DNA of 28,302 nucleotides from a virus (IMGVR_UViG_3300024254_000024:1-28302), one strand, 5' to 3'. Shown: positions 1 through 28,302, counted from the first letter of the stretch. Translations and numbers: made by a program. Notes: a model not told the origin generated them from the letters alone.

Positions 1-498
1 CTGGAGAGAGCTGAATACATGTTTGTCATTCAGGCCTCACGTCTAGCAGACTATGCCGAGCACTCTATGAAGTGGCGTAATCTGGAGAGGATGGGTGTTG
101 ACTGGTTCTCTCTGCCAAGGAGGTCTACGGACCGATTCGGTACGAGAGCATTTGGTCTGGGACACTTACTGCAGTTTAAGACCTTGAGGCCTGATATCAA
201 GATCCACCTATTGGGGTTCTCGAACAACGTACCAGACGATCTCTGGTGTACACGCCAGACCTTTGTCGAGGGTATCGACTCTGCAGTCCCTCTGAGGATG
301 GGACAGAAAGGCGAGATCTTCAACGTAGCCATGCGAGGAGATCAAGCAGGCCCCAGAGGTACCTTCTGGGAAGATCCCCATACCGTAGTACACCACAGAA
401 CCAGAGAGAACCTGCAGCTCGTACGGGACACGATCAAGCTGCCGGGGCGTTTCCCGCTGAACAGCTACCATCCGACTCTGCTGCCGGGAGCTTCGTAA
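1..498 (+). CDS. 5'-truncated TIM-barrel protein, tRNA/DNA-guanine transglycosylase (TGT/DpdA)-like
   Basis: Frame is open from base 1. IHLLGF...VEGIDSAVP resembles the HLLG and D-S strand motifs of TGT-fold proteins. Stop TAA overlaps the polymerase ATG (TAATG, 496-500). Confidence 0.5.
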   Translation: MERAEYMFVIQASRLADYAEHSMKWRNLERMGVDWFSLPRRSTDRFGTRAFGLGHLLQFKTLRPDIKIHLLGFSNNVPDDLWCTRQTFVEGIDSAVPLRMGQKGEIFNVAMRGDQAGPRGTFWEDPHTVVHHRTRENLQLVRDTIKLPGRFPLNSYHPTLLPGAS

Positions 499-3209
499 TG
501 GAAGAAGTCAGACCTGCTGAAGATAAGAAGTGGCGGCTTGCAGGCCCTGAGCCCAAGTACAAGTCCCAGCTTCTCAAATGCCCTGGATGCCCTTACAGAG
601 GCCCTCAGTGTGGATCCAGAGGCAGACTTGACAGCCCAATTGTGTTCGTGGGCGAAGCTCCAGGTCACGAGGAAGTTCGGCACAAGTTCCCTCTAGTAGG
701 ACCTTCTGGGACGGTATTCTGGGGGACGTTACCTCCCAAGGAGGCTATGGAGGAATACGGGATCCCCTTAGAGGATATCCTTATCCTGAATGCGTGCCAG
801 TGCCAGCCGCCTCGCTCGAAGAATCAACAAGAGAATATGCGGCGAGTTAGTGCTGCCAGGTTGGTATGCCAGGATCGGTTGATCTGGCAGATCGAACAGC
901 ACCCCAGGAAGCTGATCGTAGCAATGGGCAACCATGCTGTGTGGGCTCTGACAGGAAACATATCGTACAAGATCACCCAGATCCGAGGTAACTTTATTCC
1001 TAGTGAGCTAGCAGAGATGGGGATACTACCTGTAGTACATCCTGCAGGTATCTTACGCGGTACAGGTAACTATCGCCAATACAAGATGGACATGTGGTAC
1101 TCGGTTGATCTCATGAGAGGTCAACCCAAGAAGAAGCCCCTAGAACCCTATTTCCTAGTCTGCGATACAGAAGAGAAAGTACGAGAAGCTGTCCGTCGCC
1201 TGATGAAGAAGCCTGTACTCGATATGGATATCGAGACAACAGGATTCAACCCTCGAGTAGATGACGTACTGTGCATTGGTATCGCATACGACCCAAGACT
1301 GGTTTACATCTTCCCAGGCGGTATCCGCTCTGTAGATCGGATGATCGAGCTCGAGGCTGATGAGTCCTGGATGGACGGAGGTTACAACGTAGTTAAGCAC
1401 TCGCCGGCGTTCCGGGAGTTCATGCAGAAGTACCCCGGTAAGATGTGCTGGCACATGGGCAAGTTCGACATCGGGTTCATGCGTGAGGAGGGACACCCCG
1501 ACGCACGTGTGGATGAAGACACAGGCATGATGTCGTATGCTCTGGACGAGCAACGAGGGATCCATGACCTAGAGCAAGTGTCCGGAGACTTGTTTGGTGC
1601 TCCAGACTACAAGTACATGATCAAAAGGTGGGTACCGAAGTTTGGGATGTCGTACTGCCGAATCCCTCGGTATGCTTTGTACAACTACCTAGCATTCGAC
1701 GTTAGTAACACAGGACAGATCCGCCTGCTCTTGTTAGTCAGAATCACGGAGGATCCTCGTCTCAAGAAGCTGTACTATAGACACTTAATCCCCGCGTGCG
1801 ATACACTCTCGTGGATCGAACGCCGAGGGATGCCTGCCTCGAGGTGGGCTCTAGAGCGACAGCAGAAGAGACTTCAAGAGGAGATCGACAGGACAAGACT
1901 CATTGTCAATGTCGAAGCGAACAGGCTGCTCAAGGAAGAAGTGTACATCAATCCCGGATCCCCCCAACAGATGGGGTGGTTGTTCTGGGATGTGATGGGG
2001 TTCGAAGTCCCGAAAGGGATGGAGAAGTCCACCAGGAAAGAAGTAGTCGCGAAACTGCCCCAGACACCCTTAGTGGTAGCATATCGGGAGTTCAAGAAAG
2101 CTCAGAAAGCAAAAGGGACTTACGCCGATGCCCTTCTTCGTGCTATTGATCCTGTCACTGGCCGCATACATCCCACTTTTCTTATTCATGGGACTCGTAC
2201 TGGGAGGCTCGCTCACAAAGATATCGCGAATATCCCTCGAGACAAGAAGATACGAGGAATGTTTGCGTTCGAACTTGGTATGCAACATCTCCTCCCTAAG
2301 CCCTACATCAATACTGGCTCCTACGGAAGTGGCCGCCGTAAGTACGTTAAAGCGGATCTTGATCAAGCAGAATTGCGTGTATTGGCTGCCATGTCTGGCG
2401 ACCCAGAACTATGCGCCATATATCTTGATGGTAAGAGGAAGCTTCACCGAGAAGTGAGCGACATGATTTGGGGCTCCCCAGGGAACTCTGAAGGTAAGGC
2501 TTCTGGTATCTACAAGTGGGGCAATGAGGAGTACATGAGAGCAAAGGCTCTCAACTTCGGAATCATCTACGGACGGAGAGGTCCTTCTATCGCACAGGAG
2601 TTTAGCATCCCTGAGGCTGAAGGAACCAAGTACGTCGACATGTGGAGAGACAAGTTCCGCACTGCTTGGGACTTTATTGAGTACTGTCGTGGTGCCCCTC
2701 TGAGAATGGAGACAATCATTACTCCGTTCGGCAGAAAGAAGCGTCACTGGATCGTGACTCAAGAGAACCTTAACGGTCTAGAGAACGAGGCAGCGAACTT
2801 CCCAGAGCAGTCGATTGCATCCGATATCGTACTGGAAGCTTCAAAGCAGCTAGGACCTAAGCTGCGAGCTATGGACTGCTGGATCGTGTTCTTGATCCAC
2901 GATGAGATCTTGACAGACGTACCAGATGACATCGGCCTGATCCGTGAAGCTCGCCAGATGATCGAAGAGGAATTGGAGAGGGCCCCGAAGACTTGGGGCA
3001 TCACGAGAGTCCCGTTCAAGGCAGATACCTCTGTCGGCAAGCGATGGGGTATCTACACGTCGAGTGATCGGCCGTCAAGAGAAACAGGACTTACCTGGGA
3101 ACAATACCTAGAGACTCGCACGTACGTAGCAGACGTGCCATTCGAGGACACCGGAGATGCGAACGCCCCATTCACAGTCCCAATTGTCGGACTCGGAGCT
3201 GCTGACTGA
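498..3209 (+). CDS. polA: Family A DNA polymerase with N-terminal family-4-like uracil-DNA glycosylase domain and 3'-5' exonuclease (SPO1-type architecture), 903 aa
   Basis: UDG: CPGC, VFVGEAPG, VGPSG, NACQC, HPA. Exonuclease: DIETTG, HMGKFD, YLAFD. Polymerase: TRTGRL, ADLDQAELR (motif A), AKALNFGIIYG (B), IHDE (C). Start moved from 246 to ATG 498, which is coupled to the upstream stop. Confidence 0.95.
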   Translation: MEEVRPAEDKKWRLAGPEPKYKSQLLKCPGCPYRGPQCGSRGRLDSPIVFVGEAPGHEEVRHKFPLVGPSGTVFWGTLPPKEAMEEYGIPLEDILILNACQCQPPRSKNQQENMRRVSAARLVCQDRLIWQIEQHPRKLIVAMGNHAVWALTGNISYKITQIRGNFIPSELAEMGILPVVHPAGILRGTGNYRQYKMDMWYSVDLMRGQPKKKPLEPYFLVCDTEEKVREAVRRLMKKPVLDMDIETTGFNPRVDDVLCIGIAYDPRLVYIFPGGIRSVDRMIELEADESWMDGGYNVVKHSPAFREFMQKYPGKMCWHMGKFDIGFMREEGHPDARVDEDTGMMSYALDEQRGIHDLEQVSGDLFGAPDYKYMIKRWVPKFGMSYCRIPRYALYNYLAFDVSNTGQIRLLLLVRITEDPRLKKLYYRHLIPACDTLSWIERRGMPASRWALERQQKRLQEEIDRTRLIVNVEANRLLKEEVYINPGSPQQMGWLFWDVMGFEVPKGMEKSTRKEVVAKLPQTPLVVAYREFKKAQKAKGTYADALLRAIDPVTGRIHPTFLIHGTRTGRLAHKDIANIPRDKKIRGMFAFELGMQHLLPKPYINTGSYGSGRRKYVKADLDQAELRVLAAMSGDPELCAIYLDGKRKLHREVSDMIWGSPGNSEGKASGIYKWGNEEYMRAKALNFGIIYGRRGPSIAQEFSIPEAEGTKYVDMWRDKFRTAWDFIEYCRGAPLRMETIITPFGRKKRHWIVTQENLNGLENEAANFPEQSIASDIVLEASKQLGPKLRAMDCWIVFLIHDEILTDVPDDIGLIREARQMIEEELERAPKTWGITRVPFKADTSVGKRWGIYTSSDRPSRETGLTWEQYLETRTYVADVPFEDTGDANAPFTVPIVGLGAAD

Positions 3210-3393
3210 GTTCCTGGAGGTGTCCCGGGCTTACTACGGACAAAGCTCGGAACACATGACTACTGCTGAGGCCTTGTACAGGCTGAGGCCTGTCTGTGCC
3301 TGCGATCTCGTCCGGCTTGCATCCAACGCCCGCCAATTACGGGATCGAATCATCTACGGAAGAAACTACCGCCCCAACCGAAAGGTATCCTGA
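3157..3393 (+). CDS. Small hypothetical protein (start uncertain)
   Basis: Fills the gap after polA; its stop overlaps the next start (TGATG). No recognisable motif. Confidence 0.4.
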   Translation: MRTPHSQSQLSDSELLTEFLEVSRAYYGQSSEHMTTAEALYRLRPVCACDLVRLASNARQLRDRIIYGRNYRPNRKVS

Positions 3394-3647
3394 TGAGAAC
3401 GAACATGCCTTTGATAGGCGAGCAGACTTGCGGCAAGTGCAAGCACTCTCGTCCTGTGACTAACCCACAGCCCGGGGCCGAGAGGATCTGTAAGAGGTAC
3501 CCACCTCAACTCAACTCAGTCCTGATCGGCCGAAATGCAGACGGCAGCCCTATGTTCATGCACCACTGCGCATGGCCCCCTGTGGGCAAAGACGAAGAGG
3601 GGTGCACTGGCGAGTGGAAGCCGATCATCGCTACCGGAATTAACTAA
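3393..3647 (+). CDS. Small Cys-rich putative metal-binding phage protein
   Basis: CGKC...CKRYPP...WPPV...CTGEW pattern, typical of small phage proteins; coupled to neighbours on both sides (TGATG, TAATG). Confidence 0.7.
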   Translation: MRTNMPLIGEQTCGKCKHSRPVTNPQPGAERICKRYPPQLNSVLIGRNADGSPMFMHHCAWPPVGKDEEGCTGEWKPIIATGIN

Positions 3648-4252
3648 TGTCCCCACTTGGGGTTGTGTGCCACTACGTGTGGCATAAGGTACTAGCAGCC
3701 GGCACAGCCCCCTCCGCCATCGCTCACGGAGCCAGAGTCACTCGGCGAGCAGTCGGTGTGGGTGTGCGAAGGGTTGCTAAGAGCGGCGCCAAGCACGGCG
3801 TAGCCCACAAAGCTGCTGCTGTCCTGGTGCCAGTTCTGGTTTGTCACACTCTTCCTGGGGATAGTTTCGTGGATAGGGGGCCTCTGGGGTCTCTGGGGTC
3901 TCCTGCTAGTATCGTTCCAGTAGGCAGCGGCGGAGGCTGGAGTGGTGACATATTCCCTGTTGGCGATTTGCCTTTTGCTATTACTACCCCCGGTACGCTC
4001 CCACTGAGTGGCGAAGTCCCATTCAGTCCCGACGTATCTGTCCTCCCCGGTCCTATTGACCTCGGCCCCATTGCTGGTCCTGGACCCGGTAGTGGGGGTG
4101 GGCCCGAAGGCGGACCTGGTGTCCCGCAGCAAGGCCCAGAGAATGTCCCTGAGCCTCCTGCTCTTTGGTTGTTCAGTGGTGCTTTGGCTTTGTTGGGGGC
4201 GATTCATGGTATTACCTCAATCCGAGGCCGCTTACGCAGAAGCCTAGGATAA
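3647..4252 (+). CDS. PEP-CTERM-type sorting-signal protein, Gly/Pro-rich
   Basis: C-terminus VPEPPALWLFSGALALLGAI...RGRLRR = VPEP + hydrophobic helix + basic tail, preceded by a G/P low-complexity linker; TAATG-coupled start. Confidence 0.75.
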   Translation: MSPLGVVCHYVWHKVLAAGTAPSAIAHGARVTRRAVGVGVRRVAKSGAKHGVAHKAAAVLVPVLVCHTLPGDSFVDRGPLGSLGSPASIVPVGSGGGWSGDIFPVGDLPFAITTPGTLPLSGEVPFSPDVSVLPGPIDLGPIAGPGPGSGGGPEGGPGVPQQGPENVPEPPALWLFSGALALLGAIHGITSIRGRLRRSLG

Positions 4253-4367
4253 AGAAGAACATACCCAGGCGGAATAGTTTGAGCCAGGGGTACTGCTGGG
4301 GAGGTGGCTCCCATATTGCAGACAGAAGTACAAGTATAGCTGCTACTACCCATAGTGCGAACTGCAT
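4212..4367 (-). CDS. 51-aa two-transmembrane protein (holin candidate); not in ORF track
   Basis: Hand-translated: MQFALWVVAAILVLLSAIWEPPPQQYPWLKLFRLGMFFFILGFCVSGLGLR*. AAGGAG SD; ATG overlaps the upstream TGA (TGATG). Confidence 0.65.
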   Translation of the reverse strand: MQFALWVVAAILVLLSAIWEPPPQQYPWLKLFRLGMFFFILGFCVSGLGLR

Positions 4368-4831
4368 CACTGCTTCTCCTTCTTCGTGTGTTTGGAAGCA
4401 CCTCGTGTACCTGGTGCAACGTACTTGTGGCCGTGACGTCCTTCAGGATCTCGCCAATTGCCTTTGCCTGGTCCTTGACCGGGCTCGAACTTTCTAAACG
4501 ATCCTGAAGGTCTGTGAACCCAACCTTCCTTAGGAAGTCCCTCGTAGGGATCGAAATTCCACCACCTCTTGGGCTTGAACCTTTCGAACGTGGGGTCTCC
4601 TTCCCGAACTAGAAGTAGCCCCAGAGACTGATTAGCTGCTATGTCGTAGCCCCTGTTACGGAGTCTGTTAGCCATTACAGCAACGCAGTTCATAGCAGAC
4701 AGGGGACCTCCATCTTCTCGGTCTCCCCATACGTAGTCGACTAGCTCCTCATACTTTACCCACCCGCCTTCGTGTATTTGTAGTATAGCTAACAGCGACC
4801 CCAAGCGGTTGCGGCCCCCCAGAGCCGACAA
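4367..4831 (-). CDS. Stand-alone OmpR/PhoB-type winged-helix DNA-binding protein
   Basis: VKYEELVDYVWG...GP...NCVAVMANRLRNR..Y.I....G..L matches the Trans_reg_C pattern; no receiver domain; start uncertain. Confidence 0.7.
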   Translation of the reverse strand: MSALGGRNRLGSLLAILQIHEGGWVKYEELVDYVWGDREDGGPLSAMNCVAVMANRLRNRGYDIAANQSLGLLLVREGDPTFERFKPKRWWNFDPYEGLPKEGWVHRPSGSFRKFEPGQGPGKGNWRDPEGRHGHKYVAPGTRGASKHTKKEKQ

Positions 4832-4904
4832 AAGATGCTTAGTCCTGGTCCTGTCTAACCTACGCCCGGACGTTTATACTCCAGTGGGGGCGCCACCCAA
4901 AGAG

Positions 4905-5222
4905 TTACAGGACTAGAGGCGCAACCATCAGTGCGACTTTGAGACCATCTCCAATGATCGTGAGCCACTGGGGAGTCGTGGTGTTAACAGTTGGCGGTAC
5001 GGCTCCTGCCGAAAGTGGTGTACAGACCGAGTTGGCATAGCTGGCAAGATTGCGCGCTTTGGGATCGGCAGCTACTGATCCTCGCTGGACTAGGGGAGCC
5101 ATGTCTTGGCAGACTGCAGCAGCCTGCTGAGCTCCCGGGATGCTTGCAACAAGCGAGGGAGCAGCCCCGGCACACCCTGCCAACAGGAGTGTTAACGATA
5201 TAGCTGTCACTGTCCTTTTCAT
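4905..5222 (-). CDS. Lipoprotein with hydrophobic C-terminus (spanin candidate)
   Basis: MKR + hydrophobic stretch + LAGC lipobox; two further Cys; C-terminal WLTIIGDGLKVALMVAPLVL; GGAG SD. Confidence 0.7.
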   Translation of the reverse strand: MKRTVTAISLTLLLAGCAGAAPSLVASIPGAQQAAAVCQDMAPLVQRGSVAADPKARNLASYANSVCTPLSAGAVPPTVNTTTPQWLTIIGDGLKVALMVAPLVL

Positions 5223-5226
5223 GGCC

Positions 5227-5829
5227 TTACTCTCCTGGGGGTTTCACTAACGTTACATGCATTTCCCAAACCGAGTTGATGTAGTGCTTAGAAGCGAACC
5301 CACGGAACTCGTCATTTCTTGTTGCGACGGCAGGATCAGCAATGTGCCCTGCCATGATGAAGAGGTCTCCGTTTTGCGTTACCGAATAGAAGTTGCAATT
5401 CACAGGAAGGGCAGTCAGCTCGTTCTCCTGGCGCCACTTCTCTGAGTAGACCAAGAAGCTCTCTTCACAGAGGGGAGGCCACTGAGCCAGAGGATCGGCA
5501 ATCGCACGACGTGAAGACCAATAGGGCACTACGATCATCAACCTGCCGCCGGGCTTCAGGACTCGCCAAATCTCGTCTACGCAAGCGAATCGCTGTTTTT
5601 GATCCAACCGCTGAAAATACCAGGCAAGCATTATATTCGAGACTGTGCTACTCTCCACCTTCTCAAGGTCCTCCCAGCTTTCAAGCTTCACGTAGCCGGG
5701 CTCTTCTTGAGTCCCGATCCTATAGTTGATCTCTATAGACGGTACTGCGAGGGGTACTAGCACCGGAGAGGGGGCGGTCTTGGCTTTGGCCTGGGTCTGG
5801 GTCTTGACTCTGGTCTTAGTTCTGGGCAT
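5227..5829 (-). CDS. Class I SAM-dependent methyltransferase-like protein (degenerate)
   Basis: DEIWRVLKPGGRLMIVVP is a typical Methyltransf_11-like motif; no clear GxG motif I; GAGGA SD. Confidence 0.7.
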   Translation of the reverse strand: MPRTKTRVKTQTQAKAKTAPSPVLVPLAVPSIEINYRIGTQEEPGYVKLESWEDLEKVESSTVSNIMLAWYFQRLDQKQRFACVDEIWRVLKPGGRLMIVVPYWSSRRAIADPLAQWPPLCEESFLVYSEKWRQENELTALPVNCNFYSVTQNGDLFIMAGHIADPAVATRNDEFRGFASKHYINSVWEMHVTLVKPPGE

Positions 5830-5864
5830 TGTAAGGTTCCTCAGTTGGGGGCGAAACTGTGTTG

Positions 5865-6101
5865 TTACTCAGACCTGTTGTTATTGTTGAGAGTGGGAAA
5901 GTTAGTAGAGCCTCCTGCTTGTGGTTGATCTACGTCAGTGACATCTGCAGTCTGCGTGTGAGGGTATTGCATGGGACGTAATTGAGGGTTCGCGTACTTG
6001 ACTAGGATGCCTCTAGCCACAACGAACTCATCAACTTCTATTGCAGTCAGCTGAGCTCTCATGAAGAACTTTAGAACCCTGTTAGCCTCTTCAGGAGTCA
6101 T
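5865..6101 (-). CDS. Hypothetical protein
   Basis: Tightly packed between the GT and MTase genes on the operon strand. Confidence 0.65.
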   Translation of the reverse strand: MTPEEANRVLKFFMRAQLTAIEVDEFVVARGILVKYANPQLRPMQYPHTQTADVTDVDQPQAGGSTNFPTLNNNNRSE

Positions 6102-6108
6102 ACTTTAC

Positions 6109-6837
6109 CTACCACATGATTTGGTTCTCGTTGTCCCAATGTCCTACCTTAACCGAGCAGTCGATTGCACACCTATAGAACTTATAGGCGTCTGACCAGA
6201 AATACAGATCTTGGCTCCAAGCTCCTTCTTGGGGGTTGGCAGGTGTCTTGAACCACGGCTTACGTAGTCGTGGGTCCTTGAACATCTCCATCCGGAACAG
6301 TGTGAAGCCCATCCCAGTCCCGTAGCACTCCTTTAGACCTCCGTTCAGGTCTGGGGGCTGGGGTCGAAAGTTGAGAACTGGATCGCCTCTGTCTCCCCAG
6401 ATCTGAGCAACTCCCGAGAATCCTTTTGTGAAGTATAGACCTCCGATCGCCCCGAGTTCAGGGTGCTGTTCCATCTGCTTCTGGAGCCTGACAAGACCGT
6501 CCGGAGGAGGGGCGTTGTCGTGTTCTAAGCACAGGAGGAACTTCCACTTGCCCAGATCTGGGTGGGCTAGGATCTGTTCAATCATGTAAGTATAGGCATC
6601 TCCTACTTCGCAGTCAACAGCCCACATTGACGTACATCTGTTATTGGGAGGCTTGATCATGCTCTCCCAACTCGCTACGATCTTGGGTGGGATACCCTGT
6701 TTGGATCCCACAGGACGTAGAATGATAGTCGAGAGATCTTTCCAACTCGCATCGGCTTTCAGTCTGCGAGTAGCCTGTGCTAGGTCTGAGTTGTGTAGAC
6801 CTGGATCATAGGCGTTGATGATTTGGGGCTCGGGCAT
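6109..6837 (-). CDS. GT-A fold (GT2-like) glycosyltransferase, 242 aa
   Basis: FLLCLEHD (DxD-equivalent), PPDGLVRL, GTGMGFTLF, PWF, SQDLYF (GED-like), DCSVKVGH. Start reassigned to ATG 6837 behind AGGAG. Confidence 0.75.
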   Translation of the reverse strand: MPEPQIINAYDPGLHNSDLAQATRRLKADASWKDLSTIILRPVGSKQGIPPKIVASWESMIKPPNNRCTSMWAVDCEVGDAYTYMIEQILAHPDLGKWKFLLCLEHDNAPPPDGLVRLQKQMEQHPELGAIGGLYFTKGFSGVAQIWGDRGDPVLNFRPQPPDLNGGLKECYGTGMGFTLFRMEMFKDPRLRKPWFKTPANPQEGAWSQDLYFWSDAYKFYRCAIDCSVKVGHWDNENQIMW

Positions 6838-6854
6838 CAACCTATCTCCTTCTC

Positions 6855-8798
6855 TTAAGGCCCTATGAAGAACCTGCTGTAGACTTCTCGGACGTTTCCA
6901 GCATTCAGACTCAGACCTGTTAGCGGCGCGGAAGTCGGTACAACACTTCCCACGCTGGTTGTAATACCTACACCGAATGCTACAGCTCCTGGAACGCCAG
7001 GAGACGGACGAGGTCCGGCGAGATTGTTTATAGGAGCCATAAATGCGCAAGACCAGGTAGGAGCTACGATTGTTATATTCGACGCTTGAGTAGCAGTTGC
7101 ATTGCCTGTTGTAGACATCTGGCCCACCATATGCAGACCGACATCAACCGAAGTCGCCCACGGAACAATATTTCCAATCCAGTTACCGACAAAAGACGAA
7201 GACCTATTGCCTATCGCCACATCGGGAACTAGTGTAAACGTCGCATTACCAGCAGAGCTCGCCGATACGCTAGCTGTAACAGTCGACTGAGCTCCCGATC
7301 CCGTATAGAAAATCCAACTTCCTATTGCAGAGAACGTAACCGAGTTTGAGTTTCTGTTGACTGTGACTGCCTCATTAAAAGCATACGATCCTGAAGTACT
7401 GGCTGCCAGAGTATAGCTAGTTGCGTTAGCTCCGGTGTAAAGTGCCTGTGTCTGAGTTGCAGTAAACCCTCCAGAAGCGGTTATTGTGTCGGTAGCCGTG
7501 CCAGCTGTTGTGACTACAACTGAAGCCGCAGTTAAAAGATAGCTGCCGAACATCTGGACTTGGTTAAAGGTAACGGCATGTGGGGCCTGAATAGTCCCCA
7601 GAGCCATAATACCGCCGCCCGTATTACTCGATAGAGACGTACCTGCCATATACGGATCGTAATTCTGCAAAAAGCTACCGGTGTAGGGGGCAGCCCCAAG
7701 AGGAACACTAATAATCAGAGCACCGTCAGCACCTCCTGTCGTAGCGAAGCCGACTGATGCAGCGCCAGCTCCCGACACTATGAAGTTAGACTGGGTCAGC
7801 TGCGAGGATGAAGAAGCCCCTGTTGTGTTCCCTGTTGCTACAGCTCCGATCGATGATGCACCTCCACCAGCAGCCGCTGAGATAACCATTACAGCATCGC
7901 TGCCCGCACCGGTAGTTGTGAACCCTACTGAGACGATGCCTGCGCCGGAGAACTGCTGGTTGGTTATCGACCCTGAGATTGACGAGGTAGCTGCTGTCGT
8001 ATTGCCAATAGCTATACGACCTTGGGATGTTGCACCTGCAGGAGCAGAGGCACTTAGAACTAGAGTAGTTCCTGACCATCCAGCAGATATATTTCCGGTA
8101 GCAGAGACAGCAAAGCCTGCTAGGGCTTTGGTGGTCGAGGACGAGCTGGCAGTAGTATTACCTAGAGCAGTAACGCCTTCACTAGTCTGTGATGTGGCTC
8201 CACTAAAAATTAGGGTGCCTGCAGAGTAACCCATCGACAGGCCGCCGGTAGCTGACCACGTCTGGTTGGTTAGGGAGAGAGTCGAGGTAGAACTCTGCCC
8301 TGTAGTATTGCCAACAACATGGCCGGCAAACGAAGCTGTAGCAGAGATAGTCTGACGAGCGACAAGAGCTAGGTAGTTACCTCCATTAGAGACGACAACA
8401 CACCCGTCCCCCGGGCCCAGAGCTAGTGAGGCCAAACCATTGATAGTGCTGACTGCTGGAGTGATTGTGACAGTGCCTGCGGCTATATTGACTGCCCAGA
8501 AGCCAGTAGTTCCGGGGAAGTAAGTTCCTCCAGAGCTACCGGCCTCAGCTAGGGAGACGGCACACCCTGCTGCATTGGTGTAGACAAAGAACTTACCGGC
8601 GTCCTCTGCATTTATCGTATGTGTCGCTCCGGAGACTGAGGTTACCAGAGCATTGGCGACCTGGAGACCTCCTAGAGTAGCGCCGTCTCCCACGAACCAA
8701 CTAAAAACGCTTGTATCAAAGTACGCTTCGCCCGCAGCTAGGACGATACCTAGCCGAGTTGTGGAAGAGCCCCGGCGGAATTGTTCTACTGTTGCCAT
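6855..8798 (-). CDS. Tail fibre / receptor-binding protein with Mtd-like N-terminal attachment domain; S/T/A/G-rich
   Basis: N-terminal QFRRG...LAAGE..FDT....VGDG.T.GG motif; directly after the tail-tip gene; only 2 Lys in 647 aa; internal repeats. Confidence 0.8.
   Translation of the reverse strand: MATVEQFRRGSSTTRLGIVLAAGEAYFDTSVFSWFVGDGATLGGLQVANALVTSVSGATHTINAEDAGKFFVYTNAAGCAVSLAEAGSSGGTYFPGTTGFWAVNIAAGTVTITPAVSTINGLASLALGPGDGCVVVSNGGNYLALVARQTISATASFAGHVVGNTTGQSSTSTLSLTNQTWSATGGLSMGYSAGTLIFSGATSQTSEGVTALGNTTASSSSTTKALAGFAVSATGNISAGWSGTTLVLSASAPAGATSQGRIAIGNTTAATSSISGSITNQQFSGAGIVSVGFTTTGAGSDAVMVISAAAGGGASSIGAVATGNTTGASSSSQLTQSNFIVSGAGAASVGFATTGGADGALIISVPLGAAPYTGSFLQNYDPYMAGTSLSSNTGGGIMALGTIQAPHAVTFNQVQMFGSYLLTAASVVVTTAGTATDTITASGGFTATQTQALYTGANATSYTLAASTSGSYAFNEAVTVNRNSNSVTFSAIGSWIFYTGSGAQSTVTASVSASSAGNATFTLVPDVAIGNRSSSFVGNWIGNIVPWATSVDVGLHMVGQMSTTGNATATQASNITIVAPTWSCAFMAPINNLAGPRPSPGVPGAVAFGVGITTSVGSVVPTSAPLTGLSLNAGNVREVYSRFFIGP
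7704..8325 (-). repeat. Four tandem 50-58 aa protein repeats (GNTT-SSS...S(A/G)(T/A)G..S.G(Y/W/F)...L(I/V).S)
   Basis: GNTT codons at 8301-8312, 8151-8162, 7995-8006 and 7821-7832 (spacing 150, 156, 174 nt); diverged at DNA level. Confidence 0.85.
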
Positions 8799-8810
8799 CT
8801 GTTGGCCTTA

Positions 8811-11075
8811 CTATAAGTTCAGGTCTATGGGTGCGTACCCAGGAGCGCAATCCGAACTACCACCTGCGTTCAGGTCTAGCGGTACTGATACAAAGTTCTG
8901 CAGATCGGCTGGAAGATGATTCACCAACTGTAAGTACAGTGGATTGTCGATCACCCCAAGGCCTGCACCTGTCGGAGTGTAGTTATAGACAGTACAGGTT
9001 GAGATGTCCTGTACTTCTAGAGCGTAGGTGTTGAACGACTGGAACTTGACGAACAGAGGAACCCCCACCATTGCAGTCTGGAGGGCTTCTGCGAATACGT
9101 TCTGGTCCACGCGGCAGAACTGAGAGCCGGAAGGCTTTGAACAATTGCCCACCGTGCCATACAATCCACGGTATAGTCCAGTGAGATCATACTGATTGGG
9201 GCCCGTAAGAGTGGCCGTGGTGTATCCGAGTAGTTCAAAATCGCCATCATCGCCGTGTGAGACACAGCACAGGCTGAGGCCTGACATAGCATCGAACGTA
9301 GAGACTGACTCCAAGGTCCCTTGGGACTCCGATAGGTCCACCGATAAGGTATGGCCGTTGTCCGGGTTGATGCCCGCGTACGCTCCCAGGGAGGCTGTGG
9401 TAACTCCGTGCCTAGACGGCCCAACCTGTTGACCCAGCTCGACATAGGTGACGCCATCTGTTGAAACGTTGACAATGCAGCCACCCCAATCGGGACTGAA
9501 CACCCCTCCTGGGCCTCCTGAGATACCTACCATAATGACTGGGGAGGAGATACCTTGTGCGGCCATCATCTCTGCAGTGGGCTCGAAGATGATTGGCGTG
9601 TTGACAGCAGGAGGTGTAGCGTTGGTGACTGCAAAGGTTGCTGGAGCGTTCTGCTGAGCCTCGAACTGGATCGAGGCTGCCGATCCAATCGGCCACTCTT
9701 CAGCAATAATAGTCAGAGCGCCTTTGTCATCTTCTTCAATCGAACGTATACGGCATATGTAGCTTGGCAGTCCCATTGAAGGGAGCTTGAGCTCGATGCC
9801 GTCCATGGGATCTAGAATTGCCCATCTGGGATCAAGCTTGAAGGTGACGGTATTGCGGACTGATATGTTGCGTTGCAGTTGAATCTGCGCTGAGACATTA
9901 GCGTAGGCTGCTAAGGTGAACTCGTCAGCAGTAGCCATCTTATCCACACGGCGGCCGTAGAGCTCCACCTGGTTCTCGTCCATGAGCTCGACAGGGACGT
10001 CGTTGAACATGTTGAAGCGATCGCGGAAGTCTATACGTACAACGTTCTTGACGTCTGCAGGATCAACGCGCTCGATAGTTACGGGGTCCTCTCCCTGGCC
10101 TAGTGACAAAAAGTCCTGTTCACCGAAAGAGGCAACTACTGTAGTATCTGGCTGGTAGTATTTTAACGGGATCGCGGTGTAAGGAGCTCCTGCGTAACCT
10201 GGGTTACCACTTGCTTGGAAGTCCCAGTAGGGAATGAACTTGAGCTGGGAGCCATTCCAAACTGGTGCAACTCCGATGTTCTTACACCACCTATCAAGGA
10301 TGCTGCTAGCAGGCTCGCTATTGTTAAGTACAACAGACCAAGCAAGGCCCACAGCCTGGCAGAACGTCGAGACCTTCGAGTCTCCGATAGCCGGGTTGTA
10401 ACCGGCAGCACTTGTACGTAGCGTCTCATTGATGGCAATCGAGTTGAACGGGAAGCCAGCTCCATATACCTCATTTGTGAGGAAGTCAATAATGACTTCC
10501 GCCGGGTCAGCATCGCCCAGGACCTGTACCAGAGTGATAGGTAGGACGGTAAGATTGAGCGGGGAGGTTGCAGCCAGCCATCCACTAGGTACGAAGTTGA
10601 GCTGTGGAATTGTTCCACTGCTGTCCAGTGGGTAATCTTGGAAGCCGAGATAGGCAGTATCTTTATAGGCCAGAGCATCTCCTGGCCATCTTGAAACGAT
10701 GTAGCTCCAAGGCGTCTGCGTCGGAGAGCCGACGAACTGGAAAAACACCTTCCCAGGAGGCATCGTAGTGGGAGTGTAGTTTTGCTGGTCGTCGAAGATG
10801 ACCAGTATCTGTGAGATGATACCTTCACATAGTGCTCCAAGGAAGGTAGCGTAATACTTATATCCGGTTGTCTGTCCCCCTTTGCCCCCTGATGCAATGC
10901 CCTTCCCTCCTGAGGCTTTCTGCGCTACAGCGCGGAATCCGTTAGAGTAGATCAAGTTCATCGGCACCCGAGGGGAGCCGTAGACGATAGGGATAGGCAG
11001 TGCGTTGACAGACGTCTGGATCTGCAGGCCCGTGACCTGCGGTACCGTGATCTTTCTTCCGCCCTTGCTTGCCAT
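8811..11075 (-). CDS. Tail tip / host-specificity protein (lambda J / GTA-like, Phage-tail_3 type)
   Basis: PIPIVYG, ALCEG, DADPAEVI.DFLTN..YGAG, LDPMD, YDLTGLYRGLYGT motifs; position after NlpC/P60. Confidence 0.85.
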   Translation of the reverse strand: MASKGGRKITVPQVTGLQIQTSVNALPIPIVYGSPRVPMNLIYSNGFRAVAQKASGGKGIASGGKGGQTTGYKYYATFLGALCEGIISQILVIFDDQQNYTPTTMPPGKVFFQFVGSPTQTPWSYIVSRWPGDALAYKDTAYLGFQDYPLDSSGTIPQLNFVPSGWLAATSPLNLTVLPITLVQVLGDADPAEVIIDFLTNEVYGAGFPFNSIAINETLRTSAAGYNPAIGDSKVSTFCQAVGLAWSVVLNNSEPASSILDRWCKNIGVAPVWNGSQLKFIPYWDFQASGNPGYAGAPYTAIPLKYYQPDTTVVASFGEQDFLSLGQGEDPVTIERVDPADVKNVVRIDFRDRFNMFNDVPVELMDENQVELYGRRVDKMATADEFTLAAYANVSAQIQLQRNISVRNTVTFKLDPRWAILDPMDGIELKLPSMGLPSYICRIRSIEEDDKGALTIIAEEWPIGSAASIQFEAQQNAPATFAVTNATPPAVNTPIIFEPTAEMMAAQGISSPVIMVGISGGPGGVFSPDWGGCIVNVSTDGVTYVELGQQVGPSRHGVTTASLGAYAGINPDNGHTLSVDLSESQGTLESVSTFDAMSGLSLCCVSHGDDGDFELLGYTTATLTGPNQYDLTGLYRGLYGTVGNCSKPSGSQFCRVDQNVFAEALQTAMVGVPLFVKFQSFNTYALEVQDISTCTVYNYTPTGAGLGVIDNPLYLQLVNHLPADLQNFVSVPLDLNAGGSSDCAPGYAPIDLNL

Positions 11076-11085
11076 CTCGGGTCGA

Positions 11086-11682
11086 CTAGGCTGTGATTTC
11101 TTTCAGGAGGTTCGCGTACTTCAACTCAGCAGAGTGTTTAGCCCGCTCGCGAATGAAGTACTGCGGGAAGCACGAGAAGAACCTAGGAGGTCTTTTATGC
11201 AGCTCTGTGTTCTGCAACCAGTTGTCTTCCCGACAAGGGGCGTTGGGGTTCATCGAAGGGTTAGCGTGTATGAGGTTGGGCCAGTCTGTGATGATAGCTC
11301 CGTGGGCCCAGCAGTGTCCAAACTTGAACAGAGCTGCATCTCCGCGCTTAGGCGCCTCCCCTTCAGGTAGCTCTCGGCCAAACCGTTTAACAAGTTCGAG
11401 ATAGAGCTCAGCGCGTTGGTGCAGTGCCCACTGCGAGGGGTACGGACGTGGGTCGAATCGCTCAATGAGTCCCAAGTCGCAGTACACCCGCACGAGGAGC
11501 ATTCCACAGTCAACACCTGCCCCCTTGACGTCGGCGCAAGGGTGATACGGAGTTCCGAGCCAAGTCTTGGCTTCTTCGACGATTGCATCCCGAAGTCTCT
11601 TCTCTTCTAGGCGCTGATGTGGATCGGGGGCACTTTGGGGAATCCCCGGAAGTTCTGCAGGTTGTTGAACTTCAGTTGGCAT
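11086..11682 (-). CDS. NlpC/P60 cysteine peptidase, tail-associated
   Basis: AKTWLGTPY, GVDCGMLL (catalytic Cys), HGAI (His), LIHA. ATG 11682 has a GAGGA SD and overlaps the upstream gene by 76 nt. Confidence 0.9.
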   Translation of the reverse strand: MPTEVQQPAELPGIPQSAPDPHQRLEEKRLRDAIVEEAKTWLGTPYHPCADVKGAGVDCGMLLVRVYCDLGLIERFDPRPYPSQWALHQRAELYLELVKRFGRELPEGEAPKRGDAALFKFGHCWAHGAIITDWPNLIHANPSMNPNAPCREDNWLQNTELHKRPPRFFSCFPQYFIRERAKHSAELKYANLLKEITA

Positions 11683-12521
11683 GTATCGTTCCTCTTGAGA
11701 CAGCCTGCAGATACATCGAATGTATCTCCTGGGGCAGGCGGATCTGTTAGGGGGTAAGTAAGATAGAACTTGGTAGCGTCGTTGCCTCCGACAATAAACT
11801 GTTCATTGGTTAGGGCTCCGGAGGTGAATAGTAGTCGACCCTGCATGTAGTATGGAGCTGAGTCCGCTCCAACATTAGGTGATACTCCTCCGACAGGTGT
11901 AACAGTAGAACCGTCAGCAGTATCGACAGTGAAAGAGTTAGTAAAAGAAGTACGGTTGACTGTGCATGTGTGGGCATCGTATAGGGTCCATCCGCACATG
12001 GGCTGGAAGGTATTGCGAGGCATTTCAATGTCGAGCAGCTTCAGTGGTGATTTAACTTTAAGCTCGCATGTCGAACTCCCCAATTTGGTAATCTGCGAGA
12101 CCAGACCTGAGAATAGAACTACAACGGCTTGGGGAGGAGCTCGATAATCTACCCAAGGTCTGCCATCACTGATTGCCCAGTAACCCCTTTGGCGAGTGAG
12201 CTTGGCTCCGTCCAGGAGACCTTGTGCAACTCCCTTGAAGAAGTCGGCACCTGCTAGTAGCGCATCGGGGTAGGCAGAAATCTTGACGTCCTGTTCATCA
12301 ACTGCGAATCCCACAGCCTGCTTAAAACGCATCCCTTCTATTAACAGCTCCTGTGAGGTGTATCGGTTACCTGAGCCTCCTCCACCATACACTATGTCAA
12401 TATCCAAGTTCGTGTAGAAGGCAAAGTTGCCATCGCGGAATTCGAAGTAGAACAATTCGGCAATCAGCATCTGCTGATTCTGTCGTAGGAAGTTAACGAA
12501 GCCTGCTGGTACGATCTTCAT
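11607..12521 (-). CDS. DUF2163/BR0599-like baseplate hub (lambda L-like, Fe-S Cys motif), 304 aa
   Basis: C.W.LYD..C and GC.K...TC..KFNN..NFRGFP signature; start ATG 12521 coupled by TAATG. Confidence 0.9.
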   Translation of the reverse strand: MKIVPAGFVNFLRQNQQMLIAELFYFEFRDGNFAFYTNLDIDIVYGGGGSGNRYTSQELLIEGMRFKQAVGFAVDEQDVKISAYPDALLAGADFFKGVAQGLLDGAKLTRQRGYWAISDGRPWVDYRAPPQAVVVLFSGLVSQITKLGSSTCELKVKSPLKLLDIEMPRNTFQPMCGWTLYDAHTCTVNRTSFTNSFTVDTADGSTVTPVGGVSPNVGADSAPYYMQGRLLFTSGALTNEQFIVGGNDATKFYLTYPLTDPPAPGDTFDVSAGCLKRNDTCQLKFNNLQNFRGFPKVPPIHISA

Positions 12522-14230
12522 TAGAAGTACTTCCACACCACAGGGTTGACGAAACCCATTCGCATGCACTGTCCTACAGCTGTCAGACCATCATCTGATA
12601 TGCCGTATACTAGAGCGTCGTCTGTTGCAGTAGAGTCGCTGAACAGTGGTAGCTGCACGGGCACTCCTGACTGCCAGATCACCGGAATGTACCGATCGTT
12701 GCCATCAGTGCACTGTCCGCATATACTGAGGTTGTCGAAACTGATTCCGTGCGCTTCAGCGACAAGACCGTCAGACCCATCTATGAACGGTAGGCTAGTA
12801 AGAGTGGTACCTACCCAGTAGCATGCGTGACGAGCACCTCCAGCGTCGACGCGAGATCCGACTATAGTAGTACCATCGGCAGAGATAGCTTCTGCAGATG
12901 ACTGGGTATCCCCAGCAACGATATCTAAGAGGGTCTCTGTGGCGCCTCCTATGGACCACTTAACAGCTCGCTGTACCCCTCCAGATGTATCTAGGCCGCA
13001 GATCGTGTCGTTATCGTCAGCGATCCCAGAGGCAGAAGAAGGTTGGTTGGGAGTTATCTGGGGCAGGAGGTTGTAGGTAGCATCTAGAGCGTTAGTCCAC
13101 CAAGCAGCACGAGGCTGGTTAGCATTAGCTGCGAGCTCGACGAAGCCTGTTCCTATAGATCCGTCATCGCTGATGCTCATGTTAATAGCATCAGAGGTGG
13201 TTATATCACTACCCTGCATGGGGTTCGGGATCTGTGAAGCCCATACGCAGGGGGTGATAGAATTGGTGTCAGGGTCCAAGAACCATCCTGTCCAGTTAGC
13301 TCCATCATCGTCTGCAGCAGTCACTCCCCACACAACGGCTGTGTGGAGACTGGCGTTAATAGGTGCCTGTGTGTTATAGCCTGCTAAGTTTCGGGTGTCC
13401 CAGAATATACCGTTAGCTCTTACGCCTGTAGAGTCATAGCCTATCCCAACTGCGTAGATCCCGTTCCTGCTGACAACTCTGCCATTGACGAAGTTCTGCA
13501 GGTAGGCAAAGGTATGAGCAGCTGGCATATTCAGCTCGTAGATACGCCAGTGAGGACCTGGTGGAGGTGCGGGCGGTCCCTGAGCTCCTCTGAATCCGAG
13601 ATTTACTGTCCTGAACTTAAGGATAGTCATGTGCCAATCCTTGAAGAACTCATCAAAGTCCGGGACGTCTTCAAGGAACCGACACAGGTACTGGAACGTG
13701 AAGTCTGCCTGGATAACATCCCCGTTAGGTACTGCATTGTCAAAGACTAGACTACGACCGTCCGAGGCCAGTGTGAATCCTGTTGTAGGGGTACCGTTGA
13801 CTCTAACAACCAGTCCTGATGATAGAGCCCTACCGACAGGTTCTTCTATCAGCTTGGTACCTGTACCCCAGTCTCTTATGATAGGGAAGGTAGTGTCCGT
13901 ACCGTTACCTACTCCGATCCCTTGATTCGTGCGCGTACAGTCCGAAGGATCCTGGTAGTAGAACCTACCGCCCTGTCCCTGAGACATCAGGAAGACTAGG
14001 AGGATCTGTTCATAGGCTAGACGGGCTCGGTGTTGGTAGTCCGTGTTCAGAACCTGGTTCTCAGTTTCGGAAGGGAGCGAGTGGAACTCGAGCTCGAACT
14101 CCCAAACTGGGAACGCTTGCTGGCCGAAAGAAAGCTCACGCCCGTTGACCGCCTGGAAGATTGCAGTAGCGAACGTCGGCTTCTTACGGACCGAGAACCC
14201 TTCTAGGTTTGCCAGAACTGGATACGTCAT
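12521..14230 (-). CDS. Distal tail protein (DUF2460-like) paralogue 2 with C-terminal HAF-like beta-propeller repeats
   Basis: K.PTF.T.....GRE......P.WEFEL, F.Y.DP.D, GNGT.T.F, CRF N-terminal domain; Pro linker; repeated A..IS.DG..I.G...A..W units. Confidence 0.8.
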   Translation of the reverse strand: MTYPVLANLEGFSVRKKPTFATAIFQAVNGRELSFGQQAFPVWEFELEFHSLPSETENQVLNTDYQHRARLAYEQILLVFLMSQGQGGRFYYQDPSDCTRTNQGIGVGNGTDTTFPIIRDWGTGTKLIEEPVGRALSSGLVVRVNGTPTTGFTLASDGRSLVFDNAVPNGDVIQADFTFQYLCRFLEDVPDFDEFFKDWHMTILKFRTVNLGFRGAQGPPAPPPGPHWRIYELNMPAAHTFAYLQNFVNGRVVSRNGIYAVGIGYDSTGVRANGIFWDTRNLAGYNTQAPINASLHTAVVWGVTAADDDGANWTGWFLDPDTNSITPCVWASQIPNPMQGSDITTSDAINMSISDDGSIGTGFVELAANANQPRAAWWTNALDATYNLLPQITPNQPSSASGIADDNDTICGLDTSGGVQRAVKWSIGGATETLLDIVAGDTQSSAEAISADGTTIVGSRVDAGGARHACYWVGTTLTSLPFIDGSDGLVAEAHGISFDNLSICGQCTDGNDRYIPVIWQSGVPVQLPLFSDSTATDDALVYGISDDGLTAVGQCMRMGFVNPVVWKYF

Positions 14231-16905
14231 GGAGCAGGTCCGTTTACGTACCCGAGAAATCCTACATTGCCTTCATTGTCTATTATAAGATCTCCTGTGC
14301 CTGCATGGTTGTCAGAGAAGCGGCTCCCACTCACCAACACGTACGATCCACCCTGCCCAAAGTTGGAACCAGTCCCGTGATTGGTTCCCCAAGCCGAAGC
14401 AGGGTCTCCCGGATCTAGATGCAAGAATACAACGGGCGCAGTACCCGACGGGAGAGCTCCTGTCGGTCCTAGATCGACAGGATTCCCACTGCCATCTACA
14501 AACTTATCAACAACATTGAAATACTGTCCTGGACCAAACCAGAACTCGCCGATGTAGCCACGTAGGTTCAGGAATAAGGCGAAGTCAGCACCTTGATCCC
14601 AAGCTATAGCTATCTCACCTGCCGAGTCGCCAGTCGAAGTGACCGTCGCAAGTGTGTTACCGTAGTACACAATAACGTCCCGCGCACCACCTGTGAAGTC
14701 ACATTGCATCCGAATGTTGCCACCACGGCCTACATCATACTCAAACTGAAACTGCGTAAACGGACTTCCGGTGCTGGCTATGAAGCATACACACACTGGC
14801 GGGTCAGAATTTGTGTTCAGATCAATCTCAACATACCCATCAGGGTACAAGAAGGCTCCGCGAGTATTCCGATCAATCCAGAACGACAATACAAACTTGG
14901 TCGTAGTACCGATAAGACCTCCAGTCTGCGACAGCCCATATCCCAGAGGATCAACAAACACTACATTGGGATCAGGCACGGGTGAATGGTGCTGATTGAG
15001 CCCCATATAGATTGTTGGAGCAACGCCTGTAGGTATCTCTCCCTGAACTCCGAGGTCAACAGCCTTTCCAGCAACGTCGTGGAACTTCAGACGGTTAGAC
15101 GTGTCTGAGAAGTCGATATAGTCGGTCGTGTTAAACCAGAACTCAGCTACCTCACCCGCATAGCCACATCCAGACACTCCACCGTTACCAAATACCTTCC
15201 ACGCTACATTGTAGAAGGTATCAGGCAGTCCTACTCCGTAGTCGATGTTGAATCCTGCAGTGTAGTCAGCACGAGTCAGAACTGTAACAGGTGAGTCGTT
15301 GAAATACAGATCGACCTTCTTAGCCCCTGCTGCCTGCTGCATGTCCCATGAACACAACACATTGACCCATTCGTCGGGAGGCAACGCTGTCGTAGTGATG
15401 AGACTGACAAAGTTGGTCTCTCCTGTATTAGCCAGGAATACAGAGAAAGCGTTTGCTATGAAACACCTGACAATGTTCCCAAGAGGCACGTAAGCAGGTA
15501 GTCCGCTCGTATCCAAGTCAACGGTTATAGTATTGGTACTGTGTCCGAGTACTAGAACGCCCCCAGAACCTGAGCCGAGCCCCGACCATCCTCCGCCTTG
15601 AGTAATCGTCGAGAGTCTGACGCGAGTGTATCCTCCGCTAGAGTCGATCCCATGAGCAGAGCTGAACGTTATTACTGCAGGGTTTGCAGACGTAATATTC
15701 GAGATGAATAATACGTCAATGTGGGCTCCGGTGTTAAGTGAGGGGTTGTAAGTTCCTAAGGCTGATGTATTCCAAGCTACCGTTATCGTGTTGACTCCGG
15801 TAGACACTACACTGACGATAATCTGATGAGGACTTGCAGGAACGAACTGGTTGACGTTGGCAATGTAGATCTGCGACCCAACAAGAATCTGCGTCAGGTC
15901 ACCCACAATAGTGATGACCGCATTGGCAGCATTACTGATATTCGTAATACGAAAGTTAAGGTTTGAGCAGAACGACGGTTGGAAATACATCGTGTCTGAA
16001 TTGGGGGCGCCTATGGGTCCTGAGAACGATCCGTACAACGCTAGGAAGTCGTCGGTCGCCTGAACCTTTGCCCAGAACGATAGTGTACCCTTGCCTCCCG
16101 GACTCATCGGAGGGAAACGCCAGAACTCTACATTGCCGTCGGCTGTAGCCCCTTTTGCAAACCAACTTACTGGAGGAGGTACTATAGGAGGTGCACCGAA
16201 CGGGGCCCAGCTAGGTAGGGGAGGAGTATCTGACGTCTCCTGGATAACTGACCTAAACTTTAACGAGGCAGTCCACCAATTCTTGACGAACTGTTCGAAC
16301 TCTTGCTCGTCTACGATGAACCTGCACTTGTAGTAATAGTACATGTCCACAGAGATGACAGACCCTGCAGGAGGAGCGTTATCGAACACTAGCTCCGTAC
16401 CATCCAGGGAAGTGCTCCACCCCGAAGTCTGCTCTACCCCGTCGAAGTATACTTTGAAGGTGTGCGAGCGATTAACTGCCCCGACAGGTTCGGTGCAGAA
16501 CATCGTTGCAGTGTCATCGTTCGGGTACTTGATTGTGCGTAGCAAGAGGTAGACGGTTGTACTGCCGTCTGTCTCCCCGATTACCTGCCCAGCTCTGGAG
16601 CAGTCTGTCAAGTCCTCGAACAAGAACCAGCCGTACTGCCCGTTGCAGCTGATGAAGATCTGAGACAGCGCTTCGAACTGCGTGAACCCTAACTGGTTGA
16701 GGTCGAGGGAGGAATTCTGGGTCTGGTCGCGTAGTGTCTCGTACTTGAGCTCAAACTCCCACAAGGGCAGAGTCTGCTGTGCAGAAGTAACTTCCCTCCC
16801 AGACTTGATGTTGCTGATGACAGTCGAGAATGTGGGCTTGCGATGGACGCTGAACCCGTACAGGTACGGCAGTACTGAAAGGTCAGTAGTGGGCAGGCCA
16901 GTCAT
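14227..16905 (-). CDS. Distal tail protein (DUF2460-like) paralogue 1 with LamG/ConA-like and FCCH-like modules
   Basis: Same DUF2460-type N-terminus; Pro linker; TLSFW, WVNVLCSWD, LYFND, AEFWF LamG-like strands; two I(T/S)NI(S/T).AN.AVIT-like modules. Confidence 0.8.
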   Translation of the reverse strand: MTGLPTTDLSVLPYLYGFSVHRKPTFSTVISNIKSGREVTSAQQTLPLWEFELKYETLRDQTQNSSLDLNQLGFTQFEALSQIFISCNGQYGWFLFEDLTDCSRAGQVIGETDGSTTVYLLLRTIKYPNDDTATMFCTEPVGAVNRSHTFKVYFDGVEQTSGWSTSLDGTELVFDNAPPAGSVISVDMYYYYKCRFIVDEQEFEQFVKNWWTASLKFRSVIQETSDTPPLPSWAPFGAPPIVPPPVSWFAKGATADGNVEFWRFPPMSPGGKGTLSFWAKVQATDDFLALYGSFSGPIGAPNSDTMYFQPSFCSNLNFRITNISNAANAVITIVGDLTQILVGSQIYIANVNQFVPASPHQIIVSVVSTGVNTITVAWNTSALGTYNPSLNTGAHIDVLFISNITSANPAVITFSSAHGIDSSGGYTRVRLSTITQGGGWSGLGSGSGGVLVLGHSTNTITVDLDTSGLPAYVPLGNIVRCFIANAFSVFLANTGETNFVSLITTTALPPDEWVNVLCSWDMQQAAGAKKVDLYFNDSPVTVLTRADYTAGFNIDYGVGLPDTFYNVAWKVFGNGGVSGCGYAGEVAEFWFNTTDYIDFSDTSNRLKFHDVAGKAVDLGVQGEIPTGVAPTIYMGLNQHHSPVPDPNVVFVDPLGYGLSQTGGLIGTTTKFVLSFWIDRNTRGAFLYPDGYVEIDLNTNSDPPVCVCFIASTGSPFTQFQFEYDVGRGGNIRMQCDFTGGARDVIVYYGNTLATVTSTGDSAGEIAIAWDQGADFALFLNLRGYIGEFWFGPGQYFNVVDKFVDGSGNPVDLGPTGALPSGTAPVVFLHLDPGDPASAWGTNHGTGSNFGQGGSYVLVSGSRFSDNHAGTGDLIIDNEGNVGFLGYVNGPAP

Positions 16906-16949
16906 ACCAGGAATTCACCGCCAGGAATAACAAATAGCGGGCATATATG

Positions 16950-16977
16950 AGTTCCCCGCCGCCCAGCGGGAAGAACT
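16950..16977 (-). promoter_or_regulatory. Bulged GC-rich hairpin between TMP and Dit genes
   Basis: mRNA AGUUC-UU-CCCGC-UGGGCG-GCGGG-GAACU; no adjacent U-tract. Confidence 0.4.
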
Positions 16978-16988
16978 AGGAGCCGGGC

Positions 16989-19900
16989 TCATGGGCGCCA
17001 ACCATTGCGGATCATGTTAGCAACGTGGGTCTCCATGGCTGCTGAATGCGTCCTGAGCATCGCCTCAAACGACGACCTCGTGGCATAGGGATGGTACCCA
17101 GTCACGTTCGCATTGTAGTTCAGGGTCGATTGGTTTGAGACCGACCTAGAAGCATCGACATTGGCTCCGGTACTGGACGCATGCTGCTGGATCATGTCGT
17201 TCAGTCCTTGGGACAAGTCAGCAGGTAGCACAGTTTCTTGGGGGTGGATGACTGCAAGGGTTCCTCCCCGTCCATCTTGCACGCGATAACCGCCAGCAGC
17301 AGAAGGGATGCTGCTAAGATTAAGAGCCATACCTCCTTCGCCAAACAAGCCTCCTATGATCGGTATGGCTTTGAAGATCCCACCAAAGATACCTCCTCCA
17401 CTGTCAGCTGCGGAAGAGGCAGCGTGGGCTTGCAAAGCTGCAGCGTCTTGCAAGGTCGATGCTGTATGTTGAGTCTCTGCAGTGACTCCTAGTAGCTTGG
17501 CTCCCTTCTCCAAGACCGACGTTTCTGCAGATGCATCCATCGCAGTCTTGAATACGTCAAACCCTTTCGTGATGTTCTGGATTGCTGAAGGGAGGTTGAA
17601 CAGTGTCGATAGGACCGAACCCAGTACGCGGAAGCGAGGACTGATCGCTCCCAGCACACCAGACAGGGATCCCAGACCCTGGCCGATCTGTCTGATCCCG
17701 GCGAACGCAGACTGCTGCTCTCCCTGTTGCTGTCGGGTTGACTGGTTGCGCGTGGAGCCTCCCCCACCGCCTCCGCCTCCGGAGAGGTTCGCAATGCCTG
17801 AGTCTGCAGAACCCTCACCCCTGCCCTCGCCGCCTATCCCTCCACTCTTCTGGGCTGCTTTATCAACAGACTGTTTGAGCTGCTGCACTGAAGTGTTGAG
17901 CTCGGAAGTCTCCCGGGTGTTAGCTTCGGTCTTAGTGGTATCCTGTTGAGTCTGAGCAGCATCCTGTCTATCGATTTGCATCGACTGCTGCTCAGTCTGC
18001 GACAGCTGGGAGATGGTCGAGGTTAGCTGGGACTGCTCCTGAATAGACTGACGGATTGCTCCCTGGAGAGCCCCTCCAGTCTGTAAGTCAGGAGCGTTCG
18101 AGAACTTTGAATCATTGTAGAAGATATTCCCAGGGTAGTCAGGGTTGCCTACAGCAAGAGCTCGCTTTGACCTATAGTTGCGATTTGCCGCATTGTACGT
18201 TTCGTCATATGTTGAGAGAGGGGATTCATCACCTCCGGCGGACGCGCTATACTTAGGCCCTCCCGACGATCCGCCACGCTCTTTGAGGATGCTGTCGGTA
18301 GTACTCGGCTCGACGTTGTCCCACAGCTTCTTCCACATCGAGCCTAGAGAGGCTGGAGGTACGTCTGGCTGTGTACCGGAATACTTATCTGGGAAGTCTT
18401 CTGGGAGAATAATCTTGCCCGTCTCGTATATACGAGGAGCAGGGGGCTCTACTTGGGGACGTAGTAGCTTCTCACGGCCAGACTCGAACGGGATCGAGGG
18501 GAGGTCTCCAGCGCCCGGAGTCTCTACTGACGGCGCTGGTGGATATGCACCCCCACCTCCACGTCCTCCTTGGATAGCTTGCTGTACCTGCTCCCGGGAT
18601 ACTCGGCTTGAACTACCCTCGCGAAGGGCTTGTCCGATCCATCTCGACCCTCCCCAACTAGCCTCTGAGCCACCCCCGATATGGATCAGGTTCGGGCCCA
18701 TATACCCTGGACCTGCTCCTACTCCAGTAGCTCCTGCTCGTACTGCTTCAGTAACGTACTCCTGCATCATTCTCTGGTCGTCTGGATTGTTCATATCCAG
18801 TACTCGACCACTGGCGTCTGACAGTGACAGGTCTGCAGCACCGCCTTCATCGTGTCTGTGAGAACCAACCCTGTTGGGGCCTGAAGAAGGTTGACCTCCT
18901 GACGTTATACGGGCTCGCAGGCCTGTCTTTATACCTGCATAGGTAAGCTGTTCACGTAGAGCGTCGTCAATGGGCTGGTTGCGGGTAGCACCTCCCTGAG
19001 CTTCTGTAACGTAGTCACTAGTAACGCCACCCCCACCACCACTGATGCGGCCGCGAGCTACTGCTCCTGGAGCTCCTGGGAATGCCGAGTCCGCAGCAGA
19101 GCCGGGGCCTACAATGTTCTTTGCTGTAGGTCCAGTACCCTTAAGGGCCTGAGTGAGCTCATTCATCGCCTTAGTGAGCTCACCAGTGTAATCGGTCGAC
19201 TTCTTGATCGCATCAGTCAGGGACTGCTGGGATTTCTGGACCTCAGGATCCTTCTTGTCCTGCCCCAGGCCTACCAGCTGTGCGAAGTACCTGCCTAAGA
19301 CACCTGTGATGGTTGTCTCTTTGCCTTCCTCGACTTTGATGTTCAGCTGCTCAGCTAACCATTTGCCTCCGTACTGGTTTGCAATGGTTCCTAGGGTGCC
19401 TGTGACTCCCTCAAGTACTCCCTTCGCTACAGTCTGGATTGCCTGCTGGCGAGTGCTCTTGCCCGTGATAGCGTCGGTGATAGCACGTTCGATCGACGAG
19501 CCGACTTGGTCGAAGGCCTTCTTGAACGAGTCAGCTATCTGGTCTGCATGCCTCTTAGCTTCTGCGTTGGCCTTCTCCTGGATAGCAGAAACCTCTTTAC
19601 TGAACTCTGCCTCAAGCTGTAGACGCTTCATGTACGTCTCAAGCCACAGCTCTCGCTTGGTAGTCTCGTTCTGTAGGATAGCGTCGTACTGGGCTGCTAG
19701 CTGGACATAGAGCTGTGTAGTGTATTGGATGTCGAACCCGTAGGCTTGGTCTTGGGAGATCTGCCTCTCCTTGACCATCGACTGCATATTGTTTCTGAAC
19801 TGCTGCAGGTACAGCTGATCGATACGCTGAAGCATATTTGCTTCACGTTCGCGGATCCTGAATGCCTCGTCAACGGCCTGTTGAGATGCTCTGGTCTTCT

Positions 19901-21833
19901 CCCTTTGGATCTCTAGATACTGGGTTGAATCACGTCCGTAGATAGCAGCAGCACGGGCTGCCCACTCGTCGTAGATGCGGGCGATCTGTTCGAACGAGCC
20001 CTTAGCTGCTTGGATCTTGTCGCGCTCTGAAGCTGCGAACCTCTGGTAGTCTCGATCTCGGAGGGTTTGCTGTGCCTGGGTTTCAGCATTCAGCTGCTCC
20101 TGGTACGCTAGAGGAGATCTCTGCGCTTGACCAGATGTACGATACCCTTCTGTGATTGCCTGTTGGATCCTGAGACGCTCTGCCTCGTTGTGCGCTGCCT
20201 CGATGTTGAGGCGACGCATCTGCTGCATCCAGATTTGGAACCGCTGCTCGGCCGCACCACGATCTGCATCCAGAGCTTTGTCCTGGATCGTCTGATAGTC
20301 TTTAGTCCAGGACTCATAGACGGTTCTTGCATATTCGACTTCGCGCTGGCGGATCTCTTTGATCTTCTCGGCGTTGGTACCTGCAGCCTTGACCTCCTCA
20401 TCGAACGCTCGAAGGCGATTTTGGATTGCCATCTTCTCTCCGGGAGACCGAGTCTCGGAGAGCGTGACCATAATACTCTGGATAGCCTGGTCGATCTGAT
20501 GCAGCTGCTGAATGTAGCGTTCGTTGTTACCCTCGTCCCCCGCTCCGATGTTGGATTGGGACATCTCAGTCTGGAGTTCTTGCCGACGCTGCCGTAGTGT
20601 ATCGAGTTCTTGTAATAGAGAACGCTGACGTGCAATCTCAGGAGCATTGGCTTCTACGGCTGCCGAGGCTGCACGTTGCAGAGGGGTCTCACGCTCAAAC
20701 ATCTGCTGGACGTTTGGCTGCATCTGCTGCATAGATGGCATCTGCTGCATAACAGCCGCGAGCGATACTGCATCGCCCCCAACCATCGCCATCGTTTCAG
20801 CAAGCCGTGTATACTCTGCTCGAGCTTCGTTGACTCTGTTGGTCTCTTTGAGGAATCCCTGGTCGAGCTTCGGGAATATCATCAGGAGAGCGTCACGCTC
20901 CCGACGTTGTTTAATTAGAGCCTCGGCCTCCTTACCTTGAGCTTCAGTGAGGATACCTAACTTAACTGCAGCACTGACGAACGACTCAGCGGTGGCTCCC
21001 CACTGAGCTTTCTGCTGCTTGACTGCGTCGGACAGGCTGAGGTGCTGATTGAGAGCCATCGCCGACAGCGTGAGCTGGTTGACCTTCGGGATGAACTCTG
21101 TAAACTCTGCTCCGAGCTCTGCAGTCCACTGAGTGAGCTCGCGCATCTCGTGTCCGGACAGATTGAACTGTCTCTGGACAGCAGACATTTCAGCACCCTG
21201 CTGCTCGCGAGGGTTTTGCCTCCCTTGTCCTAGCGATATAGTACGTGCTTGTAGTTCGTCTAGGGCTGCTTTAGCTTGGTATGCCTGGTAGGCTATGTAG
21301 CCCAGAATCGCTACTAGACCTCCACCAGCGGCGACTGCTCCCCAGGCAGGAGCTGATAGGTTGCTGAAGATGGTTGCTAGGCCACCGATACGCTCCGTGA
21401 GGACGACTAGGCTGCCCGGAATTCTTGACCAGTTGCCTGTCATCCACTCGTGGCCCAGAACGATGAACTCTCGGATCGAACCAGAATTCAGGGCGTTCAA
21501 GCCTGTAGAGGTATGGTTGGCTTCTGCGTAAGTCTCGCTGAGCTTTCTGTTCAGGAGCTCTAGCTGCTGGCCGTACATTGCAGGACCCAGCTGAGCTGAA
21601 ACTCTATTCAGCTCCTGCATCTGCTCCTGTACTTTGGACAGTGCAGCAGTTAGAGGATTTACGGAGTCAAGGATCTGCCTAACGGCTGCAGGCAGAGTAC
21701 CTAGTGTTTGGCCTCCGCCTGCTTGCGCAACCTGTTGCAGCCTCGTGATAGTGGCCTGCAGTTGCTGTAGCTGAGCTACAGCATTAGTTACGTTAGCAGT
21801 AGCATTGATGTTGATATTTGGACCGCCGGCCAT
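16989..21833 (-). CDS. Tape measure protein with internal M15/Hedgehog-type zinc peptidase domain
   Basis: 1614 aa, A/Q/E-rich helical protein after the chaperones; ITSG..SHRHDEGGAAD...IHIG motif around 18630-18990; C-terminal LAVIHPQETVLP typical of TMP ends. Confidence 0.92.
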   Translation of the reverse strand: MAGGPNININATANVTNAVAQLQQLQATITRLQQVAQAGGGQTLGTLPAAVRQILDSVNPLTAALSKVQEQMQELNRVSAQLGPAMYGQQLELLNRKLSETYAEANHTSTGLNALNSGSIREFIVLGHEWMTGNWSRIPGSLVVLTERIGGLATIFSNLSAPAWGAVAAGGGLVAILGYIAYQAYQAKAALDELQARTISLGQGRQNPREQQGAEMSAVQRQFNLSGHEMRELTQWTAELGAEFTEFIPKVNQLTLSAMALNQHLSLSDAVKQQKAQWGATAESFVSAAVKLGILTEAQGKEAEALIKQRRERDALLMIFPKLDQGFLKETNRVNEARAEYTRLAETMAMVGGDAVSLAAVMQQMPSMQQMQPNVQQMFERETPLQRAASAAVEANAPEIARQRSLLQELDTLRQRRQELQTEMSQSNIGAGDEGNNERYIQQLHQIDQAIQSIMVTLSETRSPGEKMAIQNRLRAFDEEVKAAGTNAEKIKEIRQREVEYARTVYESWTKDYQTIQDKALDADRGAAEQRFQIWMQQMRRLNIEAAHNEAERLRIQQAITEGYRTSGQAQRSPLAYQEQLNAETQAQQTLRDRDYQRFAASERDKIQAAKGSFEQIARIYDEWAARAAAIYGRDSTQYLEIQREKTRASQQAVDEAFRIREREANMLQRIDQLYLQQFRNNMQSMVKERQISQDQAYGFDIQYTTQLYVQLAAQYDAILQNETTKRELWLETYMKRLQLEAEFSKEVSAIQEKANAEAKRHADQIADSFKKAFDQVGSSIERAITDAITGKSTRQQAIQTVAKGVLEGVTGTLGTIANQYGGKWLAEQLNIKVEEGKETTITGVLGRYFAQLVGLGQDKKDPEVQKSQQSLTDAIKKSTDYTGELTKAMNELTQALKGTGPTAKNIVGPGSAADSAFPGAPGAVARGRISGGGGGVTSDYVTEAQGGATRNQPIDDALREQLTYAGIKTGLRARITSGGQPSSGPNRVGSHRHDEGGAADLSLSDASGRVLDMNNPDDQRMMQEYVTEAVRAGATGVGAGPGYMGPNLIHIGGGSEASWGGSRWIGQALREGSSSRVSREQVQQAIQGGRGGGGAYPPAPSVETPGAGDLPSIPFESGREKLLRPQVEPPAPRIYETGKIILPEDFPDKYSGTQPDVPPASLGSMWKKLWDNVEPSTTDSILKERGGSSGGPKYSASAGGDESPLSTYDETYNAANRNYRSKRALAVGNPDYPGNIFYNDSKFSNAPDLQTGGALQGAIRQSIQEQSQLTSTISQLSQTEQQSMQIDRQDAAQTQQDTTKTEANTRETSELNTSVQQLKQSVDKAAQKSGGIGGEGRGEGSADSGIANLSGGGGGGGGSTRNQSTRQQQGEQQSAFAGIRQIGQGLGSLSGVLGAISPRFRVLGSVLSTLFNLPSAIQNITKGFDVFKTAMDASAETSVLEKGAKLLGVTAETQHTASTLQDAAALQAHAASSAADSGGGIFGGIFKAIPIIGGLFGEGGMALNLSSIPSAAGGYRVQDGRGGTLAVIHPQETVLPADLSQGLNDMIQQHASSTGANVDASRSVSNQSTLNYNANVTGYHPYATRSSFEAMLRTHSAAMETHVANMIRNGWRP

Positions 21834-21835
21834 AT

Positions 21836-22294
21836 TTAGCCCCTAAAGACTCCGCCAGGTTGCTTCTTCACGAAGTTTGCGATCTGCACAATATTAGACA
21901 AGGACGTCGCTACACGCGCGTCCTGTTCTGAAGCTCTATTAGTATGTGGCTGGTTGCGCATCCCCTGTAGACTTGAAGGAGCTTGAGCGGATGGAATTAT
22001 CTTGGGGGCGGGTTTGTACTTGAAGTAGGCAACGGCCCACGTCCTGAGAGGGGGCCGTACACGCCATTCTTCGTGGAGGATCTTATACTTCCTGTAGTTC
22101 CACCTCCGATTGACTTGATGCCAGGATCCCCCCTCGATCCCTTCTGCTACGAGCTCTGCGATGATAGAGGCGATTACTGCAGGGTCCGGGGAACGAGCCT
22201 GTCGGGTACCTGCTGGCTGATCTCCTCCTTCGTCTGCTCCTGCTGATCCACCGCGGCCGTTACGTCTGGTGAAGGCACTGAACCATTCACGGAT
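21836..22294 (-). CDS. -1 frameshift extension of the tail assembly chaperone (gpGT-like); not in ORF track
   Basis: -1 frame is open 22399-21836 with no usable start. Encodes ...IIAELVAEGIEGGSWHQVNRRWNYRKYKILHEEWRVRPPLRTWAVAYFKYKP...GGVFRG* and ends 2 nt before the TMP ATG. Confidence 0.8.
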   Translation of the reverse strand: MREWFSAFTRRNGRGGSAGADEGGDQPAGTRQARSPDPAVIASIIAELVAEGIEGGSWHQVNRRWNYRKYKILHEEWRVRPPLRTWAVAYFKYKPAPKIIPSAQAPSSLQGMRNQPHTNRASEQDARVATSLSNIVQIANFVKKQPGGVFRG

Positions 22295-22809
22295 CCCCCC
22301 GCCTCCGGAACCGCTGGCGTCAGCAGGGGCTGAGTAGGGGACTCTCCACCTCCACCTCCACCTCCGGCGCTGCCCTGTGGGGTTTCTTCCCAGGTTGCTT
22401 CAACCTGTGAAGGCTCCAACAGACCTGACTCGCAGAGGAGCCGAGCGTAGGAGGCGTTCAACTGGGGCCATTCTTTGCCGCGGAGCTTCCTGCCCATCTG
22501 CTCGACGGTCAAGGGGTTGTCTGTCTCAGACAGCAAGATCTCGCACACTGTCAAAGTGGCTCTGATACGATCGATAGATGTCGTAGCCAGAGCAGCCTTG
22601 GCCTGCTCGTCCCAGACTTTGGTGAGCATGAAGAACGAGATGTTGGGGACCTTGATGACTTCCCCACCCATGATGAACTCGACGCCCTCGTCGTCATACT
22701 TGACGCTCTTCCAGGCTTCGTGCTCCCGCTCCGAGATCGTCTTCTGGGCTTCCCGCTCTGCTGAGACGGGGATGTTACTTACGGACTGAGGTCCTGGTGC
22801 TCCGCTCAT
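22174..22809 (-). CDS. Tail assembly chaperone (gpG-like)
   Basis: Lies between tail tube and TMP; GGAG SD; overlapping -1 frame. Confidence 0.8.
   Translation of the reverse strand: MSGAPGPQSVSNIPVSAEREAQKTISEREHEAWKSVKYDDEGVEFIMGGEVIKVPNISFFMLTKVWDEQAKAALATTSIDRIRATLTVCEILLSETDNPLTVEQMGRKLRGKEWPQLNASYARLLCESGLLEPSQVEATWEETPQGSAGGGGGGGESPTQPLLTPAVPEAGGSVNGSVPSPDVTAAVDQQEQTKEEISQQVPDRLVPRTLQ
22294..22300 (-). promoter_or_regulatory. Candidate -1 ribosomal slippery heptamer G GGG GGA
   Basis: In-frame X XXY YYZ heptamer inside the overlap of the chaperone ORF and the open -1 frame. Confidence 0.6.
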
Positions 22810-22828
22810 GTATTACTCCGGGGGCGAC

Positions 22829-22851
22829 GGTAGGGCCGACATGGCCCTACC
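22829..22851 (-). terminator. Perfect 9-bp hairpin after the tail tube gene (attenuator or mRNA stabiliser)
   Basis: GGTAGGGCC-5 nt-GGCCCTACC; no U-tract; preceded on the mRNA by (ACCAAG)x3. Confidence 0.5.
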
Positions 22852-22874
22852 TTGGTCTTGGTCTTGGTAACCGG

Positions 22875-23642
22875 TTACTGGTTGGTTGAGAGTTGGAAGG
22901 TGGAGCCGTCTGCCGAAGCAAAGGCGCCGAACGAGAAGTCGTTGATCACGAAGTTGTCGACTGTCGTGGGCATCCCGATGTTCATACCGACACAGTTGAA
23001 CAACGTGAGGTTGATCGAGTTCCCCTGGAACGGCTGGTAGAAGTCTCCTCGGAAGATCGGGGTGGTGCCCATGAACGGGTTGCCGCCGTTCAACGTGAAC
23101 CCTCCGGACGTCGTGTATTCGTACGAGATCTGGACAGGAAGTGTTGAAGGCGAGGCCGGCACATCTCCTGTGAAGAAGTTGTAGATACCCGTCGTCGCTC
23201 CGACCTTGTATTCTCCGGAGGCCAGAGTGGCTGTGGGATCGACCTTCTGCATCCTCGCGCCGGTGCTCGGGACGAAGACGCCGAGATCGAACGAGAAGGT
23301 AGCAGCCTGCGAGACCGTGATCGTCGCTGCGATGTTGTGGTTCTCAGCGAACGAGGTCAGGGTCTGTCCCGTGTCAACGGTCTGGCCGAAGAAGAGGCTG
23401 TTGTAGACCGGAGTCGAGATCAAGGCGTACTTGCCTTTGCCCTCGATCTTGGTCTTGCCTCGAGCGACGGCGATCGGGAATTGGCCCTGCGAGAACAGAT
23501 CGCGCAGTTCGCCGGAGAACGTGATCGTGATGTCCTGCAGCGCCGCAAGCTGAACCGGGGTGCCGTTGTCGATATCGGTACGTGTGACGAAGAAAACACC
23601 AGAGCCGAAGCCCAGCTCCAGTTGGGTGGTTGCTAAAGCCAT
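22875..23642 (-). CDS. Major tail tube protein
   Basis: FGSG..F, LQDI.I.FSG, QFPIAVARGK.KIEGK motifs; position; AAGGAG SD; strongly C/G-ending codons. Confidence 0.85.
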   Translation of the reverse strand: MALATTQLELGFGSGVFFVTRTDIDNGTPVQLAALQDITITFSGELRDLFSQGQFPIAVARGKTKIEGKGKYALISTPVYNSLFFGQTVDTGQTLTSFAENHNIAATITVSQAATFSFDLGVFVPSTGARMQKVDPTATLASGEYKVGATTGIYNFFTGDVPASPSTLPVQISYEYTTSGGFTLNGGNPFMGTTPIFRGDFYQPFQGNSINLTLFNCVGMNIGMPTTVDNFVINDFSFGAFASADGSTFQLSTNQ

Positions 23643-23690
23643 ATTTTACTCCTTGCCCTCAGGCTCTTCAAGGTATACGATAGAGCTGGT

Positions 23691-24194
23691 CTACGGCCAC
23701 AAGATCATGATAGGGATAGCTGCGCAGGCCGCCTGATCAGTATCCCCTGTGAACTTTAGGATAGTCCCTTCTATTCTACACCACTGCACCAGGCCTCCGA
23801 GAGTCTGGAGTCCTGGGAAACCGTAACCTTGTTGCTCGGGGGCGAGAGCTTTCTCAACTGCTTCCAACATAGTTGTGATATACTGTGTTCCGAGTTCATT
23901 GGGGTCTCCGCTAGCTACACGGGCCCAACAGAACAAACGTGCTTGTAAAGTTCGTATGGCTGGGAGCCTGTTCCCATGCTGTTCGTATTTCTCCGTTGGC
24001 CCTTCAAACTGCGATAGGAAGGGCATCTGCTCTGCGGAGATCTGCGAGTAGTCAACCGCCTTCCGTATCGACCCCTGCCACGTAGTCTTCTCTAGGACAG
24101 GACGGTCGAAGACCACATCCTTGACCTTCGCGAACAAAGCTTCGAAGATCTGCTCGCGAGATGTGGCGGTCGAAGTCTGGCCGAACCCCATCAT
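23691..24194 (-). CDS. Tail terminator / completion protein
   Basis: REQIFEALF...LEAVEKALAP...TLGGLV..C.IEG motif; directly upstream of the tube gene. Confidence 0.75.
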   Translation of the reverse strand: MMGFGQTSTATSREQIFEALFAKVKDVVFDRPVLEKTTWQGSIRKAVDYSQISAEQMPFLSQFEGPTEKYEQHGNRLPAIRTLQARLFCWARVASGDPNELGTQYITTMLEAVEKALAPEQQGYGFPGLQTLGGLVQWCRIEGTILKFTGDTDQAACAAIPIMILWP

Positions 24195-24781
24195 GACAGG
24201 CGAGCTCTCGAGATGGCTGCAGCAACTGCGGCGTTCAGGTCGTTCTCAGTTGCCTTGGCCAAGTCTGTGAGTGCGGATATCATATAGTGGTACCCAACCA
24301 TCTGGGCACCTGGGTGGTTGACAGCGAACGCGAGTATCATGTCGCCGAACGATCTTCCTTCGAATTCCAGGTCTCCGAAGTTCTTAAGAGTCGCAATTGG
24401 GAAATACAAGGCCTCAGCAGTTCTGGGCAGGATCCTGTGAGGTCTGATCACACCTCCGAGCTCGAGGATACGTGCGTACGGTACGGCTTCGGTATCCATG
24501 AAGACCGAGCCGACGATCGACGTCCCATCCCGGTACACAGCTGTACTAACCGTATCGCGCAGACGAACGTGTGGAGGCCTCTCATTGAGGTGAGAGGTTC
24601 CGAACATCGTGACGATATTCCGGCGAACCTGGTCTGCAAGCGCACCTACGATGCGACGCATAACCATCTCGACTTCCTTGTCGAGAATGTCTGGCAGGTT
24701 CTGGAACCGCTCGCTGAGTTCCGAGGTATCAACTGAAAGGTTGAAACCGTCACCAGTGCGGTTGAAAACTTCTACAGCCAT
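24191..24781 (-). CDS. Neck / tail-completion protein (HK97 gp10-like)
   Basis: LR.TV...YARILELGG.I.PH...V.HPG motif; position. Confidence 0.75.
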   Translation of the reverse strand: MAVEVFNRTGDGFNLSVDTSELSERFQNLPDILDKEVEMVMRRIVGALADQVRRNIVTMFGTSHLNERPPHVRLRDTVSTAVYRDGTSIVGSVFMDTEAVPYARILELGGVIRPHRILPRTAEALYFPIATLKNFGDLEFEGRSFGDMILAFAVNHPGAQMVGYHYMISALTDLAKATENDLNAAVAAAISRARLS

Positions 24782-24906
24782 GTTAGAAACTTACAGACCT
24801 GGATTCCTGTTTCGATGAAGACTGCATAGGCTAGGATTGAAAGTACTACGATGATCAGTACTGCTAGGTGTGGAGGTAACCTCTCTTCACTTTGGATCTG
24901 GTACAT
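24772..24906 (-). CDS. 44-aa single-TM peptide; not in ORF track
   Basis: MYQIQSEERLPPHLAVLIIVVLSILAYAVFIETGIQVCKFLTWL*; GGAGG SD 6 nt upstream; fills the adaptor-neck gap. Confidence 0.6.
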   Translation of the reverse strand: MYQIQSEERLPPHLAVLIIVVLSILAYAVFIETGIQVCKFLTWL

Positions 24907-24952
24907 GACATACCTCCGGGGCTGAAGGGATGTGCTGCGCTTTCCATAGTGG

Positions 24953-25882
24953 TCATAGTGGTAGGATGGACCTGAACCTGTCTAGGACGGGCTTGACATA
25001 TTTCGGCCACTCGTCGTCCATGTATCTCGTAGTGACTTGCTGGTTCATCGACCGAGACACTTCTCCGATGTGACCTCTGTATAGCCAGCGCTCGCAAGTG
25101 CACTCGATACAAACCTGCTCTAGAGCGAACGGTATGAAACCGTACGAGATGAGAACCTCTACTCCTTGGTCTCCGCCAGGACCTGTAAAGAATTCGTACC
25201 CTCCCGAGCCGGTTAATGGTTGCCCTCGGTCGGCTACGATGATACGGTACTGGCCTGCAGTTGTCGGAGCTGTGGTGACTTTGGTAAGAGGAGTCTTGTC
25301 TGCGTCGTTATAGGTAACCTTGACGTCTGATCCCCAAATCCCCTGAGGCCCGTCAACTTCCACTTGGGACGTTGTTGAGACCCCGGATGCCTCTGGGATT
25401 GTGTGAAGCTCATCGTCAACTCTGTAGCCTGCGGTATAGTCAATCTGAATGTTGAGGTTGCCTCTCCAGAAGCGACTACCTACTAGGTCGATATGCTGCG
25501 GACCTCCTGGAGGAACGCCGTCCCAAGTCTCATACCTGTAGCCGAACGTGGGCCCTGAGGTAGATCCCTGAGTGGGTCCTGTAGGAGCTGGTGGAATTGC
25601 TTGGATAGCCTGGCTACCCACAACCACTCGCTCAACTGAGAGTACTGGCCAGTTTCTCATGAACTGCAGTGGACCTCCGTTGCCGTCGTACTGATCAGAG
25701 TACGACTTAGGGAGGATCCAAGGACGCTCCAACTCAGCAAGGATCGCACCTGACCAGCGACTGATCAAGCGAGACAGGGTAGCGTCAATATCTGTTTGGG
25801 CATTACTATCCGGTGAGGTATAGTTCTGCGTGACCAACCAGGATTTGACGTTCTTCAGAGTCGTTAGGTCGCCTTCTCTCAT
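24953..25882 (-). CDS. Head-tail adaptor (HK97 gp6 / SPP1 gp15-like) with inserted beta domain
   Basis: DLTTL..VK.WL, D..L..LI, P...V..V, NI.I.YTAGY, P..LEQ..IE, V..VL.RFR motifs. Confidence 0.85.
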   Translation of the reverse strand: MREGDLTTLKNVKSWLVTQNYTSPDSNAQTDIDATLSRLISRWSGAILAELERPWILPKSYSDQYDGNGGPLQFMRNWPVLSVERVVVGSQAIQAIPPAPTGPTQGSTSGPTFGYRYETWDGVPPGGPQHIDLVGSRFWRGNLNIQIDYTAGYRVDDELHTIPEASGVSTTSQVEVDGPQGIWGSDVKVTYNDADKTPLTKVTTAPTTAGQYRIIVADRGQPLTGSGGYEFFTGPGGDQGVEVLISYGFIPFALEQVCIECTCERWLYRGHIGEVSRSMNQQVTTRYMDDEWPKYVKPVLDRFRSILPL

Positions 25883-25887
25883 TTTGG

Positions 25888-26088
25888 TCAGGTGGCTTGA
25901 GTGTGGGGCATTAATGAGACAATACAGAAAGTAACGATGGCAACTAGTATGGATACAAGAGCGATCACCATGATAGCAACGACGACAGGAGAACCGTCTC
26001 CGGAACTCCTGCCCTCTTTGTCGTGGTGGGCTCCTCCGAGGTCATGATCTTCATCGTCTCCGAAGGGATCATGATCTGGAGGAGCCAA
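25888..26088 (-). CDS. Possible small membrane peptide (TTG 26088, 66 aa; or ATG 25971, 27 aa)
   Basis: Hydrophobic run VVVAIMVIALVSILVAIVTFCIVSLM; weak SD; the 5' part overlaps RNA hairpins. Confidence 0.4.
   Translation of the reverse strand: MAPPDHDPFGDDEDHDLGGAHHDKEGRSSGDGSPVVVAIMVIALVSILVAIVTFCIVSLMPHTQAT
25986..26074 (-). promoter_or_regulatory. Two CG-GAGA-CG tetraloop hairpins 3' of the capsid gene
   Basis: 26042-26074: UCAUGAUC-CCU-UCG-GAGA-CGA-UGAA-GAUCAUGA. 25986-26011: CAGGAG-UU-CCG-GAGA-CGG-UU-CUCCUG. Confidence 0.7.
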
Positions 26089-26110
26089 TTCTGCTCGTCT
26101 AGGCGCCGTG

Positions 26111-27658
26111 CTACGCGTTCGGGATGTTCGTAATGACGAACATCGCGAAGGGTGCGTAGATCGCGAGCACCTCTTCAGCGTACACACCGTACTCACGCTG
26201 GCGAGTGACCAACGGCCAATCGATACGGTAGTAGTCACGACGGACCTTCATTTCAGCCACGTTCGGGACCTCGTTCGACTGGTACCACGGAGGCAGACGC
26301 TCGCACCACCCGAGGATCGTGCCCGGCGGGATGTCGGGATGGATCTTGACGGGCAGTTTGTAGCCGCCTTCGTGGGAGAACGGGTTGTAGTAGTAGTCGA
26401 TCACGCCACCAGCAGTGATCGCGTACGGCCCACCCGGCGTTGAATTGGCGTCGTACCGCAGCAGAGGACCTGAGGTGTTTGACAGGACCTTGTCCGAGAT
26501 GAGACGCTGTTCACGCGAGTTGACGTACAGCACTGACGGGCCCAGGTTGAACTGGTCCCACATGCTCTCCAGCACCGTGTCGATCTCGACGATGGAGCCG
26601 CGCCCGGAAGCGGTCAAGGCGGACGGGACGCCATTCGCACCCTGAGTCATGTAGGTGACGATTGCGTTGTTGTCCGGGTTGAACGCGTACGAGAACAGAC
26701 CGTCGTAGGCGAGCTCGGGATTGGTCGAGTGATCGCCAGAGACCGCAGTCGCCGCCTGAGTCCCTGTGAGCAGTGGAACGGTCCAGGAGCCGTTGGCCTG
26801 GGTCGTGATCTGCTGCAGGATCTCGTTGCCTGCTGTGCCGATGAACCACGCATAAGCCAGCGCACCCGGGACCGGAGTGGTCCAGTAGTACAAGTTCTGG
26901 CCGAGCGTGATCGCCTGGCTGGCTGCCGATGACCGGTTGGACGAGCCACCATTCAGGGTGAAGTTCTTACCGTCGGCGCCCGTGATGACCTTCGTCGTGG
27001 CAACGCCGCCCGTAATGCTGGAGTTCTTCCAGCCTTCGAGCGTCAGAGCTACGACGATGACCGAGTAGGTTGCTGACGGCAGGGTACCTCCGGTGCCTGC
27101 GGCGGCGGTCGACGGCGTATCCGGAGTGCCGAGCTGCAAGGTAGCATTCCCACCGAGGATGCCGATTTCTTCCTTCCGCATCATCTTCTGCAGAAGACGG
27201 AAAGTGACCATCGCATTCTCGTCTTCGAAGCCTTCAGCGGCTGCCTCTGCTTCGAAGGTCAGGTTGTCTTCCTCGCCGAGCGTGACGTAGGTCTTCGCCA
27301 TCGGGATGGACGTATAGTTCATCACGCCTGAACGCTGACCTTCCGGAACCCACCCCATGGCGTCGTATCCGGAGCCGATGAGAGCCCGGATGGTCTTCCA
27401 GTGTGCTGCGTCGCCCGGATGCTGCGTACCGGCGCCTCGCGGGCCAACACGCGGGATCGAGTTCCGAAGCGGGGTGATCGTCGGGTAAATGTTCTTCGCC
27501 GGGATTTCCAGGTTGTACCAGGTAAGGCCCGTCGCGATCGTAACGCCCTTCTGCAGGCCTCCACCTCGCAGAAGTTCACCATCAAGGGGCTGACCGAGTG
27601 ACCCCTTCATCATGTCGATGGTATCGCGGGAGATTTCCGCGGTGATTGGGCTAGGCAT
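26111..27658 (-). CDS. Major capsid protein (HK97 fold inferred) with T/G/A-rich insertion domain, 515 aa
   Basis: GL..Y.LE.PAK.IYP..TPLRN.IPRV, G.V.EG.R, EE..ILGGN, IHP..PPGTI, RDYY...WP...R..EYGVY..EVL..YAP. ATG 27658 with GAGGA SD; biased codons; upstream of the adaptor. Confidence 0.88.
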   Translation of the reverse strand: MPSPITAEISRDTIDMMKGSLGQPLDGELLRGGGLQKGVTIATGLTWYNLEIPAKNIYPTITPLRNSIPRVGPRGAGTQHPGDAAHWKTIRALIGSGYDAMGWVPEGQRSGVMNYTSIPMAKTYVTLGEEDNLTFEAEAAAEGFEDENAMVTFRLLQKMMRKEEIGILGGNATLQLGTPDTPSTAAAGTGGTLPSATYSVIVVALTLEGWKNSSITGGVATTKVITGADGKNFTLNGGSSNRSSAASQAITLGQNLYYWTTPVPGALAYAWFIGTAGNEILQQITTQANGSWTVPLLTGTQAATAVSGDHSTNPELAYDGLFSYAFNPDNNAIVTYMTQGANGVPSALTASGRGSIVEIDTVLESMWDQFNLGPSVLYVNSREQRLISDKVLSNTSGPLLRYDANSTPGGPYAITAGGVIDYYYNPFSHEGGYKLPVKIHPDIPPGTILGWCERLPPWYQSNEVPNVAEMKVRRDYYRIDWPLVTRQREYGVYAEEVLAIYAPFAMFVITNIPNA

Positions 27659-27691
27659 GTTCGTGGTTCCTCGCCCCCCGTCCAAGGGTGG

Positions 27692-27712
27692 CTAGCTGGT
27701 GTTGTCGGGCAT
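27692..27712 (-). other. 6-codon leader ORF (MPDNTS*) with AAGGAGG SD, in frame with the capsid gene
   Basis: AAGGAGG at 27725-27719, 6-nt spacer, ATG 27712, TAG 27694-27692; 54 nt upstream of the capsid ATG. Confidence 0.55.
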
Positions 27713-27724
27713 GCAAGACCTCCT

Positions 27725-27858
27725 TTAGGTGGGTCATCGTCTCCGAGCCATACCTAAGTAGGGTTGAACCTAGACAGTCTCTTCAGGAGATGAGGTCGTC
27801 CCCGAGCTCATCTGCATCTGAGTACTGCCGCGAGTACCTCCGACGTCTCCGTCGGAGG
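27725..27858 (-). promoter_or_regulatory. Three CG-GRGA-CG tetraloop hairpins in the capsid 5' leader
   Basis: 27837-27858: CCUCCGACG-GAGA-CGUCGGAGG. 27788-27813: AGAUGAG-C-UCG-GGGA-CGA-C-CUCAUCU. 27725-27757: UUAGGU-AUGGC-UCG-GAGA-CGA-UGACCC-ACCUAA. Confidence 0.7.
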
Positions 27859-27879
27859 AATTGATAGGCACCAGAGGCA

Positions 27880-28302
27880 TCAGTGGCGCCCGTAGTACCT
27901 CGTCATGCTCCCGGTCTCGCCCATCTTGAGAGTCTCGCCTTGACCCTCCTTGTCAGCGATGGCGACCTGAGCAGTTCCGGTTGCAGGAGCCTTCGTCGGG
28001 AACCTCGTGAGAGTTCCTGGCTGACTATGCTCTGAGATGATCCCTGGAGTCTTGGTCTGCTCAGAGACCCGACCTCCCGTAGGTGTGATAACGGGGTCCA
28101 GCTGGTGTGTCCCTGGATAGAACCGGAGGTCGCTGTATTGACCGACCATCGCCTGCGGGAGCGGCCAAGTGAACTCTCCACGGCCTTCACCGTGGCAGAC
28201 ACCTTGCACCCAATAACCTTCGGCGCCGTCGGCAAACACGAGACCGTTCACGTCCGAGTTCTCGGTGGGATTGTCACCCCAGACCCTCAGGATCAGCATT
28301 GG
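27880..28302 (-). CDS. Hypothetical head-module protein, probably 5'-truncated
   Basis: Frame is open to the window edge; same strand as, and upstream of, the capsid gene; no recognised motif. Confidence 0.55.
   Translation of the reverse strand, partial: PMLILRVWGDNPTENSDVNGLVFADGAEGYWVQGVCHGEGRGEFTWPLPQAMVGQYSDLRFYPGTHQLDPVITPTGGRVSEQTKTPGIISEHSQPGTLTRFPTKAPATGTAQVAIADKEGQGETLKMGETGSMTRYYGRH

Follow-up and report, generated by a model that had tools for sequence, protein, structure and literature searches.

Repeated GRGA tetraloop hairpins beside a phage capsid gene and a candidate partner module in the protease-scaffold

The capsid gene and the hairpins around it

The window analysed here is a viral contig of 28,302 nt, which is all of this phage's genome that was covered. 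On its minus strand, a 221-aa gene with no known function is inserted upstream of the gene for a major capsid protein of 515 aa (26111..27658), separating it from the protease-scaffold gene, which is not part of the window. Of the inserted gene the window contains the 3' part (27880..28302; phrog_19300, E 3e-14; full ORF in L178:672-1337). The head-tail adaptor gene (24953..25882, minus strand; phrog_442, E 4e-9) follows downstream of the 3' hairpins described below. According to tblastn, AlphaFold2 and Foldseek the capsid protein has the HK97 fold with a beta-rich insertion. Its length is that of an identical database protein (P0001), tblastn led to the annotated major head protein of phage MMB025 and the annotated capsid of phage Mufasa8, and the top Foldseek matches of the AlphaFold2 model (pTM 0.77) are capsid shells, e.g. 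those of SPO1, SU10 and HK97; the Atlas lead was SU10_MCP (15% of members). The gene has neither a Pfam match nor a PDB sequence match and falls into phrog_13692, a family of unknown function. It encodes an HK97-fold major capsid protein placed after portal and protease, and the gene order in relatives is portal, XkdF-like protease-scaffold (by a weak Pfam match below the cut-off), capsid, adaptor. The tail families DUF2460 and Rcc01698 were also found; these GTA-like families, and the presence of Brevundimonas phages among the relatives, suggest that the host is an alphaproteobacterium. At 12521-16905 lie two tandem genes of the tail region, of 569 and 892 aa, each of which begins with a phrog_2913 domain.

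An earlier note, made from the sequence alone, had described five related hairpins around the capsid gene. All five were recovered as N-CG-GRGA-CG-N' on the minus strand, which is the mRNA strand, and the plus strand of the 28,302-nt window contains none. Hairpin 1 (27837..27858) has the core A-CG-GAGA-CG-U at 27843-27852 on a perfect 9-bp stem, and hairpin 2 (27788..27813) the core U-CG-GGGA-CG-A at 27796-27805 above a C-C mismatch, each with an apex pair probability of 0.99; this probability is 0.84 for hairpin 3 (27725..27757; core U-CG-GAGA-CG-A at 27737-27746). On the 3' side of the gene, hairpin 4 carries U-CG-GAGA-CG-A at 26054-26063 on a long lower stem, and hairpin 5 (25986..26011) carries C-CG-GAGA-CG-G at 25994-26003 above a UU/UU loop, with no U tract after the stem. 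Hairpin 4 had been placed at 26042-26074; it is present there but extends further, to about 26029-26086. Folding predicted the GRGA apex for all five stretches (-9.3 to -17.4 kcal/mol), and the 13-mer common to two copies (26051-26063 and 27734-27746) is identical, as had been noticed. The stem break seen 3 bp below the apex exists in hairpin 3, but is predicted there as bulges and not as an internal loop. As a determinant the internal loop has to be given up, since the fourth pair is formed in only 48 of the 83 core copies of relatives and the loop is not conserved. No terminator-like site was found on the minus strand between 25850 and 28302, which argues against an intrinsic-terminator reading.

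Within this contig the motif has no further copy, even with the loop relaxed to GNRA, in agreement with the earlier manual scan. Counted window-wide, the bare 8-mer is not significant (5 copies vs a shuffle mean of 2.44; at least 5 in 10 of 100 shuffles), but its clustering at the capsid flanks is: in these 449 nt, none of 20,000 dinucleotide shuffles held more than two copies, and five copies of an 8-mer degenerate at one position were reached in none of 3,000. The 3' flank folds far more stably than its shuffles (z -4.3); the folding stability of the whole 5' flank is not unusual (z -1.9). That no described family matches the hairpins agrees with a scan of Rfam 15 at the gathering threshold, which gave no match in the window and no family in 17 motif-bearing loci; two chance microRNA matches lay far below the threshold. 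The guanidine-II riboswitch (mini-ykkC) consists of tandem hairpins with ACGR loops; an ACGA-loop alternative could be drawn by eye for hairpin 2 only, and with no Rfam match this assignment was rejected. CsrA/RsmA sites present GGA in a fixed loop register within the consensus ANGGA, and were rejected since the register of GGA differs between the GAGA and GGGA variants. A K-turn reading was likewise rejected, by inspection against the consensus.

The last 5' hairpin adjoins a strong Shine-Dalgarno sequence (SD), as the earlier note had stated, but this SD (27718-27725) serves a six-codon mini-ORF, MPDNTS-stop (27712-27692; both elements within 27692..27725, minus strand), which is in frame with the capsid gene and closed by TAG. 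The capsid gene starts at 27658 with its own, weaker SD. That hairpin 3 controls ribosome binding at the capsid gene is thus not supported, since the strong SD belongs to the mini-ORF and the last upstream copy in relatives ends 17-224 nt before the capsid ATG (44 loci). A strong SD with a mini-ORF right after the last hairpin is also present in L180 (3938-3976; MTSCNTT, seven codons), there out of frame with the capsid gene, and was not seen in L188 or L189; the mini-ORFs of the window and L180 end in similar C/A-rich sequence. Stop-codon readthrough into the capsid gene was rejected because the upstream gene is not in a constant frame with the capsid gene and because the mini-ORF of L180 is in another frame. 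The window, L180 and L188 have additional small genes ahead of the capsid gene.

The motif in related phages

Capsid-based searches gave 169 non-redundant loci, 159 of them with at least 150 nt upstream. A Watson-Crick copy of the motif lies on the sense strand of the capsid flanks in 42 of the 169 (15 and 28 in two sets, with phage Polewnik counted in both), and the 8-mer core in 44. The five hairpins belong to a hitherto undescribed RNA motif family, whose copies recur immediately upstream of the major capsid gene in dozens of relatives, among them two cultured Brevundimonas phages. These are Polewnik and Strzyga, with 41% capsid identity and two copies each between scaffold stop and capsid start; their host is given as Brevundimonas pondensis LVF1 in a passage of PMC10070969. 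In Polewnik (ON529863.1), POLEWNIK_00430 and POLEWNIK_00440, both annotated as hypothetical, are by homology the protease-scaffold and the major capsid gene. In the tree near the window the motif is found in 11 of 79 rows, all inside one clade of 15 rows, the rest of which is a motif-less subclade of three and one member without upstream DNA. Among the Polewnik-like loci 28 of 59 carry it, and with Polewnik excluded the flanks of the other 58 hold 54 matches in 25,099 nt vs 17 in 310,924 nt elsewhere, with 1 antisense. Copies usually stand in pairs from the protease-scaffold stop to the capsid start; one upstream copy was found in 14 loci, two in 26 and three in 4. Bracketing of the capsid gene on both sides, as first described for the window, is not the rule, as 3' copies were found only there and in L188, L189 and L368.

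The covariation of the third pair, first read from the five hairpins, extends to the relatives, in which this pair is Watson-Crick in 79 of 83 core copies (C-G 67, U-A 8, A-U 2, G-C 2) vs a shuffle mean of 57.7 and maximum of 67; in the background it is Watson-Crick in 46 of 143. The loop of the 83 copies is GGGA in 54 and GAGA in 29, the second C-G pair is the same throughout, and breaks in the lower stem are frequent. Of 81 three-pair GRGA hairpins in the flanks of motif-bearing loci, 80 have CG/CG stems, a partly circular count as the loci are defined by the motif; a GCAA and a GGAA loop occur once each. From scaffold stop to capsid start, 55 folded copies are in sense orientation and none in antisense. 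Because related loci are not independent, these conservation counts are descriptive. In six loci of the window's clade the motif begins 0-1 nt past the scaffold stop codon. The spacer after it is A/C-rich (A 0.31, C 0.33; C 0.40 in motif-less spacers), and no conserved bases, boxA-like or other, flank the motif among the 83 core copies. Taken together, the earlier picture of a conserved, covarying, strand-specific and sequence-strict capsid-flanking hairpin stands, but not ribosome-binding-site control, the internal loop or a general two-sided bracket. The element is best read as a recognition site.

Some neighbouring sequences deserve mention in their own right. Just past the scaffold stop of L204, L212, L218, L228, L238 and L385, which belong to a motif-less subclade, lies another conserved element, CCGGGACGCCTAACCGG, one base off the motif core, which may be a related or a replacement element. 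In the subclade that lost the motif (L013, L191, L193), CCGGAGRGCGGCTCRCCGG lies 3' of the capsid stop and the protease-scaffold module described below is degenerate; L191 and L193 also have a CCC-GTAA-GGG hairpin at the scaffold end. The capsid gene of L189 (5992-7542) has one in-frame stop, at codon 35, which may be an error of assembly.

In complete or near-complete genomes of relatives (G001, G003, G004, G006), folded Watson-Crick copies cluster at the head genes. Folded copies make up 5 of 11 core matches in G001, all at the capsid, 1 of 5 in G003, 3 of 7 in G004, two of these away from the capsid, and 0 of 3 in G006, which belongs to the motif-less subclade. Other intergenic GNRA hairpins of the same genomes vary in loop, closing pair and stem. 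A gene-blind scan of viral contigs for two CCGGRGACGG copies gave at least 121 loci, with both copies folded in at least 30. Of these 30 folded pairs, 28 are at this head module (26 with the capsid downstream, one 3' pair after the capsid, one after the protease at a contig end) and two are unrelated coding matches; among the other loci, two have a capsid gene with single or weaker folding, one lies unfolded after the protease, and the rest have neither gene. A triple-copy scan of viral contigs gave 124 loci, mainly coding or tandem repeats, and no new family. Beyond the zone that was used to define the motif classes, the protease and capsid coding regions contain 15 folded copies in 130,240 nt of motif-bearing loci and none in 243,249 nt of the others, in codon frames 0 and 1. 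Within coding sequence, copies occur in the last third of the scaffold region and inside the capsid gene. One motif-bearing (L254) and one motif-less locus (L213) have a folded copy in the 300 nt upstream of the protease start. Lone intergenic copies off the capsid and upstream of late genes are those at G004:C1:68824 (minus strand) and, 33 nt before the protease start, in L254; at G003:C1:33392-33424 the motif and an antisense copy pair into a longer intergenic stem that hides the apex.

Polewnik and the window's clade have head and tail proteins in common, with only distant polymerase and helicase matches, while StAshley, a phage of Polewnik's host, has the replication genes of the clade, a different capsid and no Watson-Crick copy. 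The motif therefore follows the head module, and a link to the replication module or the host was rejected because StAshley lacks the motif. The 80-kb relative G001 (L262-L265) also encodes 7-deazaguanine synthesis, a UDG-PolA fusion, a class II ribonucleotide reductase, an NYN nuclease and a Fic protein.

A module of the protease-scaffold that accompanies the motif

The earlier note had named no partner for the hairpins, and the comparative data point to a putative binding module in the protease-scaffold. The ORF of this protein was recovered in 135 of the 169 loci, complete in 122, with the window among the 34 missing. In a sliding-window profile test of the protease-scaffolds, one segment tracked the motif: a hitherto undescribed module of ∼30 residues in the middle of the protein, QxWxxxDGxxFxKKADAxxH, which is predicted to form a beta-hairpin followed by a helix. 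The Q, W and K are invariant across 38 aligned rows. With cross-validated profiles built from the other group and a cut-off of 15 bits, 33 of the 36 complete protease-scaffolds of motif-bearing loci scored at least 15 bits, and the remaining three are divergent (7-10 bits) and visibly aligned. Judged by this similarity, motif-bearing loci carry the module wherever the protease-scaffold is complete (36 of 36: 33 clear, 3 divergent). In motif-less loci, 6 of 86 complete protease-scaffolds and 3 partial ones reached 15 bits. The gene-blind loci with a protease gene and long upstream DNA have the module in 20 of 20, many of these contigs being already in the set. One partial protein of a motif-bearing locus, L374, whose N-terminus is missing, has no visible module. 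The KK pair is present in 1 of 10 modules of motif-less loci vs 30 of 39 otherwise.

The association of module and motif has a Fisher p of 3e-20, which ignores kinship; a tree-aware test, underpowered with three independent pairs on well-supported branches, had 1.9 of these pairs going in the same direction on average, none in the opposite one, and p 0.5. On the best tree the motif changes 11 times and the module 12 times, and repeated joint change of the two is suggested. On the capsid tree Polewnik sits on a long branch near the outgroups, so that a single origin with losses is indistinguishable from transfer. Among proteins of at least 530 aa, 35 have motif and module, 6 neither and 5 the module only; 74 of 76 short proteins have neither, and the only short motif-bearing protein (L429) retains the module. 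Motif and module could have been lost jointly as head genes shortened, but protein length is a poorer guide to the motif than the module is.

Six of the fetched genomes have the module, each of them once and in the protease-scaffold only; G006 has none at 12 bits. The protease-scaffold of the window, assigned through L178 and P0241, is probably P0241: over 208 aa this protein is 100% identical to a contig that encodes the same capsid as the window. P0241 has the module at residues 481-510. AlphaFold2 models the module as two short strands and a long helix (pLDDT 92-94, residues 11-30). A convincing Pfam family was not found (YebG, E 0.046, in 1 of 38 rows), two unnamed PHROGs matched 8 of 38 rows each, and there was no match among PDB sequences or Atlas clusters. 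The fold presumably resembles cysteine-less zinc fingers and nucleic-acid-binding arms. Since no convincing Pfam, solved-sequence or Atlas match is available, the argument for RNA binding, which we consider likely, draws on the predicted fold type and the conserved lysines and aromatics.

Two other candidates for a binder were rejected. DUF6582 does not track the motif, as a simple sequence pattern for it was found in 4 of 40 motif-bearing vs 13 of 95 motif-less protease-scaffolds, and most motif-bearing loci show nothing comparable to the inserted 221-aa gene in the interval from scaffold to capsid. In the window's subclade (P0241; L180, L188, L189) the protease-scaffold is very long, at 960-1070 aa, and includes a DUF6582 domain.

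Proposed role and relation to known systems

We propose that the scaffold module binds the hairpins and thus tethers the scaffold to the capsid message, and hold the chances of this reading, which comes from sequence comparison, to be about even. On the late mRNA, N-CG-GRGA-CG-N' is predicted to fold as a 3-bp tetraloop hairpin and probably acts as RNA. The module, its likely binder, would dock on the hairpin and thereby park scaffold and protease on the capsid message, so that the scaffold would be at hand as soon as capsid subunits are made. Occupied hairpins may, in addition, make the capsid part of the message more stable. The likely outcome would be a coupling of capsid production to head assembly. 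Copies never lie on the capsid ribosome-binding site, and some are found in the scaffold end, within the capsid gene or downstream of it, which suits a tether that tolerates varied positions better than it suits a translational operator. The evidence fits tethering and stabilisation alike. A bolder version is that the procapsid nucleates on the capsid mRNA, with the RNA-binding module of the protease-scaffold sitting on repeated GRGA hairpins and nascent subunits captured co-translationally; this we regard as tentative and rather doubtful.

The position of the motif 0-1 nt past the scaffold stop in the six loci of the window's clade would provide a natural processed 5' end, and a host RNA-binding protein or nuclease could cut or protect the transcript where scaffold and capsid meet. 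The capsid segment would then persist longer than the remainder of the late mRNA, and the module would accompany the motif only by shared descent. The four loci with 3' copies and the lack of significance of the tree-corrected association agree with this. However, StAshley grows in Polewnik's host without the motif, a host site should also serve other phage genes, whereas folded tandem pairs in viral contigs are nearly confined to the head module (28 of 30), and copies within the capsid coding region would be harmful if cut; we consider a host factor unlikely. Binding of the hairpins by the capsid protein or portal, as feedback or assembly signal in the manner of the MS2 coat, would account for a motif that travels with the head module, for copies on both sides of the capsid gene and for the capsid and portal that Polewnik and the window's clade have in common. 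It is quite improbable, as the motif does not track capsid similarity: it is missing from most relatives at 53-62% identity and present in Polewnik at 41%.

GGAGAC and GGGGAC are among the favoured tetraloops in energy tables, and with the z of -4.3 for the 3' flank the hairpins might simply be extra-stable structures that shield the mRNA with no partner, like the T4 CUUCGG hairpins. Such shielding is very unlikely to be the whole explanation, because other intergenic GNRA hairpins of the same genomes differ among themselves in loop and closing pair, the second C-G pair is constant even where the lower stem is broken, as it often is, the 5' flank reaches a z of only -1.9, and presence of the motif tracks a protein module. 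A GNRA-type apex just past a stop codon and followed by an A/C-rich spacer has a comparable arrangement in lambda nutR and tR1, and the hairpins could be boxB-like antitermination sites for read-through of terminators around the capsid gene. This is highly improbable, since the loop is a tetraloop and not a pentaloop, a boxA-like flank is not conserved, up to five copies are scattered, C-rich spacers (0.40) occur in motif-less loci too, a crude Arg scan of the fetched genomes gave no obvious common Arg-rich protein, and no NusG or N family was found in 142 proteins. The beta-hairpin-helix type of the module presumably also resembles DNA-binding arms, and G004 has one intergenic copy upstream of late genes, as would suit a late promoter element or operator whose pairing is mere dyad symmetry. 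We give a DNA-level site the same very small chance, because the third pair covaries through four pair types, which a protein that reads double-stranded DNA would not need, and most other late-gene starts have no motif.

Our literature search, with most subscription papers outside its scope, found no description of the N-CG-GRGA-CG-N' motif family or its candidate protein partner. Candidate structured RNAs of phages, five of them upstream of the major capsid family PHA00201, are listed in the portions of PMC10690425 that were covered, under a capsid label different from that of this capsid; the motif strings are not in three of its supplement files, and its other supplements may hold the same RNA. 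The covered passages of PMC5957328 and bioRxiv 10.1101/2020.10.05.325894 contain nothing on scaffold-mRNA binding. It is poorly known how tailed phages keep hundreds of capsid subunits in step with scaffold and protease, all made from one late operon, and at what place procapsids start. For these questions the RNA element is now defined, a putative binding module is at hand, and two of the phages are in culture, so that direct tests are possible.

The scaffold of phage P22 represses its own gene, probably by a post-transcriptional action on the late mRNA. Autoregulation of this scaffold was the subject of work by Wyckoff and Casjens in 1985. The proposed system resembles it in a head scaffold protein that would act on the late mRNA and link synthesis to the state of assembly, but here a discrete candidate module and a defined RNA motif are proposed, and the sites lie at the scaffold end and around the capsid gene and are nearly absent from the scaffold start, where L254 is the one motif-bearing locus with a folded copy within 300 nt upstream. 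The operator hairpin of the MS2/R17 coat protein hides a start codon, and multiple copies are assembly signals. A small sequence-specific hairpin with a virion assembly protein as candidate reader is common to both cases, but MS2/R17 packages RNA whereas these are tailed dsDNA phages, and the copies stay off the SD and start codon of the capsid gene by the distances given above. Lambda boxB is a GNR(N)A pentaloop with boxA adjacent, one site per operon, and is read by the Arg-rich N. A GNRA-type apex beside a stop codon and a small phage peptide as (here candidate) reader are shared with it; in contrast, the present element is by definition a strict four-base loop in 1-5 copies, and the candidate binder is rich in Lys and aromatic residues and lies inside a structural polyprotein. 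The intercistronic CUUCGG hairpins of T4 likewise have one loop and closing pair in common on stems that are otherwise unrelated, but they are used genome-wide for stability, whereas genome, locus and gene-blind scans confine the present element to one module, and it is tied to a protein feature. A defining property of each of these nearest precedents is thus absent here. If the proposal is true, the 10-nt hairpin and its 30-residue binder would be a compact tethering tool and a new peptide-RNA pair of minimal size, of the kind known from boxB and N.
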